The position numbers and the translations under genes were made by a program. A stretch of 64,000 nucleotides of DNA from Candidatus Rokuibacteriota bacterium. Lineage in GTDB: Bacteria > Methylomirabilota > Methylomirabilia > Rokubacteriales > CSP1-6. Below are positions 1 to 64,000 of this stretch, in pieces. The stretch covers positions 11,396 to 75,395 of the forward strand of contig QHSR01000242.1 in assembly GCA_003221635.1 (NCBI GenBank), given 5' to 3'. The notes beneath the pieces were generated by a model. The model was given only the letters and a program-made list of their open reading frames with translations. It did not search any database and was not told the DNA's origin. How positions within the stretch are numbered: the stretch's first letter is position 1; each line of letters starts with the position of its first letter.

Positions 1-1
1 G

Positions 2-505
2 ACGATCGTCCGTCTGATCCGCGGGCTCGCCGAGTACGAGCGGCTGGCGCACGAGATGGAGGCCACCGCCGGGCAGATCCGCCGCCACGGCTTCGGGGGG
101 CGGCCCTACTTCGAGGCCCTCATCTGCCGGCGGGGCCGCGCCGCCGTCGGCTTCGCCCTCTACTTCTTCACGTACTCGACGTTTATGGGACGTCCGACGC
201 TCTACCTCGAGGATCTCTTCGTCCTGCCCGAAGAGCGCGGGCGGGGCGCCGGCCGGGCGCTGCTCACCGAGCTGGCGCGGATCGCCCTGCGGCGCGGGTG
301 CGGCCGAATGGAATGGATGGTACTCGACTGGAACACGCCGTCGATCCGGTTCTACCGGGGGCTCGGGGCGACGCTCCGCAAGGAGTGGATCCTCACCCGT
401 CTCACCGGCGCGCCGCTCAGCCGGCTCGCGCGTCGGCGCCCGCTTCGCCAGGCGGTGACCACGACGGCGGGCCGAGGCGGCGCCGGCCGTCGCTCGCGAG
501 CCTGA
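2..505 (+). CDS. GNAT family N-acetyltransferase (5' end cut by window edge)
   Basis: The frame is open from base 2 (TIVRLIRGLAEYERLAHEM...) into track ORF 56..505. It carries the acetyl-CoA-binding block LEDLFVLPEERGRGAGRALL typical of GNAT. Confidence 0.8.
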   Translation, partial: TIVRLIRGLAEYERLAHEMEATAGQIRRHGFGGRPYFEALICRRGRAAVGFALYFFTYSTFMGRPTLYLEDLFVLPEERGRGAGRALLTELARIALRRGCGRMEWMVLDWNTPSIRFYRGLGATLRKEWILTRLTGAPLSRLARRRPLRQAVTTTAGRGGAGRRSRA

Positions 506-1928
506 CCGAGGGATGATCCCCGGAGTCGAACTTCCGGTCCCAGAGCTTGCACGTCACCTGCTTGTGGCGCTGGTCGAGCCCCTCGCAGTAATTGGTGAAC
601 TCGCAGCGCCGCACGAGATCGCCGTAGCCGAGCCGGATCTTCCTGAACCAGTCGGGGTCGGCGAGGGTCTGGCGCGCGGCGGCCACGCAGTCGGCCTCGC
701 CGCGCTCGAGGATGCCTTCCGCCTGTTCGAAGGTGGCGATGCCGCCGCTGGTGACGAGCGGTGTTTGGAATCCGGCGTCCCGGATCGCGTGGCGAATCGC
801 CGCGGCGAGCGGCACGTTTCGGCCGAACGGGCCGCGGTGGTCCGAGAGGACCGTGGGCATGCACTCGTAGCCTGACGCGCCGGTGTAGGGGTACACGGCT
901 TCGCCGATCTTCGGCTGCTTGGCATCCTCGAACCGGCCGCCCTTGGAGACCGACAGGTAGTCCACGCCCGCCGCGGCGAACCGGACACCGAACCAGATCG
1001 CGTCGTCGAGGTCGCTCCCGCCGTCGACCACCTCGTCGCCCAGATACCGGATGCCGACGACGTAGTCGTCGCCCACGCGTGCCCGGACCGCCTCCAGCGC
1101 TTCGAGCGGCAGCCGGACCCGGTTCTCGCGCGAGCCGCCGTAGCCGTCGGCCCGGGAGTTCAGGCGTGAGAGGAACGACGCCATCGTGTAGGCGTGGGCG
1201 TAATGCAGCTCGACGCCGTCGAAACCCGCCGCGCGGGCGCGGCCCGCGGCCTCGGCGAAGAAGCCGGGGAGCACCCGCGGCAGCTCACGGATGTGGGGCA
1301 GGTGCATGTCCCAGACCCGTTCCCGGTATCCATAGTCGAGCGCCTCGAGCTCGCGATCGGTCAGCACGGTCTCGATCGTCACGCGGTCGGCGGCGGCGAG
1401 GAACTCGCGCACGTCGGTCTCCGGCGCCTCGCGCCAGCGCGGGTCGTCGAGCCAGAGGGCGAGCTGGCCCCGCAACGAGTCGGTGATCTCGAGATACCGA
1501 GCGAAGAATCGCTCGGGCTCGGGGCGTCGCCGCACCGTGACGAAGTCGAGGATCTGGATGAAGAGCCGCGTCCGGCCCCGGCTCCGCTCCCGGACCGTCT
1601 CGACGAGCGCCCGGAGTCCGGGAATGAACCGGTCATCGCCGATTCGCAGCAGGGGGCCGCTCGCGATGTCGCGGATGCCGGTGGCCTCCACGACGAGGAC
1701 GCCAGGCTGGCCCTCGGCGAATCGAGCGTACCATTCGAGGACCTCCGAGGTGACGAACCCGTCGTCGGTCGCCCGCCACGGCACCATCGCCGGGACCCAC
1801 GTCCGCTCCGCGGCGGTCAGCTGCCGGCCGATCCGGATTGGCGAGAACCACCGGGCGCGCCCGGCCGCCTCGCGCGTCGGCCAGCTGGCCAGCGGCAGGG
1901 GATGACGGACCCGATGCGGCGAGGTCAT
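417..1928 (-). CDS. Old Yellow Enzyme-family NADH:flavin oxidoreductase (2,4-dienoyl-CoA reductase-like)
   Basis: 503-aa ORF with OYE TIM-barrel blocks (VLVVEATGI, GFDGVELHYAHAYTMASFLS, TSGGI). C-terminal Cys cluster CEFTNYCEGLDQRHKQVTC. The 3' end overlaps the convergent GNAT gene by about 89 nt. Confidence 0.8.
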   Translation of the reverse strand: MTSPHRVRHPLPLASWPTREAAGRARWFSPIRIGRQLTAAERTWVPAMVPWRATDDGFVTSEVLEWYARFAEGQPGVLVVEATGIRDIASGPLLRIGDDRFIPGLRALVETVRERSRGRTRLFIQILDFVTVRRRPEPERFFARYLEITDSLRGQLALWLDDPRWREAPETDVREFLAAADRVTIETVLTDRELEALDYGYRERVWDMHLPHIRELPRVLPGFFAEAAGRARAAGFDGVELHYAHAYTMASFLSRLNSRADGYGGSRENRVRLPLEALEAVRARVGDDYVVGIRYLGDEVVDGGSDLDDAIWFGVRFAAAGVDYLSVSKGGRFEDAKQPKIGEAVYPYTGASGYECMPTVLSDHRGPFGRNVPLAAAIRHAIRDAGFQTPLVTSGGIATFEQAEGILERGEADCVAAARQTLADPDWFRKIRLGYGDLVRRCEFTNYCEGLDQRHKQVTCKLWDRKFDSGDHPSVRLASDGRRRLGPPSWSPPGEAGADARAG

Positions 1929-1932
1929 CGCC

Positions 1933-2349
1933 TCACTCGGGGAGGCAGGCGAACCCGTCGACCTCGATCAGGCAGCCCTCCGCGGCGTCGTAGAGGTCTC
2001 GCACGCCGACGAGCGTCATCGCGGGAAAGTGCTTGCCGAAGTACTCGCGGTAGACGACGCCGATCGGCTCGCCCTGCCGCTTGAACTCGCCGGCGTCGAG
2101 GACGTAGATGGTGAGCTTCGCGACGTCGGTGAGCCGGCCCCCCGCGGCGGTGACGAGAGTCTTCAAGTTCTCGCACACCCGTCGGAACTGGGCGACCAGG
2201 TCGCCCTTGCCGACGACGCGGCCGTCGCGGTCCTTCGCGACCTGACCGGCGAGGAACAGCATGCGACCGCCGCGGGTCTCGGCGGCGTGGGAGAAGCCGA
2301 CGGGCTTCATGAGCGACGGCGGATTGTGGAGCTCGATCTGGCGGGTCAT
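1933..2349 (-). CDS. RidA/YjgF-family protein
   Basis: 138-aa ORF of typical RidA length with RidA-like blocks (FLAGQVA...DG, NLKTLVTAAGG, DVAKLTIYV). Confidence 0.85.
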   Translation of the reverse strand: MTRQIELHNPPSLMKPVGFSHAAETRGGRMLFLAGQVAKDRDGRVVGKGDLVAQFRRVCENLKTLVTAAGGRLTDVAKLTIYVLDAGEFKRQGEPIGVVYREYFGKHFPAMTLVGVRDLYDAAEGCLIEVDGFACLPE

Positions 2350-2427
2350 CCGCGCCTCCTCAATTCATGTCCTCGCCTCGGCCGGCGGGGCCCCAGCGCC
2401 GCGCCGGCCTGCGGCGCGCACGCCTAC

Positions 2428-3195
2428 TCAGGACTGTGTGCCGTCCAGCACGATCGTCTCCCCGTTCGTCGTGTCGTCGTGGACCAGCTTGGCCGCCACC
2501 GCCGCGATCTCGGCCGGGTCGATGAGCCGGCCGCCGGGGTTCATGCGCGCCATCGCCGCAACGGCTTCCTCGACCGACGTGCCCGTCCTGGCCGCGATGT
2601 TCCGCGCGCTGTTCCACACGAGGTCCGTCGCCGCGAATCCGGGGCAGATGGCGTTGACGGTGACGCCCTTGCCCGAGATCTCGGCGGCGAGCGCCCTGGT
2701 GAGGCCGACGAGCGCGTGCTTGGAGGCGGTGTACGCGCTCACGTACGCGGCCCCGTGGAGCCCGGCGAGCGAGGCGATGTTGATCACGCGTCCCCAGCGG
2801 CGCTCGAGCATCGCGGGCAGGACGGCGCGCGTGAGCAAATAGGGCCCGGTCGCGTTGACGCGCAGGTGACGGTCCCAGAGGGCCGGCTCGGTCTTCGCGA
2901 TGGGCGCCGACTCGGCGATCCCCGCGTTGTTGACGAGGACGTCGATCGCGCCGAGCGTGGCGCGGACATCGTCGATCGCCCGCGTGATGGCGTCGGCGTC
3001 GCTCACGTCCAGCACGAGCGCCATCGCCTGCACGCCGAGCCCGCGGAGGGCATCGGCGGTCGCCTCCACCTGATCGGACGATCGCGCACCGACCGCGACG
3101 TGACAGCCTTCGCGGGCCAGCGCGAGCGCGATTTCTCGACCGATGCCGCGACCGCCGCCGGTGACAAGGGCGATCCGCGCCACCGGTGCGTTCAC
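2428..3195 (-). CDS. Short-chain dehydrogenase/reductase (FabG-like)
   Basis: Rossmann motif TGGGRGIGREIA, NNAG, and the catalytic YxxxK (YTASK). Confidence 0.9.
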   Translation of the reverse strand: MNAPVARIALVTGGGRGIGREIALALAREGCHVAVGARSSDQVEATADALRGLGVQAMALVLDVSDADAITRAIDDVRATLGAIDVLVNNAGIAESAPIAKTEPALWDRHLRVNATGPYLLTRAVLPAMLERRWGRVINIASLAGLHGAAYVSAYTASKHALVGLTRALAAEISGKGVTVNAICPGFAATDLVWNSARNIAARTGTSVEEAVAAMARMNPGGRLIDPAEIAAVAAKLVHDDTTNGETIVLDGTQS

Positions 3196-3383
3196 GGGCT
3201 CTCCACGCAGAACAAGAAGATGAGCGGGCGGCTGGTCGATCGATCGTCACGCGCAGGGTCAGACAGGCAGCGCACGCGCGGCGAGCTGCTGCTCTGGGAG
3301 CCTCCGTCCGGCGGCGCCGTCGCGCACCCGGCGAGGATCGCGAGCCAGACCAGCAGCACGATCGAGCGCCGGGACCAATTCAT
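3192..3383 (-). CDS. Small predicted lipoprotein, unknown function
   Basis: 63-aa ORF with signal peptide plus lipobox (LLVWLAILAG|C) and high GC3. It overlaps the SDR start by 4 nt. An AT-rich divergent promoter-like stretch (gtatatatag) lies upstream. Confidence 0.45.
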   Translation of the reverse strand: MNWSRRSIVLLVWLAILAGCATAPPDGGSQSSSSPRVRCLSDPARDDRSTSRPLIFLFCVESP

Positions 3384-3428
3384 GCGGCCATTCTATCGTG
3401 GGATCGGGTATATATAGCGTCGCGATTC

Positions 3429-4697
3429 ATGTCGCGCGCGTTCGCCCGGTGCTCGCTCGTGGACGCTGTCGCCCGGCTGCGGCCGGCGATGAAGGTGCTG
3501 CTGCCGCCGGGGTGCGGCGAGCCCGCCGCGCTCGTCGCCGAGATCTGTCGGCAGTCCGAACGGTTACCGGATCTGATGCTGCTGGGCGGCATCCACCTCG
3601 GCGACTATCCCTTCGCGCGGCCCGAACACGCGGCGCTCCGCTTCGCGACGTGGCACATGTCGCCCCGCCTCGACGACGCGCGGCGCCGGGGGCGGGTCGA
3701 ATTCGTGCCGATGCGCTATTTCGATCTCGTCAGCCAGTTCGCCGCTGGCGGCGCGTGGGCGCCGGATTGCGTCCTGGTCCATTGCGCGCCGCCGGACGCG
3801 CGCGGCTATCTGAGCCTCGGCGTCTCCGTCAGCGTGGCGCTGCCGGCGGCCCGCCGCGCCCCGCTCGTGATCGCCCAGGTCAATCCGGCGATGCCGCGCA
3901 CGCTCGGTAATGCCTTTCTCCATCGGAGCCAGATCGATTGCTGGGTCGAGGCGGACGAGCCGCTCACGCCGTATCCGCCTCCACCGATCGGTGAGGTCGA
4001 GCGCGCCATCGGGCGTCACGTCGCCGCCCTGGTGCCCGATGGCGCGACGGTGCAGGTGGGTGTCGGCGCGATCCCGCAGGCCGTGCTGGAAGCGCTCGTG
4101 GACCACCGGGACCTCGCCCTCCACTCGCTCCTGGTCGACGCGTCAGTGACGCTCGTGGAGCGAGGCGCGGTCACCAATGCGCTCAAGCGCGTTCACCGCG
4201 GGCGCATGGACATCGGCGAGGCGATGGGCACGCGTCGGCTGTTCGATTTCCTCCACGAGAACTCCCTCGTGAACATGGAGCCCTCCGGCTTCGTTCACGA
4301 TCCGGAGATCGTGGCGCAGAACGATCGCTTCGTGGCCATCAACTCTGCGCTCGAGGTCGATCTGGGTGGGCAGGTGACCGCGGAGAGCCTGGGGCCGCGC
4401 CAGGTGGCGGGGATCGGCGGCCAGTTCGACTTCGTCCTCGGCGCCTCCCGATCGCACGGGGGCGCCGCCATCATCGCGCTGCCCTCGACGGGACGCGACG
4501 GCAGCGTGTCGCGGATCGTCCCACGTCTCCAGGCGGGCGCGGCGGTGACGAGCCCTCGGGCGCTGGCCGATTGGGTCGTGACCGAGCATGGAGCGGCGCG
4601 GCTGCGGGGACAGGGAGAACGGGGACGGGCCGAGGCGCTCACCGCGGTCGCCCATCCTCGGTTTCAGGAGGAGCTGTTACAGCGTGTTATTTCTTAG
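3429..4697 (+). CDS. Acetyl-CoA hydrolase/transferase family protein (4-hydroxybutyrate CoA-transferase-like)
   Basis: Track ORF 3186..4697. I moved the start to the in-frame ATG at 3429 (MSRAFARCSLVDAVARL...), because the upstream part overlaps the SDR and lipoprotein genes and is Arg-rich. Family resemblance runs throughout (GGQFDF block). Confidence 0.8.
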   Translation: MSRAFARCSLVDAVARLRPAMKVLLPPGCGEPAALVAEICRQSERLPDLMLLGGIHLGDYPFARPEHAALRFATWHMSPRLDDARRRGRVEFVPMRYFDLVSQFAAGGAWAPDCVLVHCAPPDARGYLSLGVSVSVALPAARRAPLVIAQVNPAMPRTLGNAFLHRSQIDCWVEADEPLTPYPPPPIGEVERAIGRHVAALVPDGATVQVGVGAIPQAVLEALVDHRDLALHSLLVDASVTLVERGAVTNALKRVHRGRMDIGEAMGTRRLFDFLHENSLVNMEPSGFVHDPEIVAQNDRFVAINSALEVDLGGQVTAESLGPRQVAGIGGQFDFVLGASRSHGGAAIIALPSTGRDGSVSRIVPRLQAGAAVTSPRALADWVVTEHGAARLRGQGERGRAEALTAVAHPRFQEELLQRVIS

Positions 4698-4857
4698 CGG
4701 CGTCGATCTTCTCGAAGATCTCCTCGTCCGTCGGGAATCGGTAGGTCGTCTCGTTGGTGTAGACGACATCATCGTCGATCGATACCTCGAAGATCCCGCT
4801 GTGGCCTTCCTTGAGGACTGCCGTGATTTTGTATTTGTTCTTGATGGCGGCCTGCAT
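4687..4857 (-). CDS. Small ORF (56 aa) below the track cut-off, resembling the C-terminal half of Rdx/SelW-like proteins
   Basis: My translation: MQAAIKNKYKITAVLKEGHSGIFEVSIDDDVVYTNETTYRFPTDEEIFEKIDAAKK. GGAGGAGG lies 6 nt upstream of the ATG. The ORF sits in a visibly lower-GC patch. The G.FEV..D....RFP pattern is Rdx-like, but there is no CxxC/CxxU half. Confidence 0.5.
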   Translation of the reverse strand: MQAAIKNKYKITAVLKEGHSGIFEVSIDDDVVYTNETTYRFPTDEEIFEKIDAAKK

Positions 4858-4924
4858 CCGCGCCTCCTCCCTGAGAAAGTGGCCTTCATTCTAATATGAT
4901 GCCGGACAACCGTGAGGAGATTCC

Positions 4925-5854
4925 GTGACGCCCACCCTGATCGACACCGACCCCGGAATTGACGACGCCCTCGCCCTGCTCCTCGCATGGAGCTCGCCCG
5001 AGATCCGGGTGGACGCGATCACGACGGTCGCGGGGAACGTACCGCTCGACTCGGCGAGTACGAACGTCCTGCGGCTGCTGGCGCTCCGACGCCCGACGCC
5101 ACGACCGGTCGTGGCCGCGGGGGCGGCGAGCCCCCTGGCTCGGGCCCTGACGACCGCGACCCGCTACCACGGCGAGGACGGGCTCGGCGACCTCCCGGAC
5201 TGGCCCCCGGTCGGGCCGATGGCCGCGTCGCCCGACGCGGTGGGCGTCATCGTCGACGCGGCTCGCCGGTATGGCCGGGAGCTCACGCTCGTGGCCCTCG
5301 GGCCTCTGACGAACCTCGCGCTGGCGCTCAAAGAGGACGCGGCGGCGGTCGCCCGAGTCGGGCGCGTCGTCGCCATGGGCGGCGCGGTCGACGTGCCCGG
5401 CAACGTCACGCCCACGGCCGAGTTCAACATGCACGTGGACCCCGAAGCGGCCCACCGCGTGCTCGCCTCGGGGCTGCCGCTCGAGCTGGTGCCGCTTGAC
5501 GCAACGCGCCAGGCTGTACTTCCGCGCGCCGGAATGCGGGCGGCGCTCGCGCGGTCGCCGGGGACGCTCGCCTCGCGGATCCAGGCGTTCAGCGAGCGCG
5601 CATTCAGGATCTCGCACGCCGATGGATCGCAGGGTATGGCGCTCCACGATCCACTCGCCGTCGCCGTCGCGGTCGATTCGTCGCTCGCCACGTGGGAGGC
5701 GGTGCGTCTCGCCATCGGGCCGGACGGCGAGACATTGCGCGCGAGCGGCGCGCCCAACTGCCGCATCGCGAAGGGCGTGGAGCGCGACCGGTTTCTCCGA
5801 CTGTTCCTCGACCGCCTGTGTCCGGCGACCTCACGGCTCGGCGCGTCCTCGTAG
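4925..5854 (+). CDS. Nucleoside hydrolase (inosine/uridine-preferring family)
   Basis: N-terminal aspartate cluster LIDTDPGIDDALAL. Typical length of 309 aa. Confidence 0.9.
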   Translation: MTPTLIDTDPGIDDALALLLAWSSPEIRVDAITTVAGNVPLDSASTNVLRLLALRRPTPRPVVAAGAASPLARALTTATRYHGEDGLGDLPDWPPVGPMAASPDAVGVIVDAARRYGRELTLVALGPLTNLALALKEDAAAVARVGRVVAMGGAVDVPGNVTPTAEFNMHVDPEAAHRVLASGLPLELVPLDATRQAVLPRAGMRAALARSPGTLASRIQAFSERAFRISHADGSQGMALHDPLAVAVAVDSSLATWEAVRLAIGPDGETLRASGAPNCRIAKGVERDRFLRLFLDRLCPATSRLGASS

Positions 5855-6709
5855 TCGGCTCGGCGAACGTCGACTTCACCGTCGCGGCGCCGCGCCTGCC
5901 GGCTGTCGGCGAGACGGTCAGCGGCGGCACGCTGCTCGTCAACCACGGGGGCAAAGGCGCCAATCAGGCGGTCGCCGCCCGCCGCCTCGGCGCCGACGTG
6001 CGCTTCGTCGGATGCGTGGGTGACGACGGCTCCGGCCGCGAGATCCGCGCGGCGCTCGCGGCCGAGGGGATCGGCGTCGCCGGCGTGGCCATCACGGGCG
6101 AGGCCGCCACGGGGACGGCGCTGATCGTGGTGGACGTCGGTTACAACCCGGCGAACCAGGTCATCGTCGGCGCGGGTCTGCCAGCTCGAGACACCGCCCG
6201 ACACCATCGTGTGGGCGCTCGAGGAAGCGCGGCGGCGGCGCATCGTCACGGTGCTGAACCCGGCCCCGGTCCGCGAGGGCCTCGGCGACGTTTGGCGGTT
6301 CGTGGACTATCTGACGCCGAACGAGCGCGAGGCCGAGCGACTCACCGGCATCGCCGTGCGGGATCTGCGATCCGCCGCCGCCGCCGGCCACGCTCTCCGC
6401 CGGCGCGGGGTGGGCACCGTGATCGTGACGCTCGGCGCCCAGGGGGCGCTCGCGTGCACGGCGCAGGGCGAGATCCCGGCCCCGGCGCGCGCGGTGGCGG
6501 TGGTCGACACGACGGCCGCCGGCGACGCCTTCAACGGCGCGCTTGCCGTCGCGCTCGGCGCGGGCGACCGCGTCGAGGACGCGCTTCGATTCGCCAACGC
6601 GGCCGCGGCCCTCGCGTGCACGCGCCGCGGCGCCCAGCCCTCGCTGCCGACCCGTGCCGAGGTGGACCGTCTGCTGGGAGCGACCGAGCGGAACGACGTG
6701 TCCGACTGA
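5818..6709 (+). pseudogene. rbsK: Ribokinase, disrupted (about 22 aa missing and a frameshift near 6176)
   Basis: The N-terminal part is in frame 1 (VLVVGSANVDF, GGKGANQAVA...TALIVVD). The C-terminal part is in frame 2 (CQLETPPDTIVWALEEA...NPAP...TPNEREAE...DTTAAGDAFNGAL). The junction is a 49-bp copy of the neighbouring GH3 gene. The GAN-containing segment expected from E. coli RbsK is absent. Confidence 0.75.
6127..6175. repeat. Arm 1 of a perfect 49-bp inverted repeat (partner 7321..7369)
   Basis: gtggtggacgtcggttacaacccggcgaaccaggtcatcgtcggcgcgg is the exact reverse complement of 7321..7369. I checked this base by base and against the ORF frames. Confidence 0.95.
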
Positions 6710-6736
6710 CAGAACGTTCGCGAATCGTTCGCCTGC

Positions 6737-7846
6737 TCAGGGCAGGCGCGCCCGCAGCGCGCGTACGCGCTCGATGGCCGACTCGATCCGCGCCGGGTCG
6801 ACTGTCCCCTTCGCGACCGCCTCGCGGATCGCCGCGAGCGCCACCTGCGCGGCCGAGCGGCCGTCGGGAAGTCGGTCGTCGACGATGAGCAGCACGTCCA
6901 CCCCCGCGTCGAGGGCGAGCACCGCCGCTTCGCCGATCCCGTATTGCTGCTCGATCGCGCCCATCCGGAGATCGTCGCTGAGCACCGGCCCCTTGAAGCC
7001 GAGATCGCCGCGGAGGAGCCCGGAGATCGTCGCGCGCGAGAGCGTCGCCGGGCGCTGATCGTCGAGCCGTCGGTTGACGACGTGCGCCGTCATCACGCTG
7101 TCGGCGAATCCCTCACCGATCAGCGCGCGATAGGGCGCCAGCTCCAGCTCCGGTGCGGCGGTCGCGGTGACGTCGGTGAAGCCGCGATGAGAGTCGTCGA
7201 AGCTCGAGCCGTGGCCCGGGAAGTGCTTCAGCGCGGTCAGGACGCCCTCGGCCCGCAGCCCCTGGACGAACGCGCGCGCGTGCTCGGTGACCAGCTGCGG
7301 GTTCGCGCTGAAGCTCCGCGCCGCGCCGACGATGACCTGGTTCGCCGGGTTGTAACCGACGTCCACCACCGGCGCCAGGTTCCAGTTGATTCCCACCGCG
7401 CGCAGCATCGTCCCGATGCGACGCGCCTCCAGCTCGGTCAGCACGAAGTCGTTCGTCTCACCCAGCTCCTGCGCCGAGAACGTCGCCGGCCAGCCGTCGC
7501 GCGGGGCCAGGCGCATGACGTTGCCGCCTTCGGCGTCGGCGGCGACGAGAAGCTTGCGACCCGTGCACGCGGCCGCCCGCTGGATGAGCGCGCCCGTGAG
7601 CCGCGCGAGCTGGTCGGCGTCCACGATGTTGTGGGACAGGAGCACCGTGCCGCCGACCCGCGCCTCGCAGAGGAGCGCTTCCACGTCTGCATTCCCGGCA
7701 GCGTCCGTGCCACGAAAGCCCACCAGGAGCAGCGAGCCCAGCTCGGGCTCGAGGGCCGCGAGACGTTCGCGAGACGGGGCCATCGCGGCGCCGCAGCCGG
7801 CGGCGAGGAGGACACCCAGGAGACTAGCGGTGACGAGCCGCGGCAA
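6737..7846 (-). CDS. Glycoside hydrolase family 3 (beta-N-acetylhexosaminidase/NagZ-like) lipoprotein
   Basis: GH3 blocks APVVDV...NP.N.VI...RSF and KHFPGHG. Start placed at the in-frame TTG at 7846, which gives MPRLVTASLLGVLLAAG|C. The ATG at AAMAPS is an alternative start. The upstream part of the track ORF overlaps btpA. Confidence 0.85.
   Translation of the reverse strand: MPRLVTASLLGVLLAAGCGAAMAPSRERLAALEPELGSLLLVGFRGTDAAGNADVEALLCEARVGGTVLLSHNIVDADQLARLTGALIQRAAACTGRKLLVAADAEGGNVMRLAPRDGWPATFSAQELGETNDFVLTELEARRIGTMLRAVGINWNLAPVVDVGYNPANQVIVGAARSFSANPQLVTEHARAFVQGLRAEGVLTALKHFPGHGSSFDDSHRGFTDVTATAAPELELAPYRALIGEGFADSVMTAHVVNRRLDDQRPATLSRATISGLLRGDLGFKGPVLSDDLRMGAIEQQYGIGEAAVLALDAGVDVLLIVDDRLPDGRSAAQVALAAIREAVAKGTVDPARIESAIERVRALRARLP
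7321..7369. repeat. Arm 2 of the perfect 49-bp inverted repeat (partner 6127..6175)
   Basis: Lies inside the GH3 gene. It encodes VVDVGYNPANQVIVGA in the same reading frame as the copy in rbsK. Confidence 0.95.
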
Positions 7847-8606
7847 CCAGCTTCTCCACGCGCGCGCGATCGACCGGTTGCTCGACGTCGCCGTGGCGCT
7901 TGACCGATGTTCCGACGATGAGCCCGTCGGCGACCGACAGGAGCTCCGCGGCGGTCTCGGCGGTGACACCGCTGCCGACCAGGAGCGGGACGGCGGGAAC
8001 GGCGCTCCGCACGCGCTTGACCTCCGCGAGCGGCGTCGCCTGGCCCGTGGCCGGGCCGGAGACGACCAGCGCGTCGGCGAGACCCCGGTGCACGAGGTCC
8101 CGCGCCGTCTGCTCGACCTCGACCGGGGCCAGGGGCACGGCGTGCTTGCCCCCGACGTCGGCGAAGATCGCGACCGCGATGCCGAGCAGCCGCCGGTCGC
8201 GGAGCGTCCCGTAGGCGTCGGACTGGACGATCCCCTGGTCGGCGAGGACCGCGCCCGCGTGGACATTGACGCGGATGAACTCGGCGCCGACGGCCGCGGC
8301 GACGGCCAGCGCCGCGCGCGCGTCGTTCTTCAGCACGTTCACGCCGAGTGGCACCCCGGGGAGCGCGCGGCGCACCTCCGCGGCGACCACGCTCATGGCC
8401 GCGACGGTGGCGGGCTCGACGCGGCCCGGCGTGAAGGGCGCGTCGCCGAAGTTCTCGACGAGGAGGGCGTCGGCGCCGCCCTCGATCAGCGCGCGGGCGT
8501 CGGCCAGCGCGGACGCGACGACCCGCGCCATCGCGCCGTCCCACCGCGGACTGCCGGGCAGGGGCGGGAGGTGGACCATGCCGATGATCGTGCGCTCGAG
8601 TCGCAT
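7824..8606 (-). CDS. BtpA/SgcQ-family TIM-barrel protein
   Basis: 260-aa ORF. Family-like blocks: IGMVHLPPLPGSP N-terminus, VENFGD, GVNVL, VSG..TG, VGSGV. Confidence 0.8.
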   Translation of the reverse strand: MRLERTIIGMVHLPPLPGSPRWDGAMARVVASALADARALIEGGADALLVENFGDAPFTPGRVEPATVAAMSVVAAEVRRALPGVPLGVNVLKNDARAALAVAAAVGAEFIRVNVHAGAVLADQGIVQSDAYGTLRDRRLLGIAVAIFADVGGKHAVPLAPVEVEQTARDLVHRGLADALVVSGPATGQATPLAEVKRVRSAVPAVPLLVGSGVTAETAAELLSVADGLIVGTSVKRHGDVEQPVDRARVEKLVAAARHR

Positions 8607-8629
8607 CAGCGGTAGCCTAGCACGACATC

Positions 8630-9124
8630 ATGAGGGTCGAGCTTCGCCAGGCGCGCGAGCACGAGGTCCCGGTGTTGCGACGTCTCATGCAGCTCTACCT
8701 CTACGACTTCGCCGCCATCGACGACTGGGCCATCGGGGAGGACGGTCTCTACGGCAATGCCGCGACGATCGAGAGCTTCTGGAACGACCCGAGGATGACG
8801 TCGTTCTTCGTGCGGGTGGACGGCGCCCTCGCGGGCTTCGTGCTGGTCCGCGACGGCGCCCACTTCGCGGGCGAGGGAACGCGGGACATCAGCGAGTTCT
8901 TCATCCTGCGGCGCCACCGGCGGCGCGGTGTCGGCACCGAGACCGCCCGGCGTGTGTTCGACAAGTTCCGGGGCAAATGGGAGGTCACCCAGCTCACGAG
9001 CAACGTCGAGGCCCAGGCCTTCTGGCGACGGGTGATCGGGAGCTACACCGGCGGTCGCTACGACGAGCAGCCGCGTCCCGACGGCAAGGGCGTGATGCAG
9101 CGTTTCGACAACGCGCGCCCCTGA
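8630..9124 (+). CDS. GNAT family N-acetyltransferase
   Basis: 164-aa ORF with the acetyl-CoA block FFILRRHRRRGVGTETARRVF. Confidence 0.8.
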   Translation: MRVELRQAREHEVPVLRRLMQLYLYDFAAIDDWAIGEDGLYGNAATIESFWNDPRMTSFFVRVDGALAGFVLVRDGAHFAGEGTRDISEFFILRRHRRRGVGTETARRVFDKFRGKWEVTQLTSNVEAQAFWRRVIGSYTGGRYDEQPRPDGKGVMQRFDNARP

Positions 9125-9299
9125 CGTGGCATCGGGTGGCCATGATTGTCACCGCGCGAGCGTCGGCTATAGTGACGGCGTCGCGGTGGCTTCCGACGAT
9201 CACTAGGAGGGCGTCGCCGCCGTTTTCGACAAGCGCCCGCCAAATTCACCCGCCTATGATGTGGCTCCGCCGTGCTGGTGGGGGGACGACGCGGGCGTG

Positions 9300-11666
9300 T
9301 TACGGCGTCGTGGGCGGCGGCGGTTGTGCGGGAAGGGGCGACAGCGGCATCCGCGGCCGACGTGGAGCCTTCCGGACCGCCTCGTCCAGATCGCGCGTCG
9401 ACTTCTGCATCTCGTCGGTGAGCCTGGCGGCGTCGAGCGCGGTGCCGACCACCCGCGGCGTGATCAGGAGCAGGAGCTCCGTTTTCTCGATCTTCCGCTC
9501 CGTGAAGCCGAAGAGGTAGCCAATGACCGGAATATTCTTGAGGACGGGTATCCCGCGATTGTCGAGGGTGACCGTGTCCTGGATGAGCCCGCCGAGTACG
9601 AGGGTCTGGTTGTTCAGGAGCACCACGGAGGTCTCCGCCTCGCGCTTGTCGAACGAGGGCGAGTTCGTCGGCAAGAAGCTAGGTCCGACCTTATTTACTT
9701 CCTGCTTCACGTCGAGGGCGACCGTGCCGCGCTCGCCGATGCGCGGGGTCACGGTGAGGATGACGCCGGCGTCGCGGTACTCGACGGTCTGGTTCACGCC
9801 GCCCGTCGTGATCGTCGTGCTGGTGGTCCCGCCCGTCGTGCCGGGTGTGCTGACGGCGCTCGTTTGCTGGCTCGTGATGATCGGCACCGATCTCGAGACG
9901 TTGATGACCGCCTTCTTGTTTTCCGATGTCATCACGTGCGGGTTCGAGACGATGTTGATCTTGTTCCCGCACGCCAGGGCGTTGAGCATCGCGATGAACT
10001 GGTCAGAGGCGAACGTAAACGCGGTGAGCCCCGCCCCCCAGGGACCGAGGGCCGCCAGGCCGGCGACTCCCTGGGCGACTCCCTGAGGGAGCGAGAGCGC
10101 GCCGGTGCTCGAGGGAGCCGACGTCGGGAGGCCGCCCGTTGGGCCGGTATTGACGTTCGCGGCGTTGAACCGGCCCGCGCGCACGGCCCAGTCGATGCCG
10201 AGCCTCGTGTCGTCGGTCAAGGTGACCTCGGCCACGAGCATCTCGATCAGCACCTGACGCGGCATCCGGTCGAGCTGCTTGACCGTGTTCTCGATCTCCG
10301 TCCAGCTCCGCGGGAAGGTCGTGACGATCACCGCGTTGGTGACCTCGTCGGCGATGAAGCGCACCTGGCCCTCGGCCAGGACATCGGACGCCCCCTGGGC
10401 CGTCGGAGCCGGGCTGCCGGGCGGTGGCGGAGGCGGGGGCGGCGGCACCGGCACCCCGGGTCGAGCGGGTGGCGGCGGCGCACCGGACGGCCCGGTTCCG
10501 GGTCCGGCGCCCGCGTCGCGCGACCCGTAGATCGCGTTCAGCGTCGCCGCGAGGTCCTTCGCCTTGGCGTTCTCGGCGTAGTAGATGAACACGCGGCGCC
10601 CGCCGTAGATGTTGACGTCGAGCTGCGCGACCAGGCGCTTGATCGTTTCGACCTCGTGCTTCTTGGCGTGCACGATCAGCGAGTTCGAGCGGCGCTCGGG
10701 AATGATCAACGGCGCGCGCTCCGCCGAGCCGCTGGGCTGTCCGGCCGGCGGGGGCGTCGGGACCCCCGGAGTTGGGACCGGCGTCGGCGCGGGCGGTGTT
10801 CCGGGTGCCGTCGAGCGGATGCGGCCGCTGGCGAAGAGCTGGGTGAGGATCGTCGCCAGCTCCGCGGAGTCGGCATACGTGATCGGGATGATCTGCAGCT
10901 CCTCCTGCGCCACCTGCACGTCGACGAGCCGGATGATGTCGAGCAGCCGCGTGACGTTCGACGACGTGTCGGTGATGATCAGCACGTTCGTCTCGCGGTG
11001 GGCGATCAGCGTCCCCCGCGTCGAGATGAGTGGACGCAGGAGCGCGCTCAGGTCCGCGACCGCCGAGTACTTGATCGGCACGATCTGCGTGATGATCTCG
11101 TCCGTCGTGCGGTTCGGATCGGGCACGGGGCCGACGATCGTCGGGACGGCGCGCTCGCGCGCGCCCTCGATGCGGAGAATCTTGTAGAGGTTCCCGGCCT
11201 TCACCGCCGTGAAGCCGTGCACCTCGAGGATGGCCAGCAGGACGCCGAACACCTCTTCCTGGGCGATGCGGCCCGAGGTCTGCACGGTGACCTTGCCGCG
11301 GACGTCGGGCGAGAGCACGTAGTTGAAGCCGATGATCTCGCTGGCCGCCTGGATGACGGTCTCGACGTCGGCGTTGTCGAAGTTGAGGACGACGAAGCGG
11401 CCCCGCTGAGCGGGCGGCACGGGCGGCGCCGTCGGCGGCAGGGGAGTGGGCGGCGTCGGTGGGGGCTCGACCGCCGGCTGCACCGGCATCAGAGCGCGCG
11501 GACCCACGGACGTGGGCGGTAGCGGGGGCAGCGGCTCCGGCGTCGGGGGTGGCGGCGTCAGCGCGGCCGGTGGTGGCGCCGTCACGGGCACTGCCGGCTT
11601 GGGACGCGGCGCGGCGCATCCGGAGGCGAGGGCGAGCAGGGCAAGCGTCGCGACGAGTCGCTTCAC
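9300..11666 (-). CDS. gspD: Type II secretion system secretin GspD, predicted lipoprotein with Pro-rich inserts
   Basis: 788 aa. Lipobox LALASG|C. N0/N1-like repeats and a C-terminal secretin domain (VVLLNNQTLVLGGLI...IPVLKNIPVIGYLFG). Last gene of the gsp operon. Confidence 0.9.
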   Translation of the reverse strand: MKRLVATLALLALASGCAAPRPKPAVPVTAPPPAALTPPPPTPEPLPPLPPTSVGPRALMPVQPAVEPPPTPPTPLPPTAPPVPPAQRGRFVVLNFDNADVETVIQAASEIIGFNYVLSPDVRGKVTVQTSGRIAQEEVFGVLLAILEVHGFTAVKAGNLYKILRIEGARERAVPTIVGPVPDPNRTTDEIITQIVPIKYSAVADLSALLRPLISTRGTLIAHRETNVLIITDTSSNVTRLLDIIRLVDVQVAQEELQIIPITYADSAELATILTQLFASGRIRSTAPGTPPAPTPVPTPGVPTPPPAGQPSGSAERAPLIIPERRSNSLIVHAKKHEVETIKRLVAQLDVNIYGGRRVFIYYAENAKAKDLAATLNAIYGSRDAGAGPGTGPSGAPPPPARPGVPVPPPPPPPPPGSPAPTAQGASDVLAEGQVRFIADEVTNAVIVTTFPRSWTEIENTVKQLDRMPRQVLIEMLVAEVTLTDDTRLGIDWAVRAGRFNAANVNTGPTGGLPTSAPSSTGALSLPQGVAQGVAGLAALGPWGAGLTAFTFASDQFIAMLNALACGNKINIVSNPHVMTSENKKAVINVSRSVPIITSQQTSAVSTPGTTGGTTSTTITTGGVNQTVEYRDAGVILTVTPRIGERGTVALDVKQEVNKVGPSFLPTNSPSFDKREAETSVVLLNNQTLVLGGLIQDTVTLDNRGIPVLKNIPVIGYLFGFTERKIEKTELLLLITPRVVGTALDAARLTDEMQKSTRDLDEAVRKAPRRPRMPLSPLPAQPPPPTTP

Positions 11667-11667
11667 G

Positions 11668-12447
11668 CTAGTTTGGTGGGGTGGGCTGCTGTGGGGCCGC
11701 CGGGTCGATCGGAAGGGGAGGAAGACGGCGCCCCAAACTCGGCGAAGGCCGGACGAAAGGACCCGGCGTTGGCAACCCTGGCGTGGGCTGCTGCACCGCC
11801 GGCGGCGAACCGGGCTGCACGGGCTGCGCGACCGGCGGCGGCATGAAGACGCGCGGCGACGGTGGTAGTACCCCTGGTGTTGGCTGGGGGCTCGAGGCCG
11901 GAGGCTGGCCGGCGCCCGGTGGTTGGCCTAGCGCGGGCGGCTGACCGGCCGCCGGCGGAGCCGGCGGGCGCGGCTTCGACGGGTCGCGCAGTCGCACGTC
12001 GACCGCGCCGTCGGGGCGGGCGATCACGACCGCGTCGGCCGAGATCGTCTGCACGGTGCCGCCGGCGATCTGGTCGCCGATTCGGTAGCCGGCGATGCGC
12101 TTGGTCAGCGGGTCTTCGAGATACGCGATGGGCGCGCCATCGCGCAGCACGACTCCGTGGAGGTTCGGCTTGACGATATTGATGGGGGGACCGCCCGCCA
12201 GCCCCGCGCCGGGCATCTCGGTTCGCGTGGGGCTGAAGAGATTGCGCGTTGCGATCACGCTGTAAGCCTGCGCCGGCAGGCGCGGCGAATCGGCGTTCGG
12301 CGTCGGCGCCGCCGGTGTGGCCGCGGGCGGCCGCGCGCGCGAGACCGCCGGCGCTCGCGATCCGGTGAGCTGCTTTACGATGAACCCAGCACAGAGCAAC
12401 GACACACTGGCGAGCACCACGTTGACGGCGAGCAGCCGGCGCGGCAT
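11668..12447 (-). CDS. GspC/PilP-like T2SS inner-membrane protein with a Pro-rich C-terminal tail
   Basis: N-terminal TM helix, NLFSPTR motif and a PilP/HR-like beta domain (GVVLRDGAPIAYLED...YRIGDQIAGG). No PDZ domain. Sits between gspM and gspD. Confidence 0.6.
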   Translation of the reverse strand: MPRRLLAVNVVLASVSLLCAGFIVKQLTGSRAPAVSRARPPAATPAAPTPNADSPRLPAQAYSVIATRNLFSPTRTEMPGAGLAGGPPINIVKPNLHGVVLRDGAPIAYLEDPLTKRIAGYRIGDQIAGGTVQTISADAVVIARPDGAVDVRLRDPSKPRPPAPPAAGQPPALGQPPGAGQPPASSPQPTPGVLPPSPRVFMPPPVAQPVQPGSPPAVQQPTPGLPTPGPFVRPSPSLGRRLPPLPIDPAAPQQPTPPN

Positions 12448-13026
12448 TCAGGTCTTGGCCTTGCCCGGCGCTCCGGTCAGGAGAAACCCCGAGACCGTGA
12501 GCGTGACGAGCAGATCTTTCGGCTGCGTCAAGTTGACGACGCGGATCTTGAGATCCTGGACCGGCAGGAGCTTGGGCGCGCTGTCGAGCCGCGCCAGCAG
12601 GTCGACGAGCTGCCGGATCTCGCAGGACACGGCGATCTCGACAGGAATCTCGAGAAGCTCACCGTGATCGGCCGGTGGCAGGATTCGCTCGCTGCGGACC
12701 TCGGTCTTCGCCTGCGCTGCCATGTCCTTGACGAGCCTCTGAAGCTCCGCGGCGGCCACGGCCGGCGTTGCGGACGTGAGGAAGCCTTCCGCGAGCTTGT
12801 CGAACCGCTTCATCGTCGCGTCCAGGTCGGCGGTGATCGCGGCGTGGCGCGCCAGGAGCTCGCGCCTCTGGAGCAGCACCTGCTCGCGTGCCGGCACCAG
12901 CTCGGCGGCCGAGCGGTTGTGCTCGAGGATCGGCTCGATCACCAGCAGCCAGCCGCCCAGCAGGATGCCCACCGCCAGCGCGAGGCCCACCACGATCCGT
13001 TCGCGGCGTGAGAGATTCCCGATCAT
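12448..13026 (-). CDS. gspM: Type II secretion system protein M-like (GspM/PilO-type)
   Basis: 192 aa from the in-frame ATG at 13026, in an ATGA overlap with the gspL stop. Single N-terminal TM helix followed by coiled-coil and ferredoxin-like regions. The remainder of the track ORF is Arg-rich artefact. Confidence 0.65.
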   Translation of the reverse strand: MIGNLSRRERIVVGLALAVGILLGGWLLVIEPILEHNRSAAELVPAREQVLLQRRELLARHAAITADLDATMKRFDKLAEGFLTSATPAVAAAELQRLVKDMAAQAKTEVRSERILPPADHGELLEIPVEIAVSCEIRQLVDLLARLDSAPKLLPVQDLKIRVVNLTQPKDLLVTLTVSGFLLTGAPGKAKT

Positions 13027-14492
13027 GGTCGTGTCGGTCCCGGAGTGCGCCCCGGCGGCACGGCGCGCGGCGGGACGATCGGCTGCTCGCCCGCGCTCCC
13101 TTCGCCTTTGGTCCCGGGCGGCGTCGCGCCGGGCCCTTTGGCGGTCGGCGTCGGCGCCGCCGGCGTCGGCGCCTCCCACGCCGCACGGATCCTGAATTGC
13201 TCGCGGTCGCGCCCGCGCGTGACGGGCGACGCGAACTCGACGCGCTCGAGCCTCGGCGAGTTCTCCAGCAAAGGAATCAACGTGCTGGCCGCGCCGGCCT
13301 GTCCCGTCAGCTCGACGCCCTTGGCGTCGAACGCGAGGTACGTCACCCACGCGTCGCCCGGAAGGACCTCCGTCAGCTCTCGAAGCACGGGCAGGGGTTG
13401 GAGCGCGCCGGTGCCGATCTTCTCGAGGGTCGCGAGGAGCTGGCGCTTGCGCTCGAGCTCGCGCGCCACCCGCTCGACCACGCGCACCTCCGGATCGATC
13501 CGGGCGATCTCCGCGTTGAGCCGGGCGAGACGGCGGCTTTCCCGGTAACCCGGAAGGAGCAGTGCGACCAGCGCCAGCAGAACGGTCGCCGCCAGGACCC
13601 CGCCCGTGAGCATCTCCTGGCGTGTCAAGCGGCGCGGCTTGAGCGCCGACGGGATGAGGTCGAGCGGGCGGATGCCCCGAGCCGCGGCCGTCGCCACGGC
13701 CAGCTCGGCCGCGCCACGAGGCTCGGTGATCTCGGCCAGGTGGCGCCGCGCCCGCGACGTCCAGGGCGGATCGGAAATCGGGACGCCCAGGTCGAGCAGC
13801 GCGGCGGCGGCGGCGCCATCGCCCGACACCCAGACCGCGTCGCACTCGCGCCAGCGTGCGCCGGCGAAGCTCCGCCGGGTTTCCGCGACGAGCGTCGCGT
13901 CATCGGCGGCGGGGAAGCACCGGCTCCACACGAGGGTCGAGCCCTGCAGGAGCAGGAGGTCGACCGAGTCGCCTGTGCGGTGCAGCCACGCGACGCGCTG
14001 GCGGCGGTCGGTCTCGACGAGGGCGATCATCTCGTGCGCGGCGACCGTGATCGACACCGGCCGGAGCTTCGCCTCCTCGGCGAGGCGCAGCGCGGCTTCG
14101 ATCACGCGGCGATCGGCGGCGGCGATCAGCACACGCTTGCCTTCGGTCGCCGCGCCGTCGGCCTCGGCCTCCGTCGGCAGCGGGACGAAGTCGAACGCCG
14201 CATCGTCCGCGGGGATCGGCAGGTGCCGTTCGAGCTCGAACTTCACCATCTCGCGCGTCTCTCCGGCCACGGCCGGCAGCTCGATGGGCTTGACGGTGAC
14301 CGCTGAGCGAGCGACGCCGATCGCGACCTTCCGCGCGGCGAGGCCCCGGGCGTCGAGCTCCGCGCGCAGCGCGGCCCCCGGGTTCTCCGCTTCGATGATG
14401 AACGTCTCCTGCCGATCGCGCTGGATCGCCGCGACGCTGAGCCGATCGCCGAGCATCACGACCGCGAGCCGGAGCGGGGAAAATTTCATCAT
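13023..14492 (-). CDS. gspL: Type II secretion system protein L-like (PilM-like cytoplasmic domain plus TM and PilN-like domain)
   Basis: 489 aa with the architecture and operon position expected for GspL. Pro-rich C-terminus. Confidence 0.7.
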   Translation of the reverse strand: MMKFSPLRLAVVMLGDRLSVAAIQRDRQETFIIEAENPGAALRAELDARGLAARKVAIGVARSAVTVKPIELPAVAGETREMVKFELERHLPIPADDAAFDFVPLPTEAEADGAATEGKRVLIAAADRRVIEAALRLAEEAKLRPVSITVAAHEMIALVETDRRQRVAWLHRTGDSVDLLLLQGSTLVWSRCFPAADDATLVAETRRSFAGARWRECDAVWVSGDGAAAAALLDLGVPISDPPWTSRARRHLAEITEPRGAAELAVATAAARGIRPLDLIPSALKPRRLTRQEMLTGGVLAATVLLALVALLLPGYRESRRLARLNAEIARIDPEVRVVERVARELERKRQLLATLEKIGTGALQPLPVLRELTEVLPGDAWVTYLAFDAKGVELTGQAGAASTLIPLLENSPRLERVEFASPVTRGRDREQFRIRAAWEAPTPAAPTPTAKGPGATPPGTKGEGSAGEQPIVPPRAVPPGRTPGPTRP

Positions 14493-14529
14493 CGTAGGGT
14501 AACACTCCTCGCAACTCGCAATGAAGAAG

Positions 14530-15489
14530 TCACCGGAGGCCCGACCACTCGAGCACGACGGCGGCGGGCGGGTCGCCGTCGGTGCGCTTCTGGACGATCG
14601 CGGTCAACCGCACGGCCACCCGATCGTCCACGATCCCCTCCGCCTCGACGCGAAACGTTCTCGTGGCGACGCTCAGATTTCGCCCGCCGAACTTCCCCGG
14701 CACGTTCGGGTAGGGGCCGTTGTTGTGCCGCGACTGCACGATCTCGGTGATCTCCGCGGCCGAGAGCCCGAGCGCGCGGAGCGCGTCGGCGCCGGCCGTG
14801 TTCATGTTCACCGGGCCCGAGCCGCGGACGGTGACGAGGCCGGCGAGCCCCGGGCGGTCCTTGGTGCCATTGTAGATCGCCGGCGTGACGCCCTTGATCT
14901 GGAGCAGCTCGGTGATGGACTCGAGGTTCGCGTTGTGGGCGCGGTAGGGCACCGGGAGCTTCAGATAGTAGTCCTCGCTCTCGGCGCCGTTGAGCCGATG
15001 CTCCTCGTTGGGATCGCGCCAATCCTGGATCGAGTCGACGATCGTGTCCCGCACCTCCTTGTCGACCCCCAGCGTCTGCAGCAGACGGTCGATTCGATCG
15101 GGCGGCGAGTTGTTGACGTTGAGGCGGGCCTCCTCGTCGGTGATCCGGTAGGAGTACTGCCCGCCGCCGAGCTCGGCCTTCTCGCGGCGGAGCCGCGGGA
15201 GCGGGCGCAGATCGGCGGTGTAGAAGGTGAGCAGGCCGTCTTCTTCCTCGACGACGAACTTGGTGTCGGCCACGATCTCGCGGATCGCCTGCTCGAGCGC
15301 CGTCTCGGCGAGATGGTTGCCGATGATCCCGTTCTTGTAGGCCCGGACCGCCGCTGCCTCGAGCCGCATCGAGTAGGCGAACTCGACGCTGACGACGGCG
15401 ACGAGTGCCAGCACGAGCAGGACGAGGAGCAGGGCGAATCCTTGCTCGTCGCGAAGCGCCGGCCGCGCCGCGCGGCGCGCCCGGCTCAT
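14530..15489 (-). CDS. gspK: Type II secretion minor pseudopilin GspK
   Basis: Start at the in-frame ATG at 15489, in an ATGA overlap with gspJ. Hydrophobic N-terminus GFALLLVLLVLALV. GspK-like core (RLNVN, QDWRD...DYY, helix-hairpin-helix region). Confidence 0.8.
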   Translation of the reverse strand: MSRARRAARPALRDEQGFALLLVLLVLALVAVVSVEFAYSMRLEAAAVRAYKNGIIGNHLAETALEQAIREIVADTKFVVEEEDGLLTFYTADLRPLPRLRREKAELGGGQYSYRITDEEARLNVNNSPPDRIDRLLQTLGVDKEVRDTIVDSIQDWRDPNEEHRLNGAESEDYYLKLPVPYRAHNANLESITELLQIKGVTPAIYNGTKDRPGLAGLVTVRGSGPVNMNTAGADALRALGLSAAEITEIVQSRHNNGPYPNVPGKFGGRNLSVATRTFRVEAEGIVDDRVAVRLTAIVQKRTDGDPPAAVVLEWSGLR

Positions 15490-16103
15490 GGCGCGGTGCC
15501 CGCGCGGAGCGGCACGGTCAGGGGCAAGAGCGTCTGGGCGCGGCCACCGATCGTGCCGCCGACGCTGATGCGGATGGCGCGGGGCAGGCGCTTGCTGACC
15601 TCGGTCTCCCACGTGCTCTGCCAGGCGCCGGCCTCGTCCAGATAGCTGAACGAGAGCTCGGTCAGCGACGGGTCGTTGAACACGACCGTGGCCTCGGTGA
15701 ACGGGTCGCGGTTCGGCAGGACGCGCTGGCGGATGACGAGGCCGGGGCGCTCGTCGCGCGTGCCGAGCTCGACGACGACAGCGGTGAACGCGACGGGAAT
15801 CGACGCGGGGTAGGGCGCGGCCTGCGTGACGAACTCGAGGCGCGACTCGGTCCCGGTGAAGAGCAGCTCGGGGGTCGGAGCCTGGCCGCGCGGGGCGCTG
15901 TACGGGTACGTGGCGCTGACCGAGCGGGCCAGGGACAGCACGATGCTGCGCATGTGCTGGTGAGCTTCCGCGCGATCCTCACCCTGGCGCCAGGCCGCCA
16001 GCGCGATCCGGACGCCGCTGAACGCGATCACGACGAGGGCCCCCACGATGGCCAGCGCCATCAAGAGCTCGAGCAGGGTAAAGCCGCGCTCGCCGCGCCT
16101 CAC
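15486..16103 (-). CDS. gspJ: Type II secretion minor pseudopilin GspJ
   Basis: GTG at 16103 gives (V)RRGERG|FTLLELLMALAIVG, a prepilin-type cleavage/methylation motif. GTGA overlap with gspI. Confidence 0.8.
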   Translation of the reverse strand: MRRGERGFTLLELLMALAIVGALVVIAFSGVRIALAAWRQGEDRAEAHQHMRSIVLSLARSVSATYPYSAPRGQAPTPELLFTGTESRLEFVTQAAPYPASIPVAFTAVVVELGTRDERPGLVIRQRVLPNRDPFTEATVVFNDPSLTELSFSYLDEAGAWQSTWETEVSKRLPRAIRISVGGTIGGRAQTLLPLTVPLRAGTAP

Positions 16104-16519
16104 CGAGGCGCTCCCATCGGCGGCTTCTCGGCCGTCGTCCTGAGCGTGACGATCTCGACGCCCCGCTTGTCGCCCCAGCGGACCTTGACGTCGATCTGGT
16201 AGACGTGCCACTTCGCGGTCGCCGTCGTTCGTTCGAGATCGGGCGCCTTCACCACCGTGACGGTGCGCTCCCAGTCGAAGGCGCCGTCCTGGCCCTGCTC
16301 GCGTCCCTCGACGGGCACGACCACCTCGCGCGCCTTCTGGTCCGCCAGCAGCACGGCCTGCTGGTGGTCGCCAGCGACCTTCAGGAGGCGCAGTCCCTGG
16401 GCGAATCCCTGGATGAGGGCGACGACCGCGACGCTCAGGATCGCGAACGCGACCAGCACCTCCAGGAGCGTGAAGCCCGCAGTGCGCCGCGCGGCGGGCC
16501 TGGCGTCGTTCGCGCTCAT
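16100..16519 (-). CDS. gspI: Type II secretion minor pseudopilin GspI
   Basis: ATG at 16519 gives MSANDARPAARRTAG|FTLLEVLVAFAIL. 139 aa. Confidence 0.8.
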   Translation of the reverse strand: MSANDARPAARRTAGFTLLEVLVAFAILSVAVVALIQGFAQGLRLLKVAGDHQQAVLLADQKAREVVVPVEGREQGQDGAFDWERTVTVVKAPDLERTTATAKWHVYQIDVKVRWGDKRGVEIVTLRTTAEKPPMGAPR

Positions 16520-16965
16520 TCGCGGTGGTTGCGCACGCGCCCGGTGACCGGGTCGACGGAGACGCGATAGGTGACGGCGCCCGTGCTGATCCGGAACTCT
16601 CCCCCGCTGGAGGTGCCCTGCGGCTCGAACCGGACGGTCAGCGCGCCCGGCGTGGCGGCTTCGATCGTCAGGCGGGCGGAGAGCGCGCGCGTCCATCGGA
16701 CCTCGTCCTCGCCGGTCATGACCGTCTGGAGCCGGCTCACGGGATTGACGACGACGGTGTACGGTTGCCGCGTGGTGATCGCCTGCTCTCGCGCGTGGCG
16801 AAACGTCGCGGAGAACCCGGCGACCTCGGCTCGGGCTCGCACCGCCTCCGTGCTGCGCCCGATCGCCGGTGCCACGAGTCCCACGGCGACCGCGACGACC
16901 AGCAGAGTGAGGATCAGCTCGAGGAGAGTGAAGCCCCGGGAATCTATTTCTGACTGCTGTCCCAT
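16516..16965 (-). CDS. gspH: Type II secretion minor pseudopilin GspH
   Basis: ATG at 16965 gives MGQQSEIDSRG|FTLLELILTLLVV. 149 aa. Confidence 0.8.
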   Translation of the reverse strand: MGQQSEIDSRGFTLLELILTLLVVAVAVGLVAPAIGRSTEAVRARAEVAGFSATFRHAREQAITTRQPYTVVVNPVSRLQTVMTGEDEVRWTRALSARLTIEAATPGALTVRFEPQGTSSGGEFRISTGAVTYRVSVDPVTGRVRNHRE

Positions 16966-17507
16966 GAGGTGATGTCGGCGTTTTCCCCGTCGCCGCCGGG
17001 AGCCCCGTCGGCGCCCTCGGACCAGAGATCGTACTCCCCGTTCTGGCCCGGACAGCAGCGGTATTTGTATTGGTTGCCCCACGGATCCTTGGGCACGGCT
17101 TTCTTGAGATACGGGCCATTCCAGTTGGGAGCGTTCGGATTCCGCTGGAGCGCGTCGAGGCCCTGGCCCGAGTTCGGGTACGCGCCGATGTCGAGACGGT
17201 ACTGGTCGAGCGCCGCGCCCAGCAGCTCGATCTGCGCCCGCGCCGCCGCCTGCTTGGACTGGCCCACCCGGCCGAAGAGGCGAGGGCCGACGAGACCCAC
17301 GAGCAGCCCGAGCACGATGATGACGACCAGCAGCTCGATCAGCGTGAACCCGCCTTGATTCCCGAGCGCCCGATCAAGCGTCCAACGGGTGCCTCGGATT
17401 CCTGCTCCATGACCATCCGGGAGCCGGTTGTCCCGGGCGGGGAGGCCTGCCGCAGCGTTGTGGGGTAGCGGACGCGTGCCGCGTGGTCCGGTCGACCCCT
17501 GCGGCAC
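16944..17507 (-). CDS. gspG: Type II secretion major pseudopilin GspG (5' end uncertain)
   Basis: The mature part is unmistakable (G|FTLIELLVVIIVLGLL...QAAARAQI...PWGN.Y). The only canonical in-frame start is the GTG at 17507. That start would give a roughly 52-aa leader running through a 35-bp-stem hairpin. Confidence 0.75.
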   Translation of the reverse strand: MPQGSTGPRGTRPLPHNAAAGLPARDNRLPDGHGAGIRGTRWTLDRALGNQGGFTLIELLVVIIVLGLLVGLVGPRLFGRVGQSKQAAARAQIELLGAALDQYRLDIGAYPNSGQGLDALQRNPNAPNWNGPYLKKAVPKDPWGNQYKYRCCPGQNGEYDLWSEGADGAPGGDGENADITSWDSSQK

Positions 17508-17533
17508 GCCTCCCCGCCCGGGACAACCGGCTC
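17421..17533. repeat. Nested hairpin element between gspF and gspG (35-bp arms with 1 mismatch, 43-nt loop)
   Basis: The arms are 17421-17455 and 17499-17533. I reverse-complemented and compared them by hand and found 1 mismatch. The loop holds the core cggacgcgtgccgcgtggtc (17469-17488), which is identical to 36446-36465. Confidence 0.9.
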
Positions 17534-18743
17534 ACAGCGGAATCTCGTTGATCGAAAAGATCGCGAGCATCATGGCGACGACGATGAATGCCACCAGTAC
17601 GCCGAGGCTGAGGATGATCGCGGGCTGGAGGAGCCCCAGCACCCGCTTGAGCTCGTTGTTGACGTCGCCCTCGAACGTCTCGGCGACCTTGAGGAGCATG
17701 TCCTCGAGCCGGCCCGTTTCCTCCCCGACCCGCACCATGTGGATCGCGAGCGACGGGAACTGGCCCTCGGCCTGCATCCCTGCGGCGATCGTGCCGCCCC
17801 GCTTCACTCCGTCGGCGAGCCGATCGACCGCGCGCCCGATCGCCTGATTGGTCATCGTGTCGCCCACCACCGCCAGCGCGCTCATGACCGGCACGCCGCT
17901 CTTGAGCATGGTCCCGAGGGTCCGGGCGAACCGCGCGGTCTCGATCTTCAAGGCAAGCGAGCCGATCAACGGGAGGCCCAGCAGCATCTGGTCCCAGCGG
18001 ATCATCCCCTGGGGACTGCCGGTCCATACGCGCCAGGCGAGGACACCGGCGAGGATCACGATCACGCCCACCCACCAGTAGGCCTGGAAGCCCGCGCTGA
18101 CCCAGAGGAGAATCTGGGTCGGGAGCGGGACCGCCTGGCCGAGGTCGGCGAAGATCGTCGCGAAGCGCGGGATCACGAACGTCATGAGGAAGACGATCGC
18201 GCCGATGCCGACGGCGCTGAGGACGAGAGGGTACGCGAGCGCCGTCTTGACGGCGTCGGCGAACGCGGCACGCGCCTCCAGGAACTCGGCGAGCCGTCGC
18301 AGCGCGATCTCGAGGACGCCGCCCCGCTCACCGGCCCGGATCATGTTGATGTAGAGCCGCGAGAACGGGCGGGGATGATGCTTGCTGAGCGCCTCGCTGA
18401 GTGACGAGCCTCCGCGCACGCTCACGAGCAGGTCGGCGACGATGGCCTTGACGCGCGCGGTCGGCGCCAGCTCCTCGAGGATGGACAGCGCGCGGTCGAG
18501 GGGCAGCCCCGCCTCGAAGAGCGTGGCGAGCTGCTGGGTGAAGGCCAGCAGATCGCGCTGGCCGACGCGCGACGAGCCGCCGAGCGAAAACCAGCCTCTC
18601 CGCTCGGCGTGCGGAGCGACGCGGATCGGGAAATAGGCGTCCCGCTGCAGCCGCTCGACGACGGCGCGGGCGTCGGGCGCCTCCATCACACCATCGATCG
18701 TCTGACCGCGCCGGTCGGCCGCCCGATAGACGAAAACGGGCAT
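17532..18743 (-). CDS. gspF: Type II secretion system inner-membrane platform protein GspF
   Basis: Start at the in-frame ATG at 18743 (MPVFVYRAADRRGQ...). Two GspF repeats and three TM segments. Confidence 0.9.
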   Translation of the reverse strand: MPVFVYRAADRRGQTIDGVMEAPDARAVVERLQRDAYFPIRVAPHAERRGWFSLGGSSRVGQRDLLAFTQQLATLFEAGLPLDRALSILEELAPTARVKAIVADLLVSVRGGSSLSEALSKHHPRPFSRLYINMIRAGERGGVLEIALRRLAEFLEARAAFADAVKTALAYPLVLSAVGIGAIVFLMTFVIPRFATIFADLGQAVPLPTQILLWVSAGFQAYWWVGVIVILAGVLAWRVWTGSPQGMIRWDQMLLGLPLIGSLALKIETARFARTLGTMLKSGVPVMSALAVVGDTMTNQAIGRAVDRLADGVKRGGTIAAGMQAEGQFPSLAIHMVRVGEETGRLEDMLLKVAETFEGDVNNELKRVLGLLQPAIILSLGVLVAFIVVAMMLAIFSINEIPL

Positions 18744-18748
18744 CGCGA

Positions 18749-20461
18749 CTACGCGTCTTCCTGGGTGACTCTGAGAACTTCCTCGACGGTTGAAACCCCG
18801 GCGCACGCCTTGGCCCACCCGTCGAGCCTCAGCGTGACCATGCCCGCCTCGAGCGCCGCCCGGCGGACGTCACGGGTCGGCGCCCGGCGGAGAATGAGGC
18901 TGCGCGCATCCTCCGTGATCGGGAACAGCTCGTAGATCCCCGTCCGTCCGCGGTAGCCGGTGCCGCGACAATCGTCGCAGCCGGAGCCGCGGTAGAGGCG
19001 GGTCCCGTCCGCGCCGGCGATGCCGAGCGCGCCGAGGTCGGCCGGCGACGGCGTGTCGAGCGCGCGGCACGCCGTGCAGATGCGCCGGACGAGCCGCTGG
19101 GCGAGCACGCCTTCCAGCACCGAGGCGACCAGGTAGGGCTCGACACCCATGTCTTGAAGTCGCGTGATCGCGCCGGGAGCGTCGTTGGTGTGGAGCGTCG
19201 AGAAGACCAGATGGCCGGTGAGCGAGGCCTGGATGGCGATCTCGGCCGTCTCGAGGTCGCGGATCTCGCCGATCAGGATGACGTCCGGGTCCTGGCGGAC
19301 GATGTGCCGGAGCCCGGTCGCGAAGGTCAGGCCGATCTTCGGCTTGACGGCGATCTGGTTGATGCCCTTCAGCTGGTACTCGACCGGGTCCTCGACGGTG
19401 ATGATCTTGCGATCCGGCGAGTTGATCTTGTCGAGCGCGGCGTAGAGCGTCGTCGTCTTGCCGGACCCCGTCGGCCCGGTGACGAGGATGATGCCATGCG
19501 GTCTGCGGATCAGCGACTCGAAGCGTGGGAGCATCGCCGGGGCGAAGCCGAGCTTCTCGAGCGGCAGGAAGACGCTCTGGCGATCGAGCAGGCGCATGAC
19601 GATCGACTCGCCGTGCACCGTGGGGATCGTGGAGCTCCGGATGTCCACCCGGCGACCGCGGAGCGTGACCCGGATGCGGCCGTCCTGGGGTAGCCGGCGC
19701 TCGGCGATGTTCATCTCGGCCATCAGCTTCACGCGCGAGGTCACGGCGGCCTGGAGCCGCCGCGGGGGCGCCTCCTGATCGAAGAGGATGCCGTCGATGC
19801 GGTAGCGGATGCGGAGCGTGTCCTCGAAAGGCTCGATATGGATGTCCGAGGCCTCGGCGTTGATGGCGTTCTCGATGAGGAGGTTCACGAGCCGGACGAC
19901 CGGCGCCTCGAATGCCATGTCACGCAGCTGGTTGACGTCTTCGTCCCCCTCGGGGCCGCGGTCGTCCTCCATGCCCTCGACGATGCGCTGCAGCGGCGTC
20001 GCCACGCCGTCGTACGTTCGGTCGATCGCCTCGACGATCGCGTCGGCCGGGCTCACGACGACCTTCACGGTGAGGCCGGTCGACTGGGCGAGGTCGTCGA
20101 CGATGACCGGATTCAGCGGATCGGCCGTCGCGACCGTCAGCACGTTGCCCTCGACGCTCACCGGACAGACCGCGTACTGTCGCAGGTATTTCGGCGAGAG
20201 GTTCTTCACGATCGGCAGCGGCGACGGCAGCTCGTCGCGCGTGAGGTAGGCGAGGTTCTGCTGCTGCGCGAGCGCCCGCAACACTTCGTCGTCCTTGACG
20301 GCCCCGAGCGCCACCAGCGCCTCGCCCACCCGCTCGCCGGTCGTCCGGCTGCGTGCGAGGGCCTTTTCCACGACGTCGGGGGTGGTCACGCGCTCGTGCA
20401 CAAGGATCTCACCGAGCCGGCGGAAAAGCCCCGTGATCACCATGCTATGCTCACCGAGCAT
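18749..20461 (-). CDS. gspE: Type II secretion ATPase GspE
   Basis: Walker A GPTGSGKTT and the tetracysteine motif CTAC...CDDCRGTGY. Start at ATG 20461, or alternatively ATG 20443. The 20461 start codon overlaps the start codon of the divergent ZIP gene (CATG). Confidence 0.9.
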   Translation of the reverse strand: MLGEHSMVITGLFRRLGEILVHERVTTPDVVEKALARSRTTGERVGEALVALGAVKDDEVLRALAQQQNLAYLTRDELPSPLPIVKNLSPKYLRQYAVCPVSVEGNVLTVATADPLNPVIVDDLAQSTGLTVKVVVSPADAIVEAIDRTYDGVATPLQRIVEGMEDDRGPEGDEDVNQLRDMAFEAPVVRLVNLLIENAINAEASDIHIEPFEDTLRIRYRIDGILFDQEAPPRRLQAAVTSRVKLMAEMNIAERRLPQDGRIRVTLRGRRVDIRSSTIPTVHGESIVMRLLDRQSVFLPLEKLGFAPAMLPRFESLIRRPHGIILVTGPTGSGKTTTLYAALDKINSPDRKIITVEDPVEYQLKGINQIAVKPKIGLTFATGLRHIVRQDPDVILIGEIRDLETAEIAIQASLTGHLVFSTLHTNDAPGAITRLQDMGVEPYLVASVLEGVLAQRLVRRICTACRALDTPSPADLGALGIAGADGTRLYRGSGCDDCRGTGYRGRTGIYELFPITEDARSLILRRAPTRDVRRAALEAGMVTLRLDGWAKACAGVSTVEEVLRVTQEDA

Positions 20462-21191
20462 GTTAGCATACCTGGCGTTTGCGGCCGCCGCGGCGGCCGC
20501 CGATCTCGCGGGCGCGCTGCTCGTGACCACCGCCCACCAGAAGGGACTGGCGCCACTCCGCTACTTCGTCGCCGGCGGGGCCGGGTTCATGCTGGCGGCG
20601 GCCTTCGTGCGGATGCTTCCGGAGAGCGCGCAGGTGCCGCACGCGTTCCTGTTCGTGCTGATCGGCTACTTCGGCGTGCACCTCTTCGAGCACACGGTGG
20701 CGCCGCACTTCCACTTCGGCGAGGAGATCCACCCCGAGGCGCTCCTGCGTCCCTCGGCCGGTTACCTGGCCCTCCTCGGTCTCGGTGTCCACACGCTCTT
20801 CGACGGCGTCGCGATCGCCGCCGGCTTCATGATCGGACCCGCGCTCGGCACCGTGCTGTTCATGGCGGTCCTCCTCCACAAGGTGCCCGAGGGCTTCACG
20901 ATCGCGTCGATCATGCTGGCGGGCGGCCAGTCGCGCCGCGCCGCCGTCGGCGCCGGCGCGCTGCTGGGCGTGCTGACGCTCACCGGCGCGGCGGCGACGA
21001 CCTTCCTGGCCGCGCAGCACGTCGCCTACGCGCTCGCGCTCTCCGCGGGCGTCACCATCTACGTGGCGGCGTCGGACCTGATCCCCGAGGTGAACCGCGA
21101 GGGTGGGCCGGCGCTCGGCTGGACGGTCTTCGCAGGGCTCGTGCTCTTCGCGCTGGCCGACTGGCTCGTCTCGCCCCTCGGCGGCCACTGA
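20460..21191 (+). CDS. ZIP-family divalent metal transporter (ZupT-like)
   Basis: In-frame ATG at 20460 (MLAYLAF...). Multiple TM segments and the HKVPEGF motif. Confidence 0.8.
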
Positions 21192-21207
21192 TGCTAAGCT
21201 CGCGGCC

Positions 21208-21663
21208 ATGAAAATCCTGGTGCTGCACGGCCCGAACCTGAATCTCCTCGGCACCCGTGAGCCCGGCGTGTACGGCCGCGTGACGCTCGTCCAGCTCGAT
21301 CGCATGATCCGCGATCACGCCCGTCGCCGGGGCGCCTCGGTCGAGTGCCGCCAGTCCAATGCCGAGGGGCAGCTGATCGACTGGCTGCAGGGGGCCGAGC
21401 GCGAAGGGTTCGCCGGCGTGGTCGTCAACCCCGGGGCGTTCACGCACTACTCCATCGCGCTCCGCGACGCCGTCGCCGCGATCAAGCTGCCGGTCGTGGA
21501 AGTGCACCTGTCGAACGTCCATGCGCGCGAGGAGTTCCGGCGTCATTCCGTGATCGCGGCCGTCGCGCGCGGGCAGATCTCGGGATTCGGTCCACAAAGC
21601 TACCTCCTTGGCTTCGACGCCCTGGCGGCGGCGCCCTCGCGCCGACCGATCCCACGACGGTGA
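21208..21663 (+). CDS. aroQ: Type II 3-dehydroquinate dehydratase
   Basis: [23 protein letters not shown]...NPGAFTHYS...EVHLSN. Confidence 0.95.
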
Positions 21664-21722
21664 ATCGCCGCCGCCGTCCCGTCGTCTAACCGCGACGGGA
21701 AGGGGTGAGCGGGTGAACGCGG

Positions 21723-22745
21723 GTGGACAGCGACGATGCGGCCCTGATCGAACGGTGCCGCGCCGGCGACCTGGCGGCCTTCGAGCCGCTGGTCGAGAAA
21801 TACCGCCAGCGGGTCTACCGGCTCGCCTACAACGTCCTGCGCGATCCCGAAGAAGCGTGGGACGTCTCTCAGGACGCCTTCATCCGCGCCTTCCAGGCAC
21901 TCGCGTCGTTCCGCGGCGATTCGGCCTTCTACACGTGGCTCTTTCGGATTGTGATGAACGTCGCTCGCGACCGGGCCCGGCAGCACGCCGCGCGCGGCCG
22001 TGCCTTCGGGACCGAGCGCGTCGAGGAGGAGGACTGGGATCGGGTGCTCGCGGGCCAGGGGACCGCGCCCGACACGAGAGCCGTGCAGGTCGAGGAGCGC
22101 GAGCGCATCGGGCGGGCGCTCTCGACTTTGTCGGAGCAGCACCGGGCCATTATCATGTTGAGTGATCTCGAGGGGCTCTCGTACCGCGAGATCGCGGAGG
22201 TGCTGAACATTCCGATGGGGACCGTGATGTCGCGGCTGCACAACGCGCGCCGGCGTCTACGCGACGCGCTCGGCCCGCTGCTGGTCCTGGTGCTGGTGCT
22301 GCTGGCCGCGCTCGTGGCGGCCGCGACCGCCAACGCCCAGCAGATCGTGAGGTTCGGCACCCGGGTCGTCCTCGCGAGCGACGGACCGCCGCCGAGTGCG
22401 CCGAGCCGCGCGCCGGAGCCGCCCGACGAGCGGCTCGAGGCGTTCCTGCCGAAGCTCCGACAGCTCTTCCGCTACAAGGACTACACCTCGCTCGAGCGAT
22501 ATCGGGCGGAGGTGCCGGTGGGAACGACGCAGCGCTGGCCGGTGCCGGGCGATCGCCGGCTCGAGGTCACGCCCCAGAGCGTGCGGGGTGGTACCGTGAG
22601 CTTCAACGTGCGCCTCACGCGCGGCAGCGTCGCCGAAGTCTCGACGAACATCCAGGCGCAGTCGGGCAACCCGGCCGTGATCGGGGGCCCGCGTCATGGC
22701 GCCGGCACTCTCATCATCATCCTCTGGACCAACCCCAGCCCGTGA
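21723..22745 (+). CDS. ECF (group IV) sigma-70 factor fused to a TM helix and a roughly 130-aa C-terminal domain
   Basis: Sigma region 2 (DVSQDAFIRAF...FYTWLFRIVMN) and region 4 (LSYREIAEVLNIPMGTVMSRLHNARRRLR) are followed in the same ORF by LGPLLVLVLVLLAALVAAATANA and an uncharacterised domain. Confidence 0.8.
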   Translation: MDSDDAALIERCRAGDLAAFEPLVEKYRQRVYRLAYNVLRDPEEAWDVSQDAFIRAFQALASFRGDSAFYTWLFRIVMNVARDRARQHAARGRAFGTERVEEEDWDRVLAGQGTAPDTRAVQVEERERIGRALSTLSEQHRAIIMLSDLEGLSYREIAEVLNIPMGTVMSRLHNARRRLRDALGPLLVLVLVLLAALVAAATANAQQIVRFGTRVVLASDGPPPSAPSRAPEPPDERLEAFLPKLRQLFRYKDYTSLERYRAEVPVGTTQRWPVPGDRRLEVTPQSVRGGTVSFNVRLTRGSVAEVSTNIQAQSGNPAVIGGPRHGAGTLIIILWTNPSP

Positions 22746-22758
22746 TCGGAGCGCGGCC

Positions 22759-24288
22759 GTGAGCTCGGGCGAGGAGCGCTACCGCCAGGAGCGCGCCCGG
22801 ATCGAGCAGGGCCACACGAAGTACCGCGACAAGCTTCGCGCGGAGGGCAAGCTCTTCGTCCGTGACCGGCTGAAGCTCCTCCTCGATCCCGGCAGCGACT
22901 TCCAGGAGGACTGGCTGTTCGCCCGCTCCGCCGAGCCCGACACCCCCGCCGACGGCGTGGTCACCGGGGTTGGGAAGGTCGGGGGGCGGCCGGTCTGCGT
23001 CATGGCCAACGACTACACGGTCAAGGCAGGCTCGTGGGGCGAGAAGACGATCCAGAAGATCGTGCGGATCCAGGAAAAGGCCGCACGGCTGCGCGTGCCC
23101 CTCCTTTATATGGTGGACGCCGCGGGCGGGCGCATATCCGAGCAGATCAAGATCTTTCCGGGGCGGTTCCACGCCGGGCGTATCTTCTACAACGAGGTCC
23201 AGCTCTCGGGCGTGGTCCCCCAGGTGTGCGTTCTCTTCGGCCCGTCGCCGGCGGGCTCGGCCTATCTGCCGGCGCTGACCGACGTCGTGATCATGGTGGA
23301 GGGCAAGGCCTCGCTCTACGTGGGCAGCCCGCGCATGGTCGAGATGGCCATCGGCGAGAAGACGACGCTGGAGGAGCTGGGCGGCGCGCGCATGCACTGC
23401 ACCGTCTCCGGGTGCGGCGACGTCCTGGCGCAATCCGACGAGCACGCCATCGAGCTGGCCCGACAGTACCTGGCCTACATGCCGCAGTCGTACGGCGAGT
23501 TGCCGGCCACCCGCGAGGCCGCCGAGCCGAAAGCCGGCCGACCCATCGACGAGATCGTGCCGTACGACCAGCGGAAGTATTTCGACATGTACGAGGTCAT
23601 CGACCGGCTGATCGATGCGGGCTCGTGGTTCGAGATCAAGCGTCTCTTCGCGCGAGAGGTCGTCGTCGGCTTCGCGCGCCTCGCGGGCCGCCCCCTCGGG
23701 ATCGTCGCCAACCAGCCGAAGGTGAAGGGCGGCGTGCTGATGGTGGACTCTGCCGACAAGGCGGCGCGCTTCATCTGGCTCTGCAACGCCTTCAACATCC
23801 CGCTCCTCTACCTCGCCGACATCGCCGGCTTCATGGTGGGCACGAAGGTCGAGCAGCAGGGGATCATCCGTCACGGCGCCAAGATGATCTTCGCCACCTC
23901 GCAGGCCACCGTGCCGAAGATCTCGGTGATCGTCCGCAAGTGCTACGGCGCCGGCCTCTACGCCATGTGCGGCCCTGCCTTCGAGCCCGACGCCGCGATC
24001 GCGCTGCCTCAGGGGCAGATCGCGATCATGGGACCGGAGCCGGCCGTCAACGCCGTCTACTACAACAAGATCATGGAGCTGCCCGAGAGCGAGCGGGCGG
24101 ACTACGTCAGGCAGAAGCGCGAAGAGTACGCGCGGGACGTGGACACCTACAAGCTCGCCTCCGAGATGCTGATCGACGACATCGTGCCGGGCGCGGCGCT
24201 CCGTGACGAGCTGATCAAGCGCCTCGCGTACGCGCAGACCAAGGTTCACGAGTTCCCGCCGCGGCGTAACGGCATCTACCCGGTCTGA
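22759..24288 (+). CDS. Acyl-CoA carboxylase carboxyltransferase (beta) subunit
   Basis: Carboxyl-transferase family resemblance throughout (GKLFVRDR, GGRPVCVMANDYTVKAGS, PLLYLADIAGFM). Start placed at the in-frame GTG at 22759, just after the sigma gene stop. Confidence 0.85.
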   Translation: MSSGEERYRQERARIEQGHTKYRDKLRAEGKLFVRDRLKLLLDPGSDFQEDWLFARSAEPDTPADGVVTGVGKVGGRPVCVMANDYTVKAGSWGEKTIQKIVRIQEKAARLRVPLLYMVDAAGGRISEQIKIFPGRFHAGRIFYNEVQLSGVVPQVCVLFGPSPAGSAYLPALTDVVIMVEGKASLYVGSPRMVEMAIGEKTTLEELGGARMHCTVSGCGDVLAQSDEHAIELARQYLAYMPQSYGELPATREAAEPKAGRPIDEIVPYDQRKYFDMYEVIDRLIDAGSWFEIKRLFAREVVVGFARLAGRPLGIVANQPKVKGGVLMVDSADKAARFIWLCNAFNIPLLYLADIAGFMVGTKVEQQGIIRHGAKMIFATSQATVPKISVIVRKCYGAGLYAMCGPAFEPDAAIALPQGQIAIMGPEPAVNAVYYNKIMELPESERADYVRQKREEYARDVDTYKLASEMLIDDIVPGAALRDELIKRLAYAQTKVHEFPPRRNGIYPV

Positions 24289-24292
24289 TCCC

Positions 24293-24571
24293 GGCGACGG
24301 GACCCAGGCGCTCGAGCGGCTCCGCCGGACTTCCTACGACTTGATTCTGAGCGACGCGCGCATGCCGTATCTCGACGGGCCGGGGCTCTACCGCGCGCTG
24401 GAGCGCCGGCTCCCGGACCTCTGTCGTCGCTTCGTCCTCATGACCGGCGACGTGTTGAGCGCGGAGATCCAGACGTTCCTCGAGCTTACGGGCGTCCCCG
24501 GGCTGAGCAAGCCCGTCGATCGGAGCGAGGTTCGTCGCGTGATTCAGCTGGTCACGGGGGAGGAGCGGTAG
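24293..24571 (+). pseudogene. 5'-truncated response-regulator receiver (REC) domain remnant
   Basis: ...GTQALERLRRTSYDLILSDARMPYLDG...LSKPV retains the phospho-acceptor Asp and the conserved Lys. The beta1/acidic-pocket segment is missing. The frame is closed by a TGA at 24212, inside the upstream gene. Confidence 0.6.
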
Positions 24572-24589
24572 GGACGACGGCTTGCTCGC

Positions 24590-26332
24590 TCAGCCACCGA
24601 AGCGGCGCCGGGTCCGCGCGAGCGTCTCGCTGATCGGCGCCGGAAGCCGCGGGCCGAACTGCTTGTAGAATCCGCCCAGCTCGTCGAGTGCCTGGAGCCA
24701 TTCGCCGGCGTCGCACCGGAGCGCCTCGCGAAGCTGGGCCGGCGCGACGTCGAGTCCATCCGTGTCGAGAGCGCCGGGCGCCGGGACCAGCCCGATCGGC
24801 GTCTCCTCGGCCCGCCCCGTCCCACGAATCCGCTCGACCATCCACTTGAGCACGCGCACGTTCTCGCCATAACCCGGCCAGAGGAAGCGACCGTCCGCGT
24901 CGCGGCGGAACCAGTTGACGCGGAAGATACGGGGCGGCGTGGCCAGACGGGATTCGGTGGCGAGCCAGTGGTCGAAATAGTCGGCCATGTTGTAGCCGCA
25001 GAACGGGATCATGGCCATGGGGTCGCGGCGCACGACCCCGACCTTGCCCGTGATCGCCGCCGTCGTCTCGGTGCTCATGGCCGAGCCCAGGAAGACTCCG
25101 TGCGACCAGTCGAAGGCCTCGAAGACGAGCGGGATCACTCCCGTGCGGCGCGAGCCGAAGATCACGCCGGAGATCGGCACCCCCTCTGGCTCCTCCCAGT
25201 TCGGCGCGATGGACGGGCACTGCTGAGCGAGCACGGTGAAACGTGAGTTGGGATGGGCGGCGGGGCCGTCGCCCGGCTTCCACGGCCGGCCTTGCCAGTC
25301 GGTGAGCCCGGCGGGCGGGGCCGCCGTGAGTCCTTCCCACCACGGCTCTCCGGACGCGGTCAGCGCCACGTTGGTGAAGATCGTGTTCGAGCGCACCATC
25401 GACGTCGCGTTGGGGTTCGTCTTGGGGCTCGTGTTGGGCGCGACGCCGAAGAAGCCGCGCTCCGGATTCACCGCGCGAAGCTGACCGCTCGCGTCCACCC
25501 ACATCCACGCGATGTCATCACCGACCGTCCAGACGCGCCACCCCGGGAGCTGCGACACCGCCATCGCGAGGTTCGTCTTGCCCGATGCGCTGGGCATGGC
25601 GGCCGCAAGATAGGTGACGCGCCCCTCCGGGTCCTCGACGCCGATGATCAGCATGTGCTCGGCGAGCCAGCCCTCCCGGCGCGCCTGCCACGATGCGATG
25701 CGGAGCGCGTGGCATTTCTTCCCGAGGAGCGCGTTGCCGCCGTATCCGGATCCCACGCTCCAGATCAGGTTCTCCTCGGGGAAGTGGAGGATCAGGCGGC
25801 GGTCGGGGGAGAGGTCTCCGAGCGAGTGCAGCCCGCCGATGAAGTCGTCGTCGCGCCGCATGTGCTGAATCGCCACCGGGCCCACGCGCGTCATGATGTG
25901 CATGCTCGCGGCCACGTAGGCGCTGTCGCTGACCATCAGCCCGACCCGGCTCATGGGCGAGCCGGCGGGGCCCATGAGGTAGGGGATCACGTACATCGTC
26001 CGGCCCCGCATGCTTCCGCGGAACAGGGCGCCGGCCGTCGCCTTCGCCTCGGCGGGGGCGATCCAGTTGTTGGTGGGGCCGGCGGCGTCCTTGTCCCGGG
26101 TGGAGATGAAGGTGAGCTGCTCCGTGCGCGCCACGTCCGACGGGTGGCTCCGGTGGAGATAGCAGCTCGGATAGGTTTTCGGATTCAGCGGCAGCAGCGT
26201 CCCATCCCGCAGCATCGCCTCGATCAAGCCGTCGAACTCCGTCTTGGACCCATCGCACCAGACGACACGGGAAGGCTGGGTGACGCCGGCGGCTTCCGAC
26301 ACCCACTTCTGTGCGACGCTGGTCACGCTCAT
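24590..26332 (-). CDS. pckG: Phosphoenolpyruvate carboxykinase (GTP)
   Basis: GTP-PEPCK blocks (YLHRSHPSDVARTE, GSGYGGNALLGKKC, FGVAPNTS). Start at the in-frame ATG at 26332 (MSVTSVAQKW). Confidence 0.95.
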   Translation of the reverse strand: MSVTSVAQKWVSEAAGVTQPSRVVWCDGSKTEFDGLIEAMLRDGTLLPLNPKTYPSCYLHRSHPSDVARTEQLTFISTRDKDAAGPTNNWIAPAEAKATAGALFRGSMRGRTMYVIPYLMGPAGSPMSRVGLMVSDSAYVAASMHIMTRVGPVAIQHMRRDDDFIGGLHSLGDLSPDRRLILHFPEENLIWSVGSGYGGNALLGKKCHALRIASWQARREGWLAEHMLIIGVEDPEGRVTYLAAAMPSASGKTNLAMAVSQLPGWRVWTVGDDIAWMWVDASGQLRAVNPERGFFGVAPNTSPKTNPNATSMVRSNTIFTNVALTASGEPWWEGLTAAPPAGLTDWQGRPWKPGDGPAAHPNSRFTVLAQQCPSIAPNWEEPEGVPISGVIFGSRRTGVIPLVFEAFDWSHGVFLGSAMSTETTAAITGKVGVVRRDPMAMIPFCGYNMADYFDHWLATESRLATPPRIFRVNWFRRDADGRFLWPGYGENVRVLKWMVERIRGTGRAEETPIGLVPAPGALDTDGLDVAPAQLREALRCDAGEWLQALDELGGFYKQFGPRLPAPISETLARTRRRFGG

Positions 26333-26429
26333 GAGGGCCTTTTCGTTGGTCGCGGTGCGATCACGTCTGAGAAGAAATTGTCGCCTCGCGGCGGCGGGCA
26401 CGTCAAGAAGAACATGCTAGCATCGCGGC

Positions 26430-27173
26430 GTGAGGGGCCTCGTCGTTGCCGCCCGCTACCTGACGATCGTGCCCCTACCGGGCGTGGTCCCGGGCGGCGT
26501 TGACACTCTCGGTCGCGCCGCGGTCTGGTTTCCGGTAATCGGTCTCGGCATCGGCGTGGTGCTCGTCGCCGCCGAGCGCGTGACGGCGACGCTCTTCCCC
26601 TCGCTCCTCGCCGGGCTGCTCACCGTGACGGTCTGGAAGCTCCTGACCGGAGGTCTCCACCTCGATGGGCTCGCCGATTGCCTCGACGGTCTGGCCGGCC
26701 GCGACGCCGAGCACCGGCTTGCCATCATGCGCGACAGCCGCATCGGCGCGTTCGGCGCGATCGGCCTCATCCTTCTTCTCCTGCTGGAGATCGTCGCCGT
26801 GACCGAGCTGCCGCCCGGCATCCGCGGTCGCGCGCTTCTCGTCATGCCGGTGATCGCCCGCGCCACGCCACCCCTCCTCGTGCGCCTGTTCCCGGCGGCG
26901 AAGTCGGAAGGCCTGGGCGTCGCGTTCGGCGCGAGCGTCAGCGGGCGGGCGGCGCCGATCGCCCTGGCGACCGCGCTGGTCGTGGCCCTCGCCGCGCTCC
27001 ACGCCATCGGCGTCGCGGTCTTCGCGATCTCGGTCCTCGGCGCGCTGGCCCTCACGCGGTTCTTCGCGTCGCGCCTTTCGGGAATCACCGGCGACGTCCT
27101 GGGTGCCGCGATCGAAGTCGCGGAGCTGGCCGGCCTCCTCACCGTGTCGGCGTGGTCACACCTGGCACGTTGA
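26430..27173 (+). CDS. cobS: Adenosylcobinamide-GDP ribazoletransferase (cobalamin synthase)
   Basis: ARYLTIVPLPG...LHLDGLADCLDGL. Polytopic membrane protein. Confidence 0.9.
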   Translation: MRGLVVAARYLTIVPLPGVVPGGVDTLGRAAVWFPVIGLGIGVVLVAAERVTATLFPSLLAGLLTVTVWKLLTGGLHLDGLADCLDGLAGRDAEHRLAIMRDSRIGAFGAIGLILLLLLEIVAVTELPPGIRGRALLVMPVIARATPPLLVRLFPAAKSEGLGVAFGASVSGRAAPIALATALVVALAALHAIGVAVFAISVLGALALTRFFASRLSGITGDVLGAAIEVAELAGLLTVSAWSHLAR

Positions 27174-27766
27174 TCTACCTCTTCCGGCACGGGGAGGTGG
27201 AGCTGGCCGAGACGCGCCGCTTCATCGGCCACCTCGACGTCCCGCTCTCGGCGCTGGGCGAGCGACAGAGCGCCGCGCAAGCCGCCCGGCTCTCCTCCGT
27301 AAAGCTCACCGCGGTGTTCGCCAGCGATCTCGTCCGTGCCCGGCGGACCGGCGAGATCATCGGCGCGCCGCACGGGCTGGTTCCCACGGTGGTGCCGGCG
27401 CTCCGCGAGATGGCGATGGGGCGATGGGATGGGCTCACCGCCACCGAGATCCGGCAGCGCGAGCCGGCGCGGTTCGCCGAGTGGATGGCGCGCGTCGGCG
27501 AGTTCCCGTTCCCGGGCGGCGAGAGCGTGCCGGATCTCGAGGCCAGGGCGTGGCCGGCGTTCGAGTCGATCGTCGGCACCCACGCGGCCCGGGCGATCGC
27601 CATCGTCGCGCACGGGGGAACGAACCGCACGCTCATCTGCCGGGCGCTCGGGCTCCCGCTCGGCCGGCTGCTGGCGCTCGGTCAGGACTACGGCGCGCTC
27701 TCGGTGCTCGAGCGAATCGACGCAACGTGGCGCCTGCGGCGCCTGAACGAGCGCCCGATGCTCTGA
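27152..27766 (+). CDS. cobC: Histidine-phosphatase family protein, probable alpha-ribazole phosphatase
   Basis: LIYLFRHGE catalytic RHG motif and a later HGG motif. Overlaps the cobS stop. Start at GTG 27152, with TTG 27170 as an alternative. Confidence 0.75.
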   Translation: MVTPGTLIYLFRHGEVELAETRRFIGHLDVPLSALGERQSAAQAARLSSVKLTAVFASDLVRARRTGEIIGAPHGLVPTVVPALREMAMGRWDGLTATEIRQREPARFAEWMARVGEFPFPGGESVPDLEARAWPAFESIVGTHAARAIAIVAHGGTNRTLICRALGLPLGRLLALGQDYGALSVLERIDATWRLRRLNERPML

Positions 27767-28036
27767 TCCAGTTCCCTTGGCGGCGGATGGCGCGCCGCGG
27801 GCCCGAGCATCCCGGCGATCTGTTGAATTTTCAACGCCGGCAGACCGAGAGGCAGCGCGCGCTAGCCCTCTAGGGCTGGGCCGGTCGGTGCGAAACGCCT
27901 CTGACCGGTCTATTTCTGACCGGTACCGGCTCCGCGATCCCTGGCTAAGGCTGTAAGAAATCGAAAGATTCTCGGGGCACCGGTTATGCACCATCCCTTG
28001 GTGAGCGCGCACAGCGCGCCACGGGGGTGCGGGGCG

Positions 28037-28918
28037 ATGGTTCGCGAGCTGACGATCCTGACGGTGCTCGGCACGGCGTTCATCTCGAGCGGTACTCCCG
28101 CGGCGGCCACGGTCCCTCTGGAAGGCGCTCGAGCCGTCGCGCGTCCGGACAAGCGGTCCGGGGCCGAGACACAAGCTCTCGACCATCTCCTCGAGCGCTC
28201 CGGCCTGAGAGTTCAGCTCGCGAGCCTGTCAGCCGGCGTCCGCGTGCAGTTCCTGCGCGGCCGGGGCCGGCTCAGCGGCCAGGATCGCCTCACGATCGAC
28301 CAGATCGTGTCGGAGCGCTTCGCCGCCGAGGCGCTCTATGCGCGGATCAGCCGTGAGTTCGCGCCCCATCTCGACGCGGCGAAAATGGCGAAGGCCCTCG
28401 CATGGTACGACTCTCCGCTCGGGAAGCGGATCACCGGGCTCGAGCTCGCGGCCCTGGTGTTCGACGGCGGACCGCGCGCGGTCGCAGACCTCGAGAATGA
28501 TCGCCCATCACCTCGGCGCCTCGCGCTCATCGAGCGCCTCGATGCTGGCGGCGGCGCATCGGAAACGACCGTGGACGTGACGATGGCCATCGTGCGGAGC
28601 CTGACGCGGGCCTTCCAGCCCGCCTTGCCCGCCGTGCGCCGACTCAACCCCGGTCAGCTCGAGGAAGAGCTCGTGCGGGCTCGGAATCGAACCCGGGAAC
28701 AGATCAGAGCCGCGTGCCTCGTGAGCATGCTTCTCGCCTATCGGACCCTCTCGGACCGTGAGCTCGAGCAGTACGTGCAGTTCGTGGAGTCCGAAGCGGG
28801 TCTGTGGTACATGAGCGTGATGAATAGCACGCTCTTGATCGCGGTCGACGTGGCGGCCGACGCGGTCGCGGCCGAGCTTGTGACGGCGGTGCCTCAGCTC
28901 GTCGGCGACCTCCGCTAA
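28037..28918 (+). CDS. Secreted hypothetical protein (two DUF2059-like helical repeats, weak call)
   Basis: Start at the in-frame ATG at 28037, which gives a signal-peptide-like N-terminus (MVRELTILTVLGTAFISSGTPAAA). WYDSPLGKR and ELEQYVQFVESEAG motifs recur. Confidence 0.55.
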   Translation: MVRELTILTVLGTAFISSGTPAAATVPLEGARAVARPDKRSGAETQALDHLLERSGLRVQLASLSAGVRVQFLRGRGRLSGQDRLTIDQIVSERFAAEALYARISREFAPHLDAAKMAKALAWYDSPLGKRITGLELAALVFDGGPRAVADLENDRPSPRRLALIERLDAGGGASETTVDVTMAIVRSLTRAFQPALPAVRRLNPGQLEEELVRARNRTREQIRAACLVSMLLAYRTLSDRELEQYVQFVESEAGLWYMSVMNSTLLIAVDVAADAVAAELVTAVPQLVGDLR

Positions 28919-29005
28919 TCTCCTTCCATCCAGAAGGACGTCGAGCCCCGTCCGGAACGTTCGCGCCATCCTCACCCAGGGCCGCGACGAGCTCGCGGAC
29001 GGGCG

Positions 29006-29674
29006 TCACGGCTTCCGGAGCAGGATCGACCCGAAGACGGATTCTGCGAATGAGGTGGTGTCGTCCGAGTCGATGGCGATCGAGATGTATCCCGGGCTGT
29101 CAGGCTCGGCGCCGTAAATCTTCTTGTAGTCCTCGACCACGTTGCGCCGCTCGGTGATCCACTTGCCGAGATCGGCCGGGCCGGAGCGCATGACGACGTA
29201 GGTGACCGTCGAGGTCTTTTCGCTCTTCACGATGCTGCCGGCCGGTGCCGTCGTGTCCCAGATGTAGCCGATGATCTGCGAGCGCACCGCCTCCGGGAAG
29301 CGCGGCCACACCACATAGAGCTGAGCCGCCTGGTCGTCGGCGCTCTTCTTCCGGCAATCGCCGTTCTTCGGCAGCGTGACCGCCTTCCAGCTCCACACGA
29401 GAATCGGCGTCTCTTTGAGATTGACCTTGCCTCTGATGTCCTTCCTGATGACCGAGCTCTCGATCTTGCTCCTGAGGTGAAGGACCCGATGGCCCTCGTT
29501 CTCCTCGATCGTCATGTCGTACTGCGGCAAGCCCCAGTTCTGGCCGCCCAGCCAGCCCTCCGGAACACCCCGGGCCCCGAGTTTCTGGCTCTTCCAGTCG
29601 TCGATGACGACGTCGGCCCCCCACGCGGCGACCGTGAATACGAGTAAGAACGCCGGCACCACGAGCCGTGTCAT
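29006..29674 (-). CDS. DUF3047-family secreted protein
   Basis: 222 aa with a signal peptide (MTRLVVPAFLLVFTVAAWG) and family-like blocks (VLHLRS, LVWSWKA, AAQLYVVW). Lower GC than neighbouring genes. Confidence 0.7.
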   Translation of the reverse strand: MTRLVVPAFLLVFTVAAWGADVVIDDWKSQKLGARGVPEGWLGGQNWGLPQYDMTIEENEGHRVLHLRSKIESSVIRKDIRGKVNLKETPILVWSWKAVTLPKNGDCRKKSADDQAAQLYVVWPRFPEAVRSQIIGYIWDTTAPAGSIVKSEKTSTVTYVVMRSGPADLGKWITERRNVVEDYKKIYGAEPDSPGYISIAIDSDDTTSFAESVFGSILLRKP

Positions 29675-29712
29675 CGTCCGATGCTCCTTTGCGGCTATGA
29701 TACCGTCTCCGC

Positions 29713-30090
29713 GTGCAGGCCTCGCCCGATTCGATCCGCGTGGACAAGTGGCTCTGGGCCGCGCGCGTGTTCAAGACGCGGAGCCTGGCCTCGACCGCGT
29801 GCGATGGCGGCAAGGTGGACATCAACGACGAGGCGGCGAAGCCGGCCAGGCGTGTCCGTGCCGGCGATCTCATCAAGGTGACGCTGCCGCGAGGGCGCCG
29901 TCGCGTCCTGAAGGTTGCCGCCGTCGGCGACCGGCGCGGATCCGCGGAGGCGGCGCGGGTGCTCTACGAGGACTTGACGCCGCCCGAGCCCCCGCGTTCC
30001 CGCCTGGCGCCGCCGCCCGCGCGCGAGCCCGGTACCGGCCGACCCACCAAGCGCGAACGCCGCGATCTCGATCGCCTGCGCGGGTGGTAG
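29713..30090 (+). CDS. hslR: S4-domain RNA-binding protein (heat shock protein 15-like)
   Basis: IRVDKWLWAARVFKTRSLA...GGKVDIN is an S4 domain. Arg/Pro-rich tail. Confidence 0.8.
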   Translation: MQASPDSIRVDKWLWAARVFKTRSLASTACDGGKVDINDEAAKPARRVRAGDLIKVTLPRGRRRVLKVAAVGDRRGSAEAARVLYEDLTPPEPPRSRLAPPPAREPGTGRPTKRERRDLDRLRGW

Positions 30091-30366
30091 TGCGAGCCGA
30101 GGGGCGTCGCGTCCGCGAGGCGAGCCCTTCAGTGGGCCGGAGGTAGTGCGAGCCGAGGGGCGTCGCGTCCGCGAGGCGAGCCCTTCAGTGGGTCGGAGGT
30201 AGTGCGAGCCGAGGGGCGTCGCGTCCGCGAGGCGAGCCTTTCAGTGGGCCGGAGGTAGTGCGAGCCGAGGGGCGTCGCGTCCGCGAGGCGAGCCCTTCAG
30301 TGGGCCGGAGGTAGTGCGAGCCGAGGGGCGTCGCGTCCGCGAGGCGAGCCTTTCACTGGGCCGGAG
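30087..30366. repeat. Tandem repeat array, 5 x 56 bp
   Basis: The unit gtagtgcgagccgaggggcgtcgcgtccgcgaggcgagcccttcagtgggccggag starts at 30087, 30143, 30199, 30255 and 30311, with 1-2 substitutions per unit. The first unit contains the hslR TAG stop. The period is not a multiple of 3. Confidence 0.95.
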
Positions 30367-30426
30367 CGGCGCCGTGCCACGAGGCGATCACATCACTGGT
30401 GAGCTATAGTTTGGTCAACCTGAGCG

Positions 30427-31221
30427 GTGGAGCGTGTCATGGAAGGCTACGACTGGAACGCGATTGTCGACGGTCTCAACCGATATCTGCGACTGCGCTC
30501 GATCCCGATCGGTATGAAGCTCTTCGAGACGGTCGAGGCGATGGAGGCGATCCCGAAGATTCGTCGCCCGAAGGCCAAGCACACGACCGACCAGATCGTC
30601 GCCCAAGCGCGGCAGCTCGGCTGGACCGTCGGCGTCACAATGGCCGACCTCATCGGCGCCCAGTGTGGTGCCGTCATCGGGCTGCATCCCCAGGATGCCG
30701 AGTGGCTCTCGGGCCGCCGCATGGCGGGCGTATGGTTCAAGAGCGCCGAGGACGCCAGTTTGCACCAGCACGCGATGGACTGCGTGCCGCACGGCCGCTA
30801 CCGTGCAATGGCCGTCGCGCCGCTCACGTCGGGGCGGCTCGATCCGCCCGACATCTGCCTCATCTACGGCACGCCGGGGCAGATGATCTTCTTCATCAAC
30901 GGGCTCCAGTGGACGGGCTACCGCAAGCTGAGCTTCACCTCTGTCGGCGAATCGGCGTGCGCCGACTCGTGGGGGAAGGCCCTCAAAACCGGGGAGCCGG
31001 CCCTGACGATCCCGTGCTACGCCGAACGCCGCTACGGCGGCGTCGCGGACGATGAGCTCTTGATGGCGATTCCGCCGCGCTTTCTGCCCAAGGTGCTCGA
31101 GGGGCTAGCGGCGCTCGACAAGAATGGCCTGCGCTATCCGGTGCCGCCTTACGGCATCCAGTCGGACGCCGGCGCGGGGCTGGCGGTCAGCTACGCGGCG
31201 AAGGAGACGAGAGCGCAATGA
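30427..31221 (+). CDS. DUF169-family protein
   Basis: 264 aa with DUF169-like blocks (LRSIPIGMKLF, CGAVIG, ICLIYGTPGQM, ESACADSW). The ATG at 30439 is an alternative start. Confidence 0.75.
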   Translation: MERVMEGYDWNAIVDGLNRYLRLRSIPIGMKLFETVEAMEAIPKIRRPKAKHTTDQIVAQARQLGWTVGVTMADLIGAQCGAVIGLHPQDAEWLSGRRMAGVWFKSAEDASLHQHAMDCVPHGRYRAMAVAPLTSGRLDPPDICLIYGTPGQMIFFINGLQWTGYRKLSFTSVGESACADSWGKALKTGEPALTIPCYAERRYGGVADDELLMAIPPRFLPKVLEGLAALDKNGLRYPVPPYGIQSDAGAGLAVSYAAKETRAQ

Positions 31222-31676
31222 AACTGATCGGCGAGATCTTCGAGGTATTCAGGACCGCCCGTGAGGAGAAGATCAAGTACCTCGAGCGGGTCCCCCATTT
31301 CGAGGCGTGCAGCACGCGTCAGCTGCGCGCCGTCGCCGACATCGCGAAAGTCGTCGAGGTTCCCGAGCGGACCGTCCTGACCCGCCAGGGCGAGCCGGGC
31401 GACGAGTTCTTCATCATCATCGACGGCACCGCGCTGGTGACGCTCTCGATGCAGAAGCGGCACCGGCTCCGGCCCGGCGAGTTCTTCGGCGAGATGAGCT
31501 TGCTCGATGGCGAGCCCCGCTCGGCCACCGTGAAGGCCGAGACCGATCTGCGCGTGCTCGTGATCAATCGCATCAATTTCTGGCAGCTCCTGAGAGAAGT
31601 CCCGGAGCTGACGCAGAAGATGCTCGTGAACCTCTCGCGCCGCATCCGGGATCTCGAGAACGCCGTGAACGCTTGA
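31218..31676 (+). CDS. Stand-alone cyclic-nucleotide-binding domain protein
   Basis: cNMP-binding signature GEFFGEMSLLDGEPRSATV. ATGA overlap with the DUF169 gene. No DNA-binding domain. Confidence 0.85.
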   Translation: MKLIGEIFEVFRTAREEKIKYLERVPHFEACSTRQLRAVADIAKVVEVPERTVLTRQGEPGDEFFIIIDGTALVTLSMQKRHRLRPGEFFGEMSLLDGEPRSATVKAETDLRVLVINRINFWQLLREVPELTQKMLVNLSRRIRDLENAVNA

Positions 31677-31695
31677 CCGGGCGCGGCGCCGGTCA
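31674..31695. terminator. Hairpin between convergent genes (possible terminator, no U-tract)
   Basis: TGACCGG-gcgcggcg-CCGGTCA is a perfect 7-bp stem that spans both stop codons. The A-run lies on the plus-strand 3' side, so this is not a canonical intrinsic terminator for either strand. Confidence 0.3.
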
Positions 31696-32526
31696 AAAGG
31701 TCAGCTTGTCCCCCGGGCTGATCGGGAAGATTTGCGTCGGGGTCTGACCGAGTGCGGCCTGGTACTCCTGTGGCGTGCCGCGGAGCACCGGGAACGTCCC
31801 GTAGTGAACCGGGATCGCGAACTTCGGCCTGATCATTTCCTTCGTCGCGTACGCGGCGTCCCGAGGGTCCATGACGAAGTGCCCGCCGATCGGGATCATG
31901 ATGAGGTCGGGCTTGTAGTACTCGCCGATCAAGCGCATGTCGCCGAAGAGCCCGGTGTCGCCCATGTGGTAGATCTTGAAACCGTTCTCCACCTCGACGA
32001 TGAAGCCGCAGGGCTCGCCGCCCGGGTAGGTCGCGGTCTTCTTCGTCACCGGGTCGGTGACCGTCACCTCGGACGAGTGCTCTGCCCGCACCTGCGTGAT
32101 CGTGATCTGGGGGCCGGCCGGATTCACGCGGCCACCCTTGCCGAAGCGCACCGCCTTGTCCGGCACCACCCAGCCGAGGTCGATCATCGTCGCGATGAGC
32201 CCGGCGGGGCCCAGCACGGGCGCGCCCGTGCGCTTTGCCAGCTCCGACACGTCGCCGGTATGGTCGCCGTGGCCGTGGGTGACGAGGATCACGTCGACCT
32301 TGCCGAGGGAGTCGAGGTTCTTGTACGGCGGCGGCGTCTTCGGGTTGTTGGTGAGGAACGGGTCGATCACGATCACCTTGCCGGTGAGCGTGGTGATCTT
32401 CGTCGCCGCCTGACCGAGCCAGTGCACCTCGGTCTTCGCCGTCTGTGCCCAGGCGCGGTCGGCGGCCAGTGCGAAGCTCAGCGTGCCGGCCGTCAGCTTC
32501 AGGAAGTCGCGGCGAGGGATGTCCAT
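31693..32526 (-). CDS. Tat-exported MBL-fold metallo-hydrolase
   Basis: Twin-arginine signal MDIPRRDFLKLTAG...AWA. Metal-binding motif THGHGDH. Confidence 0.85.
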   Translation of the reverse strand: MDIPRRDFLKLTAGTLSFALAADRAWAQTAKTEVHWLGQAATKITTLTGKVIVIDPFLTNNPKTPPPYKNLDSLGKVDVILVTHGHGDHTGDVSELAKRTGAPVLGPAGLIATMIDLGWVVPDKAVRFGKGGRVNPAGPQITITQVRAEHSSEVTVTDPVTKKTATYPGGEPCGFIVEVENGFKIYHMGDTGLFGDMRLIGEYYKPDLIMIPIGGHFVMDPRDAAYATKEMIRPKFAIPVHYGTFPVLRGTPQEYQAALGQTPTQIFPISPGDKLTF

Positions 32527-32679
32527 GGCTTTCCTCCCGAGGGTCGACGAAGATGCTTGACCCTATCACCGATACCGGGGGAAACGCGAGGTCGCCAGTG
32601 GGCTCGACCGAGCGGGCGCGCCGGCCGCCCGGTTGCACTCCGGCCGCGATTTTGTTAGCGTTCCCGGCGTTGCGCGCGT

Positions 32680-32845
32680 CCGGGAGGCCCACGAGGGCCC
32701 AGGGAAGGCGGTAGAAGCCGCCGCGACCCCGTCACTGTGATCGGGGACGAAACCCGCGAGTGCCACTGGCCGGCAGCAGGGTCGGGAAGGCGCGGGGAGT
32801 AGGACGATCCGAGAGCCAGGAGACCTGCCCGGGCGCCTATCCGAA
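32680..32845 (+). promoter_or_regulatory. Cobalamin (B12) riboswitch
   Basis: AGGGAAGGCGGTAGAAGCC, GCGACCCCGTCACTGT, GCCACTGG...GGGAAGGCG and the B12 box GAGAGCCAGGAGACCTGCCC (32811-32830), all in the canonical order. It lies directly upstream of cobU. The boundaries are approximate. Confidence 0.85.
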
Positions 32846-32873
32846 ACCGGTCTTCGAGGGAGGATCCGGGCAG

Positions 32874-33413
32874 GTGGTCTCGTCGCTCTTCATCGTCGGC
32901 GGCGCCCGCAGCGGAAAGAGCCGCTTCGCCGTCGATCGGATCCCCTCGCGGGAGAGAATCGTCTTTGTCGCGACGGCGGAGGCTCGCGACCAGGACATGG
33001 CGGCGCGCATCGCGCGCCATCGCGCCGAGCGCCCGTCGCACTGGGCGACGGTCGAGGAGCCCCTCGACCTCGTTCCGCGCCTGGAGAAGCTCGAGGGCAC
33101 CTGCGATGGCATCGTCGTCGACTGTCTCACGCTCTGGGTTGCGAACCGACTGCTGCGCGGCGAGCCGGACGACGCGATCCTCGGTGAGTCGGACGCGCTC
33201 GCGCGGCTGATCGGGCGCCGCCGGTCGAGCTTCACCGTGGTGTCGAACGAGGTCGGTGCGGGTGTGCACCCGGAAACCGCGACGGGCATGCGCTTCCGCG
33301 ACCTGCTGGGCGGCGTGAACCAGCGCGTCGCGGCGGCCTGCGACACCGTCGTGCTGATGGTCGCGGGCGTTCCGCTCACCGTCAAGACTCCGTCGGCGAC
33401 CCGCGAACGATGA
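32874..33413 (+). CDS. cobU: Adenosylcobinamide kinase / adenosylcobinamide-phosphate guanylyltransferase
   Basis: P-loop GGARSGKS. Start moved to the in-frame GTG at 32874, because the upstream part of the track ORF is the riboswitch. An SD-like GAGGGAGGA precedes the start. Confidence 0.9.
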   Translation: MVSSLFIVGGARSGKSRFAVDRIPSRERIVFVATAEARDQDMAARIARHRAERPSHWATVEEPLDLVPRLEKLEGTCDGIVVDCLTLWVANRLLRGEPDDAILGESDALARLIGRRRSSFTVVSNEVGAGVHPETATGMRFRDLLGGVNQRVAAACDTVVLMVAGVPLTVKTPSATRER

Positions 33414-34477
33414 CACGCCTCTCCAGGCTCCTCGGCTCGATCGCGCCGCCTCCTTCGGACGGAGCCGACGCGGCCCAGCGCCATCTCGATAGCCTGACAA
33501 AGCCGCCCCGGAGCCTGGGACGGCTCGAGGAGATTGCGCTCCGCCTCGCTCTCCTGCGCGGCCGTGCTCCCGAGGTCGCACACCCCGTGATCTTCACGTT
33601 CGCGGCGGATCACGGCGTCGTCGTGGAGGGCGTCAGCGCCTACCCCCAGGTCGTGACGGCGCAGATGGTCGAGAACTTCCTGCGCGGGGGCGCGGCGGTG
33701 AACGTTCTGGCGCGGCAGGCGGGGGCGCGCGTGGTGGTGGCCGATCTCGGCGTGGCCGGCCCGCTCCACCCGTCGCCGGGCCTCGTCGCGTGCCCCATCG
33801 GGCCGGGCACGGCCAACATCGCCGCGGGCCCAGCGATGACACCCGAGCAGGCGATGGGGGCGATCGAGGCCGGCGCGACGCTCGCCGAGGAGGCCCTCGA
33901 CGCCGGCGCCGATCTGCTGGCGACCGGCGAGATGGGCATCGGCAACACGACGGTGGCGAGCGCGATCGCGGCGGCCATCACGGGGGTCTCGGTGGAGCGC
34001 GTGACCGGAAGGGGCACCGGGGTGGACGACGCGACGCTGGCGCGCAAAGTGGCTGTTGTGCGCCGGGCACTCGAGATCAACCGGCCGGACGCCCGCGACG
34101 GGCTCGATGTCCTCGCGAAAGTCGGCGGCTTCGAGATCGGTGGCCTCGTCGGCGTGATTCTCGCCGGCGCCGCGCGGCGCGTCCCGGTGGTGCTCGACGG
34201 TTTCATCGCGGGGGCGGGGGCGCTGATCGCCGTCGCGCTCGCGCCCGCGACGCGGCACGTCCTCTTCGCCTCGCATCGCTCCGCCGAGCCCGGCCACGCC
34301 TTCGTTCTCCGCCACCTCGGGCTCGAGCCGTACCTCGACCTCTCGCTGCGCCTCGGCGAGGGCACCGGCGCCGCGCTCTTCATTCATCTCGCCCGCGCCG
34401 CCGCCCTCGTGTGGAGCGAGATGGCGACCTTCAAGACCGCCGGCGTGAGCGAGTCGCCCCGGGCGTCTGATCGATGA
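33410..34477 (+). CDS. cobT: Nicotinate-nucleotide--dimethylbenzimidazole phosphoribosyltransferase
   Basis: LTKPPRSLGRLEE...GEMGIGNTT. ATGA overlap with cobU. Confidence 0.9.
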   Translation: MTRLSRLLGSIAPPPSDGADAAQRHLDSLTKPPRSLGRLEEIALRLALLRGRAPEVAHPVIFTFAADHGVVVEGVSAYPQVVTAQMVENFLRGGAAVNVLARQAGARVVVADLGVAGPLHPSPGLVACPIGPGTANIAAGPAMTPEQAMGAIEAGATLAEEALDAGADLLATGEMGIGNTTVASAIAAAITGVSVERVTGRGTGVDDATLARKVAVVRRALEINRPDARDGLDVLAKVGGFEIGGLVGVILAGAARRVPVVLDGFIAGAGALIAVALAPATRHVLFASHRSAEPGHAFVLRHLGLEPYLDLSLRLGEGTGAALFIHLARAAALVWSEMATFKTAGVSESPRASDR

Positions 34478-35370
34478 CGAAGCGCGTCCTGGTCCTCGTG
34501 GTCGCGACGACTCTCGCGGTCTGGCTCCTCGCGGTCTCGCCGCCGGTCACGGCGTTCACGACACGCGACATGCTGGGCCGGGACGTCACGCTCGCGGCGC
34601 CCCCCGCGCGTGTCGTGTCGCTCGTCCCGAGCGTCACCGAGATCCTGTATGCGCTGAATGCCGAGGACGTGCTCGTCGGCGTCACCGACTTCTGCGACTT
34701 CCCTCCGGAGGCGCGGCGCAAGCCTCGCGTAGGAGGAATGATCGCGCCAAGCCTCGAGGCCATCGTGGCGCTTCGGCCAGACCTCGTCGTCGCCACCACG
34801 GAGGGGACCCGCGACGACGCGTTCGCGCAGCTCACGCGGCTCAAGGTTCCCGTGTACCTCGTCGCCGCTCACCGCGTCGCCGACGTGACGGCCCTGGTCG
34901 CGAAGATCGGCGAGCTGGCGGACCGGCGGGCGGCGGCCGAGTCGCTCGTGGCGCGGCTCGAGCGACGGATCGAGTCGGTGAAGAAGGCCGTGCGTCCGCG
35001 CGGGCGCCCGCGCGTCCTCTACGTTCTGTGGCCGGAGCCGCTGATCGTGCCCGGGCGGAACACGCTCGTGACCGAGCTGATCCAGCTCGCGGGCGGGCAA
35101 TCTCTCACGGCCGACGACGCCGATCCCTGGCCCCGCTATAGCCTGGAGGCGGCGGTGGCCAAGGACCCCGAGGTCATCCTGCTCGCCAACCACGGCGCCG
35201 GCACCGGCGCAATCGCGATGGACCGGTGGCGTCGCTTCACCGAGCTGCCCGCGGTCAAGGCCGGGCGACTCCACTCGGTCGACGGCGACCTGCTGCACCG
35301 CTACGGGCCACGGGTCGTCGACGGTCTCGAGCAGCTGGCGCGGGCGATCCACCCGGAGGCGTTCCCCTGA
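34474..35370 (+). CDS. btuF: Periplasmic corrinoid/siderophore-type ABC substrate-binding protein
   Basis: Signal/TM N-terminus. BtuF-like RVVSLVPSVTEILYAL...VGVT and PDLV blocks. Confidence 0.8.
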   Translation: MTKRVLVLVVATTLAVWLLAVSPPVTAFTTRDMLGRDVTLAAPPARVVSLVPSVTEILYALNAEDVLVGVTDFCDFPPEARRKPRVGGMIAPSLEAIVALRPDLVVATTEGTRDDAFAQLTRLKVPVYLVAAHRVADVTALVAKIGELADRRAAAESLVARLERRIESVKKAVRPRGRPRVLYVLWPEPLIVPGRNTLVTELIQLAGGQSLTADDADPWPRYSLEAAVAKDPEVILLANHGAGTGAIAMDRWRRFTELPAVKAGRLHSVDGDLLHRYGPRVVDGLEQLARAIHPEAFP

Positions 35371-36383
35371 GCCCGGCGCGACGCCTTGCCTTGGTGCTTG
35401 GCGTTCTGTCGACGGCGCTGCTCCTCGTCGCGGTCGCCGCTCTCTTTGTGGGGAGCGCCTCGATCTCACCGCGGGCGGTCCTGAGCGCCATGGCGGGACG
35501 GGCCGCACCGGAGTCGGTCGAGCGAGTCGTGACACTGTCGATCCGCCTGCCGCGGATCGCGGTCGCCGCGCTCGCCGGCGGCGCGCTCGCCGTCGCGGGC
35601 GTCGCGTTCCAGGCGCTCACGCGGAATCCGCTCGCCGAGCCTTCCGTGCTCGGCGTCTCGAGCGGCGCCGCCTTCGGTGTCGTGCTCGGGCAGAGTCTCG
35701 GGCTCGGCTTGACGTTTCTCGAGGCCGCCGGCCTCACCGCCTTCGCGTTCGCCGGGGCGCTCCTCGCCGCCGGAGCGGTGTACCTGATCGCGGCGGTCGG
35801 CCGGGGGCTCTCGATCCAGACCCTGCTGCTGGCAGGCGTCATCGTGGGGATCTTCTTCTCCGCGGCGATCACGGTGGTGATCTCGCTCCTCGACTTCAAC
35901 CGGCTCGGCGGGGTCATTCACTGGCTGCTGGGCAACCTCGCCCCGATCCCACCCGGAGCCCTCGGCCTGTTCGCGCTCCTCGCGGCGGTCGGTTTCTGGC
36001 TCGTCGCGAGCCACGCCCGGGAGCTCAATCTGATGGCGCTCGGCGAGGAGACCGCGCTGGTCCTCGGCGTGGGCGCCGAGCGGCTCAAGCTCACGATCTT
36101 CGTCGGCGCGTCCCTCCTCACCGCGAGTGTGGTGGCCTTCACGGGGCCGATCGGGTTCGTGGGGCTCATCGTGCCGCACGCGCTCCGAATCCTGCTGGGC
36201 TCCGACAACCGGCTGCTCGTGCCGGCCTCGCTCCTGGGCGGCGGCATCTTCCTCCTGGTCGCCGACACGGTCGCCCGAAATGTCGTGGCGCCCGCCGAGA
36301 TGTCGGTCGGCGTCATCACGTCCTTGTGCGGCGCGCCGTTCTTCGTCTACCTCCTGCGCACGCGCTACCGCGCCAACCTCTGA
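35367..36383 (+). CDS. btuC: FecCD-family ABC permease (BtuC-like)
   Basis: About 9-10 TM segments and a FecCD signature region. The N-terminus SPARRLALVLGVLS fits a CTG start at 35367, which overlaps the btuF TGA. The first canonical start is TTG at 35391. Confidence 0.8.
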   Translation: MSPARRLALVLGVLSTALLLVAVAALFVGSASISPRAVLSAMAGRAAPESVERVVTLSIRLPRIAVAALAGGALAVAGVAFQALTRNPLAEPSVLGVSSGAAFGVVLGQSLGLGLTFLEAAGLTAFAFAGALLAAGAVYLIAAVGRGLSIQTLLLAGVIVGIFFSAAITVVISLLDFNRLGGVIHWLLGNLAPIPPGALGLFALLAAVGFWLVASHARELNLMALGEETALVLGVGAERLKLTIFVGASLLTASVVAFTGPIGFVGLIVPHALRILLGSDNRLLVPASLLGGGIFLLVADTVARNVVAPAEMSVGVITSLCGAPFFVYLLRTRYRANL

Positions 36384-36408
36384 TGCCGGGCCAGGCCTCG
36401 ACGGTGAT

Positions 36409-36503
36409 CGCGGGTGCGGGCCGCCGGCCCTCGCGTCAGGCCATTCGGACGCGTGCCGCGTGGTCACGCGACCCCTTCCCAGGGCCGGCGGCCCGCACTC
36501 GCG
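36409..36503. repeat. Nested hairpin element between btuC and btuD (25-bp arms with 2 mismatches, 45-nt loop)
   Basis: The arms are 36409-36433 and 36479-36503. The loop contains cggacgcgtgccgcgtggtc (36446-36465), identical to 17469-17488, followed by a shared cgacccct. Confidence 0.9.
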
Positions 36504-36522
36504 CCGCACGCATCGAGGTCAA

Positions 36523-37323
36523 GTGAAGCTGGTAGAGTTCCGGAGCGTGAGCTTCGTCTATCCGGCGTCGGCCGAGCATCGCGCGCCCTTTGCCGTGTCC
36601 GAGCTCTCGTTCGAGATCGCTCCGGGCGAGATTGTGGGCGTGATCGGGCCGAACAGCTCGGGCAAGACGACCCTCATCCGGCTCCTGACGCGCGTGCTCG
36701 AGCCCGCGGCTGGAGAAATTCGTCTCGAAGGCGCACCGATTCGCCGGCTGACGCGCACGGATTTGGCCCGGCGCGTGGGCGTCGTGCCCCAGGCTTCCCT
36801 GGAGCAGGCTCCCTTCAACGTCGGCGAGCTCGTGCTGATGGGTCGCTATCCCCACGGCCCCGGTCGCTACTTCGAGAGCCCGAGCGATCGGACGGCCGCG
36901 CGCGCGGCGATGGAGGCGACCGGCGTCCTCGAGCTGGCCGATTTGCCGCTCGACCATTTGAGCGGCGGGGAGCGCCAGCGCGCCGTCATCGCGCGCGCCC
37001 TCGCCCAGGAGCCGCGCCTGCTCGTCCTGGACGAGCCAACCGCGCACCTCGATCTCCGCTATCAGGTCGAGGTCGCGGCGCTCCTGCGACGCCTCAACCG
37101 CGAGCGCGGCATGGCGATCCTGCTCGTCTCCCACGATCTCAATCTGGCCTCGGAGGTGTGCGATCGGCTGCTCCTGCTGGCGGGCGGCCGGCCGGTGGCA
37201 ACCGGCGCGCCTGAGGTGGTGCTGGGCGAATCGCTCCTCGCCTCGGTCTTCGGCTGCGAGGTGATCGTCGACAAGACCGAGACGACGCGCCGGCCGGTCG
37301 TGCGCCTGACGTGGCGGGCGTGA
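36523..37323 (+). CDS. btuD: ABC transporter ATP-binding protein (BtuD/FecE-like)
   Basis: Start at the in-frame GTG at 36523. Walker A GPNSSGKTT, signature LSGGERQR, Walker B LLVLDEP. Confidence 0.9.
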   Translation: MKLVEFRSVSFVYPASAEHRAPFAVSELSFEIAPGEIVGVIGPNSSGKTTLIRLLTRVLEPAAGEIRLEGAPIRRLTRTDLARRVGVVPQASLEQAPFNVGELVLMGRYPHGPGRYFESPSDRTAARAAMEATGVLELADLPLDHLSGGERQRAVIARALAQEPRLLVLDEPTAHLDLRYQVEVAALLRRLNRERGMAILLVSHDLNLASEVCDRLLLLAGGRPVATGAPEVVLGESLLASVFGCEVIVDKTETTRRPVVRLTWRA

Positions 37324-37973
37324 TCGACGGGATCGAAGTCTCGGTGGACCGTGAAGCCGTCGTCGTCACGGCGAGCGAGCCGCTGTCGGTTCTCTCCTCG
37401 GCATTCGTGATGGGCGGGTTCGCCATGGCCCGCACGCTCGTGAACCTCCACGTCCCCAAGGATCTCCAGGAAGAGCAGATGGACGGCCTGCTGTCCCGCT
37501 TTACGCAGCGTCGAGGAATTGCCGGGTTGTGGGTCGGGCTCGTGACGTCGGCGTGGACCGAGAAGGCGGAGGTCGCCGAAGCGACGAGCCGTGGGCTGAG
37601 CGCATTCGCGATCGTCACCGTCGGGCTTTCGAACCGGGTCGCGGCAGGGTCGACCCCGATCGCGGCGTGGGCCCCGTCCACGATCAACGCGATCGTCATC
37701 GTCGACGGTGCGCCCGAGCCGGCGGCGCTCGTCAACGCCGTGATGACGGTCACCGAAGTCAAGACGGCACTGCTGGCCGACGCCGAAGTCCGGTGCGACG
37801 ATGGTCGTGTGGCGAGCGGCACATCGACGGACGCCGTCGTCGTCGCGGCGACCGGGCGAGGTACGCGACGGCGGTTTGGAGGACCCATCAGTGATTTCGG
37901 GTGGGTAGTCGCGCGCGCCGCTCGATCGGCGCTGGGCGCCGGGATCCGCCGCTGGATGGACGAGCATCCGTGA
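37311..37973 (+). CDS. cbiZ: Adenosylcobinamide amidohydrolase (CbiZ family)
   Basis: 220 aa with CbiZ-like blocks (SSAFVMGG, TVGLSN, INAIVIVDG, TGTSTDAV). Overlaps the btuD end. Confidence 0.7.
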   Translation: MAGVIDGIEVSVDREAVVVTASEPLSVLSSAFVMGGFAMARTLVNLHVPKDLQEEQMDGLLSRFTQRRGIAGLWVGLVTSAWTEKAEVAEATSRGLSAFAIVTVGLSNRVAAGSTPIAAWAPSTINAIVIVDGAPEPAALVNAVMTVTEVKTALLADAEVRCDDGRVASGTSTDAVVVAATGRGTRRRFGGPISDFGWVVARAARSALGAGIRRWMDEHP

Positions 37974-38866
37974 CGACCCGGCGACCGCCGCTCCTGACGC
38001 TGCTCGCCTCGCTGGCCGTTCACAGCGGCGCACTCGCGCTCCTCTTCTTCTTCACGTCGGAAGAGTCGCCCCCGAGCGCGCTCCTCATTGATCTGGCGAC
38101 CCAGGAAGCCGGGATCGTATCGGAGCGTAAGGCCGCGATTGTTGTATCGGAGCGTAAGGCCGCGATTACCGAGGGTGGCCTGAGACAGGTGCGGGCCGGC
38201 TCCGCACGCCCGATCGGAGTCCCCACACCGCCGGCCGTCGCCCCCGCGCCGTCTTCCAGTCCCGAGCCCGTGCCGCCGCCGGAACGAGCCGTCCCCGTCG
38301 CGAGGCCACCCGAGCCTCGTCAGCCCGAGCCGGCGCTGGCCACGGTGTCGCCGCGGGAGGTGACTCCGACCGGCGTGGCGCCGAGCTCGCCGAGCGCATC
38401 AACGGTCGAAGTCGGGATGAGCGCGGCCGGCGCCAGCGCGGAACGGACCAGCGCGACCTCGGACGGTGGCGGGCCCCGTGCGACTCAGGCGCCCTCGGCG
38501 ATGTCCGGCGAGAGCTCCGGTGGAACCGGGGCGCGCGTCGCGCTCGCGCCGACCGGGCCACCGGGAGGCGAGCCAGGATCAGAGTACGGCGCCTACCTCG
38601 CCCACGTCAGGCGACGCATCCAGGAGTCGCTCCAGTATCCGCAGGCCGCGCGCCGGCGAGGGCTCAGGGGCACCGTGCACCTGGAGATTCTCATCAAGCC
38701 GGATGGCGGAATCAGCGCTGTCTCGGTCACGAGCTCATCGTCGCACCAGGTGCTCGACGAGGCGGCGCTCGAGGCGGTGCGGGGTCTTGCGCCCCAGCCT
38801 TTCCCCTCCGGTCTGATGCCGCGGCTGTTGCGGGTGCGGCTGCCGGTGGTCTTCGATCTGCAGTAG
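37970..38866 (+). CDS. tonB: TonB-family energy transducer
   Basis: GTGA overlap with cbiZ. N-terminal TM helix, a Pro-rich spacer, and a C-terminal TonB domain (YPQAARRRGLRGTVHLEILIKPDG...VLDEAALEAV). Confidence 0.85.
   Translation: MTTRRPPLLTLLASLAVHSGALALLFFFTSEESPPSALLIDLATQEAGIVSERKAAIVVSERKAAITEGGLRQVRAGSARPIGVPTPPAVAPAPSSSPEPVPPPERAVPVARPPEPRQPEPALATVSPREVTPTGVAPSSPSASTVEVGMSAAGASAERTSATSDGGGPRATQAPSAMSGESSGGTGARVALAPTGPPGGEPGSEYGAYLAHVRRRIQESLQYPQAARRRGLRGTVHLEILIKPDGGISAVSVTSSSSHQVLDEAALEAVRGLAPQPFPSGLMPRLLRVRLPVVFDLQ
38117..38167 (+). repeat. In-frame 27-bp tandem duplication inside tonB
   Basis: gtatcggagcgtaaggccgcgatt occurs at 38117 and at 38144. It encodes VSERKAAI twice. Confidence 0.9.
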
Positions 38867-38867
38867 T

Positions 38868-39377
38868 ATGCTCAGTGTGCGAACGATCGAGCGGGACCTC
38901 GACGGCACCACGACCGAGTATCACGACATGGCCGTCGAGGGCGACGGGGTCGAGCGCCTTCTCACCGAGCTCTTCACGGAGCACTGGGCGCAGCTCACCG
39001 TCGGACCGCTGATCGAGGGCGCGGCCTACGAGATCCAGTTCACCTCGGCCCCGAAGGTGACGACGCTCGACGGGTACCTGACGATCGACACGGGACCCTG
39101 GCACTTCCACCTGTGCGTCAACGATCACCGCGGGGCTCGGAGCGAGGAGCTCGCCCGCATCCGGCGCGTAGCACGCGCCGCCTTCTTTCGGACGGAGGGC
39201 GGTTCTTGCTCGGGGACGACGTGGGGACTCAGGCTCTGGAACGGTCGCGGCGAGCAGATGATCACGATCCTGTTCCCGAACCCCCACTTCGACGCAGACT
39301 GGCGGCGTCTCGCGGAGCCCCGCTGGGAGAAGACGGCGCTCTGGCAGGAGCTCCGGCGGCGGTACACGGGCGACTGA
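38868..39377 (+). CDS. Hypothetical cytoplasmic protein (169 aa) inside the B12 operon
   Basis: No signal peptide and tightly packed between tonB and the OMP gene. I do not recognise a family. There is a faint ChuX/HutX-like pattern (GY..I..G..H.H...FF...G...I.I.F). Confidence 0.6.
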   Translation: MLSVRTIERDLDGTTTEYHDMAVEGDGVERLLTELFTEHWAQLTVGPLIEGAAYEIQFTSAPKVTTLDGYLTIDTGPWHFHLCVNDHRGARSEELARIRRVARAAFFRTEGGSCSGTTWGLRLWNGRGEQMITILFPNPHFDADWRRLAEPRWEKTALWQELRRRYTGD

Positions 39378-39381
39378 GCAC

Positions 39382-40179
39382 GTGAGGGCGGCGGGCCGCA
39401 GCGTCGTCGCGGTCTGCGCGGCCCTGGCGTTGGAGGCATCCGTCGCGGTCGCCGAAGAGCCCACCCGCATCCAGACCGACCGCCCCAGCGTCAGCAACAG
39501 CACGAGCACGGTCCTACCCGGCGCTTTGCAGATCGAGGGCGGCGTCGACTACTCGGTGTCGCGAGTGAGCGGTGGTTCCGACGAGCGGCAGTTCCAGCTC
39601 GGTGCGATGCTCCGGGCGGGGCTGACCGATCGGCTCGAGGTCCGGCTCGACGGCGCTCCGCTGGTCCGGCTGCGGGGCGCGGAGGACGACACGGGCTTTG
39701 GCGATCCCACGCTGAGCCTGAAGTACCGGTTCCTCGATGTGCGGGAAGGCAGCTGGTGGCCCTCGCTCGGCCTCTTGCCGTTCGTCAAGCTGCCGATCGC
39801 CCGCGCGCCGATCGGTTCGGAGCGTGTGGATTTCGGGGTCACGGCGCTCGCGAGCGTCGACCTGACGTGGCAACTCGGCCTCGACGCGAACGTGGGCCTT
39901 GCTGCCATCGGTCAGTCGAATGGCGACGCCTTCCGGCTCCACGAGGTGGTGTCGGCTGCGCTCTCACGCCAGATCGGTGAGCGGTGGTCGACCTATGTCG
40001 AGGTCTTCTATTCCTCACCGTCCGAGCGCGGCGCGCACGACATCGTCGGCCTCGACGCCGGGATCCAGTTCTTCCTGACGCCGCGCCTTGCCCTCGACGC
40101 GGCCGCCGAGACCTCGTTCGGCGGACCGGGGCCCGACTACGCGTTCCGCGCCGGGGTGAGCGTGCGGCTCGGGCGGTGA
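39382..40179 (+). CDS. Small outer-membrane beta-barrel of the MetA-pathway/phenol-degradation-like transporter family
   Basis: Signal peptide, then TDRPSVSNSTSTVLPGALQIEGG, alternating beta-strand pattern, and a C-terminal aromatic-rich strand (YAFRAGVSVRLGR). Confidence 0.7.
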   Translation: MRAAGRSVVAVCAALALEASVAVAEEPTRIQTDRPSVSNSTSTVLPGALQIEGGVDYSVSRVSGGSDERQFQLGAMLRAGLTDRLEVRLDGAPLVRLRGAEDDTGFGDPTLSLKYRFLDVREGSWWPSLGLLPFVKLPIARAPIGSERVDFGVTALASVDLTWQLGLDANVGLAAIGQSNGDAFRLHEVVSAALSRQIGERWSTYVEVFYSSPSERGAHDIVGLDAGIQFFLTPRLALDAAAETSFGGPGPDYAFRAGVSVRLGR

Positions 40180-40192
40180 CCGGCGTCGCTTC

Positions 40193-41158
40193 GTGCCCCA
40201 CGTCCTGAGTCCCGCGGGCGAGACGCTGGTCGCGCTGCTCGTGGCGCTGGCGATCGATCTCGCCTTCGGCGATCCCTCGAACCGCTACCATCCCGTCGCC
40301 TGGATCGGCCGCCTCCTCGCGGCGGGGACACGCTGGCTCTGCCGTGGCTCGCCCGCGGCGCTGCTGTCTGGCGGCGCGGTGGTCACGATCGGCGTGGCCG
40401 CGCTTGCCGGAGGGACGGGAGCGCTCGTGTCGGCGCTCGCCGCGCGGCTTGGCGCCGGCGGTCCGTTACTCGAGGCGCTCGCCCTCACGTCCCTACTCTC
40501 GTTCCGAGGTCTCGCCGGCGCGGCCCGTTCGGTCGCCGCCGACCTCGGCCGAGGCGATCTGCCGGCGGCCCGCCGGGCGGTCGGCTACCACCTCGTGAGC
40601 CGCCCTACGGCCGGGCTCGACGAGGGACACGTCGCCTCGGCGACCATCGAATCCGTCGCTGAGAACCTGACCGACAGCGTCGTCGCTCCGGTGTGCTTCT
40701 TCCTCGCCGGGGGGCTCGCGGGCGCCGCCGTCTATCGCGTGATCAACACGGCGGACTCGATGTTCGGTTACAACACGGGGCCGCTCGAGTACTTCGGCAA
40801 GACTGCGGCCCGGGTCGACGATCTGTTGAGCTTCTTCCCGGCGCGGATCGCCGGGCTGAGTCTCGTCGCCGGAGCCGCTCTCGCCGGGGAGAGCGCCCGG
40901 GGGGCTCTGGCGACCCTTCGACGCGACCGGTGCCGCACCGAGAGTCCGAACGCGGGATGGACGATGGCTGCGATGGCGGGGGCCCTGGGCGTGGCCCTCG
41001 AGAAGCCGACCCACTACCGGCTTGGCGCGGGGGCCCTACCGACGGTGAGCGATATCGAGCGGTCGGTGAGGGTACTGAGAGCGGCAGCCGCGGCGAGCCT
41101 CGTGCTCATGGTCGCCGCCTCTCTCGTGGGACGGAAGCTCCTCGGACTTTCCTCCTAG
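40193..41158 (+). CDS. cbiB: Adenosylcobinamide-phosphate synthase (CbiB/CobD)
   Basis: AFGDPSNRYHPVAWIGRL...ADSMFGY...NAGWTMAAMAGALGV. Confidence 0.9.
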   Translation: MPHVLSPAGETLVALLVALAIDLAFGDPSNRYHPVAWIGRLLAAGTRWLCRGSPAALLSGGAVVTIGVAALAGGTGALVSALAARLGAGGPLLEALALTSLLSFRGLAGAARSVAADLGRGDLPAARRAVGYHLVSRPTAGLDEGHVASATIESVAENLTDSVVAPVCFFLAGGLAGAAVYRVINTADSMFGYNTGPLEYFGKTAARVDDLLSFFPARIAGLSLVAGAALAGESARGALATLRRDRCRTESPNAGWTMAAMAGALGVALEKPTHYRLGAGALPTVSDIERSVRVLRAAAAASLVLMVAASLVGRKLLGLSS

Positions 41159-41159
41159 G

Positions 41160-41394
41160 ACTTCGACCGCGCCGAGCTTCTCGAGGGCCCGCTGGAGATA
41201 CTTCTTCGCCGTGCCGACGCTCCATCGAAGTCGAGCGCCGATTTCGCGGTTCGTCATTCCCCGGGGCGACCAGGCGCTGCATTTCCTGCTCGAGCGAGGT
41301 CAGCGGCTCGACGCTCGTGCCGGGCCTCCTGGGCGACGACGACCTGCTCGACGAGCGCGGCGAGGGCGCGCTCCCGCGCCCTCCTTTGTACCAT
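41160..41394 (-). pseudogene. GerE/LuxR-type solo HTH gene remnant split over three frames
   Basis: Three minus-strand frames are involved: MVQRRARERALAALVEQ..., then (+1) EPLTSLEQEMQRLVAPG, then (+1) MTNREIGARLRWSVGTAKKYLQRALEKLGAVE. Joined, they match the LuxR C-terminal HTH pattern LT.RE.EVL.LVA.G.TNKEIA..L.IS..TVK.H......KLGV. One shift falls in a CCCCGGGG run. Confidence 0.45.
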
Positions 41395-41846
41395 TATGAC
41401 AGTCAGTTACATCGCTGAGCCTCAGAGAGGACTGGAATCAGCGCCCGGCGCACGGACCGTCTCCACCCGAGACCCGCGGATGCGCCCGAACTCGCCGGAG
41501 CCGTCCGTGCGCTCGCGCGACTCGCTCCTGGCACGCCTCGCCCGCGCGGGCACATCGCCCCGGCCGCGCGGCGTGTCGCGCAACCGTCGACCCCACTGAA
41601 CCGCTCGCCTCGCGGCGCGCGTCGCCGAGCCGCTGCGCCCGTCGATGGGCCCGCACGATCGTCGTCTCCGTTTGCCTCGAGCCGCGCGACCCCGGCGCGG
41701 CGACGTCCGGCGGCTCGCACGGCCAGGCATCGTCGCGCATCTCGCGCCGCGCACCGGGGCTCGGCGTCGGGCCACTCCGTGGCTCGCGCCGCTGTCCGCT
41801 TTTTCTTCGTCACGACGCAGTGCCGGGCAGGTACCCTGTTACGCGA

Positions 41847-43508
41847 GTGCGGCTGACAGACCGGTTGACGGACGGAGTGCGGGCGGCGCTCGCGAAGGCG
41901 GGCTTGCCCGAGCCCGCTGAGTGCGCGTGGGAAATCCCGCGCCAGGCGGAGCACGGCGACTACGCGAGCAATGTTTGCATGGTTCTCGCCCGGGCCGCGA
42001 AGCGCGCGCCGCGACAGATCGCCGACCTCGTCGTAAAGCACTTCCCGCCGATGCCCGAGGTCGAGCGCATCGAGGTCGCCGGTCCCGGATTTCTCAACGT
42101 GTTCCTGACTCCGGCCTGGTGCGCCAGCGCGCTCAAAGACATCCTCGCGACGGGTGCCGCCTACGGGCGTGGTGAGAGTCACGCGGGGCGGCGGATCCGC
42201 ATGGAGTTCGTGTCGGCGAACCCGACCGGGCCGCTCGTCATCGTCAATGCGCGCGCCGCCGCGGTCGGCGACGCCCTCGCGCGGTTGCTGCGGGCGCAGG
42301 GCGCACTCGTGACGACCGAGTTCTACGTCAACGACGCCGGGAGCCAGTTCGAGGCCCTGGCTCGCTCATTCGAGGCGCGCGTCAAGCAGGAGTGCGGCGC
42401 GCCCGCCGCGCTCCCCGAGAACGGGTACCCCGGCGAGTACCTGGTCGAGCTCGCCAAGGCGTATTGCGCCGAGGGCGGGAGCCTCATGGACGGCGCCTCC
42501 GAGCGCGAGCGCCTCGAGCACTTCGGGCGATATGCGGTCGCGCGCATCGTCGAGGGGCAGCGCCGCACCCTGCGCGAGTACGGTGTGGAGTTCGATGTCT
42601 GGTCGTCCGAGCAGCGCGACGTCCGTGCGAAACGCCTCCCGGAGAAGGTGCTGGCGGAGTTCGCGTCCCGCGGCCTCAGCTACGAAGGGGATGGGGCGCT
42701 CTGGTTCCGCTCGTCCGAGGGGGAAGAGGCGGGCGACGACAAGGACCGGGTGCTCAGACGGTCGAACGGTGAGGTGACCTACTTCGCCGTGGACGTCGCC
42801 TATCACCACTACGTGAAATTCGCGGCGGCCGACCGCGTGATCAACCTCCTCGGCCCCGATCACCACGGTTACGTCCCACGGATGCGGGCGGCGATGCAGG
42901 CGCTCGGCCACCCGCCCGCGGTGTTCGAAGTCCTGATCGTGCAGCTCGTGACCCTGCTGCGCGACGGGCAACCGGTGCGCATGTCCAAGCGCCGCGGCGA
43001 ATTCGTGCTCATGGAAGAGCTGCTCGAGGAAGTCGGCCGCGATGCCGCGCGCTTCACGTTCCTCACGCGCCGGCACGACAGCCCTCTCGAGTTCGACCTG
43101 GCCGTCGCGACGCGCCAGTCGAACGAGAACCCCGTCTACTACGTGCAATACGCGCACGCGCGTATTCGCTCGATCTTCCGCCAGGCGACAGAGCAGGGGA
43201 TCGCCGCCCCGCCCTTGACCGACGTGGACACGAGCCCGCTCGTGGAGCCGGCGGAGCTGGCGCTGATCAAGCTGCTCTTGCAATTCCCGGAGCTCGTCGC
43301 CGGCGCGGCCCGGACACTCGAGCCGCACCGGGTCGCCTACTGGTTGCAGCAGCTCGCGGCCGAATTCCATGCCTGGTACAAGAGCCATCGGGTCATCCAG
43401 GACGACGCTCGCCTCATGCACGCGCGCATGGCCCTCTGCGTGGCCGTGGACACCGTCATCCGAAACGGCCTCGACCTCCTTGGCGTGGGCGCGCCCGAGA
43501 GCATGTGA
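41847..43508 (+). CDS. argS: Arginine--tRNA ligase
   Basis: Class I synthetase blocks (SANPTGPL, MSKRRG) and a DALR anticodon-binding C-terminus ending in ...ESM. Start at GTG 41847, with 41820 as an alternative. Confidence 0.95.
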   Translation: MRLTDRLTDGVRAALAKAGLPEPAECAWEIPRQAEHGDYASNVCMVLARAAKRAPRQIADLVVKHFPPMPEVERIEVAGPGFLNVFLTPAWCASALKDILATGAAYGRGESHAGRRIRMEFVSANPTGPLVIVNARAAAVGDALARLLRAQGALVTTEFYVNDAGSQFEALARSFEARVKQECGAPAALPENGYPGEYLVELAKAYCAEGGSLMDGASERERLEHFGRYAVARIVEGQRRTLREYGVEFDVWSSEQRDVRAKRLPEKVLAEFASRGLSYEGDGALWFRSSEGEEAGDDKDRVLRRSNGEVTYFAVDVAYHHYVKFAAADRVINLLGPDHHGYVPRMRAAMQALGHPPAVFEVLIVQLVTLLRDGQPVRMSKRRGEFVLMEELLEEVGRDAARFTFLTRRHDSPLEFDLAVATRQSNENPVYYVQYAHARIRSIFRQATEQGIAAPPLTDVDTSPLVEPAELALIKLLLQFPELVAGAARTLEPHRVAYWLQQLAAEFHAWYKSHRVIQDDARLMHARMALCVAVDTVIRNGLDLLGVGAPESM

Positions 43509-44128
43509 TGGCGGTGCGAGGGGGACGGGCGCGACGCGACGGAAACCGCACCGCCACCGTCCTCTTCCTGGTGGGCTGTCTCGCGGTGCTCGGCGGCACG
43601 TTCATGCTCGGGGTCGTGGCGGGGCGCTTCTGGCCGCGTCCTCCGTCTTCCCAGGTCCCCACCGCCGCCAAAGGCGCGAGGGAGTTGTCGCCGGCGCGAG
43701 CGGGGGACAGAGGTGCGCGCCCGCCCGAGCCGGCTCCGGCGCTGACCTTCTATTCGGAGCTGACCGCGCCGCTCACGGCGCCGCCGCCGGCGAAGCCCGC
43801 GAAGCCCCCGCGTGTCGAGCGGAGCGCCAAGCTCGACGCGGCGCCGAAGAACGAGGGGACCGCGGCGACCGAGATCCCCCGACCGGCGCCGAACCAGGCG
43901 GCGTTCACCGTCCAGGTAGGCGCGTACAAGGCGAAAGAGCCCGCCGAGGCGCTGCGCGCGCGGCTCGCCGCCGGGGGCCACGACGCGTACGTCGTCCAGA
44001 TAGACGCGCCCGGCAGCGTCCGGTTCCGCGTGCGCGTCGGCTCCTTCGCCACGCGGGAAGCGGCCCAGCAGGTCGCCGACCGGATCGGCAGCGAGCGCTC
44101 GCTCTCGGCCTACGTGACGTCCCGGTGA
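43505..44128 (+). CDS. SPOR-domain protein
   Basis: N-terminal TM helix, Pro/Ala-rich linker, and a C-terminal SPOR repeat (FTVQVGAYKAKEPAEALRARL...RVRVGSFATREAA). Confidence 0.8.
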   Translation: MMAVRGGRARRDGNRTATVLFLVGCLAVLGGTFMLGVVAGRFWPRPPSSQVPTAAKGARELSPARAGDRGARPPEPAPALTFYSELTAPLTAPPPAKPAKPPRVERSAKLDAAPKNEGTAATEIPRPAPNQAAFTVQVGAYKAKEPAEALRARLAAGGHDAYVVQIDAPGSVRFRVRVGSFATREAAQQVADRIGSERSLSAYVTSR

Positions 44129-44129
44129 G

Positions 44130-44660
44130 ATGCCGGCGCCCAAGCCCCAGCGAGTGCTCGTCGCCGAAGCGGCGATTGCCGCGCGCGTGGCCGAGCTGGC
44201 GCGCGCGATCGCGCGCGACTACGCGGGCGAGAATCCGGTGCTGGTCGGCGTGCTCCAGGGAGCGGTGCCCTTCGTCGCCGATCTCATGCGCGCGCTTCCC
44301 ATCGACGTCACGGTCGATTTCATTCGCGCCTCGAGCTACGGCGCGGGGACGAGCTCCTCGGGCAGGGTGCGGCTCGTCGCCGACCTGGCGGTTGAGGTCG
44401 CGGATCGGCACGTGCTCATCGTCGACGACATCGTCGACACGGGACTCACGCTCGCCGCGCTGAAGCGAACGCTCGAGGCGCGCCGGCCGCGGAGCGTGCG
44501 CACGTGCGTGCTCCTCGACAAGGCCGGTCGTCGAGAGACGGACGTCACCATCGACTACGTCGGGTTCACGATCCCGAACGTGTTCGTCGTGGGATACGGT
44601 CTCGACTACGGCGGGCTCTACCGAAACCTGCCCTACGTCGCGGCGCTCGACGTGACCTGA
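44130..44660 (+). CDS. hpt: Hypoxanthine phosphoribosyltransferase
   Basis: PRPP motif [13 protein letters not shown], plus VVGYGLDY. Confidence 0.9.
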
Positions 44661-44686
44661 CGCTCCCCTCCGTCGCCGGGCCCCGG

Positions 44687-44695
44687 TGTTATAAT
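44687..44695 (+). promoter_or_regulatory. Putative extended -10 promoter element (TGtTATAAT) upstream of ftsH
   Basis: A perfect TATAAT at 44690-44695 is preceded by TGt. This is rare in such GC-rich DNA. It lies only 12 nt before the ftsH ATG. Confidence 0.35.
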
Positions 44696-44707
44696 GACCG
44701 GGCGGGC

Positions 44708-46525
<1,818 letters not shown>

Positions 46526-46541
46526 CGGCTCGCGGCTCGAT

Positions 46542-47441
46542 TTGCCTCGTCGTCGAGCCCTCCTCGCCGGCGTCTCCCTCGGTAGCGGCTTTCCCGTCGC
46601 CGTCATGGGTGTTCTCAACGTCAGCCCCGAGTCCTTTTACGCCGGCTCGGTCCACACCGCCGGCGATGATCTGCTCACCGCCGCGCTCGCGATGGTGGAG
46701 GCGGGCGCAGCGCTCATCGACGTCGGCGCCCGATCGACGGCGCCCTATCTCGACGCGACCATCGGCGACGAGGCCGAGCGCGCACGACTGGCGCGGGCGA
46801 TCGACGTGCTGGCGCCCAAGGTGCCAGTGCCGATCTCGGCCGACACGGCCTGTCCGGGCCCGGCCCGTGCCGCGCTCGAAGCCGGCGCGCGTGTCATCAA
46901 CGACGTCTCGGGCCTGCGGGACCCGGCGGTAGCCGAGCTCGTCCGCGAGCGCGGCGCCGGTATCATTCTCATGGCCTCCCCACAGGACCCCGGAGCCGCC
47001 GCTCACCCCATCGCGTCGGACGTCGGAAGGCTCCGGCAAGCAGGCGTGGACCCGGTGGCGTCCGTGCAAACGCTGCTGGCGCGGGGGCTCGAGCGCGCCC
47101 GCGCGGCGGGGATCTCCGAGGAGCGTGTGGTGCTCGATCCCGGTATCGGGTTCTTCCGGAACGAGGGGCTGCCCTGGGACGAGTGGGATGCCCGTGTGCT
47201 GGCGGGGCTCGGCGCCCTGGGGGCGCTCGGGCGTCCGCTCTGCGTCGGCGTGTCACGGAAGTCCTTCATCGGCGCGATGACCGGCCGGTCGAAGACCGAG
47301 GAGAGGCTCGCGGGCTCCCTCGCCGCGACCGCGGTGGCCGTGTGGAACGGCGCGGCCTTGATCCGAGCCCACGACGTCGCCGAAACGCTGGATGCGGTAC
47401 GCATCGCCGAACGCATCCGCGAGGCCCCCCGCACCCTATAA
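46542..47441 (+). CDS. folP: Dihydropteroate synthase
   Basis: VMGVLNVSPESF, IDVGARST and INDVSG blocks. Start placed at TTG 46542, 16 nt after the ftsH stop (uncertain). Confidence 0.85.
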   Translation: MPRRRALLAGVSLGSGFPVAVMGVLNVSPESFYAGSVHTAGDDLLTAALAMVEAGAALIDVGARSTAPYLDATIGDEAERARLARAIDVLAPKVPVPISADTACPGPARAALEAGARVINDVSGLRDPAVAELVRERGAGIILMASPQDPGAAAHPIASDVGRLRQAGVDPVASVQTLLARGLERARAAGISEERVVLDPGIGFFRNEGLPWDEWDARVLAGLGALGALGRPLCVGVSRKSFIGAMTGRSKTEERLAGSLAATAVAVWNGAALIRAHDVAETLDAVRIAERIREAPRTL

Positions 47442-47466
47442 TGGACGTGCGAGCAATGGACGTGCG

Positions 47467-48819
47467 ATGACGCGCCTGTTCGGCACCGATGGGATCCGGG
47501 GCGTGGCGAACGAAGAGCCGCTCACGCCCGACCTCGCGTTCCGTGTGGGCCGCCAGCTCGTGGCAACGCTCCAGTTCGACCACGGCGCCGACCGGGTGCG
47601 ACTCGTCATCGGACGCGACACCCGTCGCTCGGGTCCGCTCCTCGAGGCGGCACTGATCGCCGGCGCCCTGTCCGCCGGCGCCGACTGCTATTCCGTCGGC
47701 GTGCTGCCCACGCCTGGCATCGCGGTGCTCACGCACCACCTCGAGGCCCACGGTGGCATCGTGCTCAGCGCCTCGCACAATCCATTCGAGGACAATGGCA
47801 TCAAGCTCTTCTCGTCCGAAGGGACCAAGTTCCCGGACGCGTGGGAGGCCGAGATCGAGCAGCGGCTCGACGGGCCGGATCGCGCGCCCCGCGGCCGCGG
47901 CGCGCAGATCGGCCAGCTCGTGAGCTACGACCGCGCCGAGGCGGTGTACGTCGACTTCCTGTGCGGCTGCTTTCCGCTCGACCTGAGCCGCTTCACCATC
48001 GCCCTCGACTGCGCTCACGGCGCAACCTATCGCATCGCGCCGCGCGTGTTCCGGCGGCTCGGCGCCACGGTGAACACGATCGGTGCCCGGCCCGACGGCA
48101 CCAACATCAACGCCCGGTGCGGCGCGCTCCACCCCGAGGGTCTCCAGCGGAAGGTTCAGGCCAGCGGCGCCTCGATCGGCTTCGCCTTCGACGGCGACGG
48201 TGACCGACTCATCTCGGTCGACCACACGGGTGAGATCCGCGATGGGGACTACGCGCTCGCGATCGCGGGGCGCCATCTGGCGTCGCGCCAGCGGCTGAAG
48301 CAGAATCTCGTCGTCACCACGGTCATGGCCAACCTGGGCCTCGACCAGGCCCTCGAGGCCGCGGGGATCCGCGTGGTCAAGACCCAGGTCGGGGACCGTT
48401 ACGTCTTCGAGGAAATGCAGCGTCTCGGCGCCAATCTCGGCGGCGAGCAATCGGGCCACCTGCTGTTCCTCGACCACTCGACCGCGGGGGACGGGATCCT
48501 CTCGGCGCTCGCGTTGCTCAGCGTGGCCACCGAGACGGGCGAGCCGCTGGCGTCGCTGGCGACGTGCTTGCGCAAGTTTCCCCAGGTGCTCGTCAACGTG
48601 CCCGTCCGGTCCAAGCCCCCGATCGACTCGATCACGGGGATCAGCGGGCGCGTGGCCGCCTTCGAGCAGGAGATGAACGGCCGCGGGCGCGTCCTGCTCC
48701 GATACTCCGGCACCGAGTCGCTGGCCCGCGTCATGATCGAAGGCGCGGACGGGGCCCGCATCCGCGCGATGGCCGACGACCTGGCCGGACTCATCCGCGC
48801 GCAGATCGGCGACCGATGA
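47467..48819 (+). CDS. glmM: Phosphoglucosamine mutase
   Basis: LFGTDGIRG and the phosphoserine loop SASHNPFEDNGIK. Confidence 0.95.
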   Translation: MTRLFGTDGIRGVANEEPLTPDLAFRVGRQLVATLQFDHGADRVRLVIGRDTRRSGPLLEAALIAGALSAGADCYSVGVLPTPGIAVLTHHLEAHGGIVLSASHNPFEDNGIKLFSSEGTKFPDAWEAEIEQRLDGPDRAPRGRGAQIGQLVSYDRAEAVYVDFLCGCFPLDLSRFTIALDCAHGATYRIAPRVFRRLGATVNTIGARPDGTNINARCGALHPEGLQRKVQASGASIGFAFDGDGDRLISVDHTGEIRDGDYALAIAGRHLASRQRLKQNLVVTTVMANLGLDQALEAAGIRVVKTQVGDRYVFEEMQRLGANLGGEQSGHLLFLDHSTAGDGILSALALLSVATETGEPLASLATCLRKFPQVLVNVPVRSKPPIDSITGISGRVAAFEQEMNGRGRVLLRYSGTESLARVMIEGADGARIRAMADDLAGLIRAQIGDR

Positions 48820-49199
48820 CGATCTCCGGCATCGGCGTGGACCTGGTGAGCATTCCGCGCATGCGCTCGATGATCGACCGCTGGCAGGATCGATTTCTCC
48901 ACCGCGTCTTCACCGAGCACGAGATCGCATACTGTCGGGCGCGGAGGGATCCGGCGCCGCACTTCGCGGCGCGCTTTGCCGCCAAGGAGGCGGGGCTCAA
49001 GGCGCTGGGCACGGGGCTGCAGCTCGGTGTCCACTGGCGCGAGCTCGAGGTCCGCCGTGAACGGACCCAGGCGCCGACGCTTGTGCTGTCGGGCAAGTCC
49101 AAGGAGATCGGGTTGTTCAAGGGCGGGAGCCGGATGCTGCTCTCGCTGACGCACGAAGGGGAGTATGCGCTCGCGCAGGCGATTCTGGTGGGCGATTAG
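48816..49199 (+). CDS. acpS: Holo-[acyl-carrier-protein] synthase
   Basis: ATGA overlap with glmM. GIGVDLV...FAAKEA...SLTH. Confidence 0.9.
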   Translation: MTISGIGVDLVSIPRMRSMIDRWQDRFLHRVFTEHEIAYCRARRDPAPHFAARFAAKEAGLKALGTGLQLGVHWRELEVRRERTQAPTLVLSGKSKEIGLFKGGSRMLLSLTHEGEYALAQAILVGD

Positions 49200-49935
49200 C
49201 TTGGCGATCGGATCCAGCGTTCTCTCCGGCTGCGCCGCCCGAGCGAGCCTTCCCGACATCGAGGGGCTGCCCGGCAGGATCGCCGGCAAGGTCGGCCGGC
49301 GCGGCGTCGTGATCGCGGCGCCGCACGGCATCTCGGACGCGCGCACCGGCGACATCGTCGCCGAGCTCGGCCGCCGCACCGGGTTCGGGGTGGTCATCGC
49401 GACCGGCTTCAACCTCGAGCCCGACACGCGCGAGCGCCCGGGCCGGCGATACCAGGTCAACCGGCCGCTCCAGGGCATGCCGGGGCGCCCGCCGTCCGAG
49501 GAGGTCGCCACCGAGAGCGCTCGGCAGGTCTACGAGGCGTACGAACGGCGCGTGCGTGAGGTCGCTCAGGGGCCGCTCACCCTCTATACCGAGATCCACG
49601 GCAACAACCATCGCGATGCGGTGAACCGGATCGAAATCGCCACCGTGGGGATCGACCGTGATGAAGCCGTCCGGCTCCGAACGCTCTTCGAGCTGGTCCG
49701 AGACGCCCACCTCCGCGTGAACCGCGACGCGCCACGTCTCGAGATCCTCATCGAGCCCGCCGACACGGTGCGCTACGCCGCGTCCGGCGCGAAGCGCGGC
49801 GGCATCCTCAAGCTCCCGCAGATGGCGCTGCACATCGAGCTTCCCAAGGCCGCACGCACGGAGTGGCGGGAAACTTACACCGCGGTCCTCGCCGACTTTC
49901 TCGTCCAGGCGTTCCCGCTCCCACCCGGGGAGTAA
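49165..49935 (+). CDS. Predicted lipoprotein, unknown function
   Basis: Signal plus lipobox (LAIGSSVLSG|C). 256 aa. I do not recognise a family. Confidence 0.6.
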   Translation: MRSRRRFWWAISLAIGSSVLSGCAARASLPDIEGLPGRIAGKVGRRGVVIAAPHGISDARTGDIVAELGRRTGFGVVIATGFNLEPDTRERPGRRYQVNRPLQGMPGRPPSEEVATESARQVYEAYERRVREVAQGPLTLYTEIHGNNHRDAVNRIEIATVGIDRDEAVRLRTLFELVRDAHLRVNRDAPRLEILIEPADTVRYAASGAKRGGILKLPQMALHIELPKAARTEWRETYTAVLADFLVQAFPLPPGE

Positions 49936-49940
49936 ACGCC

Positions 49941-51497
49941 GTGCGGAGCGTCTTCACCGCCGAGGAGATGCGGCGGCTCGACCGGCATGCGATCGCCGAG
50001 CTGGGCATTCCCGGGGCCACCCTGATGGAGAACGCCGGTCGCGGCGCGGCCGAATCGATCATCGCCGCGCTGCCCGAGCTCGGCGCGCCCCGCCGCGGCG
50101 CGCGGGTCGTCGTCGTCTGCGGCAAGGGCGGCAACGGTGGTGACGGGTTCGTCGTCGCGCGGTGGCTCAAGCGCCGCGGCGCTCTGCCGTCGGTGCTGCT
50201 CGCGTTCCCGCCCGCCGAGATCGGCGGCGACGCCCGGCTCAAGCTCGAGGAGATGCGGCGCAGCGGGATTCGACCCCTTCGCCTCGCCGACGGCGCCGCG
50301 AGCGCGCTGGCGCGGGCCCACGTCGTCGTCGACGCACTCCTCGGCACCGGCTCGCGGGGCTCGCCCGAAGGCAGCGTCGCGCGCGCGATCGAGCTGATCA
50401 ACGCCAGCGGCCGGCCCGTCGTCGCCCTCGACATTCCCTCCGGGATGTCGGCGGACGGTGGGGCGCCGGCGGGGCCCGCCATCCGGGCGGCGCTGACCCT
50501 GGCGTTCGCCGGACTCAAGCGCGGTCTGGTCACGGCCCCGGGCGACGAGCTCGCCGGACGGGTGAGCGTGGTCCCGATCGGCGTCCCCGACGGCGAGGTC
50601 GCGCGGGGGGTCACGACGTTTCTCCTCGAGGCGAGCGACGTCGCCCCTCACGTCCCGCGACGCCTACGCGCGGCTCACAAGGGAACCTACGGCCACCTGC
50701 TCCTGGTGGCGGGCTCGCTCGGCAAAACGGGCGCGGCCGCGTTGGCGGCGGCCGCGGCGATGCGCAGCGGCAGCGGGCTCGTCACGGTCGCGACGCCCGT
50801 GAGCCAGCAGCCGGTCGTCGCGAGCCTCGTGGTCGAGGCGATGACCGAGCCGTTGCCGGAAACGCCCGCCCGCACGCTCGCGTTGAAGGCGCGGGATGTC
50901 ATCGTCGAGCTCGCGGCGCCTCGCGACGCGGTCGCGATCGGCCCCGGCATCGGTCTCGACGAGGAGACCCAGCAGCTCGTGCGGAGTCTGATCCAGGAGC
51001 TTCGCAAGCCGCTGGCCGCCGACGCCGACGCGCTGACGGCCCTCGCCGGCCACCTCGAGGCGCTGCGCGCGGCCCCGTCGGTGCGCTGCCTCACGCCTCA
51101 TCCCGGTGAGATGGCGCGGATGCTCGGAGCCCGCGTGGACGACGTCCAGCGTGATCGGATCGAGACCGCGCGGGAGTTCGCGACCCGCTATCGCGTCTAC
51201 GTCGTGCTCAAAGGCGCGCGGAGCGTGATCGGCACGCCGGACGGGCGCGTCTTCGTGAATCCGAGCGGGAATCCTGGGATGGCGAGCGGAGGCACCGGCG
51301 ACGTGCTCACGGGCATGCTCGGGGCCTTCCTGGCGCGCGGCATGGAGCCGGGGGCGGCCTTGCAGTCGAGCGTGTACCTGCACGGGAGCGCGGGGGACAT
51401 CGCCGCCGAGCGCGTCGGGGAGGAGGCATTGATCGCCCGCGATGTCGTCGCGGCGATCCCCGAGGCGTTCAAGAGGCTGCGTGGCGCCTCGGGCTGA
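49941..51497 (+). CDS. nnr: Bifunctional NAD(P)H-hydrate repair enzyme (epimerase/dehydratase)
   Basis: YjeF-N block CGKGGNGGDG and a C-terminal carbohydrate-kinase block GGTGDVLTG. Start at the in-frame GTG at 49941. Confidence 0.9.
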   Translation: MRSVFTAEEMRRLDRHAIAELGIPGATLMENAGRGAAESIIAALPELGAPRRGARVVVVCGKGGNGGDGFVVARWLKRRGALPSVLLAFPPAEIGGDARLKLEEMRRSGIRPLRLADGAASALARAHVVVDALLGTGSRGSPEGSVARAIELINASGRPVVALDIPSGMSADGGAPAGPAIRAALTLAFAGLKRGLVTAPGDELAGRVSVVPIGVPDGEVARGVTTFLLEASDVAPHVPRRLRAAHKGTYGHLLLVAGSLGKTGAAALAAAAAMRSGSGLVTVATPVSQQPVVASLVVEAMTEPLPETPARTLALKARDVIVELAAPRDAVAIGPGIGLDEETQQLVRSLIQELRKPLAADADALTALAGHLEALRAAPSVRCLTPHPGEMARMLGARVDDVQRDRIETAREFATRYRVYVVLKGARSVIGTPDGRVFVNPSGNPGMASGGTGDVLTGMLGAFLARGMEPGAALQSSVYLHGSAGDIAAERVGEEALIARDVVAAIPEAFKRLRGASG

Positions 51498-51903
51498 GAT
51501 CGCCAGCGCGAGCCCCGAGGAGACGCAAGACGCCGGCGAGCGTCTGGGTCGTGCTCTCGGGCCTGGCGCCGTGGTCGCATTGACGGGTGAGCTCGGCGCG
51601 GGAAAGACCTGCTTCATCCAGGGGCTCGTTCGCGGCCTCGGCGTCTCCGTCCGCGCGACGAGCCCGACGTTCGTGCTCATCAACCAGTACCGCGGCCGTG
51701 TGCCCGTCTACCACGTCGATGCCTACCGGACCGACAGCCTGACCGAGCTGATGGATCTGGGTCTTCTCGAGTTGTTGGGCGGCGGCGGCGTGACGGTCAT
51801 CGAGTGGGCGGACAAGCTGCCGTCGCTGCTCCCGTCCGAGGCGATCCGCGTGCACATCGATGGCGTCGGCGACGAGCCCCGCGTGATCACGATCCGGACG
51901 TGA
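51481..51903 (+). CDS. tsaE: tRNA t6A37 biosynthesis ATPase TsaE
   Basis: GELGAGKT P-loop, SPTF, and HVDAYR. Confidence 0.85.
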   Translation: MAPRAEIASASPEETQDAGERLGRALGPGAVVALTGELGAGKTCFIQGLVRGLGVSVRATSPTFVLINQYRGRVPVYHVDAYRTDSLTELMDLGLLELLGGGGVTVIEWADKLPSLLPSEAIRVHIDGVGDEPRVITIRT

Positions 51904-51966
51904 GCGCAGGAGCTGTATCGGAAGCGGCGCATTGACCGGCGGACGCGCCACGCGTACGACAGGCCT

Positions 51967-52641
51967 ATGGCGATAGCACGCTGGCCCGCGGCCGAGCGGC
52001 CGCGCGAGCGGCTCTACTGGAACGGCCCCGAAGCCCTCGCCGACGCCGAGCTCCTGGCCATCCAGCTCGGCTCGGGCACCCGCGGCAAGAGCGCGCTCGA
52101 CGTCGCGCGCGAGATGCTGGCCGCTTACGGCTCCCTGGCCGAAGTCGCGGGCCGCGAGGTCATCGAGCTCGCGAAGGTCTCAGGCATCGGGCCGGCCAAG
52201 GCCGCACGACTGGTCGCCGCGTTCGAGCTGACGCGGCGTCTGAGGGCGCGGACCCCGGGCGCCCGCGTCGTCCTGTCCGGCCCCGCCGAAGTGTACGCGG
52301 CATTCGGGCCACTCATGGAGGACCTCAAGCGCGAGGTGTTCCGCATCGCGCTCCTCGACGCGCAGAACGGTCTCCTGCGCGATCGGGTGATCTCCCAGGG
52401 GACGCTGTCGGCGAGCCTCGTGCACCCGAGGGAAGTGTTCAAGCCAGCGATCCTCGAATCGGCCGCCTCGGTGATCCTGCTGCACAATCATCCGAGCGGT
52501 GATCCCACGCCGAGCCGTGAAGACATCCGGCTGACGCGCCAGCTCGTCGAATGCGCGCGCCTTCTGGACCTCCGGATCCACGACCACCTCGTGATCGGAC
52601 ACGGCCGGTTCGTGAGCTTGGCCGAGCGGGGCATTGTCTAG
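51967..52641 (+). CDS. radC: RadC-family JAB-domain protein
   Basis: An HhH region (GIGPAKAARL) and the JAMM motif HNHPSGDPTPS. Confidence 0.9.
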   Translation: MAIARWPAAERPRERLYWNGPEALADAELLAIQLGSGTRGKSALDVAREMLAAYGSLAEVAGREVIELAKVSGIGPAKAARLVAAFELTRRLRARTPGARVVLSGPAEVYAAFGPLMEDLKREVFRIALLDAQNGLLRDRVISQGTLSASLVHPREVFKPAILESAASVILLHNHPSGDPTPSREDIRLTRQLVECARLLDLRIHDHLVIGHGRFVSLAERGIV

Positions 52642-52663
52642 CACCACCGCCCGCTCCGGTCGC

Positions 52664-52906
52664 TCAGCTCTTCGCGAGCTTTTCGATGTCCCTCCGCGGC
52701 AGCGTCTGCAGGCGTGAAAGGAGCGACTTCACCTTACGCTCGGACGAGTGATCGGCCAGGATCAGCTTCTTGGACCGGGTTCCGTCCACGATGTACGCGA
52801 CCCAGTCGTCGAGATTGGGAGTGCCGCGCCACGCGACGGTAACGCCGCTGAGGCGCAGGCGTCGCCGGCCTTCCACCTTCGCCAGTGGTTTCCTGCTGCC
52901 GTCCAT
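52664..52906 (-). CDS. Hypothetical small protein (80 aa)
   Basis: C-terminal part of track ORF 52664..53227, starting at the internal ATG at 52906, which has GGAGGGG 13 nt upstream. Protein-like sequence (VTVAWRGTPNLDDWVAYIVDGTRSKKLILADH...). The upstream 107 codons look non-coding. Confidence 0.4.
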   Translation of the reverse strand: MDGSRKPLAKVEGRRRLRLSGVTVAWRGTPNLDDWVAYIVDGTRSKKLILADHSSERKVKSLLSRLQTLPRRDIEKLAKS

Positions 52907-53178
52907 CGTGGTGTGTCCCCTCCAGGAAAGGCCGGTCGATGCGACCGCGGTGCAGCGTTCAAACAAACGGGAACCATCGCGCGCCAACCTTACGAGCGGC
53001 GTGATTTCAGTGTCAAGGTCTCGTTTCTCCGCCAAAAGTGCGAGCGAGAGACGCGGACGCGAGGGGGACCCGCGTGGAATCCCGCGATTCTTCGGGGAGC
53101 GCTCTCGGTGGACGAACGGACCGTCATATTTTGGCGACGCGTTCGTGAGCCCGCGCCAGACCGTGCGCTTTCGTCGTA

Positions 53179-53205
53179 TGTGGACACCGGTGGACAAGTG
53201 GATAA
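53179..53205 (-). promoter_or_regulatory. Three head-to-tail DnaA-box-like 9-mers
   Basis: The minus strand reads TTATCCACT-TGTCCACC-GG-TGTCCACA, against the consensus TTATCCACA. They lie directly after the pyrD-like stop, in a lower-GC 320-bp spacer. Confidence 0.35.
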
Positions 53206-53227
53206 CATGTGAGCAATTTGGGGGCAC

Positions 53228-54214
53228 TCAGCGGCCCGCGAGGACGCGCTCGAGAATCTGCCGCGCCAGGATCGGCCCCCGCGTGATGAATCCGGTGAAG
53301 TATCCGATCGCGTTCGCCCCTTCATGGAGGAGCTGCCAGGCCTTTTCGGGCGAGTCCACGCCGCCGGTCGCGATGATCTCGAGGTCGGCGCCGAAGACCC
53401 GGCGCGTCCGGCGCAGGTTTTCGCGCGTCGCGGGAAACAGATCGGGGCCGGAGAGCCCGCCCGTGCTCTGCGAGAGGCGCCGATCCGCGATCTTGCGGGT
53501 GTTCCCGTAGTTGACGATGCGGATGCCGGCGGCCAGCGCCGCCGGGATGATCTCCCGCTCGTTGACCTCCACGAAGTCGGGCGAGAGCTTGACGATGAGG
53601 GGCTTGGTCGTCGCTCCGCGCACCTCGCGGAGCAGCGTGGCAAGCTCGGTCGGCTTCTCGCTCCACTCGTACACGAGCTTGGTGTTCGGTGAGGAGATGT
53701 TGAACTCGACCAGCTCGCCGAGCGGCCCGAGCTCGCGCACGAGCCGCACGTAGTCGTCAATCGACTCGCCGGCCACGCTTACGATCAGCGGCACGCGGTG
53801 GGGGAGCGACGCCACGGCGGCGCGGAAGCCCTCGAGACCGGGGTTCTGAAAGCCGTTGCAATTCACGAGCCCCGGGCCGGCGCCGGTGTGCGTCCGGACG
53901 AGGTTGGGCTGGGGGTGCCCGGGCCGTGGCTCGGGCGTGATGGACTTGGCGGTGACGGCGCCGAAACCCAGGCCCATCGCACGCTTGAGGATCACCGGGT
54001 CGTAGTACATGGCGGCCAGGATCACCGGGTTGGGTAGTCGCACACCGCCGAGTTCGATCGCGAGCCTGGGATCCTGGAGCTGGAAATACCCGAGCCGATC
54101 GAGTGGGAACCGTCGGAGCAGGCCCTGCCCCAGCGAGATAGCGGCTGGCTCGGGGAGACGCGAGAGGAGGCCGGCGTAGAGGAGCCGGTAGAGCACCGCG
54201 ATCGTTCGGCTCAT
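53228..54214 (-). CDS. Dihydroorotate dehydrogenase-family flavoprotein (class 2-like)
   Basis: TIM-barrel DHOD blocks (NCNGFQNPG, NISSPNT with a catalytic-Ser-type motif, ATGGV). Start at ATG 54214 (MSRTIAVLYRLLY), with GTG 54241 as an alternative. Confidence 0.75.
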   Translation of the reverse strand: MSRTIAVLYRLLYAGLLSRLPEPAAISLGQGLLRRFPLDRLGYFQLQDPRLAIELGGVRLPNPVILAAMYYDPVILKRAMGLGFGAVTAKSITPEPRPGHPQPNLVRTHTGAGPGLVNCNGFQNPGLEGFRAAVASLPHRVPLIVSVAGESIDDYVRLVRELGPLGELVEFNISSPNTKLVYEWSEKPTELATLLREVRGATTKPLIVKLSPDFVEVNEREIIPAALAAGIRIVNYGNTRKIADRRLSQSTGGLSGPDLFPATRENLRRTRRVFGADLEIIATGGVDSPEKAWQLLHEGANAIGYFTGFITRGPILARQILERVLAGR

Positions 54215-54247
54215 GCGGGACGACCGGCCGAAGAATAACACGCGCTC

Positions 54248-54276
54248 TTGACGATGGCGACGGTGCCATTTAGGGT
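54248..54276 (+). promoter_or_regulatory. Putative sigma-70-type promoter (TTGACG-N17-TAGGGT)
   Basis: A -35 element matching 5 of 6 positions, a 17-nt spacer and a TAnnnT -10 element. The -10 ends 6 nt before the TTG start at 54283, so a GTG start at 54295 or a leaderless mRNA is possible. Confidence 0.3.
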
Positions 54277-54282
54277 GAGACG

Positions 54283-55080
54283 TTGAATTTCATCGTGAAC
54301 TCGCGTCTTGCAACCCTTCTCAGCGTGGTAGCCGTGACTACAGCGTGCGCGGGCACGCCGTCGACGAACGACGGGCCGCCGCTCGGCCTCGATCAGCGCC
54401 TCGTCGCGCCGGCGTTCTCGTTCACGGCCGACACGTTCGCGTTCCCGAACATGATCCGCTCGCGCCATCCCGACGAGCCCGGCCTCTACGCGAACTACTG
54501 CTTCGTGCTGGCGCGCGGCCTGCGCCAGTTCGTCCAGTTCGCCCGGTTCGATCCCGCGTTACCAAAGCTCGATCAAGCCGGGTACGTCGAGCGCGTCAAG
54601 CAGGTCGCTGCGTTGACGCCCTGGCAGCCGGCCTGGCCCCCGGACGATCGGATCGTGATTCCCGGCTACGCGAATCTCCGCGAGTTCTCGCGCGAGGAGG
54701 AGGCCGCCGTCAAGGAAGGGCTGGGAAGCCGGTTCTTGACGCTCGTGCACTGGACGAACTGGCGCGTGGTGTTCCCGGTCACCGGCGAGCACCAGGAGGC
54801 GGTCGCCCACGAGATCCTCGACGAGCTGCGGGCGGGACGCTTGGTCCAGCTTCTCGTGACCAACTGGCCAAAGCCCGAGCTGAACCACACGGTCATTGCC
54901 TTCGAGTCGCACGCCTCCGGTCGTGGCGTCGAGTTCGTCGTGTGGGACCCGAACAATCCGGCCGAGCCCGGCATCATGACGTTCGATCAGAGCGCTCGGA
55001 GCTTCTGGGCGACGCGTCTCTACGACACGGAGCCGGGGCCCATCCGGGCGTTTCGGATGTATTACTCGCGGCTGTTATGA
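54283..55080 (+). CDS. Predicted lipoprotein with a papain-like Cys...His...Asp pattern
   Basis: Lipobox VAVTTA|C. Candidate catalytic triad: YANYCFVLARG, ELNHTVIAFE, VVWDPNNP. I do not recognise a family. Confidence 0.6.
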   Translation: MNFIVNSRLATLLSVVAVTTACAGTPSTNDGPPLGLDQRLVAPAFSFTADTFAFPNMIRSRHPDEPGLYANYCFVLARGLRQFVQFARFDPALPKLDQAGYVERVKQVAALTPWQPAWPPDDRIVIPGYANLREFSREEEAAVKEGLGSRFLTLVHWTNWRVVFPVTGEHQEAVAHEILDELRAGRLVQLLVTNWPKPELNHTVIAFESHASGRGVEFVVWDPNNPAEPGIMTFDQSARSFWATRLYDTEPGPIRAFRMYYSRLL

Positions 55081-55149
55081 TGACGCCCTTGCTGAGTGTG
55101 GTCGAGAACGCCGTGCGGCGGTACCCGGAACACTGGCACGACCCTGGAT

Positions 55150-56340
55150 ATGTCGGGAGCAACGCGCCTGCGCGCTGAGCCCGTCGCCCTCGTCGCCGCC
55201 GGAGCCGTGACCCCGTTCGGCACCGACCTCGACGCGTTCTGGTCAGGGCTCATCACGGGAAGCGATGGGATCTCGATGATCGAGCGCTTCCCGGTGGACG
55301 ATCTGCGGGTTGGGCGCGGTGGCGAGATCAAGAAGCTCAGGCCGCTGCCCCCCACACGCCACACGGGATGTCGGGCCACGCAGCTTCTGCTGGCCGCGGC
55401 CCAAGACCTTCTGGCCCGTGCCGATATCTCGGCCGTGCCCGAACGCGTGGCGGTCGTTCTCGGCACCGCGCTCGGCGGGGTCGAGCAGCTCGAGCGCGCC
55501 CTGGCGCGGGGGGGCCGTCCACGCCACGCAGCCGGGGCGCTCTACGACAGCCCCGCGCACGCGCTCGCGCGCCGGCTCGGCGCACGAGGCCCCGTGCTCA
55601 CCGTGAGCACGGCGTGCGCTGCGGGGGCGACGGCGCTCGGCATCGGGGCGGACCTGCTGCGCGACGGGGCGGCTGATGTCGTGATCGCCGGCGGCTATGA
55701 TGGCCTCTGTAGGTTTGTGATGCGTGGCTTCGACGCCCTGCGCTCGCTCACGCGCGAGCGCGTGCGGCCCTTCGACCGCCGGCGAAGCGGCCTCCTGCTG
55801 GGCGAGGCGGCGGCCCTGGTGCTGATGACCCGCGACGACCGCAAGGGCGAGCCAAGGCTTGGTAGGCTCCTCGGTCATGCGAGCGCCAGCGACGGTTCGC
55901 ACATCGCCGCCCCTGATCCGAGCGGTCGCGGCCTCGAGTTCGCCGTCCGGGCGGCGCTCGACGAAGCCGCGGTGACGCCGGCCGACGTAGACTTCGTGAG
56001 CGCCCATGGGACCGGCACGCCGCTCAACGACCGAATCGAGGCCGAAGTGCTCAGGCGAACGCTGGGCCACCGCGCCTCGGCGATTCCCGTCAACTCGATC
56101 AAGGGGGCGTTCGGCCACTCGATGGGGGCGGCCGCGGCCCTCGAGGCCATCATGTGCCTTCTCGCCTCGCGCGAGGGTGTCGTGCCTCACACACGCGGTC
56201 TGGAGGAGCCCGATCCGGCGTGTGATCTGGACCACGTGGTCGGGTCCCCCCGTGCCACGCGTCCTCGGATCAGCCTCAGCACCTCGCTGGGCCTCGGCGG
56301 CTGTAACGCCGCGCTCGTCCTGGAAGGTGGGGAGACATGA
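55150..56340 (+). CDS. Beta-ketoacyl-ACP synthase (FabF/KS-alpha-like), catalytic triad present
   Basis: Cys in VSTACAAGATALG, His in SAHGTGTPLND, His in GAFGHSMGAAA. Confidence 0.9.
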   Translation: MSGATRLRAEPVALVAAGAVTPFGTDLDAFWSGLITGSDGISMIERFPVDDLRVGRGGEIKKLRPLPPTRHTGCRATQLLLAAAQDLLARADISAVPERVAVVLGTALGGVEQLERALARGGRPRHAAGALYDSPAHALARRLGARGPVLTVSTACAAGATALGIGADLLRDGAADVVIAGGYDGLCRFVMRGFDALRSLTRERVRPFDRRRSGLLLGEAAALVLMTRDDRKGEPRLGRLLGHASASDGSHIAAPDPSGRGLEFAVRAALDEAAVTPADVDFVSAHGTGTPLNDRIEAEVLRRTLGHRASAIPVNSIKGAFGHSMGAAAALEAIMCLLASREGVVPHTRGLEEPDPACDLDHVVGSPRATRPRISLSTSLGLGGCNAALVLEGGET

Positions 56341-57239
56341 CCGCCTCGCTCGAGGCCCGGTCGGCTGCAGCAGGTTCAGCGAACGCCACGCCGCCGACGG
56401 GGACCGCCGTCGAGGCCGTCGCGGTGCTCACCGGCTGGGGTCACGGCATCCGCGCCTTGCCGGCGGACGCTGAGCGGGCGGCGGCGGGCCGGGCGGTGAT
56501 CCCGCTCTTCCGTCCGGTACTCGAGGGCGAGCGGTTCAGGCGGGCTACTCGGGAGTGTCTGCTGGGCGTGGCGGCCGTGGACGCCCTCCTGCGCGAGAGC
56601 GGCATCACCCGTGACATGATACGCGGAAGCGCGACCGCGCTGATCTACGTCACCGGCGCCGGCTATGGCGCCTCGAATCAGGCGTTTGTCGTAGCGGAGT
56701 CCTTGAGGCAAGCTCGCATCGAGGGTGGCCTGACGGACAAGCGACCCGGCTCGGTCGCATCGAGCGGCACGTTGCACTTCCCGTACACGGCGCCCAGCGC
56801 GATGGCCGGTGAGGTTGCGATCGAGTTCGGACTGACCGGCCCGTATGGCATCCTGATCGGCGGAGCCGCCACGACGATCGATGCCCTCTGGCAGGCGACG
56901 CGACTCCTGGCCGGCGGACGGTGCGAGCGCGCGCTCGTGCTCGCCGTCGAGACCTTCGAGGAGTGTGCCGCCCTCTACGCGCGGGGACGCTGGCTCGTCA
57001 GGCGCCCGCTGGTCGAAGCGGCGGTATGCGCGCTGCTCGTGCCCGGCGCTCTGCGCGCGAGATACGACGCGCCGCGGACGCCGTCGACGCTCGAGACGCT
57101 CGCACGCGTCCGCGCCGGCGAGACGCTCGCGTGCGCGCCGCTGATCGCGCTGGCGCTCGCGCGCGACGGCGGCGCAGCGGGATCGGTCAGCGTCACGGGC
57201 GAATGGCGCGGCCGCCGCGCCGGACTCCACTGGCAGTAG
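56337..57239 (+). CDS. KS-like partner protein lacking the active-site Cys (chain-length-factor-like)
   Basis: ATGA overlap with the upstream KS. Thiolase-fold block AGEVAIEFGLTGPYGILIGGAATTIDAL, where TAC(A/S)S is replaced by GGAAT. Only 300 aa. Confidence 0.75.
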   Translation: MTASLEARSAAAGSANATPPTGTAVEAVAVLTGWGHGIRALPADAERAAAGRAVIPLFRPVLEGERFRRATRECLLGVAAVDALLRESGITRDMIRGSATALIYVTGAGYGASNQAFVVAESLRQARIEGGLTDKRPGSVASSGTLHFPYTAPSAMAGEVAIEFGLTGPYGILIGGAATTIDALWQATRLLAGGRCERALVLAVETFEECAALYARGRWLVRRPLVEAAVCALLVPGALRARYDAPRTPSTLETLARVRAGETLACAPLIALALARDGGAAGSVSVTGEWRGRRAGLHWQ

Positions 57240-57244
57240 TGGTC

Positions 57245-57403
57245 GTAGGAGCCGAACGGCGCCGCGCCGAGAGGCGACGCTTCAATGGGTCGAGGGAGTA
57301 GGAGCCGAACGGTGCCGCGCCGAGAGGCGACGCTTCAGTGGCTCGAGATAGTAGGAGCCGAACGGCGTCACGCCGAGAGGCGACGCTTCAGAGCCTAGGA
57401 GGG
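57245..57403. repeat. Tandem repeat array, 3 x 53 bp, related to the 56-bp array at 30087
   Basis: Units start at 57245, 57298 and 57351 (gtaggagccgaacggcgccgcgccgagaggcgacgcttcaatgggtcgaggga). The last unit supplies the AGGAGG in front of the ACP ATG. Confidence 0.9.
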
Positions 57404-57405
57404 GT

Positions 57406-57681
57406 ATGGAACCCAAAGAGGTGTTCGACGAGCTCAAAACGATTCTCGTGACGCGGCTCAAGTTCGACCCGCGCCGCGCCGTCGACCTGAGCCTCGAGAC
57501 GACCTTGCCGAAGGACCTCGAGGGCTCGATCGGTCTGGACTCGCTCGACTTCATCGAGCTGTCGATCGCGCTCGAAGAGCGTTTCGGCATCGTGATGGAT
57601 GATTCGGCAGACCTGGCCCCCCATTTCATGTCCTTCGACACGCTTTCGCGCTACGTCGCATCGAGGACGGCCGGCGCGTGA
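57406..57681 (+). CDS. Acyl carrier protein
   Basis: 91 aa. Phosphopantetheine attachment motif GLDSLDFIEL. Confidence 0.9.
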   Translation: MEPKEVFDELKTILVTRLKFDPRRAVDLSLETTLPKDLEGSIGLDSLDFIELSIALEERFGIVMDDSADLAPHFMSFDTLSRYVASRTAGA

Positions 57682-58856
57682 AGCCCGTCGCCGTCACAGG
57701 GCTCGGGGTCGTCAGCCCGTTCGGGGCCGGCGTGAAGGCCTACTGGGAGGGGATCAGTGGCGGCGTCTGCGCCATCCGACCGATCACCCTGATCGACACC
57801 GAGGGCTTCCGTTGCCGGATCGCGGCCGAGGTGCCAGACGGCATCGGCGGCTCGGCACGGCGCACGCGGGCCGACCGATTGGCCCTCGCCGCCGCGTGCG
57901 AGGCGCTGGACGACGCCGGGGTCGTTCGCCGAGAGCGAGCGGAGGCCGCGCTGGTCGTGGGTGCGGTCGGCGGGGGGATGCTGGAAGCCGAAGCGTGGTA
58001 CTGGCGACGTGCGCGCGGTGTTCGCGAGCCCATGCCGCGGACGCTCGCGTCGAGCTTTCCGTCCGCGCACGCCGATGTGATCGGGAGCGCCCTGGGCCTC
58101 GGTGGGCCGCGCGAGACCGTCGTGACAGCCTGCAGCTCCGGGGCCGTGTCGCTCGCGCTCGCGGCCGATCTGGTGGCCGACGGTGTCGTTCCGCTGGCGG
58201 TCGCCGGCGGCGTCGACGCATTGACGCGGATCTGCTTCATGGGGTTCAATGCGCTGAAGCTTCTCGACTCGGCGCCGTGCCGTCCCTTCGATCGCGACCG
58301 GCGCGGCATGTCGATCGGCGAGGGCGCCGCGTTCGTGGTGCTCGAGGACGCTGGCCGCGCGAGAGCGCGCGCGGCGCGGATTTACGCAGAGCTGGCGGGC
58401 TACGGTATGACGAGCGACGCCTTTCACGTCACGTCGCCGCACCCGGAAGGTGAGGGGATGGCGCGGGCGATGCGCGCGGCCCTACAGCAGGCGGGGGTGA
58501 CGCCCGCGTCCGTCGGATACGCGAACGCGCACGGCACGGCCACGCCGCAGAACGACCGGATCGAGGCGCGAGCGATTCGCGACGTTTTCGGCGAGGGGCG
58601 CCTTCTCGTCAGCTCGACGAAGTCCATGATCGGGCACACGATGGCGGCGGCCGGGACGCTCGAGGCGGTGGCGACCGTGCTGGCGCTCGGGAACGAGGTC
58701 ATTCCGCCGACCGCGCAGCTCGAGACCCCCGATCCCGAGATCCCCTTCGACTGCGTGCCGCGCGTGGCGCGCGAAGCGGCCGTCGAGTTCGCGATCTCGA
58801 ACTCGTTCGGTTTCGGTGGCCAGAACGTGACTCTGCTCTTCAGGCGCGCCGCGTGA
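57678..58856 (+). CDS. Beta-ketoacyl-ACP synthase II-like (second KS), catalytic triad present
   Basis: Cys in VVTACSSGAVSL, His in NAHGTATPQND, His in SMIGHTMAAAG. GTGA overlap with the ACP gene. Confidence 0.9.
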   Translation: MKPVAVTGLGVVSPFGAGVKAYWEGISGGVCAIRPITLIDTEGFRCRIAAEVPDGIGGSARRTRADRLALAAACEALDDAGVVRRERAEAALVVGAVGGGMLEAEAWYWRRARGVREPMPRTLASSFPSAHADVIGSALGLGGPRETVVTACSSGAVSLALAADLVADGVVPLAVAGGVDALTRICFMGFNALKLLDSAPCRPFDRDRRGMSIGEGAAFVVLEDAGRARARAARIYAELAGYGMTSDAFHVTSPHPEGEGMARAMRAALQQAGVTPASVGYANAHGTATPQNDRIEARAIRDVFGEGRLLVSSTKSMIGHTMAAAGTLEAVATVLALGNEVIPPTAQLETPDPEIPFDCVPRVAREAAVEFAISNSFGFGGQNVTLLFRRAA

Positions 58857-59893
58857 TGGCACCCCGGGTCGTCATCACCGGGGTCGGGGTCGTCGACGGA
58901 CACACCTCCGGCGTGGTGAGCCGCCTCCTGGACCAGGCGGAGGCGCGGCGCCTTTCGCGAGTGTGTCAGTTCACGGTGGCGGCGGCCCGCCTGGCCCTGG
59001 CCGAAGCCAGCCTCGATCCCGGAGGCGGGATGGCGCTGCTGATCGGCACGGAGTTCGGCGACATGGTGTCCACGATCGCGTTCGTGGACGGCTACCTGCG
59101 CAGCGGGCCGGTAGGCCTCTCGGCGCTCCTCTTCCCGCACACGGTCATGAACACGATGGCGGCAGCGACCGCCATCGCCGTGTCGGCGAAGGATCTCTCG
59201 CTGACGCTCAACGCGCCGACGGTGGCCGGCGAGCTCGCGATCGCGCGCGCCTTCGCGGCCGTCCGCGCCGGCCGGATACGGGCGTGTTTGGCCGGCGGAG
59301 CCGACGAGCCCCCGCCCGTCATCGTGAACATACTGCGCGAGGCCGGTGCCGGATCCGACGTGAGGGGCGAAGGAGCGGGCTTCGTCGTGCTCGAATCGCT
59401 GGACGCGGCGCGCGCTCGAGGCGCCGGGATCCTCGGCGAGATCGTCGGGGCCGCCTGGCGTGCGCTGCCGGCCCGTCCTCACGGGATCGGGCGGAGCGCG
59501 GCCTCGCGGGCGATTGCCGCCGCCCTCGCGGACGCCGGCGCCGATCCCGCGGACGTCGGCCACGTCTACACCTCGGCGAACGGCGACGGACCGCGCGAGG
59601 AGTGGGAGCGTGCCCTCCTCGACACGGCGCTGGCGCCGCACCGACCCCCGAAGAGATCGCTGAGCCTGCCCACTGGGCGCCACTCCGGCCTGGCGGCGCG
59701 GACCGTCGCGACGGCCGCGTCGGAGGCGGGCGACCGGCTGGCGCTGGTTCATTCGGTGGCGCGAGGCGGTAACCAGGTCGCCATCGTCGTCGCGGGGCCA
59801 GACCGTGTGGGCCCGGACCGGTCGACGGATGAGGCGAGCTCTTCAACGGCTCCCCATCCCCGGGGGCGTCCCGCGGAGCGCGCGCTCGCATGA
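58853..59893 (+). CDS. Second KS-like partner protein lacking the active-site Cys
   Basis: GTGA overlap with KS2 (GTG start per track). The aligned active-site block reads LTLNAPTVAGELAI, with Pro in place of Cys. Low-complexity C-terminal tail. Confidence 0.75.
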   Translation: MMAPRVVITGVGVVDGHTSGVVSRLLDQAEARRLSRVCQFTVAAARLALAEASLDPGGGMALLIGTEFGDMVSTIAFVDGYLRSGPVGLSALLFPHTVMNTMAAATAIAVSAKDLSLTLNAPTVAGELAIARAFAAVRAGRIRACLAGGADEPPPVIVNILREAGAGSDVRGEGAGFVVLESLDAARARGAGILGEIVGAAWRALPARPHGIGRSAASRAIAAALADAGADPADVGHVYTSANGDGPREEWERALLDTALAPHRPPKRSLSLPTGRHSGLAARTVATAASEAGDRLALVHSVARGGNQVAIVVAGPDRVGPDRSTDEASSSTAPHPRGRPAERALA

Positions 59894-60951
59894 ACACGCT
59901 CATCGTCGTTCCCGTCTTCAACGAAGCGGACACTGTGGGCGAGGTCGTGACCGGCGCGCGTGCGTACGCGCCGGTGCTGGTCGTGGACGATGGCTCCCGC
60001 GACGGGAGCGCGGATATCGCTCGGCGCGCCGGCGCCGACGTGAGTCGCCACCCGTACCGCTTCGGCAAGGGCGAGGCGATCCGCACCGGCATCGCCGCGG
60101 CGCGCGCCCGCGGCGCCTCGGTCGTCGTGACGCTCGACGGCGACGGGCAGCATCGGCCGTCGGATCTCGGCCGGGTGCTGGACGCGATGCGGACGATGCC
60201 CCGGACGATCGTGATCGGAGGGCGCCTCGACGAGCCGGACGCTCTCCCGCCCGACCGGCTGAACGCGATTCGCGTCGCGGGGTTTTTCGTGAACTGGGCG
60301 TGCGGGCTCAGAATCCGCGACACGCAATCGGGCTTCAGAGCGTATCCGATCGAGCTCTTCGACGAGATCCGAGTTCACCGGGGCGGCTTCGTGTTCGAGA
60401 CCGAGGTGCTGGTCGGCGCCGTCGCGCGTGGGTGGCGCGTTCACGAGGTTCCCGTAGCCGCCCTTCCCCGAGAGCGCCAGCGGAGTCGATTCCGCCCGAT
60501 CAGCGACGGGGTCGCGATCGGTGGCTACATCGCCGGGCGGGTCTTCGTACGCTGGGCGCTCGAGGCGGGAGCGCTCGTCGGCGCCCTGGTGCAGCCGCAC
60601 CTCGGCGAGCGTCGGCGCGCGCGGCACGCGGCGACGCTCGAGCAGACGGCGGGGTACGCCGGCTCATTCCCCCTCTGGGCCATGGCGGTCGGGAGCGCGG
60701 CGATCCAGCACGCGCTGAACCGGGTGATGCTCTGGCGGCGCGATCCGCGGCCGCGCCGCGCTCTCGTCGCCGCCCAGGCGATGGTCGCCTCGCCCGTGCT
60801 GCTCGGGCTTCTCGCGCTGCAGGCGGTCGCGCCGCGGCCGATGCCCGATTTCGTCTCGCCGCTCGTGCGATGGTTGTGCTCCCAGGACCGGCTCGACGCC
60901 GAGCCGGCAGGGCTCGCGCCCGTCGCGAACCCGGTCGGGCCGCCCCGATGA
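59890..60951 (+). CDS. Family 2 glycosyltransferase with a C-terminal membrane region
   Basis: VVPVFNEA, VVDDGSRDGS and DGDGQH (DxD) motifs. Hydrophobic C-terminal third. Confidence 0.85.
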   Translation: MNTLIVVPVFNEADTVGEVVTGARAYAPVLVVDDGSRDGSADIARRAGADVSRHPYRFGKGEAIRTGIAAARARGASVVVTLDGDGQHRPSDLGRVLDAMRTMPRTIVIGGRLDEPDALPPDRLNAIRVAGFFVNWACGLRIRDTQSGFRAYPIELFDEIRVHRGGFVFETEVLVGAVARGWRVHEVPVAALPRERQRSRFRPISDGVAIGGYIAGRVFVRWALEAGALVGALVQPHLGERRRARHAATLEQTAGYAGSFPLWAMAVGSAAIQHALNRVMLWRRDPRPRRALVAAQAMVASPVLLGLLALQAVAPRPMPDFVSPLVRWLCSQDRLDAEPAGLAPVANPVGPPR

Positions 60952-62285
60952 GCGTGCCCGTGAGGCACGCAGCCAGCGTGCCCGTGGGTCACGACGTCAC
61001 CGAGCCGGGGGGGCGCACCGTGCCCGATGTGCACGATGTCATCGTGGTCGGGGGCGGGCCGGCCGGTGCCACGACGGGCGCGTTTCTTGCCCGTGCGGGG
61101 CGCCGTGTGCTCCTGTTCGAGCGGGAGCCTTTTCCCCGTTTCCACGTCGGCGAGTCCCTGCTCCCCGCGACCCTGCCGATCCTCGAACGCATGGGTGCGC
61201 TCGCCACGGTCGCCGAGCGGGGCTTCCAGGTGAAGTACGGCGCCACCTTCCACGACCAGGAGTCCGAGTACCAGCGCACGTTTTATTTCCTGACGAACAA
61301 GCCCTGGCCGAGCTACTCCTACCAGGTTCGCCGCGCAGACTTCGACGCGCTGCTGCTCGAGCACGCGGCGAAGCACGGCGTGGACGTGCGCCAACACTTT
61401 ACCGTCGAGTCGGTCGCGTTTGCCGCCGACGGCGTATCGGTGGGCGCGCGGCGCGATGGTCTGACGATCACCGCTCGGGCGAAATTTCTGGTGGACGCCA
61501 GCGGGCGCGACGGTCTGATCGCCACGAAGCTCGGACGCCGCGAGCGGATTCCCAATCTCGGAAAGGTCGCGCTCTTCGCGCACTTCCGGGGCGCCGCGCG
61601 CGCCCCCGGCCGTGACGAGGGGAATATCTCCATCTACGTCTTCCAGGATGGCTGGTTCTGGTGGATCCCGCTTGCAAATGACCTCACCAGCCTCGGCTGC
61701 GTCATGCACGCGCGGACCGTGCGAGGCTGGCCCGGGCAGCTCGACGACCTCTTCGCGGAAATGATCCGCCGGTGTCCGCGCGTCGCCGACCGCTTGGTCG
61801 GCGGCGAGCGCGTGACGGAGATCCACCGGGTCGCGAACTTCTCGTACATGAACGGCCCGCTCGTCGGAGACCGGTTCCTCGCCGTGGGCGACGCGATCGC
61901 CTTCGTGGACCCGATCTTCTCGAGTGGTGTCCACATCGCCATTCAGACGGGTGAGCTGGCCGCCCGGGCCGTGGACCGGGCGCTCGAGGACGGACGGTTC
62001 ACGGCCGCTCGGTTCGCGCCCTATCAGCGAACCGTCGAGCGCGGTCTTCGGCCATTCTTCCGCTTCATCCACAAGTACTACGAGCCCGCGTTTTTCGAGG
62101 TGTTCCTGCGGCCGCGCACGCGCTGGGTGCTGGAGGCCGTCCTCAGCGTGCTCTCAGGCGGTGCCTTCATGAAGATGGGGTGGGGGACACGCGCCGCGCT
62201 CGCGGTGCTCTTCGCCGGTGCGCGCATGAACCTCTGGACGCGCCGGCGCGCCGGCCGCCCGGTCGAGTCTCGACTCGAGTGGTGA
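60948..62285 (+). CDS. Flavin-dependent halogenase-like FAD oxidoreductase
   Basis: GxGxxG (VVGGGPAGATTG), the WxWxIP signature (GWFWWIPL), FVDPIFSSGV and a candidate Lys in FQVKYGATF. ATGA overlap with the GT2 gene. Confidence 0.8.
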   Translation: MSVPVRHAASVPVGHDVTEPGGRTVPDVHDVIVVGGGPAGATTGAFLARAGRRVLLFEREPFPRFHVGESLLPATLPILERMGALATVAERGFQVKYGATFHDQESEYQRTFYFLTNKPWPSYSYQVRRADFDALLLEHAAKHGVDVRQHFTVESVAFAADGVSVGARRDGLTITARAKFLVDASGRDGLIATKLGRRERIPNLGKVALFAHFRGAARAPGRDEGNISIYVFQDGWFWWIPLANDLTSLGCVMHARTVRGWPGQLDDLFAEMIRRCPRVADRLVGGERVTEIHRVANFSYMNGPLVGDRFLAVGDAIAFVDPIFSSGVHIAIQTGELAARAVDRALEDGRFTAARFAPYQRTVERGLRPFFRFIHKYYEPAFFEVFLRPRTRWVLEAVLSVLSGGAFMKMGWGTRAALAVLFAGARMNLWTRRRAGRPVESRLEW

Positions 62286-63346
62286 AGCCCCTGCGGGTGC
62301 TGCGCGGTTATCTGTTCACCATCATCGGCATCGCGATTGGCGTCGCGGGACTCGTCGCGCTCGGCGCGATGAGTGAGCGCATCGTTCGCTTCATCGAGGG
62401 CGGCGATCGCTTCGTGCTCGGTCAGATCTCGGTCGCCGGGCGGGGGATGGGCATGGGAACCGGGTTCACCGCCGGCGGTCTCCTGCCGGCGGCGACGATC
62501 CGCGCCATTGCGGAGGTTCCGGGCGTATCCGGCGTGCAGGCGCAGGTCATGCTGCCGTTGGACCCGTCGACCTCGCAGTTCATGACGCTCACGCAGGAGC
62601 TGATCCTCGGCGTCGACCTCGCGGTCCCGATGCCGAACCGCCACTACCGCGCGCTGCCCGTGCGCGCCGGGCGGTTTTTCCGGGACGGCGACCGGCGCGT
62701 CGCCGTGGTCGGGGCCTCGTTCGCGGCCTCGCGCGGGCTCGGCGTGGGCGGCCACATGTCTCCTCCGGACGGTGCTCGCCTCGGGCGGCGTACCGCTCAC
62801 GGCGGCTGACCTCAACACCGGCGCCGCGGTCGGATGGCTGGACGGCGACGACCCGGACGCGGTCGCCCTGCGGATCAGGGAGCGTGTGCCCGGCGTCAAC
62901 GTCCAGCTTCCGAGCGAGCTGAGCCGGCTCCTGCGCTCGTCCACGGCCTTCTTCTCCGCGCTGCTCGCCGGCATCGGCGTGCTCGCCTTCGTCATCGGCG
63001 GCCTCTCGCTGGCGAACACGATGGCCGCCGCGGTCTTCGAGCGGATCCGCGACTTCGGTGTCAAGCGTGCGCTCGGCGCCACCGATCTGCAGCTCGGGCT
63101 CGAGGTGCTGACCGAGTCGCTCGCCGTGACGCTGGTGGGTGGGCTCGCCGGTATCGGGCTCGCGCTCGTGCTCGGCTGGGCCATCGACGGCACGGTCGCG
63201 CGGGCGCAGCAGTTGTTCCACTTCTCGCCGCGGCTGCTGGGCGGTGCCCTCACGTTCTCGATCCTGCTCGGCGCGGCGGCGGCGACGTACGCCACCGCAC
63301 GGGTCGTGTCGGTCTCGCCCGCCGAGGCGATCCGCCGGGGGAGCTG

Positions 63347-63347
<1 letters not shown>
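62282..63347 (+). pseudogene. FtsX/MacB-LolC-type ABC permease with an apparent frameshift near 62757-62772
   Basis: TM1 and the periplasmic domain are in one frame (VKPLRVLRGYLFTIIGIAIG...LGVGGHM). The rest, including the FtsX TM2-4 region (FFSALLAGIGVLAFVIGGLSLANTM...), is in another frame. Confidence 0.65.

Positions 63348-64000
<653 letters not shown>

What the first reader, a model, noticed from the sequence alone, without database searches (positions are those of the whole stretch)
17421..17533. Nested hairpin element inside the T2SS operon shares an identical 20-nt core with an element in the B12 operon
**Copy 1 (gspF/gspG junction).** 35-bp arms with 1 mismatch enclose a 43-nt loop.

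**Copy 2 (btuC/btuD junction, 36409-36503).** 25-bp arms with 2 mismatches enclose a 45-nt loop.

**What is shared.** The arm sequences are unrelated. The loops share cggacgcgtgccgcgtggtc exactly (17469-17488 = 36446-36465), followed by cgacccct. That core is itself a mini-hairpin (ACGCG-TGC-CGCGT).

**Context.** Both copies sit between co-transcribed genes just upstream of the downstream start codon. They have the same orientation on the chromosome but opposite orientation relative to transcription.

A conserved core with copy-specific long stems is unusual for REP or MITE elements, whose termini are normally the conserved part. It fits either a small palindromic insertion that generated an inverted duplication of flanking DNA, or an orientation-independent RNA/DNA structure used for intra-operon processing or attenuation.
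Basis: seen in the sequence. Interest (0 to 1): 0.6.

Follow-up and report, generated by a model that had tools for sequence, protein, structure and literature searches.

The report
Decayed copies of a hairpin repeat
The two hairpins are worn-down copies of a ~170-bp palindromic repeat found about 50 times in this uncultured soil Rokubacteria genome and across one whole bacterial family; its stems differ at every site while three blocks at its tip stay invariant, and no known mobilising enzyme goes with it.

Summary
The shared 20-mer is not an element in itself. It is the last invariant block of a ~170-bp quasi-palindromic intergenic repeat, here called "Fam1".

**Architecture.** Arms of 40-50 bp are locus-specific, G-rich on the 5' side and C-rich on the 3' side. 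They close a ~100-nt apical module carrying three invariant blocks: GACCCGTTCCC, CCGGATGGAGCCCAGCCGC and GCGTGCCGCGTGGTC.

**Distribution.**
- About 50 copies in this genome.
- Present in 17/17 congeners.
- Present in 63/251 genomes of the phylum, all in one GTDB family.

**The window copies.** Both are internal-deletion remnants. Orthologous sites in other genomes hold full-length copies.

**Evolution of the arms.**
- Arms abut stop codons.
- Arm changes are mirrored in the partner arm: 19/19 modelled pairs covary.
- G·T mismatches favour the core-bearing strand 2:1, whichever way the neighbouring genes run.
- At orthologous sites the outer arms can be shared while the apical module belongs to a different family.

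**What was not found.** There are no target-site duplications and no Rfam match. Y1/RAYT and TnpB genes are absent from all 17 congeners, and a reverse transcriptase is present in only 3 of 17.

**Reading.** This is a REPIN/MITE-like selfish palindrome of a new variant. In the window it is probably inert apart from adding a very stable intercistronic hairpin.

The parts
17421..17455 (+). Copy 1, 5' (left) arm, 35 nt. On the gspFG mRNA (- strand) it lies just upstream of the gspG coding region.
   Evidence: Local alignment of the left flank against the reverse-complemented right flank gives 35 pairs and 1 mismatch. Fold. The outer part is homologous to the arm at the same junction in congener G010.
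17456..17498 (+). Copy 1, residual apical module. Only the 3' end of the family interior survives (GGGGTAGCG + core + GGTCGACCC). Blocks GACCCGTTCCC and GGATGGAGCCCAGCC are deleted.
   Evidence: Comparison with 41 full-length copies and with the full-length Fam1 copy at the same gspF|gspG junction in G011. The covariance model scores only 33.6 bits here, against more than 80 bits for full-length copies.
17469..17488 (+). Shared 20-mer. It is the third invariant block of the family (GCGTGCCGCGTGGTC), containing the ACGCG-TGC-CGCGT mini-hairpin and GGTC, the first pairs of the closing stem.
   Evidence: The mini-hairpin is helix 5 and is invariant. GGTC pairs with GACC in helix 2.
17499..17533 (+). 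Copy 1, 3' (right) arm, 35 nt. It overlaps the gspF TGA stop (17532-17534, - strand) by 2 nt and contains the only in-frame canonical start (GTG, 17507-17505, - strand) upstream of the gspG prepilin motif.
36409..36431 (+). Copy 2, 5' arm, 23 nt.
   Evidence: 23 pairs, one G·T. Fold.
36432..36480 (+). Copy 2, residual apical module (filler + core + GGTCACGCGACCCCTTCCC). The 5' two-thirds of the interior are deleted.
   Evidence: Orthologous btuC|btuD junctions in two other Rokubacteria genomes (L115, L122) carry full-length Fam1 copies. L122 has the same right-arm start, GGTCACGCGACCCCTTCCC. The covariance model scores 15.8 bits.
36446..36465 (+). Shared 20-mer, second copy.
36481..36503 (+). 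Copy 2, 3' arm, 23 nt. It ends 19 nt before the btuD-like GTG start (36523).
17532..18743 (-). gspF (T2SSF), the gene upstream of copy 1 in the direction of transcription.
   Evidence: Pfam PF00482, E = 7.5e-59.
16944..17411 (-). gspG (T2SSG with N-methyl motif), the gene downstream of copy 1. Its true start is unresolved.
   Evidence: Pfam PF08334 and PF07963. Translation.
35391..36383 (+). btuC-like FecCD permease, upstream of copy 2.
   Evidence: Pfam PF01032, E = 2.9e-85.
36523..37323 (+). btuD-like ABC ATPase, downstream of copy 2.
   Evidence: Pfam PF00005.

Best explanation
**What it is.** Both hairpins are internally deleted remnants of a lineage-specific, non-coding quasi-palindromic interspersed repeat of Rokubacteria, called Fam1 here. 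It is about 168 bp long.

**Structure of a full copy.**
- Two arms of 40-50 bp, whose sequence is specific to each locus.
- A ~100-nt apical module with three invariant blocks.

**Most likely behaviour.**
- The element acts as a REPIN/MITE-like selfish or semi-domesticated DNA palindrome.
- It sits directly after stop codons and is mostly inherited vertically.
- It is occasionally gained, replaced at its apex, inverted, or eroded by deletions.

**How the arms stay paired.** The arms drift at roughly the neutral rate, but each change is copied into the partner arm. The likely causes are intra-palindrome templated correction or inverted-repeat gene conversion, and/or selection for folding of the core-bearing strand. 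This part is inferred.

**Mobility.** The wobble-pair asymmetry points to a single-stranded, strand-specific form, more likely ssDNA than host mRNA. The enzyme that moves the element or binds it is unknown.

**Effect in this window.** The remnants have lost two of the three conserved blocks and are probably inactive as elements. What they still do is put a -80 to -100 kcal/mol hairpin into the gspF-gspG and btuC-btuD intercistronic RNA. That could attenuate read-through, protect the upstream 3' end, or mask the downstream start. This is inference and was not tested.
For: **Shown: it is a family.**
- 52 core hits in the own genome, 0 in the reversed control.
- 53 covariance-model hits, 41 of them full-length.
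- Present in 17/17 congeners.
- Present in 63/251 genomes of the phylum, all in one GTDB family, in 20 of 68 genera.
- Also found on contigs up to ~1.27 Mb of the near-contiguous MFD MAGs, so it is not an assembly artefact.

**Shown: architecture.** Searches give the blocks and arms.
- Median 44 arm pairs in the own genome, about 95% complementary.
- Arm information content is only 0.3-0.9 bit beyond the inner ~15 bp.

**Shown: arm covariation.**
- 19/19 modelled arm pairs change on both sides.
- 95.5% of cells are paired, against 40-46% in slid controls.
- 557 double-change cells, against 152 in shuffles.
- Orthologous arms: 137 of 228 changed positions are mirrored.

**Shown: the window copies are deletion derivatives.** Full-length Fam1 sits at the gspF|gspG junction in G011 and at the btuC|btuD junction in L115 and L122. 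Other remnants of the same kind occur elsewhere.

**Shown: position.**
- The palindrome end lies a median 11 nt from the adjacent stop codon; 22/50 are within -2 to +7 nt.
- Convergent contexts outnumber divergent ones, 36 to 9.

**Shown: strand asymmetry.** G·T on the core strand 122, on the other strand 61 (p = 8e-6). The bias is replicated in the own genome and in other genomes. It is independent of mRNA direction, 26 against 29.

**Shown: gains within the lineage.** The C191 site is empty in G010 and G007; the C294 site is empty in the five more distant congeners examined.

**Shown: apex exchange.**
- The same outer 20-bp arms hold Fam1 in G000 and a Fam2-like unit in G010.
- The gspF|gspG junction holds Fam2 in 10 congeners and Fam1 in 2, with partly homologous arms.
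- The positional orthologue is the best match for the arms in 7/17 cases but for the interior in only 5/17.
Against: - No mobilising gene was found. Y1_Tnp is in 0/17 congeners, TnpB in 0/17, RVT_1 in 3/17. The one IS110-family element examined has no relation to the repeats.
- There is no target-site duplication or target motif.
- There are no near-identical paralogues in this genome, so current mobility is unproven.
- Invariance of three blocks at ~40 loci per genome across ~20 genera argues for a host-level or partner-protein function rather than pure selfishness.
- Gene calls for the context statistics come from my own crude codon-usage caller.
Confidence: 0.68

Rival explanations
1. It is a structured RNA family, either a small RNA gene or a cis-acting processing, attenuation or stability element. 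The long stem and the conserved apical loops are selected at the RNA level.
For: - Very strong stem covariation.
- Wobble pairs are tolerated preferentially on one strand.
- G-U variants occur in helices 2 and 5 on that strand.
- The element sits in transcribed 3' or intercistronic regions.
- Stable folds.
Against: - Orientation relative to the flanking genes is mixed: antisense 53, sense 34.
- The wobble bias is the same in sense and antisense copies, so host read-through RNA cannot be the selected molecule.
- There is no conserved flanking promoter or terminator.
- The interior shows almost no Watson-Crick covariation; only one covarying column pair was found.
- The three blocks are invariant rather than covarying.
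- No Rfam match.
Confidence: 0.12
2. It is a domesticated DNA site. The invariant apical blocks are binding sites for a host protein, such as a nucleoid-associated protein, gyrase, or a replication or recombination factor, as in E. coli BIMEs. The palindrome promotes cruciform or hairpin presentation.
For: - Three sequence blocks are invariant across ~20 genera at dozens of loci, while everything between them varies.
- Function independent of orientation would fit the mixed orientation.
- Most copies are orthologous between species.
Against: - Binding to double-stranded DNA would not produce the strand-specific G·T bias.
- Many copies decay or are lost without obvious replacement.
- Several unrelated apical families share the same architecture and the same sites.
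- No candidate protein has been identified.
Confidence: 0.1
3. A small conserved unit inserts, and the long arms arise locally as an inverted duplication or outward extension of flanking DNA, through fold-back priming or template switching. That would make the arms copy-specific from the start.
For: - The outermost arm segments have ordinary, not G-rich, composition. They are unique even within a young subfamily that shares its inner 30 bp.
- Arms run right up to, and 1-2 nt into, stop codons.
- At C191 the closest relative's element-free site already contains the outer right-arm sequence.
Against: - At C294, five outgroup genomes have empty sites with no arm sequence at all.
- At least one one-arm allele is a deletion remnant, because it retains element-specific sequence.
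- At L116/C189 the whole palindrome, including its 48-bp arms, is the indel.
- The G010 state at C191 can equally be a deletion between two CCTGACCC direct repeats.
Confidence: 0.1

Closest known systems
REPINs / REP sequences with RAYT (TnpA_REP), e.g. Pseudomonas fluorescens and E. coli BIMEs (PMC3116915, PMC8266576)
   Same: - Extragenic, non-coding hairpin-forming inverted doublets.
- Tens of copies per genome.
- Located after genes and inside transport operons.
- Long vertical persistence in a lineage.
- Correlated changes in the two arms.
- Strand-specific single-stranded biology is suspected.
   Different: - Here the arms are not conserved between copies; the conserved part is the apex.
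- The element is about 170 bp, not two ~25-nt REPs.
- No Y1/RAYT gene is present in any of the 17 congeners.
ERIC/IRU and YPAL of enterobacteria and yersiniae, and Correia/NEMIS elements of Neisseria (MITE-like long imperfect palindromes co-transcribed with neighbouring genes).
   Same: - Intergenic palindromes of 100-170 bp that fold into long RNA hairpins.
- Both orientations occur.
- They can alter the stability of flanking mRNA.
- Internally deleted variants exist.
   Different: - Those families have conserved terminal inverted repeats and TA target duplications.
- Here there is no target-site duplication, the arms are hypervariable, and the apical module is invariant.
Integron attC sites
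   Same: - Structure is conserved rather than sequence.
- The folded single strand is strand-specific.
- Located immediately after ORFs.
   Different: - attC sites keep conserved outer R''/R' boxes and occur in cassette arrays with fixed orientation.
- Here the outer ends are not conserved, the copies are solitary, and both orientations occur.
Insertion sequences that target palindromes (IS1397/ISKpn1 in REP loops; IS110/IS1111 family in REP/attC). This comparison rests on my own knowledge.
   Same: Layered structures suggest that new units land in, or replace, the apex of resident hairpins.
   Different: - The units here are ~100 nt and non-coding.
- The one multi-copy IS110-family element examined in congener G011 shares no sequence with them and is not inserted in them.

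Membership tests
REP/REPIN-RAYT system | A RAYT (Y1 HUH transposase, Pfam Y1_Tnp) gene in genomes that carry the repeats | tested here: not met
   PF01797 gave 0 matches in all 17 genomes of the genus. It did match in other families of the order and in 6 control genomes.
REP/REPIN-RAYT system | The REP arm sequence is conserved among copies, as the recognition sequence for the RAYT | tested here: not met
   Arm information content is 0.3-0.9 bit beyond the inner ~15 bp. All 19 modelled arm pairs vary on both sides.
REP/REPIN-RAYT system | Extragenic, multi-copy, hairpin-forming inverted doublet | tested here: met
Classical MITE | Terminal inverted repeats conserved between copies and shared with an autonomous IS | tested here: not met
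   The outer ends are unique to each copy. No copy contains or flanks a transposase ORF.
Classical MITE | Target-site duplication flanking the element | tested here: not met
   The distribution of abutting direct-repeat lengths equals the shuffled expectation in 131 copies.
IS200/IS605-derived PATE / TnpB omega-RNA-bearing ends | TnpA (Y1) and/or TnpB present in the genome | tested here: not met
   PF01797 in 0/17. PF07282 in 0/17.
Retro-mobilised SINE-like or retron-like element | A reverse transcriptase conserved in carrier genomes | tested here: not met
   RVT_1 is present in only 3 of 17 congeners.
Intrinsic (Rho-independent) terminator | A short GC-rich stem followed by a T/U run | tested here: not met
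   The stems are 40-50 bp with a ~100-nt apex. The 20 nt after the right arm show no T enrichment; the commonest base at each position is G or C except one T at 29%.
Integron attC | Conserved R''/R' core sites at the outer ends of the palindrome, cassette arrays | tested here: not met
   There is no conserved outer-end or flank motif. Copies are solitary. IntI was not searched for.
Invertible promoter (inverton) | The segment between the inverted repeats is found in both orientations at the same locus | tested here: inconclusive
   By eye, one inversion (L137 against C75) among the roughly 35 orthologous loci with an element in both genomes that I inspected. No within-population read data were available.
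Any Rfam RNA family | A match to a curated covariance model | tested here: not met
   cmscan in E-value mode on 10 loci holding full-length copies gave only two chance-level hits elsewhere in the loci.

The most novel reading that the evidence does not exclude
Rokubacteria harbour a previously undescribed class of 'cassette-in-hairpin' mobile DNA. Short non-coding apical modules of several unrelated families (Fam1, Fam2 and others) move into, or replace, the apex of resident long hairpins. They do this through a strand-specific single-stranded intermediate and leave no target duplication. The enzyme responsible is not a Y1 HUH transposase, TnpB or a reverse transcriptase. The locus-specific stems are then kept perfectly paired by templated self-correction.
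Probability: 0.2. Interest if true: 0.8.

Novelty: new variant of a known kind. Interest (0 to 1): 0.5.

Why it matters
**For annotation.**
- Dozens of intergenic sites per genome in a widespread but uncultured soil phylum are occupied by these palindromes.
- They generate spurious ORF extensions.
- They may interfere with start-codon calling, as at gspG.

**For biology.**
- The family reverses the usual logic of bacterial repeats: the apex is invariant and the ends are hypervariable but self-complementary.
- It persists across ~20 genera without any recognisable partner transposase.
- If a partner exists, it is a new kind of hairpin-recognising enzyme.
- If none exists, the family is a natural system for studying how long quasi-palindromes are maintained and corrected in bacterial chromosomes.

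**For the two operons in the window.** The remnants are candidate attenuators, or a mask over the start of gspG.

Tried and rejected
- **Rfam.** Scan of 10 loci with full-length copies: nothing.
- **Transposase inside or beside copies.** ORFs overlapping elements are ordinary genes extended spuriously into the repeat. Genes lying between closely spaced copies are metabolic or transport genes.
- **Candidate mobilisers.** RAYT/Y1, TnpB and reverse transcriptase are absent or not correlated with the repeats.
- **IS110 family.** It is present in 12/17 congeners. The one multi-copy 1.6-kb element I examined in G011 shares no motif with the repeats and is not inserted in them. Other IS110 subgroups were not examined.
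- **Small ORF starting at the ATG in GGATGGAGCC.** Rejected, because the spacing between blocks varies by 1-3 nt.
- **RNAalifold on plain MAFFT alignments.** It failed because the G-rich arms misalign. I replaced it with anchored analyses and a covariance-model alignment.
- **Interior helices.** P3 is only 71% paired. The two mini-hairpins are invariant, so they are neither supported nor refuted.
- **Target-site duplication or target motif.** None.
- **Host-mRNA hairpin selection.** Rejected by the wobble test against gene direction.
- **Literature.** No paper links Rokubacteria to such repeats.
Full report
**1. Checking the observation**

The 20-mer CGGACGCGTGCCGCGTGGTC occurs exactly twice in the window, at 17469-17488 and 36446-36465, both on the + strand. 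None of 100 shuffles reached two matches.

- Copy 1 has 35-bp arms (17421-17455 and 17499-17533), one mismatch and a 43-nt loop.
- Copy 2 has 23 paired positions (36409-36431 and 36481-36503), one G·T and a 49-nt loop.
- Both fold far better than shuffled sequence on either strand: about -101 and -80 kcal/mol, z-scores -4.7 to -9.7.

The neighbouring genes are T2SSF and T2SSG on the - strand, and a FecCD/BtuC-like permease and an ABC ATPase on the + strand.

**2. The core belongs to a much larger repeat**

The window is contig C71:11396-75395 of a 5.17-Mb, 68% GC MAG. The core has 52 matches with at most 2 mismatches in that genome and none in the reversed control.

Printing the flanks shows that about 45 of these lie in a far longer conserved element. 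Read on the core-bearing ('top') strand, it consists of:

- a G-rich left arm;
- GGGGTCGA-nn-GGACC;
- CGTTCCC;
- a variable stretch of ~20 nt;
- CGACGGG;
- a variable stretch;
- GCGCCCGGATGGAGCCCAGCCGC;
- a variable stretch of ~8 nt;
- AGCGnnC-GCGTGCCGCGTGGTC;
- nnn-TCGACCCC;
- a C-rich right arm.

Measurements on the family:

- In 46 own-genome copies the arms have a median of 44 paired positions and are about 95% complementary: 109 mismatches in 1,991 pairs.
- Across 131 copies from the own and other genomes the whole palindrome has a median length of 168 bp.
- Beyond the inner ~15 bp the arms carry only compositional information, 0.3-0.9 bit per position.
- A covariance model built on 35 copies finds 53 hits in the genome, 41 of them full-length at more than 80 bits.
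- In the window the model finds only the two reported loci, at 33.6 and 15.8 bits.
- No Rfam family matches.

**3. Where the family occurs**

- An exact two-block pattern hits all 17 genomes of the genus (6-40 copies each), 3 of 8 sampled sister genera, and no other family of the order.
- With the covariance model, 63 of 251 genomes of the phylum are positive. All 63 lie in one GTDB family and span 20 of the phylum sample's 68 genera.
- The public records are Candidatus Rokubacteria / Rokuibacteriota (Methylomirabilota) MAGs. They include the near-contiguous MFD MAGs with contigs up to ~1.27 Mb, so the element is not an assembly artefact.
- Other first-stage notes describe the same architecture in other genomes: 43-44-nt G-rich and C-rich arms around an ~80-nt core. 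I treat these only as consistent leads.
- I found no paper describing such repeats in Rokubacteria.

**4. The window copies are deletion remnants**

Copy 1 retains GGGGTAGCG + core + GGTCGACCCC and a family-like right arm, but lacks about 85 nt that include two of the three invariant blocks.

At the orthologous gspF|gspG junction in 15 congeners:

- one genome (G011) has a full-length Fam1 copy in the same orientation;
- ten carry a different hairpin family, Fam2, whose apex reads ACGACGGCTCTCA...GTCCGCGCGCTGACTACACG;
- three have no element.

At the btuC|btuD junction, two other genomes (L115, L122) carry full-length Fam1. One of them has the same right-arm start as the window copy, GGTCACGCGACCCCTTCCC.

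Comparable remnants occur elsewhere:

- 5'-half only;
- right half only;
- one arm only;
- apex lost completely, leaving GGGGTC-CTCTCGACCCC.

**5. How the arms evolve**

On a model-guided alignment of 107 copies from other genomes:

- all 19 modelled arm pairs change on both sides;
- 95.5% of cells are paired, against 40-46% when the partner column is slid;
- there are 557 double-change cells, against 152 ± 11 in shuffles.

Between positional orthologues, 137 of 228 changed arm positions are mirrored with pairing kept in both species. Examples are L035/C327, L148/C18 and G013/G006.

The apical blocks are invariant. The two mini-hairpins, GGaTGG-AGC-CCAgCC and ACGCG-TGC-CGCGT, never vary, so covariation says nothing about them. 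A mutual-information scan of 152 copies found only one covarying interior column pair.

Spacing between the blocks varies by 1-3 nt, which excludes a conserved ORF.

**6. Position and orientation**

- Copies are intergenic.
- The palindrome's outer end lies a median 11 nt from the adjacent stop codon, with 22 of 50 within -2 to +7 nt. It lies a median 49 nt from the next start.
- Convergent contexts outnumber divergent ones: 10 to 3 in the own genome and 26 to 6 in other genomes.
- In tandem contexts both orientations occur: antisense 20 and 33, sense 12 and 22.
- There is no target-site duplication and no conserved flanking motif.
- These context statistics rest on my own codon-usage gene caller.

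**7. A strand-specific signature**

In 143 copies (5,764 arm pairs, 263 mismatches):

| Comparison | Core-bearing (or mRNA) strand | Other strand | p |
|---|---|---|---|
| G·T mismatches, all copies | 122 | 61 | 8e-6 |
| Own genome only | 44 | 22 | 0.009 |
| Other genomes only | 78 | 39 | 0.0004 |
| By mRNA strand in tandem contexts (own genome) | 26 | 29 | 0.79 |

The bias does not follow the mRNA strand. So either the core strand is the one that folds, or it is the one preferentially single-stranded and deaminated. In both cases this is a property of the element, not of host read-through transcription. That argues against a simple 'mRNA hairpin' function and towards an ssDNA form or a transcript of the element itself.

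**8. Turnover**

About 65 elements from other genomes map to syntenic sites in this genome. By eye, judged from flank spacing:

- roughly 40 sites are filled in this genome too;
- about 18 are empty, with neither arm present; at L116/C189, for example, the entire palindrome with its 48-bp arms is the indel;
- the rest are partial or hold another repeat.

A subfamily of 6-7 own-genome copies shares the inner 30 bp of its arms but has unique, complementary outer segments of 10-14 bp. For its members:

- C191 is empty in G010 and G007;
- C294 is empty in the five more distant congeners examined (G001, G011, G013, G014, G015), whose intergenic spacers contain no arm sequence;
- G003 keeps a 9-nt remnant at C294;
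- G010 has a Fam2-like unit inside the same outer 20-bp arms at C294;
- G016 has yet another family at C294.

The positional orthologue is the best match for the arms in 7 of 17 cases, where chance is 1 in 42. For the interior it is the best match in only 5 of 17, and a paralogue beats the orthologue in 13 of 17.

Together with the gspF|gspG junction, this indicates that the outer arms are inherited with the locus, while the apex and inner arms can be exchanged or re-colonised.

Orientation is stable. By eye, only one of the roughly 35 orthologous loci with an element in both genomes is inverted, L137 against C75.

At least one one-arm allele is a deletion product. At C30:12880, G003 retains GGGGTCGAAGGGACCC, which is element-specific sequence. 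This weakens the inverted-duplication-of-flank idea. The C191/G010 comparison can still be read either way.

**9. Search for a mobiliser**

| Candidate | Result |
|---|---|
| ORF inside or recurrently beside copies | none transposase-like |
| Y1_Tnp (RAYT/IS200) | 0/17 congeners, controls positive |
| TnpB | 0/17 |
| RVT_1 | 3/17 |
| IS110 family | 12/17 |

The 1.6-kb IS110-family element with many identical copies in G011 shares no motif with the repeats and is not inserted in them.

**10. Interpretation**

The best-supported reading is a REPIN/MITE-like palindromic repeat of a new variant. Its apex is invariant. Its arms are hypervariable but mirror-corrected. It is vertically persistent and occasionally mobile or exchangeable. 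It acts through a strand-specific single-stranded form, and its partner enzyme is unknown.

The two window copies are decayed. Their remaining property is a very stable hairpin between cistrons, whose regulatory effect is plausible but untested.

Three rivals are kept at low probability, with explicit refutation tests:

- a functional RNA family;
- a domesticated protein-binding DNA site;
- arms created by inverted duplication of flanks.

**11. Limits**

- Gene contexts come from a crude caller.
- The comparisons are between species at 76-97% nucleotide identity, mostly 80-90%, not between strains, so insertion against deletion cannot always be polarised.
- Covariance-model alignments lean towards the modelled structure. 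The anchored, model-free analyses agree with them.

Noticed in passing
window 17310-17534 (- strand): The gspF TGA stop (17534-17532) is in the same frame as gspG. The frame stays open through the whole hairpin into the prepilin motif (..LGNQGG|FTLIEL). The only canonical in-frame start is GTG at 17507-17505, inside the hairpin arm; the two ATGs at 17416 and 17410 are out of frame. Congener G015 has only 23 nt between the gspF stop and the GFTLIE motif, also in frame and without ATG, GTG or TTG. This raises the possibility of a non-canonical start or TGA read-through followed by prepilin-peptidase cleavage.
   Followed up: partly
G000 contigs C296:2627-2787, C313:23280-23438, C132:20809-20958, C18:18135-18269, C313:28828-28950, C158:8482-8598; gspF|gspG junction of 10 congeners (L182-L195): A second hairpin family (Fam2) has the same architecture: copy-specific G-rich and C-rich arms around a ~60-75-nt apex ending ..GCGCGCTGACTACA. 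On the equivalent strand it shares with Fam1 the terminal motifs GACCCGT... and ...GCCG(N)CGTGGTC.
   Followed up: partly
G000 C247:12457-12570, C178:1093-1168; C38:4758-4846, C80:5673-5751; G016:C104:27314-28088: Further long-hairpin families with other conserved loops: a 10-nt loop AGAACTACGA, a 23-nt loop GCGMGAGTGGGGTT.., and a ~65-nt apex in G016 at the C294 site.
   Followed up: no
G000 C313:25112-25399 and C132:7522-7726 (compare window 30087-30366 and 57245-57403, flagged by other readers): 53-56-bp tandem repeats (GAGTCGAGAGGGGGGCGCGACCGCGGCAGAGGAGGCGACG..) occupy intergenic sites that hold Fam1 hairpins in other genomes. The same sites are therefore hot spots for different repeat classes.
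   Followed up: no
G000 C258:10182-10618, C21:1-552, C324:1686-1999, C237:1-194, C3:30758-30946: Very long (66-198 bp) perfect or near-perfect inverted repeats made of coding-like sequence. C21 and C237 lie at contig ends. They look like fold-back assembly chimeras rather than biology.
   Followed up: no
G000 C71:79004-79219 (about 3.6 kb beyond the window's end), C3:52931-53372, C101:3679-4059, C290:17443-17599: Head-to-head pairs of Fam1 copies, 90-350 nt apart. These are conserved as pairs at orthologous loci in other genomes. At C290 the two copies are fused into one larger palindrome.
   Followed up: partly
left flanks of several copies, e.g. G000 C30:~12700, C3:~53100, C101:~3830, C169:~18300: A short motif, ACGCCCTGAGCC(C), recurs 40-120 nt upstream of Fam1 copies. 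Its meaning is unknown.
   Followed up: no
G011 (L222-L227): A 1,599-bp IS110-family element with at least 9 near-identical copies in the near-contiguous (30-contig) congener G011. Several are inserted in other repeated DNA.
   Followed up: partly

What the first reader, a model, noticed from the sequence alone, without database searches (positions are those of the whole stretch)
30087..30366. 5 x 56-bp near-perfect tandem repeat between hslR and a DUF169/cNMP-binding gene pair
Five head-to-tail 56-bp units carry only 1-2 substitutions each. The array begins with the hslR stop codon and ends about 60-70 nt before the DUF169 gene. That gene is translationally coupled (ATGA) to a stand-alone cyclic-nucleotide-binding domain protein.

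Each unit contains an internal 7-nt direct repeat GCGAGCC spaced 28 nt apart, and a GGAGGTAGTG (SD plus GTG-like) motif. There are no spacers, so it is not a CRISPR array. The period of 56 excludes coding.

Such high unit identity implies recent expansion or ongoing homogenisation. Copy number may therefore be variable and could tune expression of the uncharacterised DUF169-cNMP pair.
Basis: seen in the sequence. Interest (0 to 1): 0.6.

Follow-up and report, generated by a model that had tools for sequence, protein, structure and literature searches.

The report
REP-like hairpin repeat, locally amplified
The five 56-bp repeats are real, but they are a locally amplified, copy-number-variable copy of a short hairpin repeat scattered at about 80 gene junctions in this soil Rokubacteria genome, so they are an ordinary REP-like element and not a control device specific to the neighbouring genes.

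Summary
In detail: window 30086-30366 holds 5.0 head-to-tail copies of a 56-bp unit (97% matches). It starts on the TAG stop of an S4-domain (hslR-like) gene and ends 72 nt before a DUF169 gene, which overlaps a cNMP-binding gene by ATGA.

The array is not locus-specific. Each unit is a 36-nt imperfect palindrome plus a 20-nt linker.

A profile census finds 119 units at 83 loci in this 5.2-Mb MAG. 78 loci are intergenic. 58 are solo and 25 are head-to-tail arrays; this is the largest. Hairpins are kept by compensatory changes. Elements point the same way as flanking genes (42 vs 15), avoid convergent gaps and abut upstream stop codons.

Independent assemblies with identical flanking proteins carry 1 or 2 units, against 5 here. 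Other species show empty, decayed or independently occupied sites right after the hslR stop (GGTAG).

The closest known kind is the GTAG-tagged REP. However, no RAYT transposase is present in the genus, and arrays are head-to-tail, as in MIRUs. Any effect on DUF169 expression is untested. Read and transcript mapping were unavailable.

The parts
29713..30090 (+). hslR-like S4-domain gene (125 aa). Its TAG stop (30088-30090) is the TAG of the first unit's GGTAG tag.
   Evidence: ORF list; Pfam S4, E 4e-9; native gene end ...TGG TAG in many species without the element
30086..30366 (+). Array of 5 x 56 bp, class S of the family. Units start at 30086, 30142, 30198, 30254 and 30310.
   Evidence: TRF period 56, 5.0 copies, 97%; unit listing; profile hits E 1e-9 to 1e-11
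30090..30125 (+). Hairpin module of unit 1 (GTGCGAGCC-GA-GGGGCG TCG CGTCC-GC-GAGGCGAGC). The outer stem is GCGAGCC/GGCGAGC with a tandem G.A, and there is an inner 5-bp stem. It repeats every 56 nt.
   Evidence: Covariation over 18 distinct class-S units: 84.8% paired vs 67.5% in shuffles (0/500 reach it), 7 of 11 pairs with compensatory changes
30126..30145 (+). Linker of unit 1 (CCTTCAGTGGGCCGGAGGTA). The class-S consensus is CTTCAGTGGnTCGAGA. It ends in the GGTAG tag of the next unit.
   Evidence: Seed alignment of class-S units from 8 loci
30366..30391 (+). Degenerate, headless sixth unit (GCGGCGCCGTGCCACGAGGCGATCAC). It is homologous to the unit core of the closest relatives L001/L003.
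   Evidence: Comparison of orthologous spacers
30402..30438 (+). Conserved block AGCTATAGTTTGGTCAACCTGAGCGGTGGAGCGTGTC upstream of DUF169. It may hold a -10 (TATAGT) and an SD (GGTGGAG). It is present in relatives with or without units.
   Evidence: Conserved in L001-L006, L009-L013, L015 and L069; no full sigma-70 consensus by scan
30439..31221 (+). DUF169 gene (260 aa)
   Evidence: Pfam PF02596, E 2e-40
31218..31676 (+). Stand-alone cNMP-binding protein, ATGA overlap with DUF169
   Evidence: Pfam PF00027, E 2e-21; ORF coordinates
57245..57391 (+). Sister class-S array, 2.8 x 53 bp, between a ketoacyl-synthase-like gene (stop TAG 57237-57239) and an ACP-like gene (ATG 57406)
   Evidence: TRF; profile hits; 3 units in most strains and 1 in L123
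2362..2425 (-). Solo class-L member of the same family (33-nt core hairpin)
   Evidence: nhmmer E 5e-12 at C71:13757-13820

Best explanation
The array is a recently amplified, copy-number-variable member of a lineage-specific family of REP-like palindromic intergenic elements of Rokubacteria.

**Shown.**
- Each unit is a GG(T/C)(A/C/G)GT tag, then a hairpin whose outer stem GCG(A/C)GCC / GGCG(A/C)GC carries a tandem G.A or two G-C pairs, then a variable inner stem-loop, then a roughly 20-nt linker.
- The family has about 120 units at about 83 loci in this genome. They are solo or strictly head-to-tail, nearly all intergenic, and mostly in the sense orientation of the flanking genes. Their 5' ends lie on or within about 13 nt of the upstream stop codon.
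- At this junction the ancestral state is a tight hslR-DUF169 operon joint. Elements of three classes were acquired independently, immediately 3' of the hslR stop (...TGG TAG), without target duplication.
- The class-S copy in this clade has since decayed, been deleted or expanded to 1, 2 or 5 units.

**Inferred.**
- Spread is by a single-strand, hairpin-recognising insertion mechanism that places the element 3' of a GTAG-like tetranucleotide, as proposed for REPs. The enzyme is unknown, because the genus lacks RAYT.
- Local growth from one to five units is by replication slippage or unequal recombination between 56-bp units.
- As part of the hslR read-through transcript, the five sense-strand hairpins most likely act generically. 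They would protect the hslR 3' end, impede read-through and uncouple DUF169 from hslR, leaving DUF169 dependent on the conserved TATAGT/SD block downstream of the array.
- Copy number may therefore modulate expression as a side effect, not as a dedicated switch.
For: - **Array and anatomy:**
- **Genome-wide tandem repeats sharing the motif:**
- **Profile census (119 units, 83 loci, classes L, S and X):**
- **Context:** 78 of 83 loci intergenic; 42 sense vs 15 antisense between co-directional genes (p = 0.0005); 3 of 75 convergent vs 15-19% expected (p about 0.002 or less).
- **Array structure:** 58 solo loci and 25 arrays, with no inverted neighbours.
- **Hairpin covariation:** class L has 5 of 15 pairs compensatory. 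Class S has 84.8% paired, 7 of 11 pairs compensatory and a score of 0.365 vs 0.135 or less in slid controls.
- **Stop codon inside the tag:** 6 of 29 nearby loci, including this one.
- **Orthologous junctions:** empty, decayed, or independently filled by classes S and L and a third type, always right after the stop. L049 is a clean insertion without duplication.
- **Copy-number polymorphism with identical flanking proteins:**, and for the sister array.
- **Distribution:** family present in 8 of 9 genomes of the genus, reversed-pattern controls 0.
- **Literature:** GTAG REPs lie <20 bp from upstream ORF ends and often donate the TAG stop (PMC3733652).
Against: - No Y1/RAYT transposase in this MAG or in any of 9 genomes of the genus. 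Y1 genes of sister genera are not flanked by the element. So the insertion mechanism is unsupported by any enzyme.
- The GTAG tag is exact in only 21 of 105 units.
- Thermodynamic folding of a unit or of the whole array is no better than dinucleotide shuffles (z = -1.2 and -0.96). Support for the hairpin rests on covariation.
- No transcript data exist. The RNA-level role and any effect on DUF169 are inference.
- The 5-unit allele is seen only in this MAG. The inter-unit junction was not found in JGI metagenome contigs.
Confidence: 0.75

Rival explanations
1. A dedicated cis-regulatory rheostat for the DUF169/cNMP-binding pair. Unit number would set promoter spacing or 5'-UTR structure and tune that operon specifically.
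For: The array lies directly upstream of a conserved TATAGT/SD block and the DUF169 start. Copy number varies between near-identical strains.
Against: - The same element family sits at 83 unrelated junctions.
- The element is absent or decayed at this site in many species that keep DUF169 and cNMP genes intact.
- The flanking proteins are 100% identical across the 1-, 2- and 5-unit alleles.
- The conserved block lies downstream of the array, not within it.
Confidence: 0.08
2. A MIRU-like translational relay. Ribosomes terminating at the hslR TAG would reinitiate at the overlapping GTG and pass through a chain of 18-codon mini-ORFs (TAGTG junctions, GGAGG just upstream), delivering ribosomes towards DUF169.
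For: Each unit reads VRAEGRRVREASPSVGRR*, with a 1-nt stop/start overlap. The last frame runs to the TAG at 30407-30409, 29 nt before the DUF169 ATG. MIRUs are proposed to work this way (PMC12548453).
Against: - The TAGTG junction is not conserved in other arrays of the family (C18, C255, C257, the 53-bp array).
- The frame from the stop-overlapping GTG to the TATAG stop is lost in L006, L011, L002, L004, L005 and L015.
- Array periods show no strong 3n+2 bias (17/10/9).
- Differences between units are mostly non-synonymous in that frame.
- GGAGG lies only 2 nt from the GTG.
Confidence: 0.05
3. The element is real, but the count of five is an assembly artefact: a de Bruijn cycle traversed several times in a mixed-strain metagenome.
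For: - Most independent contigs have 1 unit, one has 2, and one scaffold breaks in the array.
- The inter-unit junction is absent from JGI contigs.
- Reads could not be examined.
Against: - Units 2 and 3 carry linker variant combinations (CCC+GTC, CCT+CAGT+GCC) that occur in none of the 1- or 2-unit alleles. So reads with additional unit types must exist (inference).
- The same MEGAHIT assemblies resolve 3 x 53 bp at the sister array.
- Assembler errors usually collapse tandem repeats and do not expand them (established knowledge).
Confidence: 0.15
4. A DNA-level protein-binding array. As with BIMEs, which bind gyrase, IHF and Pol I, the units would act as chromosomal structural sites and not as RNA.
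For: REP/BIME precedents (PMC2817692 abstract). The units are regular and GC-rich.
Against: - The strong orientation bias relative to genes, the avoidance of convergent gaps, and the tandem G.A and G.U pairs that are stable on the sense strand only all point to a single-stranded, strand-specific form. G.U outnumbers A.C by 11 to 3 in class L.
- Sense-strand folding is -178 vs -132 kcal/mol for the antisense strand.
Confidence: 0.07

Closest known systems
GTAG-tagged REPs (repetitive extragenic palindromes; Di Nocera et al. 2013, PMC3733652; Nunvar et al. 2010, PMC2817692)
   Same: - A short GC-rich imperfect palindrome with a 5' GTAG-like tag.
- About 100 copies, nearly all extragenic.
- Placed within a few nt of the 3' end of the upstream ORF, with the tag's TAG often serving as that ORF's stop codon.
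- Several sequence classes in one genome, with rapid turnover between species.
   Different: - No RAYT in the genus, and the Y1 genes of sister genera are not flanked by the element.
- The tag is degenerate (GTAG in 20% of units).
- Units are solo or strictly head-to-tail, never head-to-head or tail-to-tail dimers.
- Frequent in divergent gaps and rare in convergent gaps, whereas REPs favour convergent and unidirectional gaps.
- The outer stem carries a conserved tandem G.A.
MIRUs / bacterial VNTR minisatellites (mycobacterial interspersed repetitive units)
   Same: - 40-100-bp units in head-to-tail arrays at operon junctions.
- Same orientation as the flanking genes.
- Copy number polymorphic between close strains.
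- In this array, small frames with overlapping stop and start codons.
   Different: - The frames are not conserved across the family or its orthologs.
- The elements abut stop codons, not start codons.
- The unit is a covarying hairpin.
- No sequence relationship was tested.
BIME-2 arrays of E. coli
   Same: Local tandem amplification of a REP-plus-linker module to many copies (from my own knowledge of Gilson/Bachellier's work).
   Different: The amplified BIME-2 unit is an inverted REP pair. Here it is one REP-like hairpin plus one linker, all in one orientation.

Membership tests
GTAG-tagged REP | Short imperfect palindrome that forms a stem-loop | tested here: met
   Compensatory changes in class L (5 of 15 pairs) and class S (7 of 11 pairs; 84.8% paired vs 67.5% in shuffles). 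Length is 36 nt (class S) to 50 nt (class L), at or above the usual 20-40 bp.
GTAG-tagged REP | Conserved GTAG tetranucleotide at one end | tested here: inconclusive
   The consensus is GG(T/C)(A/c/g)GT before the stem. GTAG is exact in 21 of 105 units, GCAG in 20, and G[TC][ACG]G in 67 of 105. It is exact (GGTAG) in all five units of this array.
GTAG-tagged REP | High copy number, extragenic, close to the 3' end of the upstream ORF; the tag can donate the TAG stop | tested here: met
   119 units at 83 loci, 78 of them intergenic. The stop is within 13 nt in most sense loci and inside the tag in 6, including hslR.
GTAG-tagged REP | Cognate RAYT (Y1 transposase) gene in the genome, flanked by the REPs | tested here: not met
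   PF01797 is absent from G000 and from all 9 genomes of the genus. The family is present in 8 of those 9 genomes. Eight Y1 loci from sister genera have no family element within +-2 kb.
GTAG-tagged REP | Inverted (HH/TT) dimers, as in BIME or REPIN | tested here: not met
   0 neighbouring loci in opposite orientation within 300 nt. All 25 arrays are head-to-tail.
MIRU-type minisatellite | 40-100-bp head-to-tail units in intergenic regions, co-oriented with the flanking genes, polymorphic in copy number | tested here: met
   Period 56; 42 vs 15 orientation; 1, 2 and 5 units among strains and 3 vs 1 at the sister array.
MIRU-type minisatellite | An internal ORF coupled by overlapping stop and start codons to the flanking genes, as a family feature | tested here: not met
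   Present in this array. It ends 29 nt before the DUF169 ATG, is not conserved in orthologous arrays or other arrays, and periods show no strong bias modulo 3.
CRISPR array | Repeats separated by unique spacers of similar length | tested here: not met
   The units are contiguous with no spacers.
Any Rfam RNA family | Match to a curated covariance model | tested here: not met
   Nothing at E <= 1 over 29000-31500 apart from two chance-level hits elsewhere. The gathering scan of the whole window finds only a cobalamin riboswitch.
Intrinsic terminator | GC-rich hairpin followed by a U tract | tested here: not met
   No terminator-like site in 29600-30600. The units have no T run.

The most novel reading that the evidence does not exclude
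The family may be a distinct, RAYT-independent kind of strand-polar 'operon punctuation' element. It would be a hairpin with an invariant tandem G.A, delivered by an unidentified single-strand-specific enzyme to the 3' side of GGTAG-like stop-codon contexts. It would amplify head-to-tail and be read on the mRNA by a Rokubacteria-specific factor. Unit number (1-5 at hslR/DUF169) would then set how strongly the downstream gene is uncoupled from the upstream one.
Probability: 0.12. Interest if true: 0.6.

Novelty: new member of a known kind. Interest (0 to 1): 0.3.

Why it matters
The finding assigns a conspicuous non-coding array in an uncultured soil phylum to a known kind of element, the REP-like or minisatellite repeat. 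This guards against over-reading it as a regulator of DUF169/cNMP genes.

It also gives practical and modest biological value:
- The hslR-DUF169 array (1, 2 or 5 units) and its 53-bp sister array are natural VNTR markers for tracking Rokubacteria strains in metagenomes.
- They are places where short-read assemblies break or disagree.
- The family's sense polarity, insertion at stop codons and lack of a RAYT in the genus add a data point to the open question of how REP-like elements spread without a dedicated transposase.

Tried and rejected
- **RAYT-driven REP.** Searched PF01797 in the MAG and in 121 genomes of the phylum, and inspected 8 Y1 loci from sister genera. There is no association.
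- **Translational relay of mini-ORFs.** It is present here, but the frame is not kept in orthologs or in other arrays.
- **Tail GAGG as a general SD for the downstream gene.** Some loci have GAGGCGAGC-N2-3-ATG, but most downstream genes have their own SD 10-25 nt after the tail.
- **Thermodynamic support for the hairpin.** z-scores are not significant. I relied on covariation instead.
- **Regex censuses.** These were too noisy, with 73/118 and 150/224 hits in the reversed-genome null. I replaced them with nhmmer profiles.
- **Target-site duplication.** The 'empty' sites L002/L004 (TAG-TGCGAGC-TATAG) are better read as deletion remnants between the head and tail repeats. L049 shows no duplication.
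- **Replication-strand polarity versus gene polarity.** The element strand is the G-rich strand in 50 of 77 loci, and it is co-oriented with genes in 42 of 57. The two are confounded, and gene orientation is the slightly better predictor.
- **Sigma-70 promoter or terminator in the region.** None found by consensus scan.
- **Exact multi-unit junction in JGI metagenome contigs.** No match.

Full report
**Observation.** TRF finds one outstanding tandem repeat in the window: 30086-30366, period 56, 5.0 copies, 97% matches, no indels, score 534. The five units differ at three positions only. The array begins inside the last two codons of an S4-domain, hslR-like gene (29713-30090; Pfam S4); that gene's TAG (30088-30090) is the TAG of the first unit's GGTAGTG. 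It ends 72 nt before the ATG (30439) of a DUF169 gene. The stop of DUF169 overlaps the start of a stand-alone cNMP-binding gene as ATGA. Two additions follow. A sixth, headless and degenerate unit lies at about 30366-30391. Each unit is also a closed 18-codon frame (VRAEGRRVREASPSVGRR*) whose TAG overlaps the next GTG by one base.

**Not a one-off.** A second array in the same window (57245-57391, 2.8 x 53 bp) has a visibly related consensus. TRF on the whole assembly (5.17 Mb, 335 contigs, 68% GC) shows dozens of 40-80-bp arrays, many sharing GTGCGAGCC...GAGGCGAGC. Regex censuses were too noisy, so I built nhmmer profiles for three length classes. They recover 119 units:
- 84 of class L (33-nt core hairpin);
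- 22 of class S (17-18-nt core plus a conserved linker CTTCAGTGGnTCGAGA; this class includes the array);
- 13 of class X (12-nt core).

The units fall into 83 loci: 58 solo, 16 doublets, 8 triplets and this one 5-mer, the largest array in the genome. No two neighbouring loci are in opposite orientation.

**Anatomy.** Head 5'-GCGAGCC and tail 5'-GGCGAGC are complementary except for a central tandem G.A. In a second variant both A's are C's (GCGCGCC...GGCGCGC), which turns the two G.A pairs into G-C pairs. Between the arms sits an inner stem-loop whose sequence differs between loci but stays paired.
- In 34 distinct class-L units, RNAalifold finds 15 pairs, 5 of them with compensatory double changes.
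- In 18 distinct class-S units from this genome and from orthologous sites in other species, 84.8% of cells pair, against 67.5% in shuffles (0 of 500 reach it). Seven of 11 pairs show changes on both sides. The covariation score is 0.365, against 0.135 or less when partners are slid.
- Thermodynamics alone is not informative. The unit and the whole array fold no better than dinucleotide shuffles (z = -1.2 and -0.96). The sense strand does fold far more stably than the antisense strand (-178 vs -132 kcal/mol).

A unit is therefore a GG(T/C)(A/c/g)GT tag, a 36-nt hairpin and a 20-nt linker. The tag is exactly GTAG in 21 of 105 units and in all five units here.

**Genomic context.** I called genes with a crude GC3-based caller (5202 genes, 87% coding). 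With those calls, 78 of 83 loci are intergenic.
- Between co-directional genes the element has the genes' orientation in 42 loci and the opposite in 15 (p = 0.0005).
- 15 loci lie in divergent gaps.
- Only 3 lie in convergent gaps, against 15-19% expected (p about 0.002 or less).
- Orientation also correlates with GC skew (50 of 77 loci), but that is confounded with gene strand bias.
- The 5' end typically abuts the upstream stop codon. In 6 of 29 loci with a nearby co-oriented upstream gene, that gene's TAG is the tag's TAG, as at hslR. In most others the stop lies 7-13 nt upstream.
- Downstream genes usually have their own SD 10-25 nt after the tail.

**Organism and history of this junction.** Relatives of the DUF169 protein come from Candidatus Rokuibacteriota/Methylomirabilota MAGs. 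hslR-DUF169 synteny holds in about 45 of 80 species.
- In the more distant species the two genes overlap or are <30 nt apart, with no element.
- In the clade nearest the window, a class-S element or its remnants follow the hslR stop. There are 2 units with a different core in L001/L003, other cores in L011 and L069, a deletion remnant TAG-TGCGAGC-TATAG in L002/L004/L005, and decayed pieces in L012, L013 and L015.
- A class-L element sits at exactly the same place in L049 (one unit) and L050 (two units). A third type sits there in L062.
- hslR natively ends ...TGG TAG (= GGTAG) in many species without the element. In L049, removing TGCGAGCC...GAGGCGAGC restores a normal short junction with no duplicated target.

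So this junction has been hit independently at least three times, always immediately 3' of the stop and in the sense orientation. The resident copy has since turned over quickly.

**Copy-number variation.** Contigs from other metagenome assemblies that encode exactly the same HslR and DUF169 proteins carry:
- 1 unit (17 contigs, three linker variants);
- 2 units (L091/L103);
- an N-filled scaffold gap inside the array (L110).

The window has 5 units. The length differences are exact multiples of 56. The sister 53-bp array has 3 units in most strains and 1 in L123. The same MEGAHIT assemblies that give 1-2 units at hslR resolve 3 x 53 bp there, so wholesale collapse is not the explanation. Units 2 and 3 of the window carry variant combinations found in none of the shorter alleles, so reads with extra unit types must exist (inference). 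The exact count of five remains unverified.

**What it is like, and what it is not.** The closest described kind is the GTAG-tagged REP. These are short palindromes with a 5' GTAG tag, lying <20 bp from the upstream ORF end and often donating its TAG stop (PMC3733652). Three defining or typical REP features fail here.
- There is no Y1/RAYT gene in this MAG or in any of 9 genomes of the genus, although 8 of those 9 carry the element. The classes rich in Y1 genes lack it.
- Y1 genes of sister genera have no element within +-2 kb.
- The units are never in inverted pairs.

The head-to-tail arrays, gene-sense polarity and strain-level copy-number variation recall MIRUs. MIRUs are thought to preserve expression through coupled mini-ORFs (PMC12548453). 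However, the mini-ORF chain of this array is not conserved in orthologs or in other arrays. There are no Rfam matches, no CRISPR architecture and no terminator-like T tracts. Full-text search found no paper describing such repeats in Rokubacteria. Earlier notes of this scan on other Rokubacteria genomes describe the same family. I treated them as leads and re-derived the points here.

**Mechanism (best estimate).**
- Shown: the family's anatomy, polarity, stop-codon placement, independent acquisition at this junction and copy-number polymorphism.
- Inferred: insertion of a folded single strand 3' of a GTAG-like site by an unidentified enzyme.
- Inferred: expansion from one to five units by slippage or unequal recombination.
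- Inferred: a generic RNA-level effect of five sense-strand hairpins in the hslR 3' region. This would be 3'-end protection, attenuated read-through and loss of the ancestral hslR-DUF169 coupling, with DUF169 relying on the conserved TATAGT/SD block (30402-30438) that persists in relatives with or without units.
- Untested: a dedicated role in tuning DUF169/cNMP. The family's ubiquity and the element's dispensability at this site make that role unlikely.

**Verdict.** This is a real, recently expanded and probably polymorphic array. It is an ordinary member of an undescribed REP-like family and not a novel regulatory device. Interest is low to moderate. The residual novelty lies in the family's strict polarity and the absence of a RAYT in the genus.

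Noticed in passing
window 32648-32846 (+): Cobalamin riboswitch (RF00174, 88.8 bits) upstream of the cobU/cobT-like genes at 32760-34477.
   Followed up: no
G000 contigs, e.g. C3:15129, C69:35745, C112:128, C158:7353, C189:14381, C296:32553: A different tandem or dispersed repeat family built around CTCAGGCCACCCTC / GAGGGTGGCCTGAGA (periods 54-78). A further family is built around GGGCGTATCGGAGCC (C64:53699 x7.6, C75:9909, C328:60161). The genome is unusually rich in 40-80-bp intergenic arrays.
   Followed up: no
G000 C38:35243, C155:22994, C93:411, C125:27854, C230:6157, C309:12314: Composite copies. A class-L element lies between the two arms of another class-L-like hairpin (...GTCGCGGGGC-GGCA-[element]-...-CCCCGCCGGCCGAGGCGCGAC). 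This composite recurs at several loci, which suggests nested insertion into a hairpin loop followed by spread of the composite.
   Followed up: partly
window 30402-30438 and orthologous loci L001-L015, L069: The block GCTATAGTTGGTCAAC...GGAGCGTGTC-ATG is conserved upstream of DUF169 in the clade that carries the element. It is absent in species where hslR and DUF169 overlap. It may be a promoter acquired after the operon joint was split.
   Followed up: partly
L110 (ENA ERZ28573528 scaffold_62157) and L106 (GCA_001919035.1 MNHB01000142.1): L110 has an N-filled scaffold gap with the hslR end duplicated on both sides of it, inside the array. In L106 no DUF169 gene was called although the flanking genes are intact. 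The array looks like a breakpoint or problem spot for short-read assemblies.
   Followed up: no
window 41603-41724 (-): Two weak, divergent family-like copies: C71:52998-53051 by regex, with a GGTTCAGTGG linker, and C71:53067-53119 by nhmmer (E 0.0085). They lie next to each other and may be decayed elements.
   Followed up: no
sister genera, loci L111-L118: A conserved single-copy gene of about 295 aa with a Y1_Tnp-like domain (MARPLRLQFPGGIYHVTARGNDR...) is present in several sister genera but in none of the 9 genomes of this genus. It is not flanked by the repeat family.
   Followed up: partly
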